Assembly (NCBI GenBank): GCA_051745305.1
Contig: JBNJDY010000001.1
Coordinates: 2,065 to 66,064 of the forward strand
Reading direction: 5' to 3'
Length of the DNA: 64,000 nucleotides
Origin: Thermoplasmatota archaeon
GTDB lineage: Archaea; Thermoplasmatota; Thermoplasmata; Halarchaeoplasmatales; Halarchaeoplasmataceae
The notes beneath the pieces are model-generated. The model was not told where the DNA came from. It saw only the letters and a list, made by a program, of their open reading frames with translations, and made no database searches. Positions 1-64,000 of this stretch are shown here, one piece after another. The first letter of the stretch is position 1; each line of letters begins with the position of its first letter. Both the position numbers and the translations under genes were made by a program.

Positions 1-1880
1 ATTCTGAGGACCAGATCAAACCTAAAATACACGATGGGTATGTAGTATGGGAGGACTATACAGATAATTATTATGGTGATATATGTATCTACAACATCAT
101 TGAAAACCTTGGCCCGTACCGGATTAATACAAGAAACACTGATGATTCTTTAGTTCCTCATAGAAACCCGGATATTTTTGAAAATAAAGTTGTTTGGACC
201 GATTATAGAAATCATTGGGGTGATAGACTTAAAGGGGATATATTCATTTACGATTTATCTGTTGATAGTAACGATGACGGTATCCCAAACTTCAGAGACT
301 CTGAGATAACCTACGACGATCCTGCAGAGTTTGAACTTGCTAATCAATCCATACATCAGCATTCTCCTTCGATATACAAAGATACGATCGTATGGACCGA
401 GTATAACAGCACCAATAATAATGATATATATTTCAAAAGTATGGGAGGCGAAAGAACTCAGATAAGCAGAGATGGAATGAAAGATGATAACCCTACCATC
501 TATGGTGAGATTGTAATTTACCAGAAGAGTGAATACGAGGTAGTCGATGGTGATAGACGTAATACAGGGTACAGCATATGGCTTTATAATTTACATGACG
601 GTGAGCACGAATTGATCCGTCAAATTCCAGCAGACGAGGATAGGAGGGGACGGGTAAAAGTAAGGTTTCCGTCTATTCACCAAAACAGGATAACCTGGGA
701 GGAAAATCATCCTTCATCCGATGAGGATATAGACTATCAATATGATATTTTTTATACTGAGACCGAAGCGAAGGAACCGATAATTGAATCAGCAGAGGTT
801 GCGAACCAGACCGAAGAATTTAGCCATTCCACAGAGATGTATTTGGTAGATGGAAACAAAATTCACTTCAGAACTGAAGTCATAGATCCAAACGGAAATG
901 TGGAACAAGTAACAGTAGATACTAGTGAACTTACCGATTCAGTTGATCATATCGATCTTTTCGAGTCCCAACAGAACATCTACAAGGGTAGTTTAGATTA
1001 TCAAGATGATATGCAGGAGGGAACGTATAATGTTACCATCGAAGTATGGGATTCATCGGGCAATCGCATAGAAAGTGATATACTAGAAATACGCCTTTTT
1101 GAAGTGCCTCTCGAATTTTCATTCGTGGGTGTTGGAACTGATATAAACGAATTGGGAAATGAGACTAATTTTGTTCTAGAAGAAGGAAATAGCATTTTCT
1201 TCACAGCGGATCTGAGTGAATTCGAAGGAGAAGTATCTCGGGTATACGTTGATGTTTCATCGTTTGAATTGGATAGAAGTGAGTTCGATTTGAGTATACA
1301 CGAAGGGCTTTATCTGTATGAGTACGAATTCGAAGAAGATATTTCACCTGGTGAAAAGACTGTTAGATTTCATGCTGTGAGTAGTAGGGGTCAGGAGATA
1401 GAGAGTCGTAACTTAACGGTGAATGTTTTAGCTAAGCCTACCCAGACTCCTAACATAATCTCATCCGGCGTTGGAAGAGAGTTATCTGAAGTGAGACAAT
1501 CCATCGACTTTGAATTAGAAGATGGAAATTATATATATTTCATAGCTACGGTAGAGCATGCTGAGGACGTTTCTTACAATGTGTCCTTGAACATTGAGGG
1601 TATGGAAAACATCGAGATGATTGAAAAGGTGGATGAGAACACTTATTATTATAGATTAGAATATTCAGAAGGTCTAGAACAAGGCGAAAAAACAGCAGAC
1701 ATATTCGTTGAAGATGAATTCTGTCAAAATGTAACTAGTGAAGAAATAAAGATCAATTTTATCCCGCCTGAGGAAAGTTTACCGATGTATTACTATCTCA
1801 TACCTGTATTAGCTGTTATACTTTTGATTGTTGGAGTCTTATACTGGAAAAAGCCCGAATATTTCAAAAAATCCTATTAA
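1..1880 (+). CDS. Cell-surface protein, 5' partial. It has PD40/beta-propeller-like repeats, Ig-like repeats rich in N-glycosylation sequons, and a C-terminal TM anchor.
   Basis: Frame 3 is open from window position 3 with no stop, so the ORF extends upstream of the listed ATG at 441. It carries repeated xVVWxDYR...GDIYIYDL motifs (PD40/WD40-like), many NxT/S sequons, and a C-terminal hydrophobic helix (LIPVLAVILLIVGVLYW) followed by KK. Confidence 0.55.
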   Translation, partial: SEDQIKPKIHDGYVVWEDYTDNYYGDICIYNIIENLGPYRINTRNTDDSLVPHRNPDIFENKVVWTDYRNHWGDRLKGDIFIYDLSVDSNDDGIPNFRDSEITYDDPAEFELANQSIHQHSPSIYKDTIVWTEYNSTNNNDIYFKSMGGERTQISRDGMKDDNPTIYGEIVIYQKSEYEVVDGDRRNTGYSIWLYNLHDGEHELIRQIPADEDRRGRVKVRFPSIHQNRITWEENHPSSDEDIDYQYDIFYTETEAKEPIIESAEVANQTEEFSHSTEMYLVDGNKIHFRTEVIDPNGNVEQVTVDTSELTDSVDHIDLFESQQNIYKGSLDYQDDMQEGTYNVTIEVWDSSGNRIESDILEIRLFEVPLEFSFVGVGTDINELGNETNFVLEEGNSIFFTADLSEFEGEVSRVYVDVSSFELDRSEFDLSIHEGLYLYEYEFEEDISPGEKTVRFHAVSSRGQEIESRNLTVNVLAKPTQTPNIISSGVGRELSEVRQSIDFELEDGNYIYFIATVEHAEDVSYNVSLNIEGMENIEMIEKVDENTYYYRLEYSEGLEQGEKTADIFVEDEFCQNVTSEEIKINFIPPEESLPMYYYLIPVLAVILLIVGVLYWKKPEYFKKSY

Positions 1881-1962
1881 ATGACTCGATCCAGTATGAA
1901 TATTAAATCACTCAAATCTATTTCCAGAAGAATTATATAACCCTCGCGAATGTTCGAAGTCG

Positions 1963-4227
1963 ATGACTACATTAGTGATTTGTGAAAAGAATAACGCAGC
2001 ATCCCGTATAGCTTATCTGCTTTCAGATGGCGATCAAGATAAAGAATATTACTACAAAGTACCCTATTACGAATTCGATAGAGAAGGAGAACATTACATT
2101 GTTGTCGGTCTTAGGGGGCACATACTGGAGTATGATTATCCAGATAATTACAATAACTGGTCTAAGGTGGATGAAGAAGAACTGATAGATGTAGAGCCGA
2201 ATAAAGAGATCAGCGCTAAGCGTATAGCTAATCTTGTAAAAAAGATGGGAGATAAATCGGATAGTGTGATCGTTGCCACCGATTACGATAGAGAAGGTGA
2301 ATTGATAGGTCTTGAAGCTGTTAGATTGTTGATAGAAGACCGACCTGATTTAGAAGTAAAAAGAGCTAGATTCAGTTCGCTATCTAAGGGTGAGATCGAA
2401 AGTGCCTTCGGTGAGTTGGAGGACGTAGATGAGAAACTAGCTGAGTCTGCCGAGACTAGACAGGTCGTAGATCTTGCTTGGGGAGCGGTTTTAACTAGGT
2501 TCTTATCCAAGACAGCGGGTAGGTACGGAAAAAATTTCATTTCAGCTGGTAGAGTTCAAACACCTACCCTCGCTATTGTAGTCGATAAAGATGAGGAGAT
2601 CGACAATTTTGAACCGGATCCGTTTTGGAAAATAACTGCCCTCCTGGAAAAGGATTTTCAATTCGAAGCGAGTTTCGACGAAGATAGAGTTTGGGATGAA
2701 GAGAGAGCTGAAAAGATTTATGAGAAGGTCGAAAACGCAGAAACTGGTACAACCACTTCTTTCAAAGAAAATAAGAAACAGAACAGACCTCCAAGTCCGT
2801 TCAATACGACACAATTCGTTTCAGATGCAAATAAGTTAGGTTTGAGTCCAGCCCAGGCCATGCGTACAGCTGAGAATCTATATACCGAAGGGTGGATATC
2901 CTATCCAAGAACTGAAAATACCGTTTATCCAAAGAGTTTGAACTATCGTCAACATCTTAAGAAACTTACGGATTCCGAATTAGGTGATGAGATAGAAGAG
3001 ATCCTAACTCAAAAGAAGATCACCGCTACGCGTGGAAAAAAACAAACTACCGACCATCCTCCTATATATCCAATTCGACCTGCTACTAAAAAACAGTTGA
3101 ATGGTAGAGATTGGAAGGTATATGAACTCATCTTAAGAAGATTTTTAGCGACTTTATCGCCCAATGCCGTATCAAGGTCTAGACGAGCTGAATTTGATAT
3201 TGAAGGTGAAAAATTCTTCAGTAAAGGGTATGAGATAATAAAAGAAGGATGGAGAAAGTATTACCCTTATTACAAGGTAAATGAAACAAAAGTTCCATTC
3301 CTTTCAGAAGGCGATATAGTCGATGTTAAAGATGTAGATCTGACTGAAGACGAAACTAAACCTCCAAATAGATATTCGCAAGGATCATTGATCAGAAAAA
3401 TGGAAAACCTTGGGTTGGGCACCAAGAGTACGAGACATAATATCATACAGAAATTATTCGATAGGGGATTCTTATCAGGAAAGGTTCCAAGGTCTACACA
3501 ATCCGGAAAAAGTGTTGTGGAAACTCTTGAGAACCATGCTGAGATGGTTACTAGGGCTGAAATGACCAAGACTCTAGAAGAGGATATGAACAAGATCGCA
3601 GAGGGTAAACAGGATATCGAAGAGGTTATCGAAGAATCTAGAGAGATGTTAACCAAAGTGATCAAATCATTAAAAGAGGAAAAGGAAGAGATCCGGAAAG
3701 AGTTAAAAGAATCTTTTAAAGAACAGAATGCAGTTGGTAAATGTCCGGAATGTGGTGGAACTCTTCAGATGAGGAAAACCAACAAAGGGAGATTCGTAGG
3801 ATGTTCCGGTTATCCCGATTGTAGAAATACCTACAATGTTCCTAGGTCTGGTAAAGTTAAACCTGCTAGCGGAGAATGTCCTGAGTGTGGTTCACCGAAG
3901 ATTATGGTATATCATTATGGAGATACTGAAGAACTCTGTATAGATCTTAACTGTAAATATTCTAAAGACAAAAGATACAGAGGACCATGTCCTGAATGTG
4001 GAGGGGATCTTAGAGAGATGCGTTCATATCGTGGAAAGAGATTTCTGGGATGCTCGAATTATCCTGATTGTAAAAACACATATCCTGTTCCTCAAAAAGG
4101 TAAGATCGAGTATACTGGAGAAAAGTGTACCGAATGTGATTCACCTATATTGAAAATTCCAAGAAAAACGAAATCAGCTTGGGAATTCTGTCCCAACCCA
4201 GATTGTCCAGAAAATAAAAAAGAATAA
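1963..4227 (+). CDS. topA: DNA topoisomerase I (type IA) with four C-terminal C4 zinc ribbons
   Basis: It has a Toprim N-terminus (VICEKNNAASRIA, DYDREGE), a type IA core, and four CPECG...GC..YPDC zinc-ribbon repeats at the C-terminus. Confidence 0.9.
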   Translation: MTTLVICEKNNAASRIAYLLSDGDQDKEYYYKVPYYEFDREGEHYIVVGLRGHILEYDYPDNYNNWSKVDEEELIDVEPNKEISAKRIANLVKKMGDKSDSVIVATDYDREGELIGLEAVRLLIEDRPDLEVKRARFSSLSKGEIESAFGELEDVDEKLAESAETRQVVDLAWGAVLTRFLSKTAGRYGKNFISAGRVQTPTLAIVVDKDEEIDNFEPDPFWKITALLEKDFQFEASFDEDRVWDEERAEKIYEKVENAETGTTTSFKENKKQNRPPSPFNTTQFVSDANKLGLSPAQAMRTAENLYTEGWISYPRTENTVYPKSLNYRQHLKKLTDSELGDEIEEILTQKKITATRGKKQTTDHPPIYPIRPATKKQLNGRDWKVYELILRRFLATLSPNAVSRSRRAEFDIEGEKFFSKGYEIIKEGWRKYYPYYKVNETKVPFLSEGDIVDVKDVDLTEDETKPPNRYSQGSLIRKMENLGLGTKSTRHNIIQKLFDRGFLSGKVPRSTQSGKSVVETLENHAEMVTRAEMTKTLEEDMNKIAEGKQDIEEVIEESREMLTKVIKSLKEEKEEIRKELKESFKEQNAVGKCPECGGTLQMRKTNKGRFVGCSGYPDCRNTYNVPRSGKVKPASGECPECGSPKIMVYHYGDTEELCIDLNCKYSKDKRYRGPCPECGGDLREMRSYRGKRFLGCSNYPDCKNTYPVPQKGKIEYTGEKCTECDSPILKIPRKTKSAWEFCPNPDCPENKKE

Positions 4228-4236
4228 AGCTGAGGT

Positions 4237-4386
4237 TTATAACCTACGGCTTTCTTTAGCTTTCATTCTCAAATTCTTCTTACCGCATTTACGACAACTG
4301 GTTGCTTTCTTTGGATTACTTGCGTAGCAATCCATGCATATTTTCTTATCTAGTAATCTTTTTTCAGCTTCTGGGAATCTTGCCAT
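4237..4386 (-). CDS. rpl40e: Ribosomal protein L40e
   Basis: The conserved N-terminus [25 protein letters not shown]...CRKCG matches L40e. The listed ORF begins 11 codons upstream at a non-conserved Met. Confidence 0.8.
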
Positions 4387-4500
4387 AATTAACACCGTAG
4401 GATATAATGGACACAACATGTTCTTATATATAAATTATTAGGGTGATGTAAGGATCATATTTTTCAAAAAGTCAAGTTTTAATAATGAAGAAACAATTGA

Positions 4501-5226
4501 TTGATCATGGATAAATCTGTAAAGTACTTCAACGAAATGCACATGGACGATTTTTCAAATTCTAAAGACTTGTTATTCTTCCTACCTGTGGGGATCAGCG
4601 AAGGACATGGCAAACACCTGCCTGTCGGTACTGACACTTATCAAGCAGATTATATGGTAGAAAGGGTTGCAGAAAAGATAGGAAAAAAATCTGTGATAGG
4701 ACCAACATTGAATTATGGTCACTGTAGAGCTACTTCTGATTTACCTGGAACACTTTCTATTTCGTTTGATTCACTTAGAAACATCGTTTACGATATCTTA
4801 AAAGGCGTATGTAAAAATGGTTTTGAAAAGATAATAGTGATCTCTGGACATGCGGGTGCAACTCATATGACCGCTTTAAGATTATCTGCTGAGAAAATTA
4901 TCGATGAATTCGATGTTAAAATAATGCTGCTTTCAGATTATGAATTGGCTTATGAATTGAAAGGAGAAAAAGTATCTGAAACTGATGGGCATGGTGGAGA
5001 ACTCGAAACTTCCAGGATGATGGATATCAAAGGTCATCTTGTCGATGAAGATCGACCTTCTAATGAAGTTCATTATCCACGCTTTAGGGTCATTAAGAAT
5101 TATAAAAAGTACCTGACAGAGGGGATGAGAGGTAACGCTAAAAAGGCAACTAAAGAGGAGGGAAGCGAAATTAATGACTATGTGATACAAGGTATAATCA
5201 AAAACATAAATGAGCACTTATTCTAA
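4501..5226 (+). CDS. Creatininase-family amidohydrolase (ArfB-like)
   Basis: The LPVGISEGHGKHLPVGTD and ISGHAG motifs are typical of the creatininase/ArfB fold. Confidence 0.65.
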   Translation: MIMDKSVKYFNEMHMDDFSNSKDLLFFLPVGISEGHGKHLPVGTDTYQADYMVERVAEKIGKKSVIGPTLNYGHCRATSDLPGTLSISFDSLRNIVYDILKGVCKNGFEKIIVISGHAGATHMTALRLSAEKIIDEFDVKIMLLSDYELAYELKGEKVSETDGHGGELETSRMMDIKGHLVDEDRPSNEVHYPRFRVIKNYKKYLTEGMRGNAKKATKEEGSEINDYVIQGIIKNINEHLF

Positions 5227-5268
5227 CAAAAAATAAATACTTTCTACCTGTTAAATAAATAGAGTTTC

Positions 5269-5937
5269 ATGTTACAAGAAAAAAGAAATGCCGGATTTAG
5301 AGCTGCAGAATATGTAGAAGATGGCATGGTAGTAGGTTTGGGGACCGGTTCTACAGCAAAGCATGCTGTGGAGAAGATCGGAGAACGAATCAGGGAAGAA
5401 GGTCTAGATATCGTGGCGATCCCAACATCAGAAAACACAAAGATGATGGCAGAAGACTTCAATATACCTTTAACAACATTGGATGAAGTCAAAAAGATCG
5501 ATGTCACCATAGATGGTGCAGATGAAGTTGATGATGACAAGAACTTGATCAAAGGCGGCGGGGGAGCTCTCCTAAGAGAAAAGATGGTGGCCTTTGAATC
5601 AGATTTTGAACTAATCGTTGTCGATCCCACTAAAATAGTTGAAAAATTAGGAGTCGGTTTCGATCTACCTGTTGAAATTATTCCGCACTGGAAGAATTCT
5701 ACTATACGTAGTATTGAAATGCTGGGATGTACATCTAATATCAGGATGCATGATAGCAGCATTTTTAAAACGGATAATCATAACTACATTGTAGATTGCT
5801 CTTTTGAGGGTATAGATGATCCAGAAACACTTTCCAATCAACTTAATAACATACCTGGTGTTATAGAGAATGGATTATTCATAGAACTTGCAGATAAAAT
5901 AATAATAGGAAAAAAAGAGGGTTTTGAAGAGTTTTAA
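5269..5937 (+). CDS. rpiA: Ribose-5-phosphate isomerase A
   Basis: It carries the GLGTGSTA motif, the IPTSE motif and the KGGGGAL motif. Confidence 0.85.
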   Translation: MLQEKRNAGFRAAEYVEDGMVVGLGTGSTAKHAVEKIGERIREEGLDIVAIPTSENTKMMAEDFNIPLTTLDEVKKIDVTIDGADEVDDDKNLIKGGGGALLREKMVAFESDFELIVVDPTKIVEKLGVGFDLPVEIIPHWKNSTIRSIEMLGCTSNIRMHDSSIFKTDNHNYIVDCSFEGIDDPETLSNQLNNIPGVIENGLFIELADKIIIGKKEGFEEF

Positions 5938-6308
5938 TAGATTTTATCTGATAGTTCTTTTATATGTTTTAGATTGTCTTGTATCTCTTTGATCCTATCT
6001 TTTTCCTTTTGTTCTATCTCAGCTATGATTTCGTCAACTTTTTTATCAAGTGTGTAACCATGAACAGGTCTACCTTTACCTTCTTTCTTTATATCTCTCT
6101 TGGTTACCCATCCCCTTTCTCTCAATTCCTGCATAGCAATTGATACTTCAGGCTGCCTGAGATTAGTTGATGATTCTATCTCCCGGCTTCTAGTTTCTTC
6201 TTTTGCGGCAACAAAAACCAAAGTTTTAGCTATGTTTTTCTGTAAACCAGCTTTTATCAGTCTATCTATCAATTCTTCTTGATTTTCCGTCAGGCTTTTT
6301 TTGACCAT
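5934..6308 (-). CDS. Winged-helix transcriptional regulator
   Basis: This is a 124 aa protein with an internal wHTH (TRSREIESSTNLRQPEVSIAMQELRERGWV...GRPVHGY). It is transcribed divergently from the Usp/permease cluster. Confidence 0.45.
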   Translation of the reverse strand: MVKKSLTENQEELIDRLIKAGLQKNIAKTLVFVAAKEETRSREIESSTNLRQPEVSIAMQELRERGWVTKRDIKKEGKGRPVHGYTLDKKVDEIIAEIEQKEKDRIKEIQDNLKHIKELSDKIY

Positions 6309-6464
6309 ATTTCTCCACCTTAAATAAATATTTTATCTCTAGTATATATCATTTTCTAAATTAGAGGACTCCTTTATATATTTTTAGGACGATTGAATGA
6401 GATGTAGAGAAAATTTCGTGAAAATATGTATATATCACTCTATCAATTTAAAAAGTGATTCATC

Positions 6465-7271
6465 ATGTTCAATAAAATACTAATCGCCACAGACAACTCG
6501 CCTTTGATGAAAAAAGCTATGGAATATACTGCAACTATCTTTCCATATGCTGATTACCATCTTATCAATGTGATCAATACAAGTGATGGAAGTATTCCTC
6601 AAACAAGACTGATGCAGAAGAGATTAAGAGAGATATCTTCTGATGCGCTCAAATCAGGAAAAAAAGTTCTGAACAATATGGGTATTACAGGTATAAAAGT
6701 GGCTATGCCGGAAGGGACTCCTTCTAGACAGATAACAAACTACATCACAAAGAACGGTATCGATCTACTCGTGATGGCCACTCATTCTAAAATGGGGTCC
6801 CAGGAGGTACATATTGGGGAAACCGCTATACATTCTTTACAAATCACAAGTATACCATCGCTGATATTTTCCAGTAAATGCGAAGTTGAGATCCCTAAAA
6901 AGATATTTAATCCGACCACTTTCAGTAGTTATTCTGTTGACGCTACAATGGTTGCTCTTAGTTTAGCATCTCACTTCGAAGCAAGTTTAACAACATACCA
7001 TTTTGGCAGCAAAGATCCTGGACATGCTGCTAGGAGGATTCAACGAAGGGCTGAAAAAAATGATATTGATTTCGAGTTGATCATCGATAAAGAGGCGACC
7101 GATGAAAAATTACTCGAAGAATCAAAAAAATATGATTTTATAGTAGGGAGCAGGGGTAGAGGTGGCTTACTATATAAATTAAGATTCTTGTTCCCTAGAT
7201 TTGCACTGAGTAGTTTGGAGAAAGAATTGATCGCAGATTGTTCGATACCTTTACTCTTGGTCGGTGACTGA
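6465..7271 (+). CDS. Universal stress protein with tandem Usp domains
   Basis: The N-terminus ILIATDNS is the UspA signature. The 268 aa length fits two Usp domains, and the gene is a paralog of 10028..10837. Confidence 0.7.
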   Translation: MFNKILIATDNSPLMKKAMEYTATIFPYADYHLINVINTSDGSIPQTRLMQKRLREISSDALKSGKKVLNNMGITGIKVAMPEGTPSRQITNYITKNGIDLLVMATHSKMGSQEVHIGETAIHSLQITSIPSLIFSSKCEVEIPKKIFNPTTFSSYSVDATMVALSLASHFEASLTTYHFGSKDPGHAARRIQRRAEKNDIDFELIIDKEATDEKLLEESKKYDFIVGSRGRGGLLYKLRFLFPRFALSSLEKELIADCSIPLLLVGD

Positions 7272-8577
7272 GTTGAAAATAACCGTAATAGGATCACTAG
7301 TAATATTTGCACTGACTTATTACGGCATCATCAACAGACGAATACACAGAACCATAGCAGCCATGTCCGGCGGTATTTTTATGATACTGATCGGACATTG
7401 GATGGGATTCTACGATGCAAATCAAGCCATAGACTATATCGATTTCAATACCATCGGATTACTTTTTGGTATGATGATAATAGTTGGAATGCTGGGAGAT
7501 ACGGGATTCTTTAGATATTTAGCTATCAAAATCGCAAAGTTCTCAAACGGCAGTTATTACAAACTCTTGGCTTTACTAGTATTGGTGACTGCTTTTACTT
7601 CAGCTTTTCTAGATAATGTGACTACTATTCTTTTGATGGTGCCGATCACGATCACTATCGCGAGAGAATTAGATGTGACCCCTATTCCATTTTTGATGGC
7701 GGAATTGATCGCATCTAACATCGGTGGAACGATGACGTTGATAGGTGATCCTCCTAATATCATGATCGGAAGTGCTGCAAATATACATTTTATCCATTTC
7801 ATCATATATCTTGCACCAATTGTTATCATAGTTCTATTCATAGTACTACTAGTCTTTGAATTATCTAACTATGAATTGCTTAATCAAGAGATGACGAGGT
7901 TTGATGATATACTTAAACTAGATGCAAATGCCAGTATAGTCAATTATGATTTGCTGAAAAAAACAATTTTTATACTTACAATAACAATCTTATTATTTAC
8001 TGTTCACCATATTTTAAATTTGGAGCCTTGGTTTGTTGCAGTTTTGGGAGCTAGCCTTCTTTTACTTTTGACATTCACTGAGCCTGAAGAGGCATTGAAA
8101 CATGTCCATTGGGAAACTTTATTATTCTTCATGGGCTTGTTCATAGTCATAGGAGGTCTTCATAGTGCTGGTGTTATTGAGATCATCGCCTTGGAGATAG
8201 AGATATTCAGCGGTCACAGCTTGGTTTTATCCATGTTCATTATAATTATGATAAGTGGTCTTTTCGCCATTGTTATGGGAAATATACCAGCCGCTATTAT
8301 ATTGATTCCAGTTGTTAATATTTTCATCGATCATTCGGGATTGGGGGCAGGATTTATAATAAATCCTCTATGGTGGGCCCTATCATTGGGAACTTGTTTT
8401 GGTGGTAATGGTACTTTGATAAGTGCTCCAGCAAATCTCGTCGTTTCAAACATCTCTAATAAAATGGGGGAACCTATATCATTTTGGGGATATGCGAGAA
8501 AGGCACTTCCAATAACTATACTTTCTTTGTTCCTGTCGTTTATTTTCCTTTGGTTATTCTACATTGTTTTACTGTGA
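7264..8577 (+). CDS. Ion-transporter superfamily permease (ArsB/NhaD/DASS-like), paralog 1
   Basis: It is polytopic with the duplicated motifs IGGTMTLIGDPPN and GGNGTLISAPANL. It is closely similar to 8676..9980. Confidence 0.6.
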   Translation: MTELKITVIGSLVIFALTYYGIINRRIHRTIAAMSGGIFMILIGHWMGFYDANQAIDYIDFNTIGLLFGMMIIVGMLGDTGFFRYLAIKIAKFSNGSYYKLLALLVLVTAFTSAFLDNVTTILLMVPITITIARELDVTPIPFLMAELIASNIGGTMTLIGDPPNIMIGSAANIHFIHFIIYLAPIVIIVLFIVLLVFELSNYELLNQEMTRFDDILKLDANASIVNYDLLKKTIFILTITILLFTVHHILNLEPWFVAVLGASLLLLLTFTEPEEALKHVHWETLLFFMGLFIVIGGLHSAGVIEIIALEIEIFSGHSLVLSMFIIIMISGLFAIVMGNIPAAIILIPVVNIFIDHSGLGAGFIINPLWWALSLGTCFGGNGTLISAPANLVVSNISNKMGEPISFWGYARKALPITILSLFLSFIFLWLFYIVLL

Positions 8578-8675
8578 TTTTAAACCTATGAATATAAACT
8601 ATGAAAAACTGTAAATAGCTTAACATATCCTGGTTTTCAAAATGTGTATATAATAATTAAGAATAGGCGAAAGAT

Positions 8676-9980
8676 ATGACGGTAGAGGTTATCGGTTCAA
8701 TTATAATATTCGCATTATCTTACTATGGTATCGTTTCTAAGCGTATCCATAGAACGATAGCCGCCCTTTCAGGGGCCGTTGGTATGCTGCTTTTTGGACA
8801 CGGTTTGGGATTTTATGATACCCATGCAGCGATTGATTATATCGATTTCAATACTATCGGATTATTACTGGGTATGATGATTTTAGTGGGGCTACTAGGT
8901 GAAACCGGGTTTTTCAAATATGTTGCAATAAAAACAGCAAAAGCTTCCGAAGGTAGTTATTATAGATTACTCGCATTTTTTGTTCTAGTGACGGCTTTTA
9001 CATCTGCATTTCTTGACAATGTTACAACCATTTTACTTTTAGCTCCAGTTACTATCACTATAGCAAAAGAGATGGACATAAATCCTATACCTTTCCTAAT
9101 GACCGGTATTGTATCCGCAAACATAGGGGGTACCGCCACCCTGATAGGTGATCCTCCTAATGTGATAATCAGCAGTGCAACCGGAATCCAATTCAACGAA
9201 TTTATTTTATATTTGGCACCGATAGTGATCATCATCCTATTTGTGATACTGTTAGTCTTTGAATTTATTTACAAAGATATTGTCGAAACAGATATTGAAA
9301 ATTTCTCAAAGATAAAGAATATGGATGAAAAAAGTGCAATCACTAACAAATCCTTGTTAAATAAAGCATTGTTCGTCTTATTAATCACTACAATACTATT
9401 CTTATTTCATCATATAATCGGTATCGAGCCTTGGTTGGTGGCCATAACAGGTGCAAGTCTTCTTCTTATACTTTCACTTTCTGATCCGGAGGAAGCTCTA
9501 CAACACGTTCACTGGACCACATTGTTATTTTTTGCTTCTAAATTTATCCTAATCGGTGGATTGGATCAAGCGGGGATAATTCGAATGATAGGTTTTGGTA
9601 TGGTAAATGCAGCTGGTGAAAGTGTAGTTTTATCTATATTCATAGTACTTATGGTAGCTGGGGTATCGGCCATAATAATCGGGAACATACCTGCTGTAAT
9701 TGCACTTATACCTGCAGTTGAAATCTTTATAACACAGAGCCAGATGTTTGAAGGTTTTGCTGTTAATCCATTTTGGTGGGCTCTATCTCTTGGAGTGTGC
9801 CTGGGTGGTAATGGAACTCTAATCAGTTCTCATACTAATATGATCGTCTCAAGTATATCTGGTAAGATGGGATATCCTCTTTCATATTGGAAATACACAA
9901 AAACCGGCCTTCCAATAACAATTTTGTCTTTGTTTATAGCATTCTTTTTGATGGTTCTGTTTTTTGTAGTAATACTCTAA
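8676..9980 (+). CDS. Ion-transporter superfamily permease (ArsB/NhaD/DASS-like), paralog 2
   Basis: It carries the same motifs (IGGTATLIGDPPN, GGNGTLISSHTN) and is collinear with paralog 1 along its whole length. Confidence 0.6.
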   Translation: MTVEVIGSIIIFALSYYGIVSKRIHRTIAALSGAVGMLLFGHGLGFYDTHAAIDYIDFNTIGLLLGMMILVGLLGETGFFKYVAIKTAKASEGSYYRLLAFFVLVTAFTSAFLDNVTTILLLAPVTITIAKEMDINPIPFLMTGIVSANIGGTATLIGDPPNVIISSATGIQFNEFILYLAPIVIIILFVILLVFEFIYKDIVETDIENFSKIKNMDEKSAITNKSLLNKALFVLLITTILFLFHHIIGIEPWLVAITGASLLLILSLSDPEEALQHVHWTTLLFFASKFILIGGLDQAGIIRMIGFGMVNAAGESVVLSIFIVLMVAGVSAIIIGNIPAVIALIPAVEIFITQSQMFEGFAVNPFWWALSLGVCLGGNGTLISSHTNMIVSSISGKMGYPLSYWKYTKTGLPITILSLFIAFFLMVLFFVVIL

Positions 9981-10027
9981 ATAAAAGCAAAAAGTGTAAA
10001 TATATACATCAACTTATGATTATACAT

Positions 10028-10837
10028 ATGTTCAAGAATATACTCATAGCTACAGACGATTCCGAACTCATAAAAAATGCCATCAGATATACATCTAATG
10101 CTTTTCCGGATTCACAATACCATCTTTTAAATGTATTATACTCTACTGAATCAAGTGTTCCATCAACAGACATACTGATGAAAGACTTGAATCAAGCCTC
10201 TAAAAGAGCGATCCAAGACGGAGTTGAAATACTGCGAGATATGGGTATAGATAAAATCAAGAAAAGTGTTAGAGAAGGTGTTCCGAGTAAACAGATATTG
10301 AGATATGCGGAGGAAAATCATATAGATATGATCGTTATGGGAACCCAATCTAAATCTGGTATACAGACTTACGAGATAGGTAATACATGTATTCATACCT
10401 TAGAAAATACCACTATACCTGTGCTGCTTTTCGATACGATAGTCGATATAGTTGACCCCAAGAAGATTCTCCATCCAACAAGTGGAAGTAAATACTCTGT
10501 AGAAGCCGGTTATGTCGCAATAGAATTAGCTGAATACTTTAAAGGGAAAGTAAAAGTCCTATGTATCCGGGGAGATAAAGAAACTGAAGTTTCTTTCCGT
10601 AGATTGGAGACCTTTGCCGAGAAAAACAAAATATCTTTCAACATAAGTGCTTGTACTAAGAAACCAAACAAAGAAATTGTAAGAGAATCTAAAAAGAACG
10701 ATATAGTTGTCACTAGTCGTGGTAGACCTGGATTTAAGTACAAATTAAGAAAGATATATCCTCCATTCGCTCTTGGCACATTAGAAAGAGAGATTATTGT
10801 TGAGGCCAGGAAACCGGTACTCTTTGTAGGAGATTAA
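10028..10837 (+). CDS. Universal stress protein with tandem Usp domains
   Basis: MFKNILIATDDS parallels the start of 6465..7271. The listed ORF start at 9887 overlaps the permease by 94 bp and is probably too long. Confidence 0.7.
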   Translation: MFKNILIATDDSELIKNAIRYTSNAFPDSQYHLLNVLYSTESSVPSTDILMKDLNQASKRAIQDGVEILRDMGIDKIKKSVREGVPSKQILRYAEENHIDMIVMGTQSKSGIQTYEIGNTCIHTLENTTIPVLLFDTIVDIVDPKKILHPTSGSKYSVEAGYVAIELAEYFKGKVKVLCIRGDKETEVSFRRLETFAEKNKISFNISACTKKPNKEIVRESKKNDIVVTSRGRPGFKYKLRKIYPPFALGTLEREIIVEARKPVLFVGD

Positions 10838-10856
10838 TTCGGTTTATACATTCCGA

Positions 10857-12110
10857 TTATACAATAACACCGTATTTTGAACTCTCCCCCAGTTCCTCTT
10901 CTATCTCCATCAATCTGTTGTATTTAGCTGTTCTTTCTGAGCGAGCTGGAGCACCGGCCTTTATCTGACCTGAGGATAAAGCAACAGAAAGGTCTGCTAT
11001 AAAATCGTCACAGGTTTCTCCGGACCTATGAGATATTTGGACATCGTAACCATTTCTAATAGCCAAAGATGCAGCATTCATAGCCTCGGTTAAACTTCCG
11101 ATCTGATTTACTTTTAATAATAAACAATTACAAGCTCCTTTCTCTATACCCTTCTCTAACAATTCAGGGTTTGTTACAAAAAGATCATCTCCTATGATTT
11201 GGACACTATCACCGATTCTATCTGTAAGTTTAATGAATCCGTTCCAATCATCCTCAGATAGTGGATCCTCTATAGAGATCACCGGATATTCTTCTATTAA
11301 TCTTTCATAGAATTCTACCATATCTTCAGAAGTTAGAGTTTCTCCTGCGAATTGATAAGAATTGTTTTTGTAAAATTCTGAACCCGCACAATCTATGGCT
11401 AAATCTACAACCTTGTCATAGCCTGTTTCTTCAAGAGTTTCTAAAATTAAATCAAGTGGTTCAAAAGGATCACCTAGAGGGGGAGCATAACCGCCTTCAT
11501 CACCTACATTAGCTGCGGAATTACCATACTTAGAAACCAATTTGTTACCTAACTCATGATAGACTTCGGCTCCTATCCTAACTGCATCATGAATGTTTTC
11601 TGCTCCAGTTGGTGCGATCATATATTCCTGTATATCTAGATCATTGCCGGCATGTTCCCCACCATTTAGGACGTTCATGAAAGGAACAGGCAATAAAACG
11701 TCATTCAATCTTCCCAAATAACGGTATAGTGGTAATTCACTAGCATAGGCACCGGCTCTAGCAGCAGCCAATGAAACAGAAAGGATGGCATTTGCACCAA
11801 GATTACTTTTATCATCAGTACCGTCAAGATCGATCATAATCTTATCTATTTTGGACTGGTCTCTCACATCCATACCGAGTAACTCAGAGGCTATAACTTC
11901 GTTAACGTTATCCACAGGTTTTAAAACTCCTTTACCCCCGAATCTGGAACCGTTATCTCTTAATTCAAGAGCTTCCCCAACACCCGTTGAAGCACCAGAA
12001 GGGACTGCTGCTGTCCCTCTAGAAATTTCAGTCGTTACTGTGGTTTCAACTGTAGGATTACCTCTAGAATCTAATATCTCTCTTGCAGATACACCTATTA
12101 TTTCATACAT
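10857..12110 (-). CDS. eno: Enolase
   Basis: It has the SHRSGETCD motif, the IKLNQIGSLTEA-like motif and a full-length enolase fold. Confidence 0.95.
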   Translation of the reverse strand: MYEIIGVSAREILDSRGNPTVETTVTTEISRGTAAVPSGASTGVGEALELRDNGSRFGGKGVLKPVDNVNEVIASELLGMDVRDQSKIDKIMIDLDGTDDKSNLGANAILSVSLAAARAGAYASELPLYRYLGRLNDVLLPVPFMNVLNGGEHAGNDLDIQEYMIAPTGAENIHDAVRIGAEVYHELGNKLVSKYGNSAANVGDEGGYAPPLGDPFEPLDLILETLEETGYDKVVDLAIDCAGSEFYKNNSYQFAGETLTSEDMVEFYERLIEEYPVISIEDPLSEDDWNGFIKLTDRIGDSVQIIGDDLFVTNPELLEKGIEKGACNCLLLKVNQIGSLTEAMNAASLAIRNGYDVQISHRSGETCDDFIADLSVALSSGQIKAGAPARSERTAKYNRLMEIEEELGESSKYGVIV

Positions 12111-12240
12111 TATTAAACACCTAACTTTGATTTTAATCTATAATTAATACCTGGTATTTTATAGTAACGGGTTTAGTATCTTCATTAAACACTTCAATTT
12201 TAAGGGAAAATTCAATAAAAGAGTTATTATATAGGGTTCT

Positions 12241-13329
12241 ATGAACGGCAAAATCCCTGTAGCAGAGCCGTTAATAGAGGAGGAAGAAAAACGTGCCGTT
12301 CAGAAGGTACTAGAATCCGGGCAGATAGCAGCCGGTCCGAAAGTTAAAGAATTCGAAGACAAGTTTGCTGAGTATATCGGAGTTGAACATTCGATTGCAG
12401 TGAATTCAGGAACATCGGCCCTGATCACTTCGCTTTTAGCTGCAGGTGTGGGGAAGGGGGACGAGGTTATCGTTACACCATACAGTTTTGTATCAAGTGT
12501 GACCTCTGTCCTCCTGACTGGTGCTGAACCCGTTTTTGTAGATATCTCCTACGAAACGTTTTGTATAGAACCGGATAATATCGAAGAGAAAATCAGTGAA
12601 TCTACAAAGGCGATCGTTCCAGTTCATCTATACGGACAACCAGCAGATATGGGTGGGATAATTTCCATCGCCGATGAATATGGACTTTCTGTTATCGAAG
12701 ATTCCTGTCAAGCCCATGGAGCGGAATATAGAGGTGATAAAGTCGGTGGTATCGGTGATATCGGCTGCTTCTCGTTTTACGCTACTAAAAACATGATGAC
12801 CGGTGAAGGAGGTATGGTCACGACGGATAACGGGGAACTGGGTGAGAAAGTCCGGATGTTAAGGGAACACGGTAGAACTGGATATGGATACAATATCCCC
12901 GGATACAACTTTATGATGACTGATATAGAGGCCGCTTTAGGTATCGAACAGTTAAAAAAATTGGATTATATCAATGAAAAACGCAGAAAGAATGCTCAGA
13001 TATTAAATGATAGTCTCAAATCAGAGGAAGAAGCTGGGAATTTGAAAACACCTGCGGAGATTGAGGGAACTAAACATGTATATCACCAGTACGCCCTTAA
13101 AGTCGATGAAGAAAAAAGGGAAAGAGTTGTCAATGCAATGAGGAAAGCTGGGATGGGAGTTAGAGAAGGATACCAAAAACCGATCTATAAAGAAAAAGCT
13201 GTTGAAAAGGACATCGAGCTTACTAATGCAGAGAAAGCATGTAAGGAAGTCGTTTGGCTTCCAGTTCATCCACAGCTTGAAGCAGCTCACATGCGTAGGA
13301 TGTCATGGGGGTTAAAGCACTATCTCTAG
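12241..13329 (+). CDS. DegT/DnrJ/EryC1/StrS-family PLP aminotransferase (nucleotide-sugar aminotransferase)
   Basis: The FYATKNMMTGEGGMVTTD and AHGAEY motifs are typical of this family. Confidence 0.85.
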   Translation: MNGKIPVAEPLIEEEEKRAVQKVLESGQIAAGPKVKEFEDKFAEYIGVEHSIAVNSGTSALITSLLAAGVGKGDEVIVTPYSFVSSVTSVLLTGAEPVFVDISYETFCIEPDNIEEKISESTKAIVPVHLYGQPADMGGIISIADEYGLSVIEDSCQAHGAEYRGDKVGGIGDIGCFSFYATKNMMTGEGGMVTTDNGELGEKVRMLREHGRTGYGYNIPGYNFMMTDIEAALGIEQLKKLDYINEKRRKNAQILNDSLKSEEEAGNLKTPAEIEGTKHVYHQYALKVDEEKRERVVNAMRKAGMGVREGYQKPIYKEKAVEKDIELTNAEKACKEVVWLPVHPQLEAAHMRRMSWGLKHYL

Positions 13330-13376
13330 TTTGAACAATAGAAAATAATATTGGCTCCCATTACAATCCTTGATTT

Positions 13377-13991
13377 ATGACACGAGTATATATCGTTAGA
13401 CACGGTGAAACCGAGTGGAATCGGGAAGGGCGTTTTCAAGGATGGAAGGATTCACCTTTAACAGAAAAAGGTAGGGAACAAGTTGAATATTTAGCTGAAC
13501 GGTTGAAAGATCATCAAATCGATTATCTATATTCCAGCCCGTCCGGGAGGACGATTGAGACAGCTGAGGTAATAGCAAATGCTAATGACCTCGAGATCAT
13601 CGAAGAACAGGGTTTCAAGGAGATAAATCTCGGGGAGTTGGAAGGCAAAAGATCTGAGTGGATCGAGGCTAATCATCCTGATGTTATTCATGATTTCTGG
13701 AACGATCCTGAAAACTATGAACCAATATCTGGAGAGGATTTCTACGAGCTTAGAGAAAGAGTCATCGGCACGTTAAATGATCTCATAAGGAAACATTCAG
13801 ATGATCATGTCTTGATAGTCTCTCATGCTGCAGCATCTAAAACCATCTTATCACATTTTGAAGAGAGAGAACTCAGGGGGTTGTGGGACCCTCCAGAGGT
13901 GAAAGCTGCTAGTTTAAGTATGGTTGATATCAAGGGATATGAATCAGATATCAAACTATATGGAGATACTTCTCATTATAGTTTTGAATGA
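13377..13991 (+). CDS. Histidine-phosphatase family (phosphoglycerate-mutase-like) protein
   Basis: It has the RHGETEWN motif followed by a His near the C-terminus (VSHAA). Confidence 0.75.
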   Translation: MTRVYIVRHGETEWNREGRFQGWKDSPLTEKGREQVEYLAERLKDHQIDYLYSSPSGRTIETAEVIANANDLEIIEEQGFKEINLGELEGKRSEWIEANHPDVIHDFWNDPENYEPISGEDFYELRERVIGTLNDLIRKHSDDHVLIVSHAAASKTILSHFEERELRGLWDPPEVKAASLSMVDIKGYESDIKLYGDTSHYSFE

Positions 13992-13995
13992 AATA

Positions 13996-14220
13996 TCAAA
14001 ATTTTCTTCTTTCGGCAAACGTCATAATCAGAGCGATTATTACAAAAGCTGCCAAAGAATAGATTATACTGTTTGTAACTAGATATACCAAAACAGAAGC
14101 AGCCGTGGCAGGTAAAAACTCCAATATCAGTTTGAAGAATACCGAGATTATAATAACGATTAGAACTAGAATCAATATAGCTGCGCATGCTAACGTTCCA
14201 AGTTCCAATATTCCGAACAT
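13996..14220 (-). CDS. Small hypothetical membrane protein
   Basis: This 74 aa protein is predicted to have 2-3 TM helices. It has no family motif. Confidence 0.3.
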   Translation of the reverse strand: MFGILELGTLACAAILILVLIVIIISVFFKLILEFLPATAASVLVYLVTNSIIYSLAAFVIIALIMTFAERRKF

Positions 14221-14271
14221 GCTTTTAATATATTATTGATTATAGGTAAGGATTGTTATTTTTTCCTCGAT

Positions 14272-15174
14272 TTATAGTCTCTTTATAACGTATTCCTTAA
14301 ATAGCTCTTCAAATTCTTTCTGAGCAATTGTTTGATCGATTTCACGTTTTACAGGAGGTGTATCTTCGTACCCTGGGAGAATTTTTTGAATTCTTTCTTT
14401 AAACGTTGATTTCTTCTCGTTTTTTAGGAAGACTCCAGTGTATATCTTTTCTTCATCGTTTAACATCTTAAACGCATGGTTAATTTTGTCCTCGTCATCT
14501 TTGACTTCTGGATCATAGTTTTCGCCCAGTTGTTCAACATTGTTCTTTATATATTCCCATGTATGGATATCGTTGTAGGTAACACATGGTTGTAAAATAT
14601 CAATGAATGCTGTTCCTTCGTGTTGGATACCTTCCATTATCAATTCTTTCAATTGTTTCGGATCGAGAGCGGAACCCCTTGCCACGTATGTAAAACCACA
14701 TGTTAAAGCGAGTTTTAATGGTTCGACTGGATCCTGTATATTCGGTTTGAATAGTGCCTTTGTTTTAAGATCTTTATCTAAAGTTGGTGCTGCTTGACCC
14801 TTGGTTAACCCATAAACTCTGTTATCATGGAGTAAGATTGTCATATCGATATTTTTTCTACCGAGAGCTACGATATGTCCCGCACCTATGCCCAGAAGGT
14901 CACCGTCACCACCGTTGACTATTATGTCAAGTTCAGGATTCGATATCTTTATGCCCGTTGCAAAGGGGATAGCTCTACCATGAAGTGTATGGACTCCTGA
15001 AACATCTATGAAATGAGGTATCTTACCAGAGCATCCTATCCCTGAAACAACTACGGTGTTTTCTTTAGATAGTTCAAGTTCTTTAAAGGCTTTGTACATG
15101 CTGGAAACTATACCAAAGTCTCCACATCCTTTACACCAATCAACCCAAACATCGCTTTCATAATCATGGGCCAT
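14272..15174 (-). CDS. 2-oxoacid:ferredoxin oxidoreductase beta subunit (TPP-binding)
   Basis: The motifs CKGCGDFG, GIGCSGK and GGDGD are typical of the POR/KOR beta subunit. Confidence 0.9.
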   Translation of the reverse strand: MAHDYESDVWVDWCKGCGDFGIVSSMYKAFKELELSKENTVVVSGIGCSGKIPHFIDVSGVHTLHGRAIPFATGIKISNPELDIIVNGGDGDLLGIGAGHIVALGRKNIDMTILLHDNRVYGLTKGQAAPTLDKDLKTKALFKPNIQDPVEPLKLALTCGFTYVARGSALDPKQLKELIMEGIQHEGTAFIDILQPCVTYNDIHTWEYIKNNVEQLGENYDPEVKDDEDKINHAFKMLNDEEKIYTGVFLKNEKKSTFKERIQKILPGYEDTPPVKREIDQTIAQKEFEELFKEYVIKRL

Positions 15175-17026
15175 GTTCTATCACCTTCCTTTTATCTCCA
15201 TCTAAAATATCTTTGATGGCTTTTTTCACTTCCATGAGATGCATAGGTCTACCAGTGTATTTTACGATCTCATTCCCGATGGTAATACCGGTATTCATGG
15301 CTATAGACCTCTTTATTAAAGGCGTGTGAGTGTGTTCAACTGCTATGCAAGTTTCACATTTCGATAATATATCTTTGACTGAATCTGCTGGGAACGGAGA
15401 GAACATCTTTATGTGAAGATAAGCTCCATCTATCTCCTCAATAGCATCTAGACATACACCTTTCACAGAACCCCATCCGACGAGTATGAAATCTGGGTTA
15501 TCTGGTCCGAAATATTTGAATTGTTTTTCATCAGGGATTTCTTTAGATGCTAATTCTAGTTTTTCCATCCTCTTATCCTGCATCTTAACACGAGTTCCTG
15601 GATTTTCAGTGACGTTACCATAGTCATCGTGTTCACTTCCAGTATACCACATGACTTCCTGACCTAGAAAGGCTCTTTTTGAAACTGGGCCATCAGTGAA
15701 TCGTTTGTAATCTTTAGAACCACCTATATCACCCCTTCTAATTTCTATGTTGGAAGAGTCAGGGGATTTCATGTTAACAACAGAGTTGGCTAAGAATTTA
15801 TCGAGCATGTGTATGACTGGGACTTGGTATTCCTCTGCGAAGTTGAATGCTTCGACGGCGTCATAGAAGGCCTCTTCGTGATCGCCGGAACAGACGACTA
15901 TCTTGGGAATTTCACCGTGCGAGCCGTATAATGCTGAGAAAAGGTCGGATTGACCACCTCTAGTGGGCATACCCGTACTTGGTCCTCCCCTTTGATAATA
16001 AGTTACAACCACCGGGACCTCGTTGATACCTGCCCAACCGATCCCCTCGACCATTAGACTGTATCCAGGTCCGCTTGTAGCGGTAGCACTCCTTGCCCCG
16101 GTCAATGACGATCCGATAGCAGAATTGATAGCTGCGAGCTCGTCCTCTGTTTGAATAACCACTATATTCTTTTCTTCTCCATACTCTTCTAAAAAGAAGC
16201 TTTCGTCGGCTGCAGGAGTGATAGGATAGTAACTTTGGAATGAAATACCACCCATGATCTTACCCATGCCAACAGCATCGTTTCCATTGACTAGAAGACG
16301 TTTGTCTTCATTCAGTTCTGATTTTTTTAATTCTAAAGGTGATCCGAGATCGTCTTTTATTTTGCTGGAGATGAGTTCGACGAAAAACTTGTTCTGGTCT
16401 GCGATTTTTTCTTTACCTTTGAATTTCCGTTCTACCGCTACGTTTAGACTTTTTTCATCAAGACCTATAAGCCCAGATACTGCACCTATCAGTATAGAAC
16501 TAACATATCGAGACGCATGGGATGATGATAATTCGAAATTCTCTTGAAGCTCCTCTAAAAGGGCTTGAAAATCGAGAGGTATAGCGGTTATATCTTTTTC
16601 TTCCTCTAAGTATTGGATTAGTTCATTTATCTCGTTGCCTATATCATTCTTTTTGTAAGCTGATTTCAATTCGTGACTAATGCTTGGAATATCGTCGATG
16701 TTGGTATCTTCGGTGGAAACGTCGTAAACAACATATCCTTCCTCTTCAACATCCTCATAATGGGTAAAAAGAGTTTCTGCGTCCATGCATCCCAATAACT
16801 GGATAGGGTACGTCAAGGATCTTGGATAAGTTTTGGAAGAGATTTTACTGTGTACGTAACTATGTTTACCTTTTATGTTAGAATAGTACTCTCTGTCAGC
16901 TATAGAGCCGTAACCTTTGGAGGTCAAAGCGTACGTCAATATTTGGGCAGTAGTTTCAAGTCCGGCTCCCTGTTCACCACCAATGATGAATAATAATTCT
17001 TCTCTACTCATATTTTCAGTCTCCAA
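15164..17026 (-). CDS. 2-oxoacid:ferredoxin oxidoreductase alpha subunit (fused gamma-alpha; two-subunit OFOR type)
   Basis: This 620 aa protein has a gamma-like N-terminus followed by the alpha domain. It overlaps the beta gene by 11 bp. Confidence 0.9.
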   Translation of the reverse strand: METENMSREELLFIIGGEQGAGLETTAQILTYALTSKGYGSIADREYYSNIKGKHSYVHSKISSKTYPRSLTYPIQLLGCMDAETLFTHYEDVEEEGYVVYDVSTEDTNIDDIPSISHELKSAYKKNDIGNEINELIQYLEEEKDITAIPLDFQALLEELQENFELSSSHASRYVSSILIGAVSGLIGLDEKSLNVAVERKFKGKEKIADQNKFFVELISSKIKDDLGSPLELKKSELNEDKRLLVNGNDAVGMGKIMGGISFQSYYPITPAADESFFLEEYGEEKNIVVIQTEDELAAINSAIGSSLTGARSATATSGPGYSLMVEGIGWAGINEVPVVVTYYQRGGPSTGMPTRGGQSDLFSALYGSHGEIPKIVVCSGDHEEAFYDAVEAFNFAEEYQVPVIHMLDKFLANSVVNMKSPDSSNIEIRRGDIGGSKDYKRFTDGPVSKRAFLGQEVMWYTGSEHDDYGNVTENPGTRVKMQDKRMEKLELASKEIPDEKQFKYFGPDNPDFILVGWGSVKGVCLDAIEEIDGAYLHIKMFSPFPADSVKDILSKCETCIAVEHTHTPLIKRSIAMNTGITIGNEIVKYTGRPMHLMEVKKAIKDILDGDKRKVIEHGP

Positions 17027-17336
17027 CAGGACTGTCCTCAGCAGCTACATCGTCTGGATAAAACTCCCAAACGACCTTACCTTTGGTATGTTTCTTCAAT
17101 TCTTCCACATCGTAGATTGGTTTTTTACATGTCTCACAGTACACCCAACCCTGTTCTTCCAATACTTTTTCCACATCTTTGAATTTGATCTCTTTTGCTT
17201 CTGGACATTCGTGCTTGGAAAGAGACATCTGTTCCCTTTTCTTACAGAAACCAATGTAGTTATAGGAATCGTGAGAAATAAAATAGACACATTCTTTGCA
17301 AGTTTTCGACGACATTATATCACCTTGACATAACAA
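17016..17336 (-). CDS. Small Cys-rich zinc-ribbon/rubredoxin-like protein
   Basis: It has two CxxC pairs (CKEC...CETC) plus extra Cys residues. It overlaps the start of OFOR alpha by 11 bp on the same strand. Confidence 0.4.
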   Translation of the reverse strand: MLCQGDIMSSKTCKECVYFISHDSYNYIGFCKKREQMSLSKHECPEAKEIKFKDVEKVLEEQGWVYCETCKKPIYDVEELKKHTKGKVVWEFYPDDVAAEDSPVGD

Positions 17337-17431
17337 TGTAAAAAGTATTAATTAAATGTGTTTACTAAAATCATACAAATTCAAAAAAATATAAATCCAA
17401 TGGTGATTAATCAATTCGTGTGGCATAAATC

Positions 17432-17941
17432 ATGCAGGACGCGGAAAAAGTGATGAACAGGTTCTTGGAAGATTATGAAGAAGATCCAAATGGATGGAAG
17501 TTCTGGACCGATAAGTCTGGAGAGTTCTATGACATATATATCATACGTGAAGATACCGGATACTTCCTCAAGATCGATTCCATATATACACAGAATCCCA
17601 TCGGCAAAGGTACGAAGATCGATATAGACGGGGTGAAGATCGAAAGGGACCTTCCAAGTTTTGGGTACCGGCATTTCACCAGAGATGAACTGGAGAACTT
17701 TATGCACATCCTAGAAGAATGTAAGGATGATAAAGAAAAGGCACAAAAAGTTATCAAGAAAAAGATGAGTGAAAAACCTACACGATTATCATCTGTAGAT
17801 AAAGAGGGTGCCCTTATGATGGGACCTATAAACAAAGGGTATCCCTTCGATCCTGAAGATTCGAAGTACCAGAGGATTGACAAAGAATTGAAAAAGAAAT
17901 TACTCAAAAAGTTCAGGAACGAAAAGCCTATGTACCGTTAA
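17432..17941 (+). CDS. Hypothetical protein
   Basis: This 169 aa charged protein has no recognisable motif and good coding potential. Confidence 0.4.
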   Translation: MQDAEKVMNRFLEDYEEDPNGWKFWTDKSGEFYDIYIIREDTGYFLKIDSIYTQNPIGKGTKIDIDGVKIERDLPSFGYRHFTRDELENFMHILEECKDDKEKAQKVIKKKMSEKPTRLSSVDKEGALMMGPINKGYPFDPEDSKYQRIDKELKKKLLKKFRNEKPMYR

Positions 17942-17943
17942 TA

Positions 17944-18933
17944 TCAAAAGTGACCTCTCATAAATTCCGCTATGTTTTCTGGAGCCTTATTGGAAGATTT
18001 TTCACCTAGGAGCTTTTCTAATGAGAAAACGTCACACCAATAGTACTTATCAAAATTACTTCTAGCGACTATATCTACGACGGTTCTGTTCCTATTTTCT
18101 CCTAGTGGCGACATGAGCACGGAGATGTTGTATGAATTCTTCCCCATTTCGTAGTAACCCTTCAGAACATTAACGATACCCTGTGCCATCCCTTCTAAAT
18201 AGTCATTTTCTAAATCTGTAAAGTCTTCTAAACACACTCCTCTAACGTGTTCTAAGCCCAAAGGAGCAAAAGGAGTCTTCCATGTGAATCCATCGGATTC
18301 GGATATAAACCTCTCTCCGTTCTTTTCTTCCTTAACTAACTCCTTCCAGTACGATGTTTCGTTCTCGTCATAGAACCTTTCTTCAGAAGATAAGATCTGG
18401 TCCTGGTTCTCGAAAGGTGTCCCGGTCACCATGACTTGTATGTGGGGATGAGTTACGGTACTACCAGCGGGTTTCAGGTAGTTCATGATTATAGTTGGAA
18501 ATACGTCACTTTCGATCTTTGTTAATTTTTTAAGGTACCTTTGAACAAGCTTAAAAGCGTTCAGAAAATGTTCTTTTTTGAACTCGTCCAACCTTAGGTA
18601 ATGAGTTTTGGTTAAAGGTATCACCAACGAATACTCTGCATACGGGGAGATGTTGGATAACAGCGATGCTTCTCCTTCTTTCATCATCTCACCTTCCAAC
18701 ACCTTACAATCTCTCGCCCCGACAGTCTCGATATTTTCTGGACAGAAGGGACAGAAACCTTTCTCCATTTTATCCATATCTGCGCCTTTCTCCATGGGAA
18801 GAGGTTTTTCAAGTATTCTAGAAGTTCTACCTGTCAAAGGATCGTATCTGATCTCGACGGAAGTATCTTTAAACTCATCTTCAGATGGATCATAGAACTG
18901 GCTGGTTTCGACTTCTTTCTTGAATTCTATCAT
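17944..18933 (-). CDS. Galactose-1-phosphate uridylyltransferase (GalT/HIT-like) family protein
   Basis: It has a CPFCPEN zinc motif and the HPHIQ nucleotidyl-transfer motif. Confidence 0.7.
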   Translation of the reverse strand: MIEFKKEVETSQFYDPSEDEFKDTSVEIRYDPLTGRTSRILEKPLPMEKGADMDKMEKGFCPFCPENIETVGARDCKVLEGEMMKEGEASLLSNISPYAEYSLVIPLTKTHYLRLDEFKKEHFLNAFKLVQRYLKKLTKIESDVFPTIIMNYLKPAGSTVTHPHIQVMVTGTPFENQDQILSSEERFYDENETSYWKELVKEEKNGERFISESDGFTWKTPFAPLGLEHVRGVCLEDFTDLENDYLEGMAQGIVNVLKGYYEMGKNSYNISVLMSPLGENRNRTVVDIVARSNFDKYYWCDVFSLEKLLGEKSSNKAPENIAEFMRGHF

Positions 18934-18947
18934 GTTACATATTTAAG

Positions 18948-19229
18948 ATGAACAAATGTTTAATATCTTTATCGGATGTAAAAATGATGAATGAAAAAGT
19001 GAAAATAGGGATCGCACTACTGATTTTTGGAGCTTTGGCGATCTCAGTAGTTTTCGCTTTGATGTCCCTTGATATCGAAGAGGAGGAACAAGAAGGGATA
19101 GATGGTGGGCAAGAACAGGTTACTACCGTAGATTTGATAGCTAGGGCAGGCGGGTTCTGCAGTGCCATATTTTTGATTAGCGGGATTATTGTTGTTATTT
19201 ACTATTATAATAGATCTGGAACCTCTTGA
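18948..19229 (+). CDS. Small hypothetical membrane protein
   Basis: It has two predicted TM helices flanking an acidic loop. Confidence 0.3.
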   Translation: MNKCLISLSDVKMMNEKVKIGIALLIFGALAISVVFALMSLDIEEEEQEGIDGGQEQVTTVDLIARAGGFCSAIFLISGIIVVIYYYNRSGTS

Positions 19230-20003
19230 TCAAAATTCTCCGAATCCGACGGTCACTAGACTCATCTCTTCAGGATCGTATTCCCCACCTGTTTTATAAC
19301 CTAAAACGATCCCATCACATGGCGATTTTACAGTTTCCGAATCTAGATATCCAACGACATCACCTTCTTTGATTATATCTTCAAGTTCAACATCAGGTTC
19401 GAATACTCCCTCACCGTCTGGGTTGAAGCGATCGTATTCCCTGATAAATTGAACTTCTTTTTCGGGTTCTTCTCCAGCGATAAAGCGTTTCAAAGCTGAT
19501 CTCACTATATCTATCTCATTCCTCAACCAGTTAGCGCCGCCTGCTTCGATTATCATGGATGGGATACCTATCTTTGACAGTTCTATGAACAATTGTCCTT
19601 CAGCACCTAAACTCTGGACAGCATATTTTATACCCACTTTTTTACAGAGTTCTTCATTGAAGTCATATTCCAGTTTTGTCAACATGTACGGGATACATTT
19701 ACTCTCATCTCCATAGGTGTGGAGGTCTATAACGGCATCGAACTTTTTCGCCTTTTGAAAGATATCATGGGCGATTACTTCAGAACGTGTACCATCTTTA
19801 TTACCGGGAAAAATTCTGTTCAGATCCTTACAATCAACTGGATTCTCTCGCTGACGTGCCTCGATGGCTTTTAGATTTATATCTGGAATCACTTCTACTT
19901 GTTCAATTCCTCTCCCTTCAAGCCAACCTTTGATCTCCCTAGCTACAAACATAGAGCCGATCTCGTTCCCGTGAACCCCGGCTGTTATGAGTATGTTTTT
20001 CAT
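19230..20003 (-). CDS. Succinylglutamate desuccinylase/aspartoacylase (AstE/AspA) family zinc hydrolase
   Basis: The N-terminal ITAGVHGNE motif and the overall length fit this family. Confidence 0.8.
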   Translation of the reverse strand: MKNILITAGVHGNEIGSMFVAREIKGWLEGRGIEQVEVIPDINLKAIEARQRENPVDCKDLNRIFPGNKDGTRSEVIAHDIFQKAKKFDAVIDLHTYGDESKCIPYMLTKLEYDFNEELCKKVGIKYAVQSLGAEGQLFIELSKIGIPSMIIEAGGANWLRNEIDIVRSALKRFIAGEEPEKEVQFIREYDRFNPDGEGVFEPDVELEDIIKEGDVVGYLDSETVKSPCDGIVLGYKTGGEYDPEEMSLVTVGFGEF

Positions 20004-20131
20004 GATTTATTAATACATATCCGTCTATTTTACGGTTTTCATAGGATATGTTTGGTCATTAGAAGGTTATCTTACGGCCATATAAAAAAATATATATGTA
20101 ATTATATCTTTCCACTTTATAGAGGGATATC

Positions 20132-20893
20132 ATGACCGAAGATAATAAATTCGAAAAATTAAGAAAATTCAATGCATTTATGGCAGTGTTACACTTTATA
20201 CAGGGCGCCCTAATGTTATACTTAAGCACAGACTTTGCCATTTCGATCACTAGAACATATATGGCCGGACCTCCCGGTACGGATAGGATGGTAACTAGTA
20301 CTCTTTTTGACCTACAATTGGGACCAGCGGTGGCTGCTTTCCTGTTCATGTCTGCGATCGCCCATTTTGTAGTATCTACTATAGGCTTCGATTGGTATAA
20401 AAGAAATCTGAAAAATCATATCAATAAAGCGAGATGGGTTGAATACTCGTTCAGTAGTTCACTGATGATAGTCCTGATAGCTATGCTCGTAGGAATAACA
20501 AACATAGAATTCTTGGTAGTGATATTCATCGTTAACGCTTCCATGATACTATTTGGATGGCTTATGGAATCGTACAATCAAAACACGGAAAAAGTGGTAT
20601 GGACTCCGTTCATCTTTGGATGTATAGCTGGTATAGCTCCTTGGATAGCAATCGCAATACGTTTACTGACCGCCGTATCTGAGTCACCAGAACCTGTACC
20701 GAGTTTCGTTATCTGGATCTTCGTTTCGATCGCGATATTCTTCAACATCTTCGCCCTGAATCAACTTTTACAATACAAGAAGGTAGGTCCCTGGGCCGAT
20801 TACCTATATGGAGAAAGGATGTACATCATACTTAGTTTAGTAGCAAAGTCAGCTCTAGCATGGCAGGTTTTCGCAGGAACGTTAGCAGGGTAG
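20132..20893 (+). CDS. Heliorhodopsin (7-TM retinal protein)
   Basis: It is 253 aa with 7 TM helices. It carries the RWVEYSFSS counterion-Glu motif, the VNASMILFGW motif, the FGCIAGIAPW motif and a TM7 Lys in VAKSALAWQ, following heliorhodopsin signatures as I recall them. Confidence 0.8.
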   Translation: MTEDNKFEKLRKFNAFMAVLHFIQGALMLYLSTDFAISITRTYMAGPPGTDRMVTSTLFDLQLGPAVAAFLFMSAIAHFVVSTIGFDWYKRNLKNHINKARWVEYSFSSSLMIVLIAMLVGITNIEFLVVIFIVNASMILFGWLMESYNQNTEKVVWTPFIFGCIAGIAPWIAIAIRLLTAVSESPEPVPSFVIWIFVSIAIFFNIFALNQLLQYKKVGPWADYLYGERMYIILSLVAKSALAWQVFAGTLAG

Positions 20894-20939
20894 TTCAACA
20901 AGAAAACTGATTTAAGACAGTAATGTATCATCATAATTA

Positions 20940-22094
20940 GTGAAAACTTTGCTGATATGTACCAAATGTTCGAAAAGTAAACCTGAAACGGATACGGAAC
21001 AGCGATGCCAGTGCGGTGAACCGCTTGAGTTCGAATATCTGACGGGTGAAGTTTGTAAACCAGGTTCTGTATGGAATCGGTACAAAGAATTTTACGGATT
21101 CGATATGTCTGATTCTGGTTCTTTAGGTGAAGGTGATACATCTCTAACCCGGTTGAACAAACTTTCCTCTGAACTAGATATCGAGCTTTTTGCTAAGAAT
21201 GAAACGACCAATCCGACCTGGAGTTTCAAAGACAGGGGAACGTCCCTTGGAGTTCAACAAGCTGTCAAAAATGATTTCTCAAAGATTGGCACAGTTTCCA
21301 CAGGGAATATGGCGGTAAGTGTTGCTGCCTACGGAGCTAGATTCAATCTAGATACACACATATTGGTATCAAAAAATATCGATAAAGTCAAACTTTCTCA
21401 GATCGGAGTTTATGGTCCAAAGATATATCGAGTTGACGGGGACTACGGAAAACTGTATTTTACAAGTTTGGAAGTGGGTAGAAGTAAAGATATCTACTTC
21501 ATCAACTCTGATGATCCTTATAGAGTGGAGGGATACAAAACAATAGGATTCGAAATTGCTGAAGATATGATCCCCGATCACATATTGATACCCACTAGTT
21601 CGGGTGGATTGTTCAGAGGGATCGTGAAAAGTTTTATTGAGTTGAAAAAGAGTAGTATAATTCAACGACTTCCAAAATTTACAGCAGTCCAAGCTGAAGG
21701 CTGTTCACCGATCTACGATGCTTTCAATGAAGGGAAAAACAAAATATCTCACGTAGAAGAGAAAAATACTTTCGCCAAGGCCATAGCGAATCCATACCCA
21801 CCAAGCGGGAACGAGGTCTTAAGAAAATTAAAAGAAATAGATGGAAATTGTGTCGTAGTCAGCGACGGAGAGATTATGAGTTCGCAGAAAGAATTAGCTT
21901 CTGAAGGGATATTTGCTCAACCAGCAGCTTGTGTTGGGATAGCAGCAGTTAAAAAGTTGAAGGATCATGAAAACATTGAGGAAGGAGAGAAAGTGGTAAG
22001 CATAATTACAGGTTCGGGTCTCAAAGTTAGCAGTGGAGAGTTTAATGAACCACAGATCACAGATTTAAATATAGATGAATTAGAAACGATTTAA
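20940..22094 (+). CDS. Threonine-synthase family PLP enzyme with N-terminal zinc ribbon (ThrC or cysteate-synthase-like)
   Basis: It has the SFKDRG PLP-lysine motif, a C-terminal glycine-rich loop, and an N-terminal CTKC...CQCG motif. Confidence 0.75.
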   Translation: MKTLLICTKCSKSKPETDTEQRCQCGEPLEFEYLTGEVCKPGSVWNRYKEFYGFDMSDSGSLGEGDTSLTRLNKLSSELDIELFAKNETTNPTWSFKDRGTSLGVQQAVKNDFSKIGTVSTGNMAVSVAAYGARFNLDTHILVSKNIDKVKLSQIGVYGPKIYRVDGDYGKLYFTSLEVGRSKDIYFINSDDPYRVEGYKTIGFEIAEDMIPDHILIPTSSGGLFRGIVKSFIELKKSSIIQRLPKFTAVQAEGCSPIYDAFNEGKNKISHVEEKNTFAKAIANPYPPSGNEVLRKLKEIDGNCVVVSDGEIMSSQKELASEGIFAQPAACVGIAAVKKLKDHENIEEGEKVVSIITGSGLKVSSGEFNEPQITDLNIDELETI

Positions 22095-22525
22095 GTTAAA
22101 CTTTTATCAATTCTCTTCTTCATGACGATAGCGTCGTCATCGTTTTCATAGTACTCTTTTAACATGCCTTTGATTTTGAAACCCAATTTACTGTAAAACC
22201 GTAATGCAGCCCGATTATGTTCTCTCAGTGTAAGCATTACCACGTCGGTCTCTAACAATTCTATGGACTTTTCCATCAAAGCTTTACCTATTCCTTTCCG
22301 ACGATAACTACGTAAAACTGCGATAGAAACGATCAATCCTTCTTCACCCCTGATATCCGATATGATGTAGCCAACAACTTTTCCCTCGAGCTCTGCAACT
22401 AAAAATTTGTCACTATTTAAAAAGTAATAAAATATATTTTCACGGTACGGATATTCAAAACTTTTATTCTCGATCTTGATAACCGATGGGATGTCTTTTT
22501 TCTTACACTTTCTTATCGTAAACAC
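22091..22525 (-). CDS. GNAT N-acetyltransferase (RimI-like)
   Basis: It has the acetyl-CoA binding motif RRKGIGKALM and overlaps the upstream gene by 4 bp. Confidence 0.75.
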   Translation of the reverse strand: MFTIRKCKKKDIPSVIKIENKSFEYPYRENIFYYFLNSDKFLVAELEGKVVGYIISDIRGEEGLIVSIAVLRSYRRKGIGKALMEKSIELLETDVVMLTLREHNRAALRFYSKLGFKIKGMLKEYYENDDDAIVMKKRIDKSLT

Positions 22526-22581
22526 ATACCTCTATATGTCAAAAAGGATTAAGTATGTTTTGAGTCTTTTATCTAAAATAT

Positions 22582-23658
22582 ATGGAAGATGACCCCGATA
22601 TAAATTACGATTGGTCCATGGAGATGATGGCTAGGTACCCCTTCCTTGAAGATTCCAAGAGATACATCAAACATCAAGGGCCAAGTTTAAATGAACTCGT
22701 CGAGGACAGAGTCTGGGATATGGTGAGGATAAGAGGTAAAGAGAGGATCATGCAGGCCATCGAACATGGTGAGATAAACGAAGTACCTATGAGCGATGAC
22801 CTCGATATGGAGATGGAACTATTTTCGTACCCGATAGCTAGGATCTTAGTTTCTTGTGTCGACGATAACTATTTGACCAATCGTTATGCACTGGGCGAGT
22901 CTGAAAAATTTTTAAATATATTAAGTGAAGAACCATTAGAAAACACTATGAATATCGGAGAAGAATTAGGTATTGAAGGTGCTGCTGAAAATGACCAAAT
23001 CAAGGTTTATTTTATAGATTATCTGGAAAATACTGAACACCTAAAATCGACACAATGGAAACTTACTAATCAGGATCTAAGACATGGGTATATCTACCTT
23101 GATATCGATAAATACAGACGTCTTCTCAAGGAAAGCCTTTTCCAGAGGATCGTAAAAGAACTTCCTAGACCTGTCAATGATGAACTGTTGGATATATTTT
23201 CATCTCAGATCAAAGAGATCGAAAAATTCTTACAGGAAAAAAGGAAGGATTACGGGGAAGTTGAATTCGGTGAAGTGGATTCCGAAAAATTTCCGCCCTG
23301 TATCAAAAAGATGTTGGGATTACAGAAAGAGGGAGTCAATCTATCACATGAAGCTAGGTTCGCTATGACTTCTTTCCTTCACAACATAGGTTTGTCAGTC
23401 GATGAAATACTTTCACTTTTCAGTGAATCGCCTGATTTCAGAGAAGACTTAGCATTATACCAGATCGAGCATATAACAGGTGAGATCTCTGGCACTGAAT
23501 ATACTATGCCTAGCTGCAGTACTATGAGGACCAACGGTATCTGTTTCGAACCTGATGATCTATGTAGTGCAGAATGGATGAAACATCCATTAACGTATTA
23601 CGCATACAAAAAGAAAAAAGACTTTAAAAAACAGAATAAAACTGATGATGAAGAATGA
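22582..23658 (+). CDS. priL: DNA primase large subunit
   Basis: It carries the FPPCIKKM (PPCM-type) motif and C-terminal Fe-S cysteines (PSCSTM...ICFEPDDLC). Confidence 0.7.
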   Translation: MEDDPDINYDWSMEMMARYPFLEDSKRYIKHQGPSLNELVEDRVWDMVRIRGKERIMQAIEHGEINEVPMSDDLDMEMELFSYPIARILVSCVDDNYLTNRYALGESEKFLNILSEEPLENTMNIGEELGIEGAAENDQIKVYFIDYLENTEHLKSTQWKLTNQDLRHGYIYLDIDKYRRLLKESLFQRIVKELPRPVNDELLDIFSSQIKEIEKFLQEKRKDYGEVEFGEVDSEKFPPCIKKMLGLQKEGVNLSHEARFAMTSFLHNIGLSVDEILSLFSESPDFREDLALYQIEHITGEISGTEYTMPSCSTMRTNGICFEPDDLCSAEWMKHPLTYYAYKKKKDFKKQNKTDDEE

Positions 23659-24282
23659 TCATTCAAGGTCTTTCCATGTTTTTAAACCCCTTATTACGGC
23701 CGTTATATTTCCAGCTACTGCGAACCACAGCATCAATATATCGAATATTCCTAGTTCGTAGTTTGAGATTATGAAACTAGATGTGTAAAAGCTTTCCAGT
23801 ACAACGTAAATTAGGGGTATCAAGATCAATAGAACAAGTCGATCTGCCCTTCCAGCGACACCTCCGTAATCTCTACCCACCCCGACTGCCTGTGCCTGGG
23901 TTCCCATATAACTGGTCATCAAAACACCTATCATAGCCAGTAATCCGATAGGCATACTGCACAATGGTCCTAAAGTGATCCCACCTAAAATGAATATGTC
24001 GGCGTATCTATCGATGGCATGATCTAAAAAATCTCCCTTCACAGAAGCCTTTCCAGTAAGTTTAGCCACTCTACCATCCATGGCGTCGAAAAAGGAATTT
24101 GATAAAACGAAGATTGCACCAAGTAACACAAATAAGGTATCACCAAAGTAAAATGAAACCCCAGCTAATATGGCAAATACCATCGAGAATGCAGAAAGAA
24201 GGTTCGGTTCTATTCCCGACATCTTTTCAGCTATCGGTTTGACTATGGAATCTGCCTCTTTCCGATAACTGTTCAATACCAT
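23659..24282 (-). CDS. CDP-alcohol phosphatidyltransferase (archaeal lipid head-group synthase)
   Basis: It is polytopic with the DAMDGRVAKLTGKASVKGDFLDHAIDRYAD signature. Confidence 0.8.
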   Translation of the reverse strand: MVLNSYRKEADSIVKPIAEKMSGIEPNLLSAFSMVFAILAGVSFYFGDTLFVLLGAIFVLSNSFFDAMDGRVAKLTGKASVKGDFLDHAIDRYADIFILGGITLGPLCSMPIGLLAMIGVLMTSYMGTQAQAVGVGRDYGGVAGRADRLVLLILIPLIYVVLESFYTSSFIISNYELGIFDILMLWFAVAGNITAVIRGLKTWKDLE

Positions 24283-24336
24283 GGTAAAGGATAATGGACT
24301 TTTTTATTAATATTATCGGTTGATGATGCTAGTTTT

Positions 24337-24858
24337 CTAAAATTCGTCGGACCAATCTACCTGACCGATGGAATAATTATCAACCTTGTTATTCATTATC
24401 TTGATCACTGCATTGCTGACTTCTTCTGGATCCATTTCTGATGTATCTATTTCATAAACTTCTTCCGTATATTCAAGCGATTCTATTAGTACCACATCTA
24501 AAATTTCTGCCTGGATATTCTCTTCTATCTTTCTCTGTGGCCAATCTTTAGAGGCCATCCTTTTCCTGAGTTCTTTTGGAGAACATCTAAGGACGATTAT
24601 AGGTGATAAATCGAGATGATGGGATAGATGACCTTCGACGATATCGTTAACTGATGTTTTAGAGATGTGGTTTCTTATGTGATTTCTTAATTCAGATATG
24701 TCAACCTCGTCTGATTGACGGATTTCATCTCTTTCCCCCCTCAATCCTTTTTCATCTATGAACGCGTTTAGATCGAGTACTTTGTAACCCTCTTCTTTCA
24801 GACATTCAGCTACGGTTGTTTTACCGACCCCTGGAGTACCAGTAAGAGCAGTAGTCAT
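24337..24858 (-). CDS. Fap7/adenylate-kinase-6-like NMP kinase
   Basis: It has the P-loop GTPGVGKTT and is the short (173 aa) archaeal kinase type. Confidence 0.7.
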   Translation of the reverse strand: MTTALTGTPGVGKTTVAECLKEEGYKVLDLNAFIDEKGLRGERDEIRQSDEVDISELRNHIRNHISKTSVNDIVEGHLSHHLDLSPIIVLRCSPKELRKRMASKDWPQRKIEENIQAEILDVVLIESLEYTEEVYEIDTSEMDPEEVSNAVIKIMNNKVDNYSIGQVDWSDEF

Positions 24859-24965
24859 GATTTATTATGAGTAATTCATGTTATAATAGTTTACTCATTC
24901 ACTTTTATATTACCCCCCCTCTCTAGAACAAATATATATGTGATGTGCATAATTTATAGAAGACG

Positions 24966-26207
24966 ATGAACGGTGACTTATTGGATAAAGAAGGGATCAA
25001 AAATGTGTACACTGTTAGAGATCTTAATGTTTACGTTAAATCGCTTCTAAGAAGAGACGAACACATCCAAAACATATGGGTTAGAGGAGAGATATCCAAT
25101 TTCACCCATTACAATGATAGGCATATGTATTTTGAATTAAAAGATGAGCACAGCATTATCAAATGTGCCATGTTCAGAGCCAGCAATAAAGGATTAGATT
25201 TTAAACCAGAGGATGGGATGGAAGTTCTCTGCAGAGGAGATGTTGGATTATACATCCCTAACGGTAAGTATCAGTTGATCGTCAATGAAATGCTGCCAGA
25301 AGGAAAAGGAAAGTTGTACTTGGCATACGAAAAGCTGAAGAAAAAGTTGGCTGAAGAAGGACTTTTCGATGATAAATATAAGAAAGCGATCCCAAGAGTT
25401 CCTGAAAAAATAGGCGTGGTAACTTCAGAGGAAGCCGATGCCCTTAGAGATATAGTCACAGTTACAAAACGTAGATTCCCAAATATGGATATCATATTAT
25501 CTCCTACACCCGTTCAAGGTAAGGGAGCTGCACCGAAAATAGTCGCAGCGATAAAAAGGTTAGATGAAGAAAATGTAGATGTGATCATAGTAAGTCGGGG
25601 TGGAGGATCATTTGAAGATCTATGGAATTTCAACGAAGAGGTGGTTGCAAGGGCCATATTCAATACTCAGACGCCTGTAATATCTGCTGTTGGTCATGAA
25701 ACTGATCTACTGATCTCTGACCTGGTTGCGGATTTTCGTGCACCGACGCCATCAGCAGCGGCGGAGATGGTTGTACCTGAAAAAGATGAATTGCTTTTAA
25801 AATTAAATGATTTATTAAATAGGGCGGGTAATGCATTGTTGAATATCGTTGAGATCAATGAAAGAAATCTACAGAATCTAGTCAAGCGTCCTATATTCCA
25901 AAGTCCAGAGTTATTGACAGAAGAACCAACACAGCGAGTAGATGAATTGAAGATAAAGATCCAGAAGAATATTGAATTGTTTCTAAAACAGAAAGACCAA
26001 GATTTTAAAGGGAAAGTTGAGAGATTGAAGGCATTGAGTCCAGAGTCGACTATGAAAAGAGGGTACTCAGTGATTTTGACCGGGGAAGACGAACTGATCA
26101 AAAGTATTGAAGAAATCGAAGTGGGTGATGAATTAAAGGTCATGATGATTGACGGTAAAATTAAAGCTATCACAGAGGAGGTGATAAAATCGAAGAAGAA
26201 GGAATAG
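24966..26207 (+). CDS. xseA: Exodeoxyribonuclease VII large subunit
   Basis: It has an N-terminal OB-fold ([11 protein letters not shown]...HMYFELKDE) and a catalytic core. Confidence 0.85.
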
Positions 26208-26212
26208 ATGAC

Positions 26213-26425
26213 ATGCAGTTCGAAGATGCATTGGAAGAGTTGGAGCGTATTAACGAAAAGCTTGAAAGGAACCAGGTATCGTTGGAAGATGCTCTTCAAC
26301 TGTATGAAAGAGGAATGGAATTGATCAAACACTGCGAAAAGAGACTAGATAAAGCTAAAGGAGAGATCAAAAAACTTACTGGAGACAACGGATATAATAA
26401 AATAGAAGACCTAGATATCAAATAG
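26213..26425 (+). CDS. xseB: Exodeoxyribonuclease VII small subunit
   Basis: This 70 aa helical protein (FEDALEELE...[11 protein letters not shown]) lies immediately downstream of xseA. Confidence 0.8.
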
Positions 26426-26479
26426 TGTACGATTGTACATATAAACAAAAATTTTATCTACATTAGGTTACATGGGAAC

Positions 26480-27097
26480 ATGGAATCTATGGGGCAAAAA
26501 GTAGAAACTGTTAAAGAGATTGACCGAATCAAAATATCCTTGGAGGAGACCAGGGAGAAGATTCTAGCTTTGCTTAGAGTTAACAACATGTCGATCTCTC
26601 AGATCGCGGAAGTTTTGAATAAGGACCAATCTACAATAAACAGACACATAAAGAAACTGGAAAATGCTGGTTTTGTAGAAGTGGTCGGGGAGAGAAAAGA
26701 ACACCATATTCCAGAAAGGATATATGGAAGGGCTGCAGATACCTTTTTAATTAACCCTGATGTTCAAAGTACAAAGAAATTAGCTTCTCTAATGATCAAA
26801 TGGAACCTGGGTTACAATATAGATACCTTGGAAAAACTCGATATGGTAGGATACAGCGAGGGAATCTCTGAAAACACTCTGATAAACATTTATGATTTTA
26901 TAGAAAGTATGAACCAACATTTATCCACAAAAGTGGATGAATTAGAAAGAGAAGTAATGGATATGAACTATCGTGAATTGATCAAACTAAAACTTCTACT
27001 GTACCTTATTGAAATAAATAATGATAAAGATTTAGAAAATTATTTTTCTAAGGTTTTTTCAGATTTCAAAGGTATTATTAATTGGGAAGATGAGTAG
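26480..27097 (+). CDS. ArsR-like wHTH regulator with C-terminal domain of unknown function (paralog 1 of 3)
   Basis: It has the wHTH MSISQIAEVLNKDQSTINRHIKKLENAGFVE and no metal-binding ELCVCD-type motif. Confidence 0.6.
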   Translation: MESMGQKVETVKEIDRIKISLEETREKILALLRVNNMSISQIAEVLNKDQSTINRHIKKLENAGFVEVVGERKEHHIPERIYGRAADTFLINPDVQSTKKLASLMIKWNLGYNIDTLEKLDMVGYSEGISENTLINIYDFIESMNQHLSTKVDELEREVMDMNYRELIKLKLLLYLIEINNDKDLENYFSKVFSDFKGIINWEDE

Positions 27098-27144
27098 TAA
27101 TTCATCAGAAATTTTATTTACTTAACTTACTTATTTGATTTTAT

Positions 27145-27732
27145 ATGAAGGAAGATGTAGAACTTGTACATGACTCTGAGAGGATAAAGATTCTCCTCGA
27201 AGATACTAGAAAAAACATTTTGAATCTTCTAAAGGTAGAAGATATGTCGATCTCTCAGTTAGCTGAAGGATTGGACAAAGACCGTTCTACAATATATAGA
27301 CATGTTAAAAAATTAGAGGATTATGGGTATGTTGAGTTGAAAGGAGAAAGGATCGTGAATAATGTGCCAGGGATGGTTTACGGACGAACGGCTGTGTTAT
27401 TTTTACCTTGCCCAAAATCAATGGAACCTGGAGATCCTATACTTGAAAGTTTTTCGTGGGATGAAGAAAGTACATATAATATACTAGATTGTTTAAAATT
27501 ATTGGGTTATGATTTTGATTTAACTGAAGATTTAGCTAGGGATATCAGTAATATATTTACTAAAATTGATAACAATATAATCGATATCTTTAGAGAAACA
27601 GATTTAGTAGAAATGGATCACCTGGAAGCTTTAAGGCTTAAATTTTTAATTATTTTGATAGAATTCTCCAATAACGAAAAACTAAGAGATGATATCGAAA
27701 GCGTGATATCTGGTTTCGAAATACCTGAATAA
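27145..27732 (+). CDS. ArsR-like wHTH regulator (paralog 2 of 3)
   Basis: It has the wHTH MSISQLAEGLDKDRSTIYRHVKKLEDYGYVE and is collinear with its two neighbours. Confidence 0.6.
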   Translation: MKEDVELVHDSERIKILLEDTRKNILNLLKVEDMSISQLAEGLDKDRSTIYRHVKKLEDYGYVELKGERIVNNVPGMVYGRTAVLFLPCPKSMEPGDPILESFSWDEESTYNILDCLKLLGYDFDLTEDLARDISNIFTKIDNNIIDIFRETDLVEMDHLEALRLKFLIILIEFSNNEKLRDDIESVISGFEIPE

Positions 27733-27786
27733 TTTTATGATATACCAAAAACTTAATTATTATGTAAACTTCAATGGGAATTAGTC

Positions 27787-28374
27787 ATGAAAAAAGACGT
27801 TAAAGTTGTTCGAGACCCAAAAGCTATCAAGATAGCTGTGGAAGATACAAGAAGTAATATCCTTTCTTTATTGAGGATAAATGATATGTCGATTTCGCAG
27901 CTAGCTGAATCATTGGATAAGGATCAGTCTACGATATACAGGCATATCAAAAAATTAGAAGAGTATGGATACCTCGAACCATCCGGTGAAAAGAAAACAC
28001 ATCACATCCCTGAAAAAATATACGGGAGGACTGCAGGCGTGTTTTTACTATGTCCGAGTAACATAGATACCGGCCAGCCTTCAGATATGATGGTGGAATG
28101 GGAACGAAATAAAGCTGAAAGGATTTTAGAACTGCTAGATGTCATGGGTTACGAATCTGAAGACGGTGAAGAACTAGTCGACGATATCTCGGAGATATTT
28201 ATCGATTTGAAAGAACGTGTTACCAATCCAATCGAAAAATCTGAAGACGAGATCGGTAAGATCAGTTTTGCGACTCTCTTAAGACTTGAACTATTACTAT
28301 TCCTTTTGGAACAGCGGAATGATGAAGAACTAAAAAACAAAGTTGATTCCGTGCTCGATAAGTTTGTACAATAA
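27787..28374 (+). CDS. ArsR-like wHTH regulator (paralog 3 of 3)
   Basis: It has the wHTH MSISQLAESLDKDQSTIYRHIKKLEEYGYLE. Confidence 0.6.
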   Translation: MKKDVKVVRDPKAIKIAVEDTRSNILSLLRINDMSISQLAESLDKDQSTIYRHIKKLEEYGYLEPSGEKKTHHIPEKIYGRTAGVFLLCPSNIDTGQPSDMMVEWERNKAERILELLDVMGYESEDGEELVDDISEIFIDLKERVTNPIEKSEDEIGKISFATLLRLELLLFLLEQRNDEELKNKVDSVLDKFVQ

Positions 28375-28379
28375 ACGAA

Positions 28380-28405
28380 AGGAAAAATAATATATCTGAC
28401 CTTTT
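28380..28405 (+). promoter_or_regulatory. Putative TATA/BRE promoter of tRNA-His
   Basis: The A/T-rich box aaaaataatatat lies about 35-45 bp upstream of the tRNA 5' end. Confidence 0.3.
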
Positions 28406-28433
28406 TCTACTCCAACATAGATTAAAACATAAT

Positions 28434-28536
28434 GGCCGTGGTGGTGTAGCTATTCGAATGGCTCTACACTCGAACTACAATGGCAGCATGTGGGACTGTG
28501 GATCCCCTGGCCCGGGTTCAAATCCCGGTCACGGCC
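28434..28536 (+). tRNA. tRNA-His (anticodon GTG) with encoded G-1 and about 29 nt of intervening sequence
   Basis: The 7-bp acceptor stem GCCGTGG/TCACGGC is preceded by an extra G that pairs with discriminator C. The anticodon loop is CTGTGGA on an xGGGA/TCCCC stem. The T-arm is CCGGG-TTCAAAT-CCCGG. Total length is 103 nt, against about 74 expected. Confidence 0.7.
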
Positions 28537-28613
28537 CTCTAAATTTCTAAAATATCTATACAAATCAGACAACTGATTATAATATACAAAAAAGTAATTC
28601 ATTCTAAAAATAT

Positions 28614-29738
28614 TCACATCTCAGATGTGTCAATATTCCATATAATATAAAGCGGTTCGCTTTTCATTCCAGTTACCAGTGAAAATCTTCCATTTAGGAT
28701 GATTTCATCTCCATCTTTAGTTACCGCCTTAAGATCTAGATTTTTTTCTTTGATCTTACCTTCGAAGATTAGATTTATTATTTGATCGAATTTTTCTTCA
28801 TCCTTATCTAGAAGTAAGTCCCTGCAATCGGTATCTAATATTTCGAAATCATGGTAGCCCAATAATTGACAAAAATTTTCATTAACGTCTATGAATTCTC
28901 CCTTTTTGTTTATCAAATTTACAGCATCGTAAGATCTATCAAATAATCCTCGAAAAGCCTCCTGACTTTCTATCAAATTTTCATATCTTTTTCGCTGTTC
29001 AGTAATGTCAATAAGCGAAATAACGCTCTTCTTGATCTCAGGAATGACTCCTAGCTGGATTATCATATCTCTAATTTCGCCAAACCTATTTACAAAATTA
29101 ACATCGAGATTATTAAAATTATTTTCAGAATCGGTTTTTATATTTTCACGAAGTTTCAATATCTTATCTAAATCAGAAGGGGAAAAAAATTTATCTAATG
29201 CCATATTATTTTCAAGTCTCTCTTTTGAATATCCTGTTAGTTGCTCAAATTCCTCGTTCACTATGTAGAATGTGTTATCTTCCTCCATCATGGCCATGGC
29301 AGTTCCCGTATTTTCAAAAATCCCTCTGTACTTCTTTTCACTCTCCACTAGCTTTCTTTCCATCTCATGTTTATAGAATGCCATCTGGATATTGCTGTGC
29401 AGTTCTCTCTTACGGTACGGTTTAAGGATGTATCCAAAGGGTTCGGTCACTTTAGCTCTTTCCAACCTTTTGTCATCTGCATATGCTGTGATATATATGA
29501 GTGGAATACCTAATTCAGACTTGATCTTATCTGCGGCTTCGATACCATCCATTTCACCCTTCAATACAATATCCATCAAGACCAAACCAGGTTCTAATTC
29601 TCTTGATCTCTCGATAGCCTCTTCTCCACTATTTACTATATCAACAACAGTGTATCCGATATCCTCAAGAGTTTGTTTGATATCCTCGGCTACAAGCCTT
29701 TCATCCTCCACTATCAATATATCTTTTTCATGCATCAA
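28614..29738 (-). CDS. Response regulator with a receiver domain and two PAS domains, and no DNA-binding output
   Basis: It has an N-terminal REC domain (ILIVEDE...LMDIVL...K) followed by PAS-like repeats. Its start overlaps the end of the kinase gene by 4 bp. Confidence 0.75.
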   Translation of the reverse strand: MMHEKDILIVEDERLVAEDIKQTLEDIGYTVVDIVNSGEEAIERSRELEPGLVLMDIVLKGEMDGIEAADKIKSELGIPLIYITAYADDKRLERAKVTEPFGYILKPYRKRELHSNIQMAFYKHEMERKLVESEKKYRGIFENTGTAMAMMEEDNTFYIVNEEFEQLTGYSKERLENNMALDKFFSPSDLDKILKLRENIKTDSENNFNNLDVNFVNRFGEIRDMIIQLGVIPEIKKSVISLIDITEQRKRYENLIESQEAFRGLFDRSYDAVNLINKKGEFIDVNENFCQLLGYHDFEILDTDCRDLLLDKDEEKFDQIINLIFEGKIKEKNLDLKAVTKDGDEIILNGRFSLVTGMKSEPLYIIWNIDTSEM

Positions 29739-32700
29739 ATTATATCCCCCTCTTTCCTAAACCCGATCTTAAACGTTGTTCCTCCATCCCGTATAACCTC
29801 TACCTCACCATCCAACTGATCTACTATCAACATGTGTATTAGTCTAAACCCAAAAGTCTCAGAACTATCTAAATCTATCTCTCCCGGTATCCCAACTCCA
29901 TTGTCACTGATCATTATTTCTATGATCTGATCATCAGTTAATTTAGTTGATATCTTCAATTTTTTCTTTCCTTCGTAATCATCTGGGAATGCGTGCTGTA
30001 AAGAGTTAGAAACGATTTCATTGATTACCTGAACACATGGATTGGCTTGATCTATACCGAGCACTATATCCTCCATATCGGTTTCCAGTTCAACTTCACC
30101 GTAACTAATATTGTAGCTTTGATATATAGTTCTAATCAGCTCTCTTATGTAAGCTTTCAATTCAATTCTCGTCATATCATCTGAACGATGAAGCATCTCA
30201 TGTATGAGAGCCATGGACTGTATACGATTCTGTCCTTCCTGTAAAATCTTCAAGGGATCTTTATTCCCCCTTTCAGATGCTTGCAATTTTAGGAGACTTG
30301 AAACTACTTGTAAATTATTTTTTACTCTATGATGGATCTCATCTAAGAGGATCTCTTTTTCTCTCAAAGACCTCTTCAATTTTTTTTCTGCCTTGATCTT
30401 ATTCATAGCCATGGCTAAATCACCAGCGATCTCCATAAGCAGACCTAATTCCTCATCATCTAGCACTTCTAGATTTTCTATAGCTAATATCCCCTCCAAT
30501 TTACTATCGATCAAGGGTGCTAGACCTCTGGTACTACAAATATCATCCTTTTCGCAACTTACGACTGATGGATCTTTTGTTTTTAGAAGGTCCTCTTTTT
30601 TCAAATCGGTCTCATCAAGACTGATATTACCCACTTTTTCGTATATATTTCCATCGTCTATGAGGAAGATTGAAACCCTTGAATAACCCCGTGTTTCCAT
30701 CAACAACGTCCTTGATTTCCTCATCAGCTCTAAAATATCATCTTCTTGTGTGATAAGTTTATTTACATTACCTATAGATTTCAGTAAACTATTCAGATGT
30801 TTTATTCTCTCCTCTTTCTTTTTACGCTCTGTGATATCCGCATGTGTACCTACAAATCGCGTTGGTTCACCGTTTTCATCTCGTTCAACGATACGTCCCC
30901 TCCCTCTGACCCACATATAATTCCCATCACTCCTTTTAAAACGGAATTCAACGTCAAATTTTTCAATTTCACCGTTAATATGTTTTTCTGCTTGTTCAAT
31001 AACGTAGTCTCTATCATCCCTATGAATCCGTTTTTTAAATTCTTCCAATTTGTGTGAAAATGCGTCTACCCCATAACCGGCCATTTCATAATATCTCGGA
31101 TCAAAATATACTTCGTCCGTTGTTAGATCCCAATCCCATATCCCTTCGTTTGTTACTGCCATCGCAAGATTTAATCGCTCTTTACTTTCTTTTATTGCAT
31201 CTTCCATTTCTTTTCTTTCAGTGATATCGATTACGGTACCGAACCCAGCGGTATCCCCCTCAAAATGAATCATCCCTCCAGTGAAGTAAACCCATTTAGA
31301 AGTCCCATCTTTTTTTACTATCTTGAACTCATACTGCGGGGGAATATCTTCTCCCTTTACTCTTGCAAGTCCTCTTTGTTTAACCATCTCTCGATGGTCT
31401 GGGTGTACCAATTCCCAAAAGGGTTTATTCAACAGCTCATCTTTTGAATAGCCAGTAAGATCTTCACTTGCATCATTAACATAAAGGAAGTTTTCCCGGT
31501 AAACGAATATTGTGAAGGGGCTGTTTTCGGACAGAGCTTTGAATTTTTCTTTGCTCTCTTTTAACTTTCTATAGTTACGTAATCTTTCGATAGTTTCTGT
31601 TACGTGGGCAATGAGAAGTTCGGTAATAGCTAGATCATCCTGGTCGAAATCATCTTTATGCTCAGAGAGGGCTTGGAAGACGCCAAAGTCCCCTATCGGT
31701 ACACTTATAGCAGACCGATAACTCTTTCTTTTTGGTTTAGCCAATTTTGACCCTTGAACATCTTCTATAAGGTAAGAATGGTTTGATTTTAGTGTTTCCC
31801 CAGCTACACCCTCGATAGGGTATCTATCACCTCTTTTATTGACTCCTCCTTTTGTGGCCTTTACTTCAAATTCTTCATTTTCCAAGATGTCGATGCTGCA
31901 TACATTAAAATTGAGTATGTTTTTAGCAGCCTCTAAAGTTATTTTGTAGAGTTCTTTCTCATCTGTAATTTTTACCATTTTTGTAGCTATATCATGGAGC
32001 TTTTTCACTTTCTTTTCGCTTCTTTGAAGTTCATCTTTTGCTTCTATTCGTTCGGTAATATCTGTGATAAAACCCTCTAGATATCTTTTACCATCTTTGT
32101 TTGTAACTTCTCTACCCTGCTCCCATAGCCACTTTATTTCCCCATCAGCCGTTTCGATCCTATAACTTAACTTAAAAGGTTCATCCTTGTCTAATGCAGA
32201 TTGGACCTTTTCCCAAACATAATCTCTATCTTCAGGGACTATAAGGTCACCATAAGCAACATTTTCATTGTCTTTTAAATCCTCTCGTTCATATCCAGTT
32301 AGCTCTTTAGTACCTTCACTGACGAATTTCATCGTATAATCTTTATTATTCAAGCATCGGTAGGCCATGCCGGTTAGATTGCTAAGAAGAGTTTCCATCT
32401 GGATGTGCTTTTCTTTAAGTTTTATTTCAACTTCCTTCATATCTGTAATATCGTTCAATATAATCATATTAAGAGGGGTACCATCTTCCCTTTCAGTAAA
32501 AGATATTTTTAGATCGATATATCGTTTATTACCATCTTTAGTTATAATTGTGAGATTAGGGTAGTTATGGGTATCACCTTTATTGATTATTTTATTAAAT
32601 ATATTTAATATTTCCTCTAATACATCTTTATCTACAAGTTTATGAGCAATATTTACAACATTCTTACCTAAAATCTCATCTTTACTTAAGCCGGTAATCT

Positions 32701-32767
32701 CCTCAAATTTCTCATTAATCTTCAAAATATTCCCATTTATATCAGTAACTAAAACACCGTCTTCCAT
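29735..32767 (-). CDS. Multi-PAS/GAF sensor histidine kinase (HisKA_2/HWE-type)
   Basis: This 1010 aa protein has repeated PAS/PAC modules, GAF-like segments, the H-box EIHHRVKNNLQVVSSLLKLQ and a C-terminal HATPase (DNGVGIP). Confidence 0.85.
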   Translation of the reverse strand: MEDGVLVTDINGNILKINEKFEEITGLSKDEILGKNVVNIAHKLVDKDVLEEILNIFNKIINKGDTHNYPNLTIITKDGNKRYIDLKISFTEREDGTPLNMIILNDITDMKEVEIKLKEKHIQMETLLSNLTGMAYRCLNNKDYTMKFVSEGTKELTGYEREDLKDNENVAYGDLIVPEDRDYVWEKVQSALDKDEPFKLSYRIETADGEIKWLWEQGREVTNKDGKRYLEGFITDITERIEAKDELQRSEKKVKKLHDIATKMVKITDEKELYKITLEAAKNILNFNVCSIDILENEEFEVKATKGGVNKRGDRYPIEGVAGETLKSNHSYLIEDVQGSKLAKPKRKSYRSAISVPIGDFGVFQALSEHKDDFDQDDLAITELLIAHVTETIERLRNYRKLKESKEKFKALSENSPFTIFVYRENFLYVNDASEDLTGYSKDELLNKPFWELVHPDHREMVKQRGLARVKGEDIPPQYEFKIVKKDGTSKWVYFTGGMIHFEGDTAGFGTVIDITERKEMEDAIKESKERLNLAMAVTNEGIWDWDLTTDEVYFDPRYYEMAGYGVDAFSHKLEEFKKRIHRDDRDYVIEQAEKHINGEIEKFDVEFRFKRSDGNYMWVRGRGRIVERDENGEPTRFVGTHADITERKKKEERIKHLNSLLKSIGNVNKLITQEDDILELMRKSRTLLMETRGYSRVSIFLIDDGNIYEKVGNISLDETDLKKEDLLKTKDPSVVSCEKDDICSTRGLAPLIDSKLEGILAIENLEVLDDEELGLLMEIAGDLAMAMNKIKAEKKLKRSLREKEILLDEIHHRVKNNLQVVSSLLKLQASERGNKDPLKILQEGQNRIQSMALIHEMLHRSDDMTRIELKAYIRELIRTIYQSYNISYGEVELETDMEDIVLGIDQANPCVQVINEIVSNSLQHAFPDDYEGKKKLKISTKLTDDQIIEIMISDNGVGIPGEIDLDSSETFGFRLIHMLIVDQLDGEVEVIRDGGTTFKIGFRKEGDII

Positions 32768-32965
32768 AAACTCTATCAGCCGTAAAGCGCTCTTCTCAAG
32801 CTTATCATCTGGGATTATTCTCCCCCCTATATAATGTAATTAACAAGTCTTTTAATTATCTATTACTCACATTCCAATTTATAAATATGTAAATAATTGA
32901 TTTAAACCTTTCGTATATTTTCTAAGTCAATATTTTATAGAATATAATTAACAAACTTCTAAACA

Positions 32966-33625
32966 TCAAGTCTTCAAAAATTTGATATCTAGGCGTGCTC
33001 CACCCATTTCAGATTCCTTTAATTCGATATTTCCATCGTACTTCTCGACGACTTCTTTAACATAACTTAACCCAAGTCCATTACCTGCATTATCTCCCAT
33101 TTTGACTCCAAAATCAAATAGATTGTCTTTAATTCCTTCTGGGATCCCTTTTCCATCGTCTTCCACTGTAACTGTTACTTGTTCATCTCCTTCTTTAACC
33201 TGTATAATTATTTTATCACAATCTGAATGTTTTATCGAATTGTCGATAAGATTCGAAAAGAGGTTCTTGTATAATTCACTGCCGATGACTGTTCCACCAG
33301 AACCTTCAACCTCAATTACTATGTCTCTTTCCCCAGCCAAGGTACGATATTCCCCCACAACCTGAGATAATATCTTTTCCAAATTTACTTCATATCCCTC
33401 GCGGTCCCAAATAGAACGTATATTTCGTACTTTCGATATCAGCTGGTTGCTCTCTTTAAGAGAATTCAACGCTTTTTCAACAAATTGTTCCTGCTGTTCG
33501 TTCAATTCAGTGTCCCGCATCAACTGTAGGTAACCAACAGCCACCTGTAACTTGTTTTTAAGGTCGTGTCTAAGCATCGAGTGAAGCTCTGCATCTTTCT
33601 TACTAAAAACCTCTTCGCTCATCAA
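32966..33625 (-). CDS. Soluble histidine kinase (HisKA + HATPase_c) with no sensor domain
   Basis: It has the H-box LRHDLKNKLQV and the G-box GNGLGLSYVKE. At 219 aa, it has no TM segments. Confidence 0.7.
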   Translation of the reverse strand: MMSEEVFSKKDAELHSMLRHDLKNKLQVAVGYLQLMRDTELNEQQEQFVEKALNSLKESNQLISKVRNIRSIWDREGYEVNLEKILSQVVGEYRTLAGERDIVIEVEGSGGTVIGSELYKNLFSNLIDNSIKHSDCDKIIIQVKEGDEQVTVTVEDDGKGIPEGIKDNLFDFGVKMGDNAGNGLGLSYVKEVVEKYDGNIELKESEMGGARLDIKFLKT

Positions 33626-33676
33626 AATTATAGTTGAATAGGTCTTATTTATTATTTTAAGTCGAAAAGAAGGAGT

Positions 33677-34138
33677 TCATGTTGAATTCATCTCGTATAA
33701 CTTTTCTTCTATATTCTTTAAGTATAAATCTATGTTCTCTATAATCTCATCACTCATCTTATCACCAAGTTCCATATTCTCCGATTTGATCCCCATGATG
33801 ATGATTTCATCCGGTGCTTCCTCCATTTTTTTTGATAATTCGATGATCTGGAACAGGTTAGAGCCATGAGATCCAGATATTTCTCTTATCGAGTCAACTT
33901 CATCGATTTTAAAAAATCTAAACTCACCAACTTTGCCATCAAAATTCACGGCGTCGATTATCAATACTGAATCGAGGTCCTTTAAAATATGTATAAGACT
34001 AATCTCTTTTAACCCAATATCAAAAAAAAGAATGTTCGAGGGAAAGGGTTTTTCTTGAATTTCCTGAACCAATTTAGGTCCTATCCCATCATCGCCGCGA
34101 TATAGATTACCTATACCGATAACTCCGATTTTCTTCAT
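33677..34138 (-). CDS. Hydrogenase maturation endopeptidase (HycI/FrhD family)
   Basis: It has the GIGNLYRGDDGIG signature and overlaps the large-subunit gene by 4 bp. Confidence 0.85.
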   Translation of the reverse strand: MKKIGVIGIGNLYRGDDGIGPKLVQEIQEKPFPSNILFFDIGLKEISLIHILKDLDSVLIIDAVNFDGKVGEFRFFKIDEVDSIREISGSHGSNLFQIIELSKKMEEAPDEIIIMGIKSENMELGDKMSDEIIENIDLYLKNIEEKLYEMNST

Positions 34139-35472
34139 CTGAATTCTACATCGAGATAATGTGTAGAACAGGAAATACAGGGATCGTAGGCCCTAACAAG
34201 CATCTCCAATGTAAGTTCCATCTCATCCTCTGACTTCTGACCGACCATCTCAGGTACCAATTTCTCCATGTCATGCTGTATGTTACCGTGATTCTGATTT
34301 GTAGGTATGATGCAGTTTGCTTCTGTACACTCACCTTTTTCATTGTAAGTATAATCGTGGAACAGAATACCTCTCGGAACTTCAACCGCGCCTATACCTC
34401 TTCCAGCTTTTACTTCGATATCTGGTTGATGGTATTCTTTCTGCTCTTCTAGACCTCTATCGAGTATCTTGTCGATTAGCCCGATTGAATCTTCAACGCT
34501 GTGTACTACTTCGACTAATTGTGCTACATTGTTCATATATGGATTGTGATTTACCGGTTTGAGACCGAATTTATCAGCGACTTCTTTAGCCATTGGACTT
34601 AACTGCTCATAATTATTATTTAATCTAGCTAGTGCTCCGACCATATAAGATTCTCTGTTATTTTTGGTGTACTTCGCAGTAGATTGTGGAACTATGTATT
34701 CATTAGTGACATCTAAATAATTATCTACTGGATTTGTACCTACATCAGTAGATTTTATATCCCCACCATAAAGAGCATATTCGTCATCATGGGTAAGAGA
34801 TATAAATTCAGTTTCTCTAGTAAAGTCGGGTAGGTTGGGCGAAACCTCTTTTAACAGTTCAGCAACAGCAGTTAAATCATCAACAGAACTTTTGAGCTTA
34901 CTTTTCAAATCGATAAGTTCTTTCTCTGTTGGGAGTTTAGAGAACCCTCCAGGAATTAACCTTTGAGGATGTGTTGTTCTACCTGTAATCAGACTCGACA
35001 TTTCATTTGCCAATCTGTGTAATCTTATCACTGTTTTGACCTCCTCAGTATGTGTAGAAGCCAGAGGTACCACAGATGGGGCACCTAACAGATCCGGTAG
35101 AGCAAGATATCCCACATGGAGAACGTGGCTCTGCATGTTCTCCCCGTGAAGTGCGAGTCTTCGTAATAGTTTATCCTGTTCAGAGACATCTATGTCCATG
35201 GCATCTTCTGTTGCTTTAAGTGATGTGAGAGTATGACCTATCGAACATATACCACAAATTCTAGATGTGATGTGATGTAATTCCTTCCAGCTTCTATCCA
35301 CAACCAATGATTCAAAGTATCTCGGTGCTTCAACTACCTGCCATTCACATTTTTTAAGATCACCATCTTCAACATCAACAACGATGTTACCATGACCTTC
35401 TACTCTTGTTAAATATTCAACATCAACTTTTATATCTTCACTCATCTTCTCTTGCCTCCTGCTGCCAACCAA
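34135..35472 (-). CDS. hydA: [NiFe] sulfhydrogenase large subunit (alpha)
   Basis: It has the N-terminal RICGICSIGH motif and the C-terminal DPCISCSTH Ni-binding motif. The alternative start MSEDIKV at 35445 would reduce the overlap with hydD. Confidence 0.9.
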   Translation of the reverse strand: MVGSRRQEKMSEDIKVDVEYLTRVEGHGNIVVDVEDGDLKKCEWQVVEAPRYFESLVVDRSWKELHHITSRICGICSIGHTLTSLKATEDAMDIDVSEQDKLLRRLALHGENMQSHVLHVGYLALPDLLGAPSVVPLASTHTEEVKTVIRLHRLANEMSSLITGRTTHPQRLIPGGFSKLPTEKELIDLKSKLKSSVDDLTAVAELLKEVSPNLPDFTRETEFISLTHDDEYALYGGDIKSTDVGTNPVDNYLDVTNEYIVPQSTAKYTKNNRESYMVGALARLNNNYEQLSPMAKEVADKFGLKPVNHNPYMNNVAQLVEVVHSVEDSIGLIDKILDRGLEEQKEYHQPDIEVKAGRGIGAVEVPRGILFHDYTYNEKGECTEANCIIPTNQNHGNIQHDMEKLVPEMVGQKSEDEMELTLEMLVRAYDPCISCSTHYLDVEFR

Positions 35473-36193
35473 AATAAAGATTGAATTTCTTCATCACTTC
35501 ATCAACCGTCAAACCATATTCTTCAAGAACCTCTTTATGAGCATCTTCATTCGGATTGTCTATCAATCCACGGCATCCCCAGCATATCGTGCCTTCGTTC
35601 ACACAGCATGAGTCACACCCTGCTCTTGTTATAGGTCCAACACAGAATTCATCTCTCTCAAATGCACAAACGTTCTCGTTCAGTTTACATTCTACACAAA
35701 CTGGATAGTTTGGTATATTCGGTTCTTTTCCTAGTACCAACGATTCTACAACGTGTATGAACTCGTCTCTATCGATAGGACATCCATGGACGTGATAATC
35801 CACCTTGATAACATCCTCTATGGCCTTTGCTTTGTCCCATGAAGGAAACATATCTCCTTTGTCACCATATACTCTGCGTTTCACTTCCTCGAAATCCTGA
35901 GAATTCCTTATAGAGTTTATACCCCCTATTGTAGCACATGAACCGATGGCTACGACTATACTGGCATTCTCTCTTATCTCTTCTAGCCTCTCAGCAAGAT
36001 GATCGTTGGTCACCGAGCCTTCTATGAAAGCTACATCATAATCATCTGAATGCTCTTTCATGACCTCTCTAAAGCTAACTACATCTACGATCTCCAATAG
36101 ATCTAGAAGTTTCTCTTCTAGGTTAGCGATCTGGAGTTGATCTCCTTCACACCCAGCAAAATCGAAGAATGCCGCTTTTGGTTTTTCTGACAT
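35438..36193 (-). CDS. hydD: Sulfhydrogenase small subunit (delta)
   Basis: It shows a hydrogenase small-subunit Cys pattern (FAGCEGD, GSCATIGG, HGCP, C-rich C-terminus). Confidence 0.85.
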   Translation of the reverse strand: MSEKPKAAFFDFAGCEGDQLQIANLEEKLLDLLEIVDVVSFREVMKEHSDDYDVAFIEGSVTNDHLAERLEEIRENASIVVAIGSCATIGGINSIRNSQDFEEVKRRVYGDKGDMFPSWDKAKAIEDVIKVDYHVHGCPIDRDEFIHVVESLVLGKEPNIPNYPVCVECKLNENVCAFERDEFCVGPITRAGCDSCCVNEGTICWGCRGLIDNPNEDAHKEVLEEYGLTVDEVMKKFNLYFGWQQEAREDE

Positions 36194-37027
36194 CTATAAC
36201 GCCTCCTCTACATCTTTGATATCTGCATAATTGAATACTGGACCCTCCTGACATGTGTACAATCCGTCTATCTGACAGTGACCACATTTACCGACCCCAC
36301 ACTTCATACGTCGTTCCAGCGACAAGAATACCTGTTCATCTGGGAGGTCTCTTTTATCCAACTCCTGCATAACAAACTTATACATAATCGGTGGTCCACA
36401 AACGGCAGCTATAGTAGTATTTGGATCAAAATCAACTTTGGGTATTAAAGTCGTGATGACACCGATATTGCCTTCCCAACAAACCCCGTCGGGGCATTTA
36501 TCGACTGTCTGTAAAAGATCCATATCACTCAATTCATCCCAGCGATCAAGTTCGTTTTCATAAAGTATCTCACATGGTTCTCGACAGCCATATAATACCA
36601 TTACTTTCTCGAATTCTTCTCTTCTATCGATAACATAGTTTATGAGTGATCGCAAAGGTGCTAAACCTAATCCACCACCGATAAATAATACGTCCTGACC
36701 TTTGAACTCGTCAACATCAAAACCGTTACCAAATGGACCACGTATACCTATCTCGTCACCGATATCTAAGGAATGTAAAGCATTAGTTACATTCCCCACA
36801 GCTCTAACGCACAATTCAAAAGATTCTCCTTCCTTAGTAGGTGAAGAAGTAATCGATATAGGAGCTTCGCCTACACCAGCGATGGATAATTCTACGAATT
36901 GGCCAGGGTCGTGATCTAGAGATTGTCCATTTTCAAGAACGATCTCGAAGAGTTTTTCATTCTCCGTCAATTGTTTTATATCCAAAATCTTAGCTTTTTC
37001 TGGTAGATATACCGATTCTTCAGTCAT
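36194..37027 (-). CDS. hydG: Sulfhydrogenase gamma subunit (FAD/NAD-binding, [2Fe-2S])
   Basis: It has a PyrK-like fold with the C-terminal CGVGKCGHCQ cluster motif. Confidence 0.85.
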   Translation of the reverse strand: MTEESVYLPEKAKILDIKQLTENEKLFEIVLENGQSLDHDPGQFVELSIAGVGEAPISITSSPTKEGESFELCVRAVGNVTNALHSLDIGDEIGIRGPFGNGFDVDEFKGQDVLFIGGGLGLAPLRSLINYVIDRREEFEKVMVLYGCREPCEILYENELDRWDELSDMDLLQTVDKCPDGVCWEGNIGVITTLIPKVDFDPNTTIAAVCGPPIMYKFVMQELDKRDLPDEQVFLSLERRMKCGVGKCGHCQIDGLYTCQEGPVFNYADIKDVEEAL

Positions 37028-38049
37028 TCTGATACCTCCTTCAAATCATTGTAAACTTTAGTTGGGTCTGCGATATCTGGAACACATTGTGAACCACAGC
37101 GACCGCAACCAACACATGCTATATCTTCAAATCGCTCATAGATATATCGCCCTTTTCTCATGAATCTGTGGCGATATCTTTGATGCCTCTCCTCCCTGAA
37201 ATTTTCATCACCTGCAACTATGGCAAATTCTTCAAGTAAACATCCGTCCCATTGTCTTATCCTTTCTCCTTCATCTAGTGTGATCTCGTTTATATCTTTT
37301 ACATCGAAGCAGTAACAAGTGGGACATACGAGATTACAGGAACCACAGCTGTAACACTTTTCTGAGTTTTCTTCCCAGAATTCGACGTTGTCATAGTTTT
37401 CTTCTAAGAGTTCAGGTAATTCTTCTGGCGGGAAGTCGAGTTCTTTCTCGAATTTACCTTTGATCTCCTCTTTCTTCTGTTCTACTGTTTCTCGTTCTTC
37501 ATCGGTGGCATCACGTATATTTGCTCCATCTAAAAGGTCAGAGCCCTTGTCTGATCCTATCTCTACTGCGTATTTTTCACCAATATCTGTAAGCATAAGG
37601 TCGTAATGATCTGAGATGGTTGCTGTACCCATACTGCCTGCAAAACTCCACTCAGAAACATCTTCCATATTTACACCGACTAGAACTGATGCTTCCCTCT
37701 TCTTAAGGTAGTTATCATCTTCGTAGGTATCTGTAAAGACCTTGTCCATCTGTCTTATAGCTTCTAAGTCGTACGGATGTATACCTAAAATTATTCGAGG
37801 CGTTACTTCGTTAACTGCTTCATGTCCATCTTTGACTTTATATTTGAGTAAAGTTTCCTTTTGGGGTGCAAAATATTTCTTCGGCGGTAAAATAGTCACA
37901 TCATAATCCAATTGTAGGTCTTCCGCTTTCTTGAGAACATCGAAAACAAACTTGTTCCCCTTCTCTTGGACCCCAACTACCTCCCGGGGGTCTTCCTGTA
38001 CCAGATGTTCCACAAAACCATTAAAATCTTCTTTTTTTATGACCTTCAT
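37024..38049 (-). CDS. hydB: Sulfhydrogenase beta subunit (Fe-S)
   Basis: It has multiple 4Fe-4S motifs (CYSCGSCNLVCPTCYC, CVGCGRCGSQC). It is the first gene of the hydBGDA array. Confidence 0.85.
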   Translation of the reverse strand: MKVIKKEDFNGFVEHLVQEDPREVVGVQEKGNKFVFDVLKKAEDLQLDYDVTILPPKKYFAPQKETLLKYKVKDGHEAVNEVTPRIILGIHPYDLEAIRQMDKVFTDTYEDDNYLKKREASVLVGVNMEDVSEWSFAGSMGTATISDHYDLMLTDIGEKYAVEIGSDKGSDLLDGANIRDATDEERETVEQKKEEIKGKFEKELDFPPEELPELLEENYDNVEFWEENSEKCYSCGSCNLVCPTCYCFDVKDINEITLDEGERIRQWDGCLLEEFAIVAGDENFREERHQRYRHRFMRKGRYIYERFEDIACVGCGRCGSQCVPDIADPTKVYNDLKEVSE

Positions 38050-38171
38050 GATCTCACTCTTCTATAAACTGTGGAAATCAGATAAGAGGTTCGTTTTTAA
38101 ATCTTTCTATGATTTTATATATAACGTTGTAATATCTAGAAATATCATCGATGTTTATAACATCTAATAAT

Positions 38172-38843
38172 TCACTCACCGAATCTTCTTTCCCTGCTTT
38201 GATAAGACCTGATAGCTCTCAAGAAATCTATTTTTCTAAAACCGGGCCAGTAAACATCTGTGAAATATAGTTCAGAATAGGCCAACTGCCATATAAGGAA
38301 ATTAGATATCCTTTCTTCGCCGCTTGTTCTCAATATTAGATCAGGATCGGGAAAATCAGCTGTATAAAGTCTCTGAGTAAACGATCTTTCGTCGATATCC
38401 TCTACATCGAGTTTACCTTCCTTAACTTCCGTAGCTATCTTCTTTATAGCCTGTATAATCTCTTCCCTACCACCATAAGCCACTGCTATATTGAAATAAT
38501 AATTATCATAATCTTTGGTTTTTTCTTCAGCATATCTTATAGATTCTTTTACCCCTTCTGACAATCTATCTAGAGCACCTATAGCTTGGATCCTTATCTG
38601 GTTCTCGTGAACCCTTTTATCATCTGCAGCCTTCCTAAAATTCTCTTCGAAGAGATCCATGAGATGTTCTACTTCGTCAGTATCTCTATTCAGATTCTCT
38701 TTAGAGAAGGCATACACCGTTAGAATCTTTACACCGACTTCAGTACACCAATTAAGCATCTCTTCAAGTTTTTCTTTTCCCATGACATGACCATCATCTT
38801 CGTTCAAGCCCAATTGTCTAGCAAAACGTCTGTTTCCGTCCAT
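38172..38843 (-). CDS. uppS: Undecaprenyl-diphosphate synthase (cis-prenyltransferase). The listed ATG truncates the conserved N-terminus.
   Basis: The MDGNRRFA and FLIWQLAYSELYF motifs are present. The in-frame upstream region to the stop at 38958-38960 encodes ...GKVPTHIAVIMDG, with no ATG, GTG or TTG in it. Confidence 0.75.
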   Translation of the reverse strand: MDGNRRFARQLGLNEDDGHVMGKEKLEEMLNWCTEVGVKILTVYAFSKENLNRDTDEVEHLMDLFEENFRKAADDKRVHENQIRIQAIGALDRLSEGVKESIRYAEEKTKDYDNYYFNIAVAYGGREEIIQAIKKIATEVKEGKLDVEDIDERSFTQRLYTADFPDPDLILRTSGEERISNFLIWQLAYSELYFTDVYWPGFRKIDFLRAIRSYQSRERRFGE

Positions 38844-39063
38844 TATAACTGCAATATGGGTAGGTACCTTTCCTTCTTTGATTTCTTTCAGCAGTTTCTT
38901 TTCATATGCCTTGTAGGCCGTATCCGAGATGGTCTTAGATATATCTGCGATGCCACATCACCATAATGTTTGATTACCGAATAGTATAAAAATATGTTGC
39001 AAGGAGTCCTAATCAAAGAGAATATCACAATAATTATATACACTGTCTTTAATCCTGAACCAG

Positions 39064-40149
39064 GTGGTGTATATGAAACATAAAAAATTATATATTCCGG
39101 GACCCACGGAAGTTAGAAAAGATGTGATAGAGGCAATGGACCAATGGTTATTTGGCCATCGTTCAGATACAATGACTGACCTTTATACTACGATCGTAGA
39201 GGATAGTAAAAAATTTTTAGAAACTGACAATGATATTATTGTTTTAACTGCCTCAGGCACTGCTTTTATGGAGAGCTCTATATTAAACTTGGTAGACGAT
39301 AAAGTTTTAAGCGCCACATGTGGGAGCTTCAGTGAAAGACATGCTAATATAGCTGAAAGGTTGGGTAAGAATGTTGATAGATTAGAATATGAATGGGGGA
39401 AAGCCGTAAAGCCAGAGGACGTTAGAAAAGCTCTTGAAAAGGATGATTATGATGCTTTAACATGTGTTATGAACGAAACCTCAACCGGTGTTCGAAATCC
39501 TTTGGAAGAGATAGGTGAAGTGATGGAGGATTTCCCAGATACTATGTTTATAGTTGATGCAATCTCCGCACTAGGAGGGGACTATATCGATATAGAAGGG
39601 AGCAATATTGATGTGATATTCACATCCGTACAAAAGGCATTCGCTATGCCTCCAGGATTAGCTGTATGTGTGGTAAGTGAAGATGCCTACGATAAAGAAG
39701 TGAACTCTGATTCCTCTGCATGGTATGGAGGCTTCCAGAGATGTATCGATTATTACAACAAGAAAGGACAGACACACTCAACACCCGCTATATCCCTGAT
39801 GTTAGCTTATAGAAAACAGATGAAACACATGTTGGAGGAAGGGTACAAGAATATAGATAAGAGACACAAGGAGATGGCCGAATTCACCAGAGAATGGGCT
39901 TATGAACACTTTGATATGTTCCCAGAAGAAGGTTACATGTCTCAAACAGTCAGTACCATCAAGAATACCAGAGGTATCAATATCGCAGAATTGAGAGAAA
40001 AAGTTGACAAGAAATATAACATGACCTTCGCTAATGGTTACGGTTCAAAATTGAAAGAGAAAACCTTCCGTATAGGACACATGGGTATTCACGACGTAGA
40101 CAGCATAAAAGAACTAACCGATGCTATAGAAGATGTCGCAGGACTGTGA
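39064..40149 (+). CDS. Class V aminotransferase (phosphoserine/serine-glyoxylate aminotransferase-like)
   Basis: It has the N-terminal YIPGPTEV motif and a PLP-lysine region (TSVQKAF). It lies adjacent to the serA-like gene. Confidence 0.75.
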   Translation: MVYMKHKKLYIPGPTEVRKDVIEAMDQWLFGHRSDTMTDLYTTIVEDSKKFLETDNDIIVLTASGTAFMESSILNLVDDKVLSATCGSFSERHANIAERLGKNVDRLEYEWGKAVKPEDVRKALEKDDYDALTCVMNETSTGVRNPLEEIGEVMEDFPDTMFIVDAISALGGDYIDIEGSNIDVIFTSVQKAFAMPPGLAVCVVSEDAYDKEVNSDSSAWYGGFQRCIDYYNKKGQTHSTPAISLMLAYRKQMKHMLEEGYKNIDKRHKEMAEFTREWAYEHFDMFPEEGYMSQTVSTIKNTRGINIAELREKVDKKYNMTFANGYGSKLKEKTFRIGHMGIHDVDSIKELTDAIEDVAGL

Positions 40150-41069
40150 TAAAAATGGCAAAGAAAGTTTTAGTATGTAATCCAGTTGCGGAAGAAGCTA
40201 TCAAAATGCTTGAAGAGGCTGGTTTGGAAGTTGATCAGGAATTCGGGATGTCAAAGGAAGAATTGACTGAGAAAGTTCCACCTTACCATGCTTTGATCGT
40301 CAGAAGTTCGACAAAAGTTCGAGAACCTACGCTTGATGCCGCTGAAAACCTCGAGGCTATCGGACGTCCAGGAATCGGACTGGATAACATAGACGTCGAT
40401 TTTGCTGAAGAAAAAGGTGTTGCAGTTTTCAACACACCTACAGCCACTACTGTTTCAGTTGCTGAATTAGCTATGACCCACATACTTGCAGCCTATAGAG
40501 ATATTGTGGCTGGTACTACCAGTCTAAGAGACGGTAAATGGATCAAAAAAGATCTGAAGAGTAATGAACTGTACGAAAAGACTCTAGGTATAATCGGATA
40601 CGGGAATATCGGTCAAGCAGTTGCTGAAAGGGGCAAAGCTTTCGGTATGGATGTTATCGCCTTCGACGTAAGAGATATTGAAAATCCAGAACCTGCTGAG
40701 ATGGTGGATATGGATACATTACTTGAGAAAAGTGATGTGATCACGATCCACGTTCCTCACATAGAAGCTACACATCACATGTTGGGTAATGAAGAATTTA
40801 AAAAGATGAAGGATAGTGCGGTACTCGTTGATCCATCGAGAGGTGGAGTAGTCGATGAAGATGCACTATATGAGGCCTTAAAGAATGACGTTATCCGTTT
40901 CGCCAGTAAAGATGTGTTCGAAGAGGAACCACCAGGAGATAATCCACTTTTCGAATTGGATAACTTCCATGCGACCCCTCATATCGGTGCCCAAACACAT
41001 GAAGGGCAAATAAGAGCGGGAACATTAGCAGCGGAACAAGTGATCGAAGAACTAGAGAAAAGAGGCTAA
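40146..41069 (+). CDS. serA: D-3-phosphoglycerate dehydrogenase / 2-hydroxyacid dehydrogenase
   Basis: It has the NAD-binding motif GIIGYGNIGQAV and the catalytic H in the PHIGAQT region. Confidence 0.75.
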   Translation: MIKMAKKVLVCNPVAEEAIKMLEEAGLEVDQEFGMSKEELTEKVPPYHALIVRSSTKVREPTLDAAENLEAIGRPGIGLDNIDVDFAEEKGVAVFNTPTATTVSVAELAMTHILAAYRDIVAGTTSLRDGKWIKKDLKSNELYEKTLGIIGYGNIGQAVAERGKAFGMDVIAFDVRDIENPEPAEMVDMDTLLEKSDVITIHVPHIEATHHMLGNEEFKKMKDSAVLVDPSRGGVVDEDALYEALKNDVIRFASKDVFEEEPPGDNPLFELDNFHATPHIGAQTHEGQIRAGTLAAEQVIEELEKRG

Positions 41070-41071
41070 AA

Positions 41072-42349
41072 ATGGTAGAAATAAAACCGTTCAAGGGGAT
41101 AGAATACAATAAAGATAAAGTCGAAGATATGGAAGAAATCATAACTCAGCCATACGATAAGATCAACGATGAATTACGAGATAAGTACTATGAGAATAGT
41201 GAATACAATTACTGCCGATTGATATTACCAAAAGAAGAAAATAGATACGAAAAAGCCAAAGAAAGATTGAACAACTGGTTTAGAGAAGGTATCCTTAGAA
41301 AAAGAGCTAAACCGGGAATATACGTTTACATGCAGGATTTCAAGGTGCTTGGTAAGAAACATACTCGTAAGGGATTCGTCTCTGCAGTAAAACTTCATCC
41401 GTTTGAAGAAGAAATAGTTCTTCCGCACGAAGAAACACACGAGGGGCCGAAGATAGACAGATTGAACATGCTTAGAGCAACTGAAAAAAACCTAGAAGCC
41501 GGTTTCATGCTTTACAGCGATGCAAAAAAAACAACTATCGACATATTCGAAGATATAGCTGATAAAGAACCTTTATTCGAAGCTACCGACGAGTACGGGG
41601 TACACAGCAGAGTATGGAGAGTCGGAGATGAGGAACATATCAAGATTATTAAGAAGGTTCTTGAAGGTGAACAAATAGTAATCGCAGACGGCCATCATAG
41701 ATACGAAACTGCCGTTAATTTCAGAGATGAATTAAGAGCGAAGAACCCAGAATGGCAAGAAAGTGATGCATTTAACTGGAGGATGACGTATATGGTTCCT
41801 GTCGAGGACCCTGGATTAGTGGTTTTACCTGGACATAGATTGCTTTTAAAACACGAACTTAAAAATGAACATATTGAAAAATTCAAGGAATATTTTGAAA
41901 CCTACCAAGTGGATATCAGTGAGGCTGAAGGATTCCTTGAAGAGAACAAAGACACTATCTCATTCGTTGTTTACGATGGTGAACGTACACTGGGACTGAA
42001 ACTAAGAGATAAATCTGACATCGAGAAGTTCCTTTCCGAAGATTACTCAGAGGACTACAAAAATCTAGATGTTGTCGTTTTAAGAGATGTAATATTTGAA
42101 GGTATAATGGAAGCTTCTGATCTTGACATCGACGTCACTATAGCTTATGAGAGATGGTCTGATGATGCAGTAAAACGAGTGGAGAAAGGGGATGCTACTG
42201 TTGCATTCCTTGTCAACGCTACTAAACCAGAACAAGTTTTAAAAGTTGCTAAAAACGGGGAACGTATGCCCGAGAAATCCACAGATTTCTATCCAAAAGT
42301 GAACTCTGGATTTATGATGATGGACATAGAACCCGGTGAAACATTATAG
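41072..42349 (+). CDS. DUF1015-family protein
   Basis: It has the characteristic N-terminus (xIKPFKGIEYN), is 425 aa, and starts 3 bp after serA. Confidence 0.55.
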   Translation: MVEIKPFKGIEYNKDKVEDMEEIITQPYDKINDELRDKYYENSEYNYCRLILPKEENRYEKAKERLNNWFREGILRKRAKPGIYVYMQDFKVLGKKHTRKGFVSAVKLHPFEEEIVLPHEETHEGPKIDRLNMLRATEKNLEAGFMLYSDAKKTTIDIFEDIADKEPLFEATDEYGVHSRVWRVGDEEHIKIIKKVLEGEQIVIADGHHRYETAVNFRDELRAKNPEWQESDAFNWRMTYMVPVEDPGLVVLPGHRLLLKHELKNEHIEKFKEYFETYQVDISEAEGFLEENKDTISFVVYDGERTLGLKLRDKSDIEKFLSEDYSEDYKNLDVVVLRDVIFEGIMEASDLDIDVTIAYERWSDDAVKRVEKGDATVAFLVNATKPEQVLKVAKNGERMPEKSTDFYPKVNSGFMMMDIEPGETL

Positions 42350-42386
42350 TTTTGAAAACCATTTCCCTAAAATCTTTTTTATATTT

Positions 42387-43376
42387 TTATTTGTTAAAAT
42401 CGAATTCTTTTGCTAGTTCTTCCATCCTTTCAACACTTTTGTGATAACCTGCTTGTTCAATTCTATCTATCAAATCATAAAACCTTTCCTTACCACCTGC
42501 GGTATTATCTGCATGACAAACGATCTTCTCCTCTAGTGTCTCAGGTAATAAATTTCTAGCTGGTAAACCATGTTCCTCCGCCTCTTCTCTTGTTATTCCT
42601 CCGCCTATATGCCGTTCAACAATCCTTGCTAGTTCTTCATCCCATCCTTGCTCCCTGATGATTTTACCGCCTTCTACGCCGTGTTCGACCCCATGTGTGA
42701 CAGTTCTCCCGATATCGTGTAACAATGCACCAGCCATCAATAGTTTAAGATTTCCATCGAACTTTTCATGTATCTCAAGCGTTCTTTCAAGTACTTCCAT
42801 AGTATGTTTCATCAGACCTACATCCATACCTCGGTCATTCATCAATTCAAAACATTGGGAAGCGGATGGTATCTTTGAATAATCAACTATTTTTTTCCCT
42901 TTTTTACGTGGGATAACACCTATTTGACCATTATATATCTTATCTAACTTTCGAGCTTTTAATCTGTCCATAAACACAGCCAAAGCCGCGACTTCAGAAT
43001 GAGGCTGACTCCCGATAGAAACGTTGTAATCCGCTTTATCGTACACTTCCGCTGGAACTTTTTCAGCACCTACGATAATTAATGGGTTATTGATTTCATT
43101 ATTATCAAAAAAAGTGTCAACATCTTCCCCATACATTGTAAGATGGATTACATCTCCTTTCCATTCTTCTATCAAGTACCGCCAATCTTTGGATTCTTCA
43201 ACTGAGAAATCTCCTCCAAACCGTTCGGTAACATCCTCTAACGTCTTTTTAATCCTCTCGTCCATCTTTGGAAGGTATATACTACTAGCTCCAAAAGCTC
43301 TAGCTGTCAAACCTACATGAGTGGTCATCCGCTTATCCCTTTCAGGACGATGACCTAAGCGAAGGATGCTTATCAA
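42387..43376 (-). CDS. tRNA (cytidine56-2'-O)-methyltransferase Trm56 fused to a C-terminal HD-domain phosphohydrolase
   Basis: The N-terminal 150 aa (ILRLGHRPERDKRMTTHVGLTARAFGA...IIVGAEKVP) match Trm56. The C-terminal half has a HD motif (LLHDIGR...H...H...HADNT). Confidence 0.65.
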   Translation of the reverse strand: MISILRLGHRPERDKRMTTHVGLTARAFGASSIYLPKMDERIKKTLEDVTERFGGDFSVEESKDWRYLIEEWKGDVIHLTMYGEDVDTFFDNNEINNPLIIVGAEKVPAEVYDKADYNVSIGSQPHSEVAALAVFMDRLKARKLDKIYNGQIGVIPRKKGKKIVDYSKIPSASQCFELMNDRGMDVGLMKHTMEVLERTLEIHEKFDGNLKLLMAGALLHDIGRTVTHGVEHGVEGGKIIREQGWDEELARIVERHIGGGITREEAEEHGLPARNLLPETLEEKIVCHADNTAGGKERFYDLIDRIEQAGYHKSVERMEELAKEFDFNK

Positions 43377-43381
43377 TTATC

Positions 43382-43906
43382 TCACCAGGGTTCGTCCTCT
43401 TCTTCTAGGAATTTATCTCCCTCAGAACTCTCTTCTACTTCTTCAAATTCTTCTTCCTCGTCTTCGAATTCCTCATCTAACAATGTTTCCTCCCTCTGTT
43501 CAACGAGCTGAACTGCGACTCCCCTAATAAAAAGAAAAGAAGTGATAAACCCAAGTATACCTGTTATAAAGATACGTGGTATCGGATAAAGCCATCTTTC
43601 AATTACCATGGTTTGTGTAACATGATATATCAAAGTACCAAATATCGCTAGGGTTATCCCTGAGGAAAATTTACCTATTATGTCTGAAAAATTCATTAAT
43701 GTACCAAGGTAGAACAATGCGGGGGAAGAAGCAGTCAGGAGTAGAGCTACAAGTGCGTAGTAAAACACGGTTGAATCACCAGTTGCCCTTGGTGAGACCG
43801 CGTATATCATATATGTAGCAGTCGCGATCATAAACATGCCAGAGACTAATGCGAAAGACCCTGCGTCATATTTATGAAATATATCTATATCTTCCCAATC
43901 TACCAT
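43382..43906 (-). CDS. Membrane protein with a highly acidic C-terminal tail
   Basis: It has 4 predicted TM helices and the tail EEFEDEEEEFEEVEESSEGD. Confidence 0.4.
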   Translation of the reverse strand: MVDWEDIDIFHKYDAGSFALVSGMFMIATATYMIYAVSPRATGDSTVFYYALVALLLTASSPALFYLGTLMNFSDIIGKFSSGITLAIFGTLIYHVTQTMVIERWLYPIPRIFITGILGFITSFLFIRGVAVQLVEQREETLLDEEFEDEEEEFEEVEESSEGDKFLEEEDEPW

Positions 43907-43919
43907 ATTTATTCCTTCC

Positions 43920-44417
43920 TTATTCTTCTTTTACTTCCATAATCCTATGGCCTCTATAATCTAATTTGAGAGATCTTTTTACCAGACTTTTTAATGTTGT
44001 AGAACTACATTCCAACTTCTCAGCTATGTCCTTTGCGAAGTTATCACCCATATCAACGTATTCCAATATCTCATTTTCTATCTCTTCGAATTTTTCGTCG
44101 CTGACCATGGCTGCGTACAATACCTCGCTGATCTCCTGTACCGGTACAGATGCGTCGATATGAACCGATGAGTAATATGTATGGTAAGCTCTCTTTGTTT
44201 CCGTATCTGTGTGTTGCCATCTTGTTTCCACTAGTTTCATCTTTTCGAAATGTTTCAGAGCTTCCACACCTTCTTCACCATATTCGTCCTCGATCTCATC
44301 TTCGGTTTTCCAACCTTCTGCAAGATCTGTAAAAACATCCTTTTTTATCTGTGAACTAACAGCTCTAAGTATCGGTACAAAATCTGAAACATCCTTGATT
44401 ACTTTAATTCGGGCCAT
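43920..44417 (-). CDS. Hypothetical acidic protein with a putative C-terminal HTH
   Basis: This 165 aa protein has a C-terminal helix-turn-helix-like segment (DIAEKLECSSTTLKSLVKRS). Confidence 0.35.
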   Translation of the reverse strand: MARIKVIKDVSDFVPILRAVSSQIKKDVFTDLAEGWKTEDEIEDEYGEEGVEALKHFEKMKLVETRWQHTDTETKRAYHTYYSSVHIDASVPVQEISEVLYAAMVSDEKFEEIENEILEYVDMGDNFAKDIAEKLECSSTTLKSLVKRSLKLDYRGHRIMEVKEE

Positions 44418-44461
44418 TTTTTATCTAATGCCCTTATAGTGTTTAACGATTTAATATTTTT

Positions 44462-44893
44462 CTATGATTTGTTGACTCTTTTCCTTGCATGATATGGGTT
44501 TTTAACTATCCTTCTTAATCTATTCAAAAATACAGGTAAGCTCTCTACATCTTTAATATCCGTCTTTGTGTACTTGATCAGTTGCTCCCTGAGATCAGGA
44601 TTGAATGATAAGATGTTCGCTTTACATGCTCTTTTAATTCTGTAGTACAGTCTTGAACCAGCCCTATCCCAGTCTGTTAGTATGATAACTTCATCGTTTG
44701 TTTCTCTAAGATTTTCGATTATCCTGAAAACAGTTCTAGAAGTTTTGATCTTGATGATCCTCCCTTTGAACCCCAACCGTCTTAAAGCTTTGACGTCTTT
44801 TTTACCCTCTACGATCACAGGAACTTTACGATTTTTTTCTTTTATAATTTCTAAAACTCTTTCAGTACCTTCTAATTTCTCTTTTATTCTCAT
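44462..44893 (-). CDS. Small Toprim-domain protein (COG1658-like)
   Basis: It has the Toprim motifs VIVEGKKD and IILTDWDRAGS. Confidence 0.65.
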   Translation of the reverse strand: MRIKEKLEGTERVLEIIKEKNRKVPVIVEGKKDVKALRRLGFKGRIIKIKTSRTVFRIIENLRETNDEVIILTDWDRAGSRLYYRIKRACKANILSFNPDLREQLIKYTKTDIKDVESLPVFLNRLRRIVKNPYHARKRVNKS

Positions 44894-44895
44894 AT

Positions 44896-45216
44896 CTATT
44901 TACCCTCTAAGATATCCTTGAGAATTCTCACTAGTCCTCCTTTATCAATATCCATGTAAACTCTTTTTTTATTTGTTCTTCTGCCCTGTACAATAGCTAC
45001 TTTTGTTGGAGGTATCTGGAATTCCTTAGATATCAATTTTATAACCGAACTATTCGCTTTACCGTCCTCCGCTTTTTCTGTAACATATATTTTCAACCTA
45101 TCTCTCCATTGGTCGATACCTTTTATTTTGTTCTCTGTCGAATTGGGAGACACTATTATATCCAAATATACCCCTTCTCTACCTTCTTCCAAACAGTCTG
45201 AAACTGGTTTTCTCAT
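44896..45216 (-). CDS. DUF167/YggU-family protein
   Basis: At about 100 aa with the DGKANSSVIKLISKEF...VAIVQGRRTNKKRV pattern, it is typical of YggU. Confidence 0.6.
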   Translation of the reverse strand: MRKPVSDCLEEGREGVYLDIIVSPNSTENKIKGIDQWRDRLKIYVTEKAEDGKANSSVIKLISKEFQIPPTKVAIVQGRRTNKKRVYMDIDKGGLVRILKDILEGK

Positions 45217-45268
45217 GCATATAATAACAGTATTTTACAATAAAAATTTTTCTTAAAAGTATAACAGA

Positions 45269-46282
45269 TCAAATTATAGTTTTCATTTTCTTCTTGCTTC
45301 CCCTATTTAGCCCGGTAACGATAGACATTAATTTGATCTTGTTTTTACATTCCTCATCGATCCGAGCTCCAAATATTACCCCTGCTTTAGGGTCCAATTT
45401 AGATGTCATCATCCTGACAACGTCGTTCATTTTACTGATAGAAAGGTTTGGTCCGCCAGTAACGTGTATTAGAGCTTTTTTTGCTCCGGTATAATCCACG
45501 TTAAGGAATGGATTCTCACTAGCTTCCTGTACAGCTTTTTTAGGTTCATCATAAGTAGATTCTCCGATCATAAGTGTCGAAATCCCTCCATCACCGAGAA
45601 CCGATTTTAGATCATTATAATCGAGGTTGATCAAAGAAGGAAGCGTAATTATTTCTGTTACACTTTTTATCAACTCAGATATCAAAGAATCCATTATCCC
45701 AAAAGCTTGATCCATTGGTAAATCTGGTACTACTTCTAAGAGTTTATCGTTTTCTAAAAGGATCATAGAGTTCGAATATTCACGTAAACGTCTTACTCCT
45801 TGTTTAGCAGTTTCTCTTCTATTACCTTCAACTGAGAACGGCATAGTCGCTATACTTATTACCATGGCTTTTTCCCTTCTTGCGATCTCTGCGATAACCG
45901 GTGCTGCACCGGTACCTGTACCTCCGCCCATTCCTGCTGTGATAAAAACTAAATCACTACCTCCAATGATTTTTTTGAAGCCTCCGTAGGCAGCCTCTGC
46001 ACATCTCATTCCTACATTTGGGTCCCCACCTGTCCCAAGACCCCGATTATATTCTTTTCCAATGAGCATCTTTGTATCTGATTGTATATTGTTTAGGTGC
46101 TCTTTATCTGTGTTGACTGCTATAGTTCTAGCCCCATATACACCGATTCTACTTAGGCGGTTTATACTATTGTTTCCTCCTCCACCCACTCCTATAACTG
46201 ATACATTTAAACCTGAAGAATCTTCATTGTTTTCATAATTGCTATATTGATTCATGGCAATACCTTCTCTTTGATCACTCAA
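45269..46282 (-). CDS. ftsZ: Cell-division GTPase FtsZ
   Basis: It has the motifs GVGGGGNN, GMGGGTGTGAAPVIAEIA and NTD, and a canonical T7 region. Confidence 0.85.
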   Translation of the reverse strand: MSDQREGIAMNQYSNYENNEDSSGLNVSVIGVGGGGNNSINRLSRIGVYGARTIAVNTDKEHLNNIQSDTKMLIGKEYNRGLGTGGDPNVGMRCAEAAYGGFKKIIGGSDLVFITAGMGGGTGTGAAPVIAEIARREKAMVISIATMPFSVEGNRRETAKQGVRRLREYSNSMILLENDKLLEVVPDLPMDQAFGIMDSLISELIKSVTEIITLPSLINLDYNDLKSVLGDGGISTLMIGESTYDEPKKAVQEASENPFLNVDYTGAKKALIHVTGGPNLSISKMNDVVRMMTSKLDPKAGVIFGARIDEECKNKIKLMSIVTGLNRGSKKKMKTII

Positions 46283-46319
46283 TAATGGATATTTTTGTAA
46301 TCATCAGGTGGATCTTTAC

Positions 46320-46637
46320 TTAGTCTTCCAATCTCTTTTTGTATTGATCTATCTTTTCTTTTACATAATCTCGAACAGCGTTCCTGATAGCATCGTCTAC
46401 AGATATAGAATCTCCTTCTTGAACTAGATTCTTTATCTCATTAACCTTCTTTTTTGGAAGATCGACCGTCACTTTAGATATGTGATCGGGTGCATTTTTA
46501 TTTTCGATAAAGTCAGCGATAGCGGTTCTAATAGCTGCTGACATGGTTGAATATTCTCCTTTTTCAACTAGGGTCTGTAGATCATCAGCCATTTCGTTTG
46601 GAATTCTGACAGTTATTCTTTGTGTGTCCGACGCCAT
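46320..46637 (-). CDS. Tandem ribbon-helix-helix (CopG-like) DNA-binding protein
   Basis: It has two RHH units (ITVRIPNEMADDL... and VTVDLPKKKVNEI...). It lies immediately upstream of ftsZ on the same strand. Confidence 0.5.
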   Translation of the reverse strand: MASDTQRITVRIPNEMADDLQTLVEKGEYSTMSAAIRTAIADFIENKNAPDHISKVTVDLPKKKVNEIKNLVQEGDSISVDDAIRNAVRDYVKEKIDQYKKRLED

Positions 46638-46818
46638 AGAGGCACCACATTGTTTTTAGTCCGACGATTTTTATAAATACGTCAGACATAAGGGTAATGG
46701 TTTTTAATATTTATAAAATTTTCGGTAAATGTCTGATAAGTCGATACATAATTAAGGATTGATAAATTTTAGAAAATCATCGAAAGTTTTTAATAATAAT
46801 ACATAATAATGTATCCTC

Positions 46819-49257
46819 ATGGGTGTATCAGATTCACTGATGGGTACCAACACTAATTGTAAATTTGTCAATAGATGGGGAGAGATGGACGAACTAAAAG
46901 AACATATGAAGCAAGTATTGAATGAAAATGGTAAATTTGTTATTTTAAAGGGAGAAGCTGGAATAGGTAAAACAAGGATGGCTGAGAGATTCAGTCAGGA
47001 ATGTATAAAAAACGATTTTGAATTTTTATGGGGAAGATGTCTTTACCATGAAAGTACTGATCCTTATATCCCTTTTATAGAAGCTTTAGATGAATACCTA
47101 GAAGGAGAATCTGAAAGCTCTGAATCCAATGATAGTGGATATCTAGGACTCGGGGCCAAATTTACCAATCAATCATCTTCTCCAAAATCTATTTCGCTTG
47201 TTGGATTAGGTTCATCAAAGCCCGAATCGATCGATATATCGATCTCTGATGAAAGAGAGGTCATGTTCACAAAGATATTGAATTTGATCAAAAAATTATC
47301 CAAAGAGCATCCTTTACTGTTGTTTTTAGACGACCTTCAGTGGATCGATGAATCATCTTCACAACTTCTTCACCTTTTGGTGAGGAATTTGACGGATTAC
47401 AGAGTCTTTATATTAGGGGCATATCGACCCGAAGAACTAAAAACACATGGAGAGAAAAGGCCTTTAGAGATCCTGTTGGATAGAACAAAACAGGAGGGTA
47501 TAGTGGATATAATCGAAGTCGATAGATTGGGATTTCAACCAGTTTCTGAGATGGTAAGAAATCAACTTAACTCCTCAGGTCTGCCGGAGTCGTTTTTACT
47601 TACTATATATAAGGAAACTGAAGGAAACCCGTATTACGTCATAGAAATTTTAAATTCCATGGTCGACGAAGGCATAATTAATCCGTATTCCTATAAATGG
47701 AATCCAGAAGAGGAATTAACAAATATCACTATACCAACTTCTATCAAAGACATTACCAATCGGAGAATAGAAAGATTGGATGATCTCGAAAAAAAGGTCC
47801 TCATGTACGCTTCCGTTATAGGGAAAGAATTCAATTTTGAAATACTAGAAAAGGCGATTGATTTGGATGTCCTTAAATTATTGGACGTCTGTGATGAGTT
47901 AGAGGACCACGGGATAATCAGTGAGAAACAAAACACCGATGAAGAGGTATACCGTTTCAATCACCTTCAACTAAGGCTTACTATGTATGACAACATGGGT
48001 AAAACCAGAAAACGCATTTTAAATAAAAAAATTGGAGAGGCAATAGAAGAATTTTATGATGACATGGAAGGACATTATTCTTCATTGAGTAGACATTTCT
48101 TCGAGGGTAAAGTATACGATAAGGCGTATGAGTACTCATTAAAATCTGCAGAAAAGGCTGTTAATACATTCGCGATCGAGACCGCTATAAAACGTTACAA
48201 AAATGCTTTGCAATCACTAAGAAAATCAAAAGATTTGGAGAACAAGGAAAAAAAAGAGATCTCGATCCTCAAACACATCGGAAATTTATCCTATGAAATA
48301 AGTGAACTTGATGGAGCTGAAAAATCTTTCCGATCTTTGCTTAATTTGGCTGAAAAATTAGGAGATAAAAAAACAACTGCTTATGCAATGAGATGGTTAG
48401 GACATACATATAGAGAACTTCAAGATTTTCAAGAATCTTATGATTGCTATGAAAAAGCTCTTGAATTGTATACAGAATTAAACGATAATGAGGGATGTGC
48501 TGATTGTAAGAGAGGTATCGGTTACTTGATGTGGCGAGAGGGGAAATTTGAACAATCTATTAAATTGTATAATGAAGTTATAGAGGAAGCTCAGGATTTA
48601 GATGACGAAAATATTTTGTCCCAAACATACATAGAGATGGGGAACACCTACGCACAAAAAGGTGAAAACGAAAAAGCTATTGAGTATTATAAAAAGAGCG
48701 TCTCATATTTTGAAAAACAAAATGCATACAAAAATCTAGCAAGGGCTTTCAACAACATGGGTGACCAGTTCATGAAGATGGGGGAGTGGGATAAAGCCAT
48801 AGGACACTTCAAAAAGACCGTTGAAATTTCTAAAAAATTAGGGGATAATCGAGTTGTGGGATGGGGATATTTCAATATGGCTGAGGCACTAGCAAGGAAA
48901 GGGGATTTAGAAAAGGCCAATAATTATACCTCTATTAGTGAAAAGATAATGAGAAGCTTAGATGATAAAGTTGGATTATCATCTGTATATAGGGTCAATG
49001 CCATAATCAAAAGGATGAAAAATGACTGGAATGGTGCATTAGATTCACTTGAAAAATCTTGGGAGTTTCTTGGAAACATGGATATACCCTTTGCTAGAGC
49101 GGAAAATAAATACGAACTTGGTAGACTTTATATGGATAAAAACGAACCGGAGAAATCAATTAACCAATTTGGAGAGGCGAGAAAAATATTTGAAGACCTA
49201 GGTGCGACTCAGTATCTTGAAAAAATAAAAAAACACATAGAGAGTTTAGAAGACTAA
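46819..49257 (+). CDS. STAND-class P-loop NTPase (AAA_16-like) with C-terminal TPR repeat array and no effector domain
   Basis: The Walker A motif GEAGIGKTR lies about 45 aa from the N-terminus. It is followed by the FLDDLQWID Walker B and the C-terminal half has at least 8 TPR-like repeats (YxKA...G/A...A). Confidence 0.7.
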   Translation: MGVSDSLMGTNTNCKFVNRWGEMDELKEHMKQVLNENGKFVILKGEAGIGKTRMAERFSQECIKNDFEFLWGRCLYHESTDPYIPFIEALDEYLEGESESSESNDSGYLGLGAKFTNQSSSPKSISLVGLGSSKPESIDISISDEREVMFTKILNLIKKLSKEHPLLLFLDDLQWIDESSSQLLHLLVRNLTDYRVFILGAYRPEELKTHGEKRPLEILLDRTKQEGIVDIIEVDRLGFQPVSEMVRNQLNSSGLPESFLLTIYKETEGNPYYVIEILNSMVDEGIINPYSYKWNPEEELTNITIPTSIKDITNRRIERLDDLEKKVLMYASVIGKEFNFEILEKAIDLDVLKLLDVCDELEDHGIISEKQNTDEEVYRFNHLQLRLTMYDNMGKTRKRILNKKIGEAIEEFYDDMEGHYSSLSRHFFEGKVYDKAYEYSLKSAEKAVNTFAIETAIKRYKNALQSLRKSKDLENKEKKEISILKHIGNLSYEISELDGAEKSFRSLLNLAEKLGDKKTTAYAMRWLGHTYRELQDFQESYDCYEKALELYTELNDNEGCADCKRGIGYLMWREGKFEQSIKLYNEVIEEAQDLDDENILSQTYIEMGNTYAQKGENEKAIEYYKKSVSYFEKQNAYKNLARAFNNMGDQFMKMGEWDKAIGHFKKTVEISKKLGDNRVVGWGYFNMAEALARKGDLEKANNYTSISEKIMRSLDDKVGLSSVYRVNAIIKRMKNDWNGALDSLEKSWEFLGNMDIPFARAENKYELGRLYMDKNEPEKSINQFGEARKIFEDLGATQYLEKIKKHIESLED

Positions 49258-49258
49258 A

Positions 49259-49717
49259 CTACTGGTATATCCATTCTTCTTCGACTCGAGAATAATCCTG
49301 ATAATCCTTTTCATCGAAAAATATGTCTAATTCTCTTTTTGCACTTTTTTCGGAATCCGCAGCATGGACTATATTTCTACCTATCTCTATACCAAAATCT
49401 CCTCGTATCGTACCCGGTAGAGCTTCTTTTGGATCAGTTTCTCCAACTATTTTTCTAACTATGGATATAGCGGAGTCGCCTTTAAGTGCCATAGTGACTA
49501 CAGGACCAGATGTTATGTATTCAATCAAAGGTTCATAAAAATCCTTACCCTCATGCTCTGCGTAGTGCTCTGAAGCTGTTTCTTTATCGATCCACAGCAT
49601 TTTCATGGCCATGATTCTAAGACCTTTTTCCTCTAACCGAGATATGATCTTTCCGGTTAACCCTCTTTGAACACCATCGGGTTTTATCATCAAAAAAGTA
49701 GTTTCCACTGGGATCAC
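49259..49717 (-). CDS. ndk: Nucleoside diphosphate kinase
   Basis: It has the ETTFLMIKPDGVQRGL motif and the NIVHAADS active-site His region. Confidence 0.9.
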   Translation of the reverse strand: MIPVETTFLMIKPDGVQRGLTGKIISRLEEKGLRIMAMKMLWIDKETASEHYAEHEGKDFYEPLIEYITSGPVVTMALKGDSAISIVRKIVGETDPKEALPGTIRGDFGIEIGRNIVHAADSEKSAKRELDIFFDEKDYQDYSRVEEEWIYQ

Positions 49718-49720
49718 ATC

Positions 49721-49963
49721 CTACTTCCTTTTGATCTTCTTCTTTTTGGATTTTTCTTTCTTGCGGTACGTTTTTACAACTTTTTCTTGGGCGTGTTTCT
49801 TAGTCCATTTCGTTTCTCTTTCCTTTCTCCCAAGTTTCAGCATATTCTGTTCACATTTGTGATTACAAAAATTGTAGGTTTGTCCATCTGTTTTGATATA
49901 CAATTTTCCTGTTCCGGGTTCTATTTTATTCCCACAGAAAGTACATTCCTTAGCTTCAACCAT
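49721..49963 (-). CDS. rpl24e: Ribosomal protein L24e
   Basis: It has the CTFCGNKIEPGTGKLYIKTDGQTYNFCNHKC zinc motif. Confidence 0.85.
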   Translation of the reverse strand: MVEAKECTFCGNKIEPGTGKLYIKTDGQTYNFCNHKCEQNMLKLGRKERETKWTKKHAQEKVVKTYRKKEKSKKKKIKRK

Positions 49964-49964
49964 G

Positions 49965-50177
49965 CTATCTAACTCCTATACTTTTCGCTTCCCTAGCAGT
50001 CTCTCTAAGCATCAGCTTGTCGCCTTTCTGAACAGGTCCCATTACATTCCGAGTGATTATTCTACCCTCGTCTCTTCCTTCAAGGACTCTGACTTTAACC
50101 TGGGTAGCCTCTCCGGTCATCCCGGTCCTACCTACTATTTCGACAACTTCACCCGGCGTACCTTCATATTCTGCCAT
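49965..50177 (-). CDS. rps28e: Ribosomal protein S28e
   Basis: It has the [40 protein letters not shown] motif. Confidence 0.9.
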
Positions 50178-50204
50178 TTGAAACTCCTCTTTATATTATT
50201 TTTA

Positions 50205-50570
50205 TTATTTCAATTCTTCAATCGAATTTTTAATGTTTTCTATCATCTGTTCCGCCTTTCCTGGATCCGTTATAGCCACGGATGCGGAATAAGAATCTAT
50301 ACCAGAAGCAGCTCCGAGTTCTTGTTTACTTGGGACGTAAGCATAAGGAACACCTCTTTCTTCACACAATAAAGGCATGTGTGCTAAAATCTCCGGCGGG
50401 TTAACATCTTCTGCCATGACTACAAATTTAGCGTCACCACGTTCAACAACCTTGGTTACCTCGTTAGTTCCCTTTCTAACCTCTCCAGTATCCCTTGCTA
50501 TCTCTACTGCTTCATAACTTTTATCGATCAACTCTTCAGACATTTCGAAATTTACATACATTTTTGCCAT
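50205..50570 (-). CDS. rpl7ae: Ribosomal protein L7Ae (K-turn binding)
   Basis: It has the [29 protein letters not shown]...[12 protein letters not shown] motif. The listed ORF start at 50603 is probably 11 codons too long. Confidence 0.85.
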
Positions 50571-50730
50571 TATTAACACCTCTTTCGGACGTATCGTCCT
50601 CACAAATCATCGGTATATTACCAATGGAGTAAGCCCTTTACAGAAGGTATAATATAAAAACCTTTTTCCACTCCTTATGGACTTGCTTGTTAATCCGTAA
50701 AGATTAAAGTAATTAAAACTATCTGAAACC

Positions 50731-52479
50731 ATGAAAGGCTGGTGGAGAAAGTTAGCCAAGGTTGACCTAAGTGATCGCGAAATTCAGTTTGAGGAGGTCG
50801 ACAAGGGTATACTCGTTGACTATATAGGTGGAAGAGGATTGGGCGGTAGATTACTATACGAAGAGATCAAATCTACTGAATATCCACTAGATGAAAACGT
50901 ATTGGTGTTTACTAGAGGACCTTTAACGGGAACCATGGTTCCCACTAGTGGTAGATTTTCCGTTTCTACCATCTCACCACTCACAGGTACTATATTAGAT
51001 TCTAACGTAGGAGGATTTTTTGGTAAACATTTTTCTTCAACAGGTATCGATGCACTCATTGTGAAAGGAAAATCTGATATTCCGGTTGTATTGAAGGTCG
51101 ACAATGATGAAATTACCATAGAAGAAACTGACCTCTGGGGTAAGACCGTAAGTGAGACTTTAGATTCTTTAAATGGAGCTAACGCAGTTATCGGCCCAGC
51201 AGGTGAAAATTTAGTTCGTTTTGCCAATGTTGTCACTGATGATGACCGTGTTTTCGGAAGAGGCGGGGTAGGTACGGTTATGGGTTCTAAGAATTTGAAA
51301 GGGTTATCTGTCAAAGGAGATAAGAAGATAGAAGTAGATAACCGAGAACTGTTAAAAAATTATCTAAAAAAAGCCGTTTCTAAAATAGAATCGTCTCCAG
51401 TTACTTCTAGAGGTTTGAGAAAATTCGGCACTCCTATACTTGTAAACCTTTTAGAATGGCTCGGGATGTTTCCCCTTGAAAACTTTCAGAGGGTTAAAGA
51501 TGATAGGGTCGATAATCTCTCCGGCGAAACGATGAAAGATGAGATAGTGGAGGGTCATTACCGATGTCACGCATGTCCCATAAGATGCGGATTGAAAACT
51601 AAGACTGACAAGATGAAAGGAAAGGGACCAGAGTACGAAAGCGTATGGGCACTCGGTGCAAATCTAGGTATATTTGATCTGAAAAAAACCACCGAAGCCA
51701 ATTATCTGTGTAATGAATTAGGGCTCGATACTATAACCACTGGTGGTACCATCGCTAGTGCTATGGAGATGTTCGAGAAAGGTGTATGGGATGAAACAGA
51801 TGGTTTTGGAAGTGATGTGACCGAACTGATAAAGATGATCGCTTACCGTGATGGAGTTGGAAACGAATTAGCAGAGGGATCTAAACGGTTATGCGAGAGA
51901 TACAACTGTGATTACTCCATGTCTGTTAAAGGTATGGAACTGCCTGCTTACGATCCACGTGGTGCTGCGGGACAAGCTTTATCTTTTGCCACTTCTAACA
52001 GAGGTGGGTGTCATCTTCGTGGATACATGATAGGGGAAGAGATATTTGGAGTTCCAAAATTGTTCGACAGGTTTAACACTAGTGGGAAGGCGGAAGTGGT
52101 AAAGCGGTCTCAGGAAAGGAACGCTTACCTGGATTCACTCATAGTCTGTAAGTTCAGTTCCTTCGCCTTAGGGGAGGAATATTACTCTAGGTTTTTGAAA
52201 GCTGTAACAGGTATAGATTATACCGTCGGAGAACTGCATAAAATCGGAGAGAGGATCTACAATTTAGAAAGAATGTTCAATATTTCCAACGGTTTTTCTA
52301 GGGACGATGATCGGTTACCTGAACGGTTCAACAAACCGCTCCCTAAAGGGGCTAGCTCCGGGAACGTATTCGATATGGAAAAAATGCTTGATGATTATTA
52401 CAAAGCCATGGACTGGGATAAAGAAGGGAAACCTAATGAAAAGAAACTCGATGAATTAAATTTAGGTTTCATGGTTTGA
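50731..52479 (+). CDS. aor: Aldehyde:ferredoxin oxidoreductase family (tungstopterin enzyme)
   Basis: It has the N-terminal LxVDLS..I.FEEV..GIL.DYIGGRGLG motif and is 582 aa, within the usual AOR length range. Confidence 0.85.
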   Translation: MKGWWRKLAKVDLSDREIQFEEVDKGILVDYIGGRGLGGRLLYEEIKSTEYPLDENVLVFTRGPLTGTMVPTSGRFSVSTISPLTGTILDSNVGGFFGKHFSSTGIDALIVKGKSDIPVVLKVDNDEITIEETDLWGKTVSETLDSLNGANAVIGPAGENLVRFANVVTDDDRVFGRGGVGTVMGSKNLKGLSVKGDKKIEVDNRELLKNYLKKAVSKIESSPVTSRGLRKFGTPILVNLLEWLGMFPLENFQRVKDDRVDNLSGETMKDEIVEGHYRCHACPIRCGLKTKTDKMKGKGPEYESVWALGANLGIFDLKKTTEANYLCNELGLDTITTGGTIASAMEMFEKGVWDETDGFGSDVTELIKMIAYRDGVGNELAEGSKRLCERYNCDYSMSVKGMELPAYDPRGAAGQALSFATSNRGGCHLRGYMIGEEIFGVPKLFDRFNTSGKAEVVKRSQERNAYLDSLIVCKFSSFALGEEYYSRFLKAVTGIDYTVGELHKIGERIYNLERMFNISNGFSRDDDRLPERFNKPLPKGASSGNVFDMEKMLDDYYKAMDWDKEGKPNEKKLDELNLGFMV

Positions 52480-52485
52480 ATTCGT

Positions 52486-53004
52486 TTAAGATTCGATCAT
52501 ATCTCTAAGAGTTTCAAATGAGATAGGTTCCTCGATGAGTAAGTTCTTACTTTCTACTAACTCCATGAATTTTTCTTTATCTTTCATCCTGGTTTTGTAA
52601 AAATGTTCCCCCTTTAAATCGCCGTTATCTCTATGAACGATATATAAAGTTCTAGGGAGCTCCTCGATATTGTAGTACACCTTTTCTACATCATCTATGT
52701 GTATTCTAGTTATCTCTGAGGATAATTTTGCATTATATTTGAGTATATGATCTCCTTCGATCAACATATCATCCATTAGGGAACGTAACTCTCCGATTTC
52801 TTTCATCAGTCGATAACCTAGAAAAAAGATGTACCCGAAACCAGCTATGTAGTAGAACAACAAGTAATAAAACCGATCTTCGTAAATTGAAACGACCAGG
52901 ATAAATAGACCCATAACTATCAGTCCGGCTATTTTCCCGTACATCTTGCGTTTCCTGCGCTTCTTCTCTTTTTTCAAATCTTCTTCATAATCCGGATCAT
53001 CCAT
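52486..53004 (-). CDS. Membrane protein (2 TM plus cytoplasmic PH-like domain, YdbS-type topology)
   Basis: It has a basic N-terminus, two TM helices and a roughly 90 aa soluble C-terminus. Confidence 0.35.
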   Translation of the reverse strand: MDDPDYEEDLKKEKKRRKRKMYGKIAGLIVMGLFILVVSIYEDRFYYLLFYYIAGFGYIFFLGYRLMKEIGELRSLMDDMLIEGDHILKYNAKLSSEITRIHIDDVEKVYYNIEELPRTLYIVHRDNGDLKGEHFYKTRMKDKEKFMELVESKNLLIEEPISFETLRDMIES

Positions 53005-53070
53005 GCTTTCACCGTAAGTTTTTAGAAATCAATATCAAACAAATTATTAAAAGCATTGTGGTCAGGACGA

Positions 53071-53685
53071 TCATTCTTTATGGTCTTCGGTATGTTTGCA
53101 CTCGGGATAATTCGTGCATCCGTAAAATTTACCATATTTTCCTTCCCGTAGGACCATCTCGCTCCCACATTCTGGACAGACTTTTCTTTCATCCTTTTTC
53201 TTGATTTTATGTAGAGTCCTATGATCTTTTATTGCGGTTTGTGCCAGACCGTCAGCACGTCCATTCTTTTCTCTCATTATATGTTTGAACTCCACAGATA
53301 TAGATTTGTTCTCAAATTCATCGATTAGAGTTTTTAGCTGTTCGTAAAGATCAATTATATTGCTGGATTTAACTGACCAGTCACCGTTAATCTGGTTTAC
53401 CATTAATTGAGAATCGGACATCAAGGTGATCTTATCGATATCTTCAAAACGCTCTTCAGATAATCTTAACCATTTGAACGCTTTTATAGGTGCCATATAC
53501 TCGGCGAAATTGTTGGTAGCTCCTTCTCCTGTTTTCAGTACTCCATAGTCCTCTCTGACCGTTCTACCTCCCTTTTCTATAAGATAACCGTAAGCAGCCA
53601 CTCCTCCCGGGTTCTTTCCACTGCAGGCTCCATCAGTATGTATCACCAGTTCTTTGTTTTTTTTCTTAGTTCTCGACATCATCAT
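53071..53685 (-). CDS. rnhA: Ribonuclease HI fused to a C-terminal topoisomerase-type C4 zinc ribbon
   Basis: It has the RNase H motif VIHTDGACSGKNPGG plus a conserved D/E pattern. The C-terminal CPECGSEM...YGCTNYPEC matches the TopA zinc ribbons. Confidence 0.7.
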   Translation of the reverse strand: MMMSRTKKKNKELVIHTDGACSGKNPGGVAAYGYLIEKGGRTVREDYGVLKTGEGATNNFAEYMAPIKAFKWLRLSEERFEDIDKITLMSDSQLMVNQINGDWSVKSSNIIDLYEQLKTLIDEFENKSISVEFKHIMREKNGRADGLAQTAIKDHRTLHKIKKKDERKVCPECGSEMVLREGKYGKFYGCTNYPECKHTEDHKE

Positions 53686-53792
53686 TACATCCTTGCACTG
53701 TCATAAAGCCTTTACCTTTAAGCTTAATGGAAACACATAGAATACGAAACTTTATTAATATTAGTTTACGTTGTTAAGATACGATAGGAGAT

Positions 53793-54260
53793 GTGATATA
53801 CATGGCAGATTTGAAATTGACAAGTCCCAAATTTCCGGATGGAGAAGCGATACCGGAGAAATATGGGTACAAGAGAGAAAACGTGAACCCACCCTTGAAG
53901 ATAAAAAATGTTCCGGAGAATGCAGAATCCCTGGCCTTGGTCATGGATGATCCAGATGCTATGAAACCCGCTGGTAAGGTGTGGGATCACTGGGTGATCT
54001 GGAACATAGACCCGGATACTACCCTCATAGAAGAGGATCAGGTCCCTAAAGGAGCGACAGAGGGTAAAAGCGATTATGGAGAAAAGGGATATGGAGGACC
54101 GAATCCACCAGATGCGAAACATGCCTATAATTTTAAATTGTATGCACTGGATACCAAGTTGGACATCCCATCTAACTCGACTAAGAAAGACTTGGAGAAA
54201 GCCATGATGGGGCATATCATCGATAAGACCAAGTTGACAGGAACGTTCGAACCGATCTAA
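53793..54260 (+). CDS. PEBP (YbhB/YbcL) family protein
   Basis: It has the motifs DPDAM, HWVIWNI and GYGGPNPPDAKH. Confidence 0.8.
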   Translation: MIYMADLKLTSPKFPDGEAIPEKYGYKRENVNPPLKIKNVPENAESLALVMDDPDAMKPAGKVWDHWVIWNIDPDTTLIEEDQVPKGATEGKSDYGEKGYGGPNPPDAKHAYNFKLYALDTKLDIPSNSTKKDLEKAMMGHIIDKTKLTGTFEPI

Positions 54261-54334
54261 AACCCTTTTCTTTTTTACATTATCATTCTAAAAAAGTTTA
54301 TACCTGAGAGGCTGTTTTTACCAAAGGTAATCAC

Positions 54335-54925
54335 ATGGACCGAAAAATCCTAGAAGAGATGAAAAAGTATGGAGAATTCCTGGAAAACAGGGGGCTTAAT
54401 CTATCGTCTCACAGTGGGAACATGAGTGTTAAAAGAGGTGATCGTATCGTTATCAAAAGAAGAGGGGCTATGATGGGGGATCTTCAAAAAGAAGATATCG
54501 TGGAAACCGGTTTAGAGGAGGACGATTCTGGGGTCATCATCGCTTCTACGGAGATAGGAGTTCATCGAGCTATTTACAAAAAAACATCAGCACTAGCCAT
54601 AGTTCACGCTCATACACCCTACGCCATCGCACTTTCCATCACACGAGATGACATAATACCTATAGACGATGAAGGACGATATCATCTAAAGAGGGTTCCG
54701 ATACTGGACGTAAAAGAATCTATAGGATCGAAAGAGGTGGCAGAAAAGCTCCCAGATATATTACAGAACTATAACGCCGCAATCGTTAAAGGTCACGGGA
54801 CCTTTGCACACGGTGAGAACCTAGAAGAAGCTTACAACTGGATAACGGTTGTGGAGAGTATATGTAAGATCATTTACCTGGTCGAGAACTTAGGTGGAGA
54901 CACGGTCAAGGAGGAGATCTGGTGA
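54335..54925 (+). CDS. Class II aldolase/adducin-family protein
   Basis: It has GNMSV and a HAHTP zinc-ligand region. Confidence 0.7.
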   Translation: MDRKILEEMKKYGEFLENRGLNLSSHSGNMSVKRGDRIVIKRRGAMMGDLQKEDIVETGLEEDDSGVIIASTEIGVHRAIYKKTSALAIVHAHTPYAIALSITRDDIIPIDDEGRYHLKRVPILDVKESIGSKEVAEKLPDILQNYNAAIVKGHGTFAHGENLEEAYNWITVVESICKIIYLVENLGGDTVKEEIW

Positions 54926-55350
54926 CCTTTCATTACATAGAGTTCAAAGCGTACTGTCAGGCCACTGAAGATCCTGATAAAGTCATCCAATCTATCGTTA
55001 ACATAGCCGGGGAAAGTATAGAGCTAGAAAAGGAAGATGCTGAAGGTTATTACGGCAACCCAATCGAAATAATCGAGGGGAATATATCTAGGAATAGGGA
55101 GATGGACATGGTTTTTAGGAAATTACCAGAAACGGTGATCCAAACTTTGTTAAATTCGTTAGAGAGAAGGATGGACGAAAGATGCAATTTCTTTTTCAGA
55201 TTGGATAAACAGCAAGCCTATGAAAAGAATTTCGTACTCTCTGATGGGAGCAACACTATCAAGTGCCGGGCTAGAGTGGAAAGTTATCCTGCTAAAAGGG
55301 AGAAAGCTATACAGCGCATAGAAAATTATCTAAAAAGTGTTTTAGATTGA
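54922..55350 (+). CDS. Conserved hypothetical protein
   Basis: This is a 142 aa protein with no recognisable motif. It overlaps the aldolase gene by 4 bp. Confidence 0.3.
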   Translation: MTFHYIEFKAYCQATEDPDKVIQSIVNIAGESIELEKEDAEGYYGNPIEIIEGNISRNREMDMVFRKLPETVIQTLLNSLERRMDERCNFFFRLDKQQAYEKNFVLSDGSNTIKCRARVESYPAKREKAIQRIENYLKSVLD

Positions 55351-55392
55351 ACAAGTTTTTAATAATTCTCTAGATATACCGTACCGTATCAC

Positions 55393-56370
55393 ATGAATAT
55401 GGGAGTTATAGGCGTAGGCTCGATGGGACAGAATCACGCTAGAGTTTTATCAGGAATGGATTCACTTGGAGCAGTACTAGATTCTAACGAAAAACTTGCA
55501 GAAGAATTAGGGAAAAGATTCAATGTACCTTATTTTACAGACATCGATAATTTTTTAAAATCTGATTTAGACGGTGTAACCGTAGCGACCCCTGCCAGAA
55601 CACATAATGAAATCGCCACGGAAGTCATGGAACATGGATTAGATGTTCTAGTGGAAAAACCGATAGCTTTGAACAGTTCGAAAGCAAGAGAACTTGTAGA
55701 AAAAGCCTCGAAAGAAGATCTTATACTGGCAGTCGGGATGATAGAAAGACACAATCCAGTGATCTCTACAGCTAAAACTTTACTCAACGATGGTGATGTC
55801 GGAGATGCCATAACTATGAGTTCAAAAAGAGTGAGTTCGTTCCCTGCTAGAGTTTCGGATATGGGCGTGATTATGGATTTAGCTATTCACGACCTTGACG
55901 TGATGAGATACTTATCCGAAGACGAGATCACGTCCGTTTACACTTCTGGAGGACCATCTAATAACGGTTCAGGTCACGAAGATCACGCTAATATTTTGAT
56001 CCAATTCGAAAACGGTATCGACGGGTTACTGGAAGTCAATTGGCTGACACCTCATAAAGTCAGAAACTTGTGGATAACGTGCTCTAAGGAGTACATAGAA
56101 ATTGATTATATCGACCAGACCATGGTGATAAGTTCTTCGCAATTATTGGAATACGATGTGAGCAACTTATTCGATATACCTTTGGAACATAATATACGTA
56201 AATATTCAGTTAAAAGACAGGAACCGTTAATAAGAGAACTACAAGACTTTATAGATTCTATTAAAGAAAGGCGAGAACCCATGGTAAATGGTGAAGACGG
56301 ACTGAAGAGTATGAAGGTGGCGGAGGCTGCTTTAAAATCTTTAAGGCAGAGAAAGAAAATTGAGTTGTGA
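55393..56370 (+). CDS. Gfo/Idh/MocA-family NAD-dependent sugar oxidoreductase
   Basis: It has an N-terminal Rossmann fold (MGVIGVGSMGQNHARVL), an EKP motif and a C-terminal alpha/beta domain. Confidence 0.8.
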   Translation: MNMGVIGVGSMGQNHARVLSGMDSLGAVLDSNEKLAEELGKRFNVPYFTDIDNFLKSDLDGVTVATPARTHNEIATEVMEHGLDVLVEKPIALNSSKARELVEKASKEDLILAVGMIERHNPVISTAKTLLNDGDVGDAITMSSKRVSSFPARVSDMGVIMDLAIHDLDVMRYLSEDEITSVYTSGGPSNNGSGHEDHANILIQFENGIDGLLEVNWLTPHKVRNLWITCSKEYIEIDYIDQTMVISSSQLLEYDVSNLFDIPLEHNIRKYSVKRQEPLIRELQDFIDSIKERREPMVNGEDGLKSMKVAEAALKSLRQRKKIEL

Positions 56371-56957
56371 TGAACATGGTCAATAAACTCGGACCTTTGG
56401 AATTACCAGATGACATTATAATAGGTGAAAATGTAATTATGGGTTATCCGGTTAAAGAAAATATATCTTGTTTAAAGGGCAAAGATTTTACAGATTTAGC
56501 AAAGACCGTGATCGGATCCGGATCCATCATCCGAGACTTCACCGTGATCTATTCTGATGTAAAAATCGGTAAAGGTGTTATAACTGGACACCATGTACTG
56601 ATCCGAGAGGGATGTATAATAGGAGATCACTGTTTGATAGGTTCAGGCTCTATAATCGAAAATGATTGTGACATCGGGGATAACGTATCTCTGCAGAGCG
56701 GGGTATATTTATCGACAGGCACTAAAATCAAAAATGATGTCTTCATGGGACCTAATGTATGTATAACCAATGATAAAAAGATGGATTCTAACATTCAGCC
56801 AGTCGTAATAGAAAAGGGAGCCAAAATCGGTGCTAATTCTACGATCATTTCTGGTGTAAAAGTTGGTAAAGATTCGATGGTAGGAGCGGGTTCTGTTGTG
56901 ACAAAAGATGTCCCGGGTGACTCTCTAGTCTATGGAAATCCTGCAGAAGAGAGATGA
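56367..56957 (+). CDS. Hexapeptide-repeat (left-handed beta-helix) acetyltransferase
   Basis: It has repeated [LIV]G.....I hexads (IGDHCLIGSGSIIE...) and overlaps the oxidoreductase gene by 4 bp. Confidence 0.8.
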   Translation: MMNMVNKLGPLELPDDIIIGENVIMGYPVKENISCLKGKDFTDLAKTVIGSGSIIRDFTVIYSDVKIGKGVITGHHVLIREGCIIGDHCLIGSGSIIENDCDIGDNVSLQSGVYLSTGTKIKNDVFMGPNVCITNDKKMDSNIQPVVIEKGAKIGANSTIISGVKVGKDSMVGAGSVVTKDVPGDSLVYGNPAEER

Positions 56958-57008
56958 ATCATCACCGTGATAGTTACATGGTTATAAATCTTTTTTAGAA
57001 AGATTTAT

Positions 57009-57533
57009 TTGGTGCCCTATTATTTGACTAGAACAGATAGCATGGCAGAAGTACAGCAATTGATCGACCAGGGAGAAAGATTACTAAATGAATTTGATTA
57101 CAAAGGAGCCCATAAAAAATTCAAAAAGGCTCTTGATAAAGATAAAAATGCGAGGGCTCATTTTGGTAAAGCTGAGGCTGCATTAGGGATACCTGAAATC
57201 GAATCAGAGGAAATCATAGCAGACTATGAAAAAGCTATCGAATTGGAAGAGAATCCGTTTTATCACCAAGCTGTAGCCTCTTTCTGCATAGATGTTGGTA
57301 AATTCGAAAAGGCTGAAGAGCATTATCGGGAAGCCGCTGAGCTTGATCCTGAGAACAAACCTCATTATCTCTCAGAATTAGCAGTTGGATACAGATTTAA
57401 AGCTCCTATTATGATGGAGAAACTCATCCAACAGACCGGCCAAGGTGAGGATATCATATTAAGAAAATCTCTCAACTATATGTTAGAAGCACTAGACATA
57501 GACAGGGATAAAGCAAAAGAATTACTTGGTTAA
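57009..57533 (+). CDS. TPR-repeat protein
   Basis: It has three or more TPR-like helical repeats (AHFGKAEAALG..., EEHYREAAELDPEN). Confidence 0.5.
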   Translation: MVPYYLTRTDSMAEVQQLIDQGERLLNEFDYKGAHKKFKKALDKDKNARAHFGKAEAALGIPEIESEEIIADYEKAIELEENPFYHQAVASFCIDVGKFEKAEEHYREAAELDPENKPHYLSELAVGYRFKAPIMMEKLIQQTGQGEDIILRKSLNYMLEALDIDRDKAKELLG

Positions 57534-57583
57534 ATTACCACGTAAACTTTATATTCTACCACTAGTAGTATTCCCTGAATAAG

Positions 57584-57886
57584 ATGTTCTGTCCAAAGTG
57601 TAATTCGTTAATGAAGCCCAATGAAGGAGAATGGTTCTGTAAAAAATGTGAGTTCACAAGAAAGGTCAAAGATGATGACCACACCTCTATCACATCTAAA
57701 AAACAGACTAAAGAAACAATAATTATCGAAGAAGAAGTGGATACTTTACCAACAACCAAAGTTAGATGCCCAGAATGTGATAATAATAAAGCTTATTGGA
57801 GATTAGAGCAAACTAGAGCCGCAGATGAACCTGAAACCAGAATATATAGATGCACTGAATGCCGTCACACCTGGAGAGAATATTAA
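57584..57886 (+). CDS. tfs: Transcription factor S / RNA polymerase subunit M
   Basis: It has an N-terminal zinc ribbon (FCPKCNSLM...CKKC) and a C-terminal TFIIS-type ribbon (CPECDNNKAYW..QTRAADEPETRIYRCTECRHTW). Confidence 0.9.
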   Translation: MFCPKCNSLMKPNEGEWFCKKCEFTRKVKDDDHTSITSKKQTKETIIIEEEVDTLPTTKVRCPECDNNKAYWRLEQTRAADEPETRIYRCTECRHTWREY

Positions 57887-57905
57887 AATAATCAAGGTGG
57901 GTTAA

Positions 57906-58523
57906 ATGTTCGAAATCGGACAAATTAGATTTCGTGCTATGGATAGGGAGGATATACCTCTATTAGTCAATTGGGAAAGTGAACACCAGGTAACTCTTTT
58001 TTCTAGAGGTGAACCGATAGTTCTTAAGAACAGGGATGATGTGGAAAAAGAGTATGAAGAGAACCTTAAAGACGATGATAAAATGGTGATGATTGTCGAA
58101 CTGATCGGGGATGATAAAGCAGTTGGGATCGCTACTGTGAAAAAGCGTTCTAATAAAGTTAGAAACGCAGATATCGGAACCTACATAGGTGAAAAAGACT
58201 TTTGGAACAAAGGATTAGGGACGAATATCACTTTGGGTTTGTGTGAAATGTTATTTGTTCATAAAAATTACGATAGGATTAGTGCATGGAGCAGTTCAAT
58301 TAATAAAAGAGCCCACAAGGTATTAGAAAGGTTAGGCTTCAAAAAGACAGGTGTGGCAAGGAAAAGCGGTTATCTATTTGGTAATCGTATGGATTGGGTC
58401 TTCTTCGATCTGTTGAAAGAGGAGTACATGGAAAAGAGAGATGAATATTTAGAAGATTATCTAGAAGATAAAGTAACTTATCTTAAGAGGTACTGTGGCA
58501 TCAATTTTACACCCAAGAAATAA
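57906..58523 (+). CDS. GNAT N-acetyltransferase (RimJ/RimL-like)
   Basis: It has the N-terminal FRAMDREDIPLLVNW motif and the acetyl-CoA motif region (KGLGTNI). Confidence 0.65.
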   Translation: MFEIGQIRFRAMDREDIPLLVNWESEHQVTLFSRGEPIVLKNRDDVEKEYEENLKDDDKMVMIVELIGDDKAVGIATVKKRSNKVRNADIGTYIGEKDFWNKGLGTNITLGLCEMLFVHKNYDRISAWSSSINKRAHKVLERLGFKKTGVARKSGYLFGNRMDWVFFDLLKEEYMEKRDEYLEDYLEDKVTYLKRYCGINFTPKK

Positions 58524-58577
58524 TGTTGTCAACTATGTAAAAATTAAAGTAAGATAAACTTCTTTTCTAAAATCAGA

Positions 58578-59726
58578 ATGAAGTCGGAATTGTCATTGAA
58601 CTACAAAGATAAAGTTCTCCTATTTCTAAGAGATCACATCGGTTTGGATGAAGAAACCGACCTACCAGAAGATGTCACCCAAAAAGGTATTTCTGAAAAT
58701 ATAGGTATGTCAAGAACTCATGCATCGAGATTACTTAAAGAACTGAGGGAGAAAGGTTTTCTTAACGAAGATTTATGCAGTGTTGAGGGCCATGAACGTA
58801 AATTAAAAACTTACAGATTAACATCTAAAGGGTTTAAAAAGTCAGAAAAGCTCTATGAAGATTTTATGGAGAAAAAAGTTCCTATCGTTTATAAAGAAGG
58901 AAAAAAATCCATGAAGATCTCCAATGTGTTAGATAGATATGAAAAAAATCCCACGTTGTTAGAAATGATACGTATTTTAGAAAATGAAGAATTGCCTCTA
59001 AATATTTATGATACTGAAGAGACGATCACATTCCTTGAAGATGCGCCTGACTTCGAAGAAATGATCAATAGGAAAAGAGAATTGGAGGAATTAGAAAGAT
59101 GGTTTGAAAGCGATATTCCCGTAGCCGTTATACTCGGGAGAAGGGGATATGGTTGCTCGACTCTAGCTCGTTCTTTTATCGAAGGGAAGAATAGACATGT
59201 ATTATGGATTAAAGTCGCTAAAAAACCCTTAGAACGGATCAAAAAACAAATTGTATTTTTTTTAAAAGAGTTGGGTGCAGAAGAAAATAAAAACATAATT
59301 AAAAAACTGTGTCGGAAAAATGTTCTAGTTGTACTCGATGATTATTACGAAGTTGATGACGATCTAGTGGATTTTCTTGATGAATATATAAAAATAAGTG
59401 GTAGAGATGTCAAAAGCAAACTCCTTGTAACTTCAAGAAAAGGAATTCCCGTCTATGAAAGATTTTACAAGATCCAAGATGTGAACAACGACGATGTAAG
59501 AGAAATAGACATCTCACCATTAGATAAATATGATGCCCAAGAACTCTTAGGAACCCACTTAAAAAAAGAAGCTTTAGATAGATTGATGTTGATGACAAAA
59601 GGGTCTCCACTCTTACTTAAACTATTAAAAGTAGAAGATCGAAAAAAGCTTCATGAAGTAAGCCCCCTCAGTAAAGAACAGATTTCTTTATTGATATTTT
59701 TGAAATCGGAAGAATTGAAACAATAG
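58578..59726 (+). CDS. wHTH plus Arch_ATPase-like P-loop protein with degenerate Walker A (Lys replaced by Cys)
   Basis: The N-terminal HTH is ISENIGMSRTHASRLLKELREKGFL. The putative P-loop is VILGRRGYGCST, where GKT has become GCS. The Walker B-like motif is VLVVLDDYY. Confidence 0.55.
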   Translation: MKSELSLNYKDKVLLFLRDHIGLDEETDLPEDVTQKGISENIGMSRTHASRLLKELREKGFLNEDLCSVEGHERKLKTYRLTSKGFKKSEKLYEDFMEKKVPIVYKEGKKSMKISNVLDRYEKNPTLLEMIRILENEELPLNIYDTEETITFLEDAPDFEEMINRKRELEELERWFESDIPVAVILGRRGYGCSTLARSFIEGKNRHVLWIKVAKKPLERIKKQIVFFLKELGAEENKNIIKKLCRKNVLVVLDDYYEVDDDLVDFLDEYIKISGRDVKSKLLVTSRKGIPVYERFYKIQDVNNDDVREIDISPLDKYDAQELLGTHLKKEALDRLMLMTKGSPLLLKLLKVEDRKKLHEVSPLSKEQISLLIFLKSEELKQ

Positions 59727-59778
59727 CTGTATAAATAGTAATATTTTTATTACATAAGAGATTGGGAGATGTGATAAC

Positions 59779-60069
59779 ATGTATGCAGTATTTGAAGTTG
59801 ACTCCGATAAATTCGAGTTGATCCAGGATGTATTATCCGATGAGTTAGTTAGCCGCCAGACTACCAGTATAAGAGATGGTAAAAGTTTGGGTATGAAAGA
59901 AGACGTCAATTATTTCCTGGTTGAAGGTAGCGAAGAAGCAATTGAAAGAGCAGTTGAATTATTCAGTGAAGAAGGTATAGAAAAAGCTGAAAACGCTGAA
60001 GAAGTAAAAAAAGCTATCGAAAAAGAAGATGAAGCTGCTGCCCAAGGTATGGGAACGGTCTTCGGTTAA
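59779..60069 (+). CDS. Small acidic hypothetical protein
   Basis: This 96 aa E/D-rich protein is followed by a T-rich terminator. Confidence 0.35.
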   Translation: MYAVFEVDSDKFELIQDVLSDELVSRQTTSIRDGKSLGMKEDVNYFLVEGSEEAIERAVELFSEEGIEKAENAEEVKKAIEKEDEAAAQGMGTVFG

Positions 60070-60125
60070 ACCTTTTTTTAACTTTTTTAACTTCTTTACG
60101 ATCTTTTTTTCTAATCTATTGTTCT
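60070..60125 (+). terminator. T-rich archaeal terminator region after the 59779 gene
   Basis: There are successive oligo-T tracts: tttttttaactttttt and atcttttttt. Confidence 0.45.
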
Positions 60126-60173
60126 AGTTTTGTACCAAAATCCTTTTTTAAAATAGGCACGGATTAATTAGTA

Positions 60174-61208
60174 GTGATAAACATGAAAGCGATGAACAAA
60201 AAATTAGGAGTGATATTGAGCGTAATACTGATAGCTTTAATCCCAGTATCACTAGCGACTACATCGATTGCCGAAGAAAGCGGACCGATAGATGGATTTG
60301 ACCCGCCAGTAGATGGTGGGGAAATGTTTAGGAACAGAACTGAAAACGCCGCTTCACACGGTGCAGCAACATTTTTGAAAGTTGAAGACTATGAACCTTG
60401 GGCGGCTTTAGTTATAAACGCCGGAGATCCAAGAGGTGTTGATGAGGTTACTGCAAGTTTTGAAAACGACACACTGAGGATAGAAGCCCAAGATAGCAAC
60501 TCTACAAATCACGTTACTATACTGATAAACAAAGAATTCGCTGACGAATATCTAGCTGATGCTGAAAGTGATTTAGAAATAGAAACAAGCGATGCTGTGA
60601 ACTACGACGGTTTAGAGAATTCCAACTCAAGTGCCGGCGAAGGAGCTGTTTACGTCTTCCATATCGAGCATTTCAGTACGCAATGGTTCGAGATAACGAG
60701 TTCAATCGTTGACATCGATCCACCCGTTGAGGGGGGAGAAACTTTCAGGAACACAGCTCAAAACGCTGCCTCTAATGGTGCAGCTTCATTCCTTTGGGTA
60801 GAGGATTATAAACCATGGGCCGCTTTAGTCATTAATGCTGGAGATCAGAGAGGTGTCGATGCGGTTACTGCAAGTTTTGAAAACGACACACTGAGGATAG
60901 AAGCCCAAGATAGCAACTCTACAAATCACGTTACTATACTGATAAACAAAGAATTCGCTGACGAATATCTAGCTGATGCTGAAAGTGATTTAGAAATAGA
61001 AACAAGCGATGCTGTGAACTACGACGGTTTAGAGAATTCCAACTCAAGTGCCGGTGGAGGAGCTGTTTACGTCTTCCATATCGAGCATTTCAGTACACAA
61101 TGGTTCGAGATATCCGCTGAGGAATCCATACCATTCATAGGTATTCCACTGATGTTGATGGCAGGAGCTATTCCAGTAGTGTACTATTACTTCAAGAAAA
61201 AAGAATAA
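60174..61208 (+). CDS. Secreted/cell-surface protein with two tandem 139-aa repeats and a C-terminal TM anchor
   Basis: It has a signal-peptide-like N-terminus, many NxS/T sequons, the duplicated module DPPV(D/E)GGE.FRN...STQWFEI, and the C-terminal anchor IPLMLMAGAIPVVYYYFKKKE. Confidence 0.65.
   Translation: MINMKAMNKKLGVILSVILIALIPVSLATTSIAEESGPIDGFDPPVDGGEMFRNRTENAASHGAATFLKVEDYEPWAALVINAGDPRGVDEVTASFENDTLRIEAQDSNSTNHVTILINKEFADEYLADAESDLEIETSDAVNYDGLENSNSSAGEGAVYVFHIEHFSTQWFEITSSIVDIDPPVEGGETFRNTAQNAASNGAASFLWVEDYKPWAALVINAGDQRGVDAVTASFENDTLRIEAQDSNSTNHVTILINKEFADEYLADAESDLEIETSDAVNYDGLENSNSSAGGGAVYVFHIEHFSTQWFEISAEESIPFIGIPLMLMAGAIPVVYYYFKKKE
60290..61123 (+). repeat. Two in-frame tandem direct repeats of 417 bp, with about 248 bp nearly identical between the copies
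   Basis: Segment 60447..60694 recurs at 60864..61111 with only about 3 mismatches. The first halves of the two units are more diverged. Confidence 0.8.
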
Positions 61209-61240
61209 AAACGCTCAAAAAAACCTTTTTTTCTATTTTT
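61209..61240. terminator. Bidirectional T/A-rich terminator between convergent genes
   Basis: The sequence is aaaaaaacctttttttctatttttc, lying between the stop of 60174(+) and the stop of 61241(-). Confidence 0.45.
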
Positions 61241-62158
61241 CTATATTCCTGCTAATAATGTAACACGTGTTCTTTCACCCAAGTCAGGATCTTTTTTCAA
61301 TCCCCACATTATATTTGCATTTGGTGATCTTCGTCGGATCACTTCTAAAGCATCTTCTGCTTCTAATTCAGCAGAACCCTGACCGCTTGTAACCACGGTT
61401 AAAATAGTCTCGTATTTTTCTGGATTATCTAGCCACGGCGATCTGTAAGCTTCTTTGGATGCCCTTTTACCTCTTTTCCTACCTTTCCCGTAACCAGCAC
61501 CTATTCTAAATTCGTCCACACCTTTACAGAAGTCCCGAAGTGAAGAAATATCTCCTCTAGTCATAACCGCGTTGAAATCAGTAATAGGGAGCATAATAAT
61601 AGAATTCATAACATCGAAAGCTTTTGTCATAGGGAGATGAGGGCTCATTTTTAGTAATCTACTGTTCTCAAAAACACCTAAGACGTCACAGTTATTACTT
61701 ATTTTTTCCTTTGATTCTTTAGCTAGACGGTATCTAGAACCACCTTCATTTCTAAATGGCATTGCCACAAATACCATTGTGAAACCTTGTTTTGAAGCTT
61801 TTTTTGAAAATATAGGAGTGGTCCAACTTCCCGTTTGCCCTCCTAGACCAGATAATATGTAAAAGAGATCACCAGATTCTGTAGAACGATCTATTTTATC
61901 TTCAGAGAGGTTAGAATAAGAGTTTCTAAAATTTGCCATCGAATCGTAAGAGTTTCTAATCTCATGTTTATCGATATTAATAAAGGAACAGTTACTGAAT
62001 CGCCTTTTTTCACCAACTTCACAAAACGACATATTCGTTACCGATTGATCATCCATCAGAGAGGATAATATATTCCTTCCTGCACCACCTATGCCAAATA
62101 CTTTTGTTTCTGGTCTATCTCTATTTATTTCTGCTCCGAATCTCAAGGTTTTTCCCAT
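61241..62158 (-). CDS. Divergent FtsZ/tubulin-superfamily protein with a non-canonical GTP-binding signature
   Basis: It is FtsZ-like over its full length (FGIGGAGRNILS, a PF.NEG T5-like region, C-terminal domain). The glycine signature is GLGGQTGSW instead of GGGTGTG. Confidence 0.6.
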   Translation of the reverse strand: MGKTLRFGAEINRDRPETKVFGIGGAGRNILSSLMDDQSVTNMSFCEVGEKRRFSNCSFINIDKHEIRNSYDSMANFRNSYSNLSEDKIDRSTESGDLFYILSGLGGQTGSWTTPIFSKKASKQGFTMVFVAMPFRNEGGSRYRLAKESKEKISNNCDVLGVFENSRLLKMSPHLPMTKAFDVMNSIIMLPITDFNAVMTRGDISSLRDFCKGVDEFRIGAGYGKGRKRGKRASKEAYRSPWLDNPEKYETILTVVTSGQGSAELEAEDALEVIRRRSPNANIMWGLKKDPDLGERTRVTLLAGI

Positions 62159-62195
62159 CTTATACGTTCCTCATAATAATTGATAAGATAAAAAA

Positions 62196-62627
62196 CTATT
62201 TGTTATCTGAGAACAAAGATCTTTTATTCTTAAAAAAATCCGATTCTGCACCACCATCTAAAAAGATCCTTCTTCTAGATGAATACCATCCTGTTAATCC
62301 TCCGATGATCGGAGATACATACGACGCAAATACAGCCTCATGTGTACCGAATAATACAAAGGCTAAATAAACCCCTATAAATAAGTTGATAATTATTGGT
62401 ACTATCCAACCTAAGCTAAAACCGAAGTAAACACCAAAAAAGATCCCTGTAAAACTACCGATAAGTAGAGCGATACCTAAAAATGATATGTAATTTGAAC
62501 CTAAAATAATCCCTACTATAAGTGTGACTATTCCTACAACGAATAAAAATGAAAGCTGCTTCCAAATTTCTGTATATTTTTGAAAGACATCATTTATCCT
62601 TTCGATTTTAGATTTTTCGTCCATCAC
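62196..62627 (-). CDS. Small membrane protein (4 TM)
   Basis: It is hydrophobic and co-oriented 37 bp upstream of the FtsZ-like gene. Confidence 0.4.
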   Translation of the reverse strand: MMDEKSKIERINDVFQKYTEIWKQLSFLFVVGIVTLIVGIILGSNYISFLGIALLIGSFTGIFFGVYFGFSLGWIVPIIINLFIGVYLAFVLFGTHEAVFASYVSPIIGGLTGWYSSRRRIFLDGGAESDFFKNKRSLFSDNK

Positions 62628-62761
62628 AGATCACATCACTCATAGATTTATTGGATTTTAGATAATAAGGTATCTATAATTCTTTTGGTTGTTTTAGGAA
62701 TTTTAAACTGATGAAAAGTTAAAAATACAACTTAATACAATATATTAACGGGTGTATAAAG

Positions 62762-63496
62762 ATGGTTCCTTGTTATGAGGTTATAGAAAATGAAGAAATA
62801 TCAGATGTAGAATGCCTTATCGCTGGTTTTCCTGCCATGGGATTGATAGGGGGGATTGCTAGTGAACAATTGATAAACAGTTTAGATATGGTTCAGGTAG
62901 CATCTCTTACTTGTGATGAGTTCCCTCCGACTTCGGTTATATTCGAAGGGGTACCAAGAAGGCCTTTAAGATTTTTTATTCATGAGGACTTGATGCTAGT
63001 TAAATCAGATATGGTTATACCAAATCACCTGATAACTAAATTAGCGGGTGAAATCATTGATTGGAGCATTGAAAAAGGAGTCCAGGAGATAATAACTCTA
63101 GACGGGATACCTCAAAAAGAAGATACTGACGAGGTGAAAATATGGGGTGCTTTGAGTAGTCGAGAACATACTGAAGAACTAGAAGAGATGGGTATAGAGA
63201 TGATCGAAAGAGGTGCGATTGCTGGCATCTCAAGTTCCCTTCTACTTGAAGCTGTAGAACATGACATTAAAGCACTCGGATTGTTCGCAGAGGGGGCTCA
63301 TAAAATACCAGACCCAAGAGCTTCTGCAGCATTGTTAGAAGTATTAGCAGAATATAAAAGTCTAGATATTGATATCCAGACACTGCTCGACAGTGCTGAT
63401 AAGCTAGAGAAAGAATTCGAAGATTTGGTACAGCAAACAGAGGAATTGAAAAAAGATATGGATAGTAAGTCCGCACATCCGCCCTTATACGGGTAA
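62762..63496 (+). CDS. PAC2-family proteasome assembly chaperone (PbaA/PbaB-like) with C-terminal HbYX motif
   Basis: It has the N-terminal AGFPAMGLIGGIA motif and a C-terminus ending ...PPLYG (hydrophobic-Tyr-X). Confidence 0.6.
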   Translation: MVPCYEVIENEEISDVECLIAGFPAMGLIGGIASEQLINSLDMVQVASLTCDEFPPTSVIFEGVPRRPLRFFIHEDLMLVKSDMVIPNHLITKLAGEIIDWSIEKGVQEIITLDGIPQKEDTDEVKIWGALSSREHTEELEEMGIEMIERGAIAGISSSLLLEAVEHDIKALGLFAEGAHKIPDPRASAALLEVLAEYKSLDIDIQTLLDSADKLEKEFEDLVQQTEELKKDMDSKSAHPPLYG

Positions 63497-63643
63497 GTTT
63501 GAAGAGCCAAAATAACTCTAAGATCCTGTTTCATCTCATCAGGTATGATAAATCTTCCAACCAAAATAGCTCAACGAGCCACATCAAACCTAAGTTATCT
63601 TCCGATAACTATTTTTGTGAGTATACAGAATATTTGATTAAAG

Positions 63644-64000
63644 ATGGAACCCGATACAAACATATATCGTTCAGAGCGGTTGAAGTGGAAACTCATATCC
63701 AAACACAAAGGTGATCGTCTAGAAGAACTTATAGACGGTGATATAAAAGAGAACACAGAAGGAGAATTTTATGAATTAATAGATGAAGTTAATGTGAACT
63801 TCGATATAAAAAACAGTAAATTCGTTGAAGATGACCTGCTTTCCGACCTGAAGTTAGTCCCTGGAATAGGTGAAAAAACCGAGGAAAAATTAAAGAAAAA
63901 TGGTATCCGAGATCATTATGGATTAAAAGATAATGAACGCTTTTGTAATCACGTGGAAGAGATAATCGATGAGGTAAAATGTAGAGACCTTAAAAGACTG
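63644..64000 (+). CDS. Hypothetical protein with a helix-hairpin-helix motif, 3' partial
   Basis: Frame 2 is open from the ATG at 63644 to the window end. It has the HhH-like motif LVPGIGEKTEEKLKKNGI. Confidence 0.4.
   Translation, partial: MEPDTNIYRSERLKWKLISKHKGDRLEELIDGDIKENTEGEFYELIDEVNVNFDIKNSKFVEDDLLSDLKLVPGIGEKTEEKLKKNGIRDHYGLKDNERFCNHVEEIIDEVKCRDLKRL

Follow-up and report, generated by a model that had tools for sequence, protein, structure and literature searches.

Known systems related to the FtsZ-like locus

FtsZ filaments owe their dynamics to GTP hydrolysis, a reaction set off by the T7 ('synergy') loop of the adjacent subunit, and the C-terminal tail of FtsZ normally recruits membrane anchors. 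FtsZ mutants altered at the bottom face cap filaments at sub-stoichiometric levels. In the alpha/beta-tubulin dimer, beta-tubulin has a T7 without the catalytic acidic residue, so that at one interface the bound nucleotide always stays unhydrolysed. Haloferax volcanii FtsZ1 and FtsZ2 with the T7 Asp changed to Ala do not complement deletion strains, and the equivalent bacterial T7 mutants form hyper-stable filaments (bioRxiv 10.1101/2020.06.04.133736). The FtsZ of the thaumarchaeon Nitrosopumilus, Nmar_1262, has a degenerate signature (AGKAGSA) and no recognisable T7, and produced no polymers in a heterologous host (PMC3684127). Two families of FtsZ-like proteins have also been described. FtsZl1 is devoid of T6-H7 and of a C-terminal FtsZ domain, contains a coiled coil and is encoded in vWA operons (PMC2875224), and FtsZl2, a proteobacterial family, has retained an intact T7 and has ~300 additional aa at its C-terminal end (Makarova and Koonin 2010, PMC2875224).

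A divergent FtsZ paralog alongside a canonical FtsZ2

The window, i.e. the whole 64,000-nucleotide stretch of DNA analysed, encodes two FtsZ homologues. One (45269..46282, minus strand) is a canonical FtsZ of the FtsZ2 family (TIGR00065, 357 bits), which provides context and lies outside the module described below. It joins FtsZ2 in an NJ tree with 82% bootstrap and is 49% identical to the FtsZ of Halosegnis, at whose locus CdrL and the RHH gene CdrS are found; an RHH gene (46320..46637) also lies upstream of ftsZ2 in the window. The other homologue (61241..62158, minus strand) is an FtsZ-like gene with a verified open reading frame and a 305-aa product, recognized through Pfam, AF2 and Foldseek as a T7-truncated, tail-less FtsZ paralog. 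The protein matches Pfam Tubulin (PF00091, 8.5e-19) and FtsZ_C (PF12327, 3.7e-8), scores 118 bits on the TIGR00065 ftsZ equivalog (curated cut-off 295 bits) and is 26% identical to the canonical FtsZ of the window. These values bear out the sequence-only reading, which had proposed a divergent paralog beside a canonical FtsZ and retention of the overall fold: structure prediction with AF2 gave a confident two-domain FtsZ fold (pLDDT 90.8, pTM 0.90), for which the top Foldseek match is Staphylococcus aureus FtsZ (TM 0.82). [quoted passage not shown]

Altered and retained loops

T7 is reduced to the remnant MTRGDISS (residues 199-206; 61541..61564, minus strand), in which five residues are deleted and the first Asp (D203) is the only one kept; canonical NxDxxD is absent, with neither its Asn nor its second, catalytic Asp remaining. 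Three alignments agree on this, as a HMMER profile comparison with Methanocaldococcus jannaschii FtsZ1 and two MAFFT alignments all place an H7-H8 region 5-6 residues shorter. Pairwise BLAST puts the gap elsewhere, yet loses the same two T7 residues, and in the AF2 model H7 (177-198) and H8 (201-210) are just two residues apart. The region had been called atypical, and the alteration is stronger than claimed. Among homologues sharing this deletion (the T7-deleted family), the position of the second Asp is variable and some members have an acidic residue there.

The T4 tubulin signature is likewise altered, reading GLGGQTGSW (residues 104-112; 61823..61849, minus strand) in alignments and translation in place of canonical GGGTG(T/S)G. 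Across the T7-deleted family the pattern is GLGG[E/Q/D/R..]xGS[W/..], most members carrying E/Q/D/R instead of the third Gly and most core members W instead of the last; the change in the glycine loop is genuine and conserved across the family rather than an alignment artefact. Comparison with M. jannaschii FtsZ1 (HMMER), column comparison and AF2 indicate that T2 and T3 are also replaced (residues 46-83; 61910..62023, minus strand), with NTD of T2 becoming EVG and T3 having no conserved glycine and forming, in the model, a helix (64-75). Also absent are the C-terminal linker and tail, the protein stopping directly after its last strand (...RVTLLAGI), whereas FtsZ1 matches end in LGIEF/GIDF.

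A comparison of the nucleotide pocket separates what is kept from what is lost. The parts that contact the phosphates, ribose and base are retained, namely T1, the GG..G core of T4, T5, T6 and the H7 Phe; the T1 phosphate loop GIGGAGRN (residues 22-29; 62072..62095, minus strand) is invariant across the T7-deleted family, and the residues invariant within this family are those of the pocket. Lost are the gamma-phosphate-sensing T2 and T3, together with the T7 Asn and second Asp that activate hydrolysis in the neighbouring subunit.

The distribution of these changes over the two faces of the subunit bears on an improbable alternative, in which the protein naturally caps the ends of FtsZ2 filaments or inhibits them, its top face docking while its bottom face blocks growth. 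Damage is heavier on the bottom face, where T7 is deleted and a hydrophobic residue (presumably aligned with Escherichia coli L272) is replaced by a near-invariant Lys, and the LP(M/L) motif preceding H7 on the top face is retained. However, the top-face T3 and T2 loops are replaced as well, which argues against a canonical heterologous interface.

Distribution of the T7-deleted family

The features of the FtsZ-like protein recur in 52 homologous protein clusters and 38 GTDB species-representative genomes, and so are not due to chance. In these same 52 clusters and 38 species the open reading frame is intact and of constant length, and the gene is under purifying selection (dN/dS 0.065-0.079). 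The loss of catalytic motifs could suggest a duplicated ftsZ that has lost its function and is decaying, but this is scarcely credible given the dN/dS of ~0.07, the intact frames, the invariance of the pocket residues and the confidently predicted fold.

The T7 deletion is common to all core and wide members, and occurs in no canonical FtsZ1, FtsZ2 or bacterial sequence in the alignments. Core loci come from the halophilic order Halarchaeoplasmatales, Thermoplasmatota archaea of salt lakes; the wider family comprises tail-less, T7-deleted proteins of ~300 aa in Methanomassiliicoccales and other Thermoplasmata. Family members are defined by the five-residue T7 deletion, a length of ~300 aa, an end after S10 and GLGGxxG(S/T), all of which are found in the FtsZ-like protein. 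In public annotation, part of the family is labelled 'cell division protein FtsZ' and part 'hypothetical protein'. No account of such a T7-deleted family in Thermoplasmatota turned up in the literature searches. The T7-deleted, tail-less proteins apparently constitute an undescribed, Thermoplasmatota-restricted FtsZ subfamily.

Phylogenetic placement

In the NJ tree, a distance tree in which long-branch effects are likely, the T7-deleted family falls outside the clusters formed by FtsZ1, by FtsZ2 and by the bacterial sequences, and bootstrap support for the all-inclusive family is 29%. Profile scores rank FtsZ1 first: the family means are 134 bits against FtsZ1, 120 against bacterial FtsZ and 100 against FtsZ2, and the least derived member (P0070) scores 294, 198 and 257 bits against the FtsZ1, FtsZ2 and bacterial profiles respectively. 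The best sequence match in the PDB is M. jannaschii FtsZ1 (146 bits). Slower evolution of FtsZ1 may in part explain its leading scores. From these sequence comparisons, the most likely ancestor of the family is an archaeal gene of the FtsZ1 type.

A phylogenetic placement squarely within FtsZ2 or CetZ would have refuted the sequence-only reading; tree and scores place the protein outside both. Membership of FtsZ2 was rejected on the lowest of the profile scores and the lack of an RHH neighbour, both FtsZ2 features being present in the other FtsZ of the window. CetZ was rejected because the CetZ structure 3zid matched at 22.9 bits, against 146 for FtsZ, and FtsZ_C was matched. For FtsZl1, there was no match to Tubulin_2 (PF13809) at E<=0.1, and T6, H7 and FtsZ_C are present; for FtsZl1 and FtsZl2 alike, no coiled-coil, vWA, kinase or OmpA neighbours accompany the gene, which has only small TM and 96-aa proteins beside it. 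The suggested resemblance to published FtsZ-like membrane-remodelling families was not supported. A membrane-protein neighbour and a non-canonical signature would suit a member of FtsZl1/FtsZl2 or CetZ, but such membership is very improbable in view of the absence of Tubulin_2, the presence of FtsZ_C, T6 and H7, and the score of ~23 versus 146 bits.

An alternative that carries more weight, although it too is unlikely, is that the FtsZ-like protein is the fast-evolving FtsZ1 orthologue of its lineage, acting, by analogy with beta-tubulin and its T7, as the non-catalytic partner of FtsZ2 in the division ring, with no separate canonical FtsZ1. The best scores are those of FtsZ1 profiles, and the survey of Pende 2021 (Supplementary Data 1) lists two FtsZ homologues for most Thermoplasmata genomes. 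The ftsZ2 gene lies 9-15 kb downstream of the FtsZ-like gene, in the same orientation, both in the window and at one further locus (L031). FtsZ HMM scans of the retrieved flanks of FtsZ-like loci found FtsZ2 alone, and a canonical FtsZ1 of Halarchaeoplasmatales was not found among the best 120 protein matches or in those flanks; one candidate was rejected as belonging to an unrelated assembly. Against this, canonical FtsZ1 is encoded in the cluster ftsZ1-secE-nusG-L11 (rpl11), as seen in Thermococcus and three Thermoplasmatota contigs, whereas none of the T7-deleted genes among >50 loci sits in it, and orthology by synteny was rejected on this ground. Canonical FtsZ1 is, moreover, 75-98% conserved within Thermoplasmatota groups, and for Methanomassiliicoccaceae, carriers of the wider family, 3-6 FtsZ homologues are listed, as fits an extra paralog.

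A candidate membrane-protein partner in Halarchaeoplasmatales

Upstream of the FtsZ-like gene lies the gene of a small glycine-zipper membrane protein (62196..62627, minus strand), the upstream partner, with 143 aa from GTG 62627 or 142 aa from the alternative, probable start ATG 62624. Verification of the coordinates confirmed that this 4-TM protein is encoded 37 bp upstream on the same strand. A single-sequence AF2 model (pLDDT 73) predicts four hydrophobic helices together with N- and C-terminal helices (3-41, 44-67, 74-91, 97-122 and 126-140) and basic ends. The protein has a conserved GxxxG glycine zipper and is under purifying selection (dN/dS 0.14-0.19); searches of Pfam and NCBIfam found no family for it, for the 96-aa protein described below or for an alternative 54-aa ORF.

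The proposal of a two-gene module survives in part. The partner adjoins the FtsZ-like gene in 33 of the 38 core species-level loci (Halarchaeoplasmatales; median spacer 37 bp), and when metagenomes were searched from the partner side, by subgroup alignment since the full partner alignment was too divergent, all 12 homologues found were followed by the FtsZ-like gene, so that the neighbour is conserved in related genomes. The partner is missing, however, from the other 5 core loci and from all 15 wider-family loci, from which it follows that the FtsZ-like protein can work without it. In the 37-bp spacer (62159..62195, minus strand), TTTTTTATC directly follows the partner stop, and GAGGA stands 9 nt ahead of the FtsZ-like ATG. 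The stretch TTTTTTATC may function as a TATA-like and/or oligo-T element, and ~20 of 33 related spacers contain a TTTT(T)AT element. Given this conserved element, co-transcription is not established, and the two genes may be transcribed separately. Within the divergent intergenic region shared with a PAC2 gene (62628..62761, minus strand), the stretch TTATTATCTAAAAT, A/T-rich and TATA-like, is a putative promoter of the partner, whose start lies 30-45 nt downstream of it.

Throughout much of the clade, the FtsZ-like gene converges with the gene of a 96-aa acidic protein (59779..60069, plus strand), which shows 59-77% identity in distant loci. Its gene lies downstream in 34/38 core, 11/12 metagenome and none of the wide-family loci; in the window, a gene inserted at 60174..61208 parts it from the FtsZ-like gene. 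[quoted passage not shown]

Proposed function

The interpretation considered probable on balance is that of a functional, hydrolysis-incompetent FtsZ paralog of the T7-deleted Thermoplasmatota family, derived from FtsZ1 and, in Halarchaeoplasmatales, tethered or regulated by the membrane partner. Such a protein would still bind nucleotide through the kept pocket and would not drive the GTP-hydrolysis cycle behind dynamic FtsZ filaments. With this nucleotide-driven cycle lost, it would form a static oligomer or filament, or serve other FtsZ subunits as a non-catalytic partner or cap. Counting against this interpretation is the failure of Nmar_1262, which has similar losses, to polymerise (PMC3684127). 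Because the anchor-recruiting tail is lost, the partner, with both ends predicted to be cytoplasmic, could tether or regulate the protein in Halarchaeoplasmatales. The process it serves might be an accessory one in division, or concern the envelope or cell shape.

A bolder proposal, which for now seems doubtful, is that the FtsZ-like protein, the partner and possibly the 96-aa protein form an unknown membrane-attached FtsZ structure of halophilic Thermoplasmatota, either a non-dynamic cytoskeletal scaffold or, for the FtsZ2 ring, a built-in non-catalytic partner or cap. If true, prokaryotes would have a counterpart to the way in which catalytic and non-catalytic roles are divided between alpha- and beta-tubulin. 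That dozens of species hold under strong selection an FtsZ with T7 deleted and the tail dropped raises the question of what purpose a non-hydrolysing FtsZ serves. The protein offers archaeal cell biology a natural 'T7-dead' FtsZ with a candidate dedicated membrane partner, and the T7-deleted family is an unrecognised clade for the FtsZ/tubulin tree of Thermoplasmatota, which FtsZ paralog counts in genome surveys could include.

Comparison with known systems

The FtsZ-like protein resembles FtsZl1 and FtsZl2 in being a divergent member of the FtsZ superfamily that co-exists with a conventional FtsZ, often near membrane-protein genes, but none of the described hallmarks of those families applies to it. 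With archaeal FtsZ1 (M. jannaschii FtsZ1, PDB 1FSZ/1W58) it shares the two-domain fold, T1, T5, T6, the H7 Phe and the first T7 Asp; the T7-deleted family differs in its T7 deletion, replaced T2 and T3 and changed T4, and has neither the C-terminal GI(D/E)F tail nor the ftsZ1-secE-nusG-L11 locus. Going by its published description, Nmar_1262 is likewise an archaeal FtsZ homologue with a degenerate signature and a lost T7, but it belongs to another phylum, while the T7-deleted family keeps GG..GS and T1 and has a membrane partner in one order. A shortened T7 is shared with the engineered S. aureus FtsZ T7-loop replacement mutants 3WGK and 3WGL (Foldseek ranks 7 and 34), though these were made in the laboratory and their other loops and their interfaces are canonical. 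Beta-tubulin, finally, is also a paralog whose T7 misses the catalytic residue, but it belongs to the tubulin family rather than FtsZ.

An FtsZ paralog with an intact fold

The gene at 61241..62158 (-) encodes a 305-aa FtsZ-like protein and lies 37 bp from a partner gene on the same strand (62196..62627 (-); 143 aa when started at a GTG, the next codon, at 62624, being an ATG). The protein matches the Pfam families Tubulin (8.5e-19) and FtsZ_C (3.7e-8), and scores 118 bits against the NCBIfam ftsZ equivalog (cut-off 295 bits), compared with 357 for the canonical FtsZ at 45269..46282 (-), to which it is 26% identical. An AlphaFold2 model based on 52 homologues is confident (pLDDT 90.8, pTM 0.90) and can be superposed on solved structures of FtsZ (TM-scores ~0.8); its top structural matches include engineered Staphylococcus aureus FtsZ mutants whose T7 loop is shortened. 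Close orthologues show a dN/dS of 0.065-0.079. A sequence-only reading had proposed a divergent FtsZ paralog beside the canonical one and suggested a structure prediction; the gene is indeed a real, selected and structurally intact FtsZ paralog.

Motifs kept and lost

The family was compared with 47 canonical sequences (FtsZ1, FtsZ2 and bacterial) at the columns where these are conserved to 80% or more, using Methanocaldococcus jannaschii numbering from a HMMER alignment. The family retains the T1 loop GxGGAGxN (invariant), G130, G132, G133 and G136 of T4, the T5 motif PF..E..R, the T6 Asn, A207 and F208 of helix H7, and the first T7 Asp (D235 in M. jannaschii, D203 in the FtsZ-like protein); its invariant residues are those of the pocket. 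Elsewhere, the T2 triad N70/T71/D72 is changed to EVG in the FtsZ-like protein, and all conserved glycines of T3 are gone, with a helix (64-75) predicted in their place. The altered signature GLGGQTGSW noticed earlier is borne out by this comparison, reflecting substitution of G134 by Q (in other members E, D, R and further residues) and of G138 by W. The base-contacting D212 is replaced by Asn, invariant in the core family of halophilic Halarchaeoplasmatales.

The T7 region, also flagged as atypical, carries a five-residue deletion (GLINV) that removes N233, and the catalytic D238 is lost, its position being variable in the family. HMMER, MAFFT, the model and BLAST agree on the loss: only two residues separate H7 (177-198) from H8 (201-210) in the model, and in a pairwise BLAST the gap lies a few residues closer to the N-terminus, with the same Asn and Asp lost. 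The position that we take, by our own mapping, to align with the bottom-face L272 of Escherichia coli is a near-invariant Lys. The protein stops right after the last beta-strand, with neither linker nor tail; canonical archaeal FtsZ1 ends in an LGIEF/GIDF motif, the SepF-binding region (Pende et al., PMC8178401). In sum, the FtsZ-like protein has lost the catalytic T7 loop, the loops that sense the gamma-phosphate and the tail used for anchoring.

A Thermoplasmatota-wide family

A word-indexed search recovered 52 clusters (305-320 aa, 37-100% identical), all from Thermoplasmatota MAGs, with named members annotated 'hypothetical protein'. Scanning GTDB species representatives yielded 38 core-family loci in Ca. 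Saliniplasma, Haladaptatiplasma, Halarchaeoplasma, Natronoplasma and soda- or salt-lake Thermoplasmata, of the order Ca. Halarchaeoplasmatales/Haloplasmatales (PMC11332174). One of these relatives' loci, L017 (JBKHKA010000001.1), has clashing labels: 'Candidatus Aenigmatarchaeota archaeon' in the genome record and 'Candidatus Natronoplasma sp.' in the protein record.

When 1.84 billion representatives were searched exhaustively with a profile, the scores fell into three tiers: the core family (387-495 bits), a wider set of ~30 representatives (285-330 aa, 140-231 bits; named members from Thermoplasmata and Methanomassiliicoccales MAGs) and canonical FtsZ (136-160 bits). Since the last overlaps the low end of the wider set, membership is defined by the T7 deletion and not by score. 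In a 102-sequence MAFFT alignment, the five-residue deletion is present in all core and wider members and in no canonical FtsZ1, FtsZ2 or bacterial sequence. The Thermoplasmata protein P0070 shares it although its signature is still GLGGGTGSG, which makes the deletion, rather than the glycine-loop change, the defining character. The family is Thermoplasmatota-wide. Most Thermoplasmata are listed with two FtsZ homologues and Methanomassiliicoccaceae with three to six (Pende et al.), the latter count fitting an extra paralog. In two other proteins from the search, P0054 (840 aa) and P0061 (826 aa), two complete FtsZ domains of the canonical kind follow one another, both bearing GMGGGTG(S/T)G.

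Relationship to FtsZ1, FtsZ2 and CetZ

The canonical FtsZ of the window belongs to the FtsZ2 family. It joins the FtsZ2 cluster with 82% bootstrap support in a neighbour-joining tree, shares 49% identity with a Halosegnis FtsZ encoded at a locus with CdrL and the ribbon-helix-helix (RHH) CdrS gene, and has an RHH gene directly upstream, a published hallmark of ftsZ2 (PMC8178401, PMC9871819). This upstream gene (46320..46637 (-), 105 aa) has two apparent tandem RHH units (RITVRIP...; KVTVDLP...), whereas its Halosegnis equivalent is a single 58-aa CdrS. FtsZ2 proteins of the clade have unusually short C-terminal tails. The window's FtsZ2 and FtsZ-like protein are neutral to basic (pI 7.7-7.8 and 9.3), compared with a median of 5.1 for the window's proteins and about 5.0 for canonical FtsZ1; across the clade, FtsZ2 has a median of 8.8 and the T7-deleted family one of 7.6, with wide spread.

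In the same tree (100 bootstraps, long-branch effects likely), the core clade is monophyletic (100%) and the T7-deleted family lies apart from the clusters of FtsZ1, FtsZ2 and bacterial FtsZ, with only 29% support when all its members are included. Placement within FtsZ2 or CetZ, which the sequence-only reading had named as evidence against itself, was not found, CetZ membership being rejected on a score of 23 bits for 3zid versus 146 for M. jannaschii FtsZ1. The profile scores speak for an origin from FtsZ1: family means are 134 bits for FtsZ1, 100 for FtsZ2 and 120 for bacterial FtsZ, and the least derived member, P0070, scores 294/198/257 bits. The nearest canonical relatives of P0070 are FtsZ1-type proteins of ~350-390 aa (named ones 349-386 aa) from Thermoplasmatota, Thermococcus and DPANN archaea. 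The main rival explanation takes the gene to be the order's FtsZ1 in derived form, which would act together with FtsZ2 in the ring. Canonical ftsZ1 lies in an ftsZ1-secE-nusG-L11 cluster (Thermococcus and three Thermoplasmatota contigs), which surrounds none of the T7-deleted genes at the loci examined.

A lineage-specific candidate membrane partner

At 33 of 38 core loci, a hydrophobic protein of 121-170 aa is encoded directly upstream on the same strand (spacer -8 to 71 bp, median 37), with a glycine zipper (GxxxGxxxG, GWPxG, GP..G...G.W) and no matching Pfam or NCBIfam family. Its identity among relatives is 17-33% (46-78% to the three closest) versus 37-56% for the FtsZ-like protein; it diverges much faster, yet is under purifying selection (dN/dS 0.14-0.19). 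A single-sequence AlphaFold2 model (pLDDT 73) predicts four hydrophobic helices between N- and C-terminal helices which, with the basic ends, suggests that both termini are cytoplasmic. A metagenome scan with a subgroup alignment of the partner detected 12 homologues on soda-lake contigs, in all 12 cases with the FtsZ-like gene directly downstream. The proposed two-gene membrane module stands as tight linkage within one order and is not universal, the partner being absent from five core loci and all 15 wider-family loci. The latter show another synteny, with diphthine synthase and Trm5 at 13/15 and also dCTP deaminase at 10/15.

The five partner-less core loci (L014, L015, L016, L018 and L020, one subclade including Ca. 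Haladaptatiplasma) instead carry a conserved 54-63-aa acidic ORF (...EYLRMFFIFDTVLE...ELFE.IQQ.SLQ) after a Pus10-L21e-RpoF-DUF655 cluster, matching no known family. In many spacers TTTT(T)ATC stands right after the partner stop, ~30 nt ahead of the FtsZ-like ATG, where it may serve as the TATA box of a leaderless transcript, as an oligo-T terminator or in both roles, so that the two genes may be transcribed together or separately. The window's spacer has GAGGA 9 nt before the ATG.

Neighbouring genes and other features

A 96-aa acidic protein (59779..60069 (+); 59-77% identical among relatives) is encoded convergently with the FtsZ-like gene at 34/38 core and 11/12 metagenome loci, including the core loci without the partner, and at no wider-family locus. 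It was also seen at loci L001, L003, L005, L012-L059 and L068-L079. Its C-terminus (...EDEAAAQGMGTVFG) resembles archaeal ribosomal stalk protein tails (Thermococcus L12P end ...EEALAGLGALFG); the N-terminal part is without a family match, the sole hint being a weak NCBIfam match to the L10 C-terminal end (E 0.06). In the window, the two genes are separated by another (60174..61208 (+)), encoding a 344-aa protein predicted to be secreted with a C-terminal membrane anchor; within the gene, 300 nt are duplicated in tandem (87% identity, spacing 417 nt). A ~1.1-kb gap occurs at the same place in L012, L013, L016, L019, L022, L040 and L047, and is absent in most other relatives. On the Natronoplasma contig of L005/L006, a phage-type integrase, terminase large subunit and small ORFs lie beside the conserved neighbourhood, about 4-9 kb upstream of the FtsZ-like gene, and are probably an integrated provirus.

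Elsewhere in the window, 26480..28374 (+) encodes three similar tandem helix-turn-helix paralogs (205/195/195 aa; ..RIKILLEDTR.NIL.LL.V.DMSISQLAE.L.KD.STIYRH.KKLE.Y), and 7264..9980 (+) two tandem paralogous membrane proteins (437 and 434 aa) with near-identical N-termini. Two stretches of ~0.9-1.0 kb (9981..10856 and 49718..50730) have no convincing ORF or Rfam match; a C0719 sRNA match at 10379..10563 is sub-threshold (19.8 bits, gathering score 50).

Proposed function and comparison with known systems

Because the pocket residues are invariant, the FtsZ-like protein may still bind nucleotide, though it would be unable to stimulate hydrolysis in the neighbouring subunit. T7 Asp-to-Ala mutants of Haloferax volcanii FtsZ1 and FtsZ2 do not complement, and bacterial equivalents form hyper-stable filaments (bioRxiv 10.1101/2020.06.04.133736). 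With both longitudinal faces altered, a static assembly that associates with itself, or a non-catalytic partner with a specialised role, would be favoured over a conventional dynamic filament, and the upstream membrane protein would be the best candidate tether. A thaumarchaeal FtsZ with comparable losses did not polymerise (PMC3684127), so by analogy a non-filament role is possible.

The suggested kinship with published FtsZ-like membrane-remodelling families was not supported: FtsZl1 has a coiled coil, a vWA operon and Tubulin_2, the T7-deleted family lacks all three, and its T6, H7 and FtsZ C-domain are present, so FtsZl1/FtsZl2 membership was rejected. The searchable literature yielded no description of a T7-deleted FtsZ family: surveys mention divergent FtsZs of Crenarchaeota and of CPR bacteria (PMC9871819), and tubulin-superfamily proteins of non-canonical type from Thaumarchaeota, Asgard and DPANN archaea (PMC9856176), but not this one. 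The most apt classification is that of a new FtsZ subfamily whose membrane partner is specific to one lineage. Divergent FtsZ paralogs have precedents; even so, an FtsZ that naturally lacks T7, is widespread and selected, and has a candidate for a dedicated partner lends itself to direct testing.
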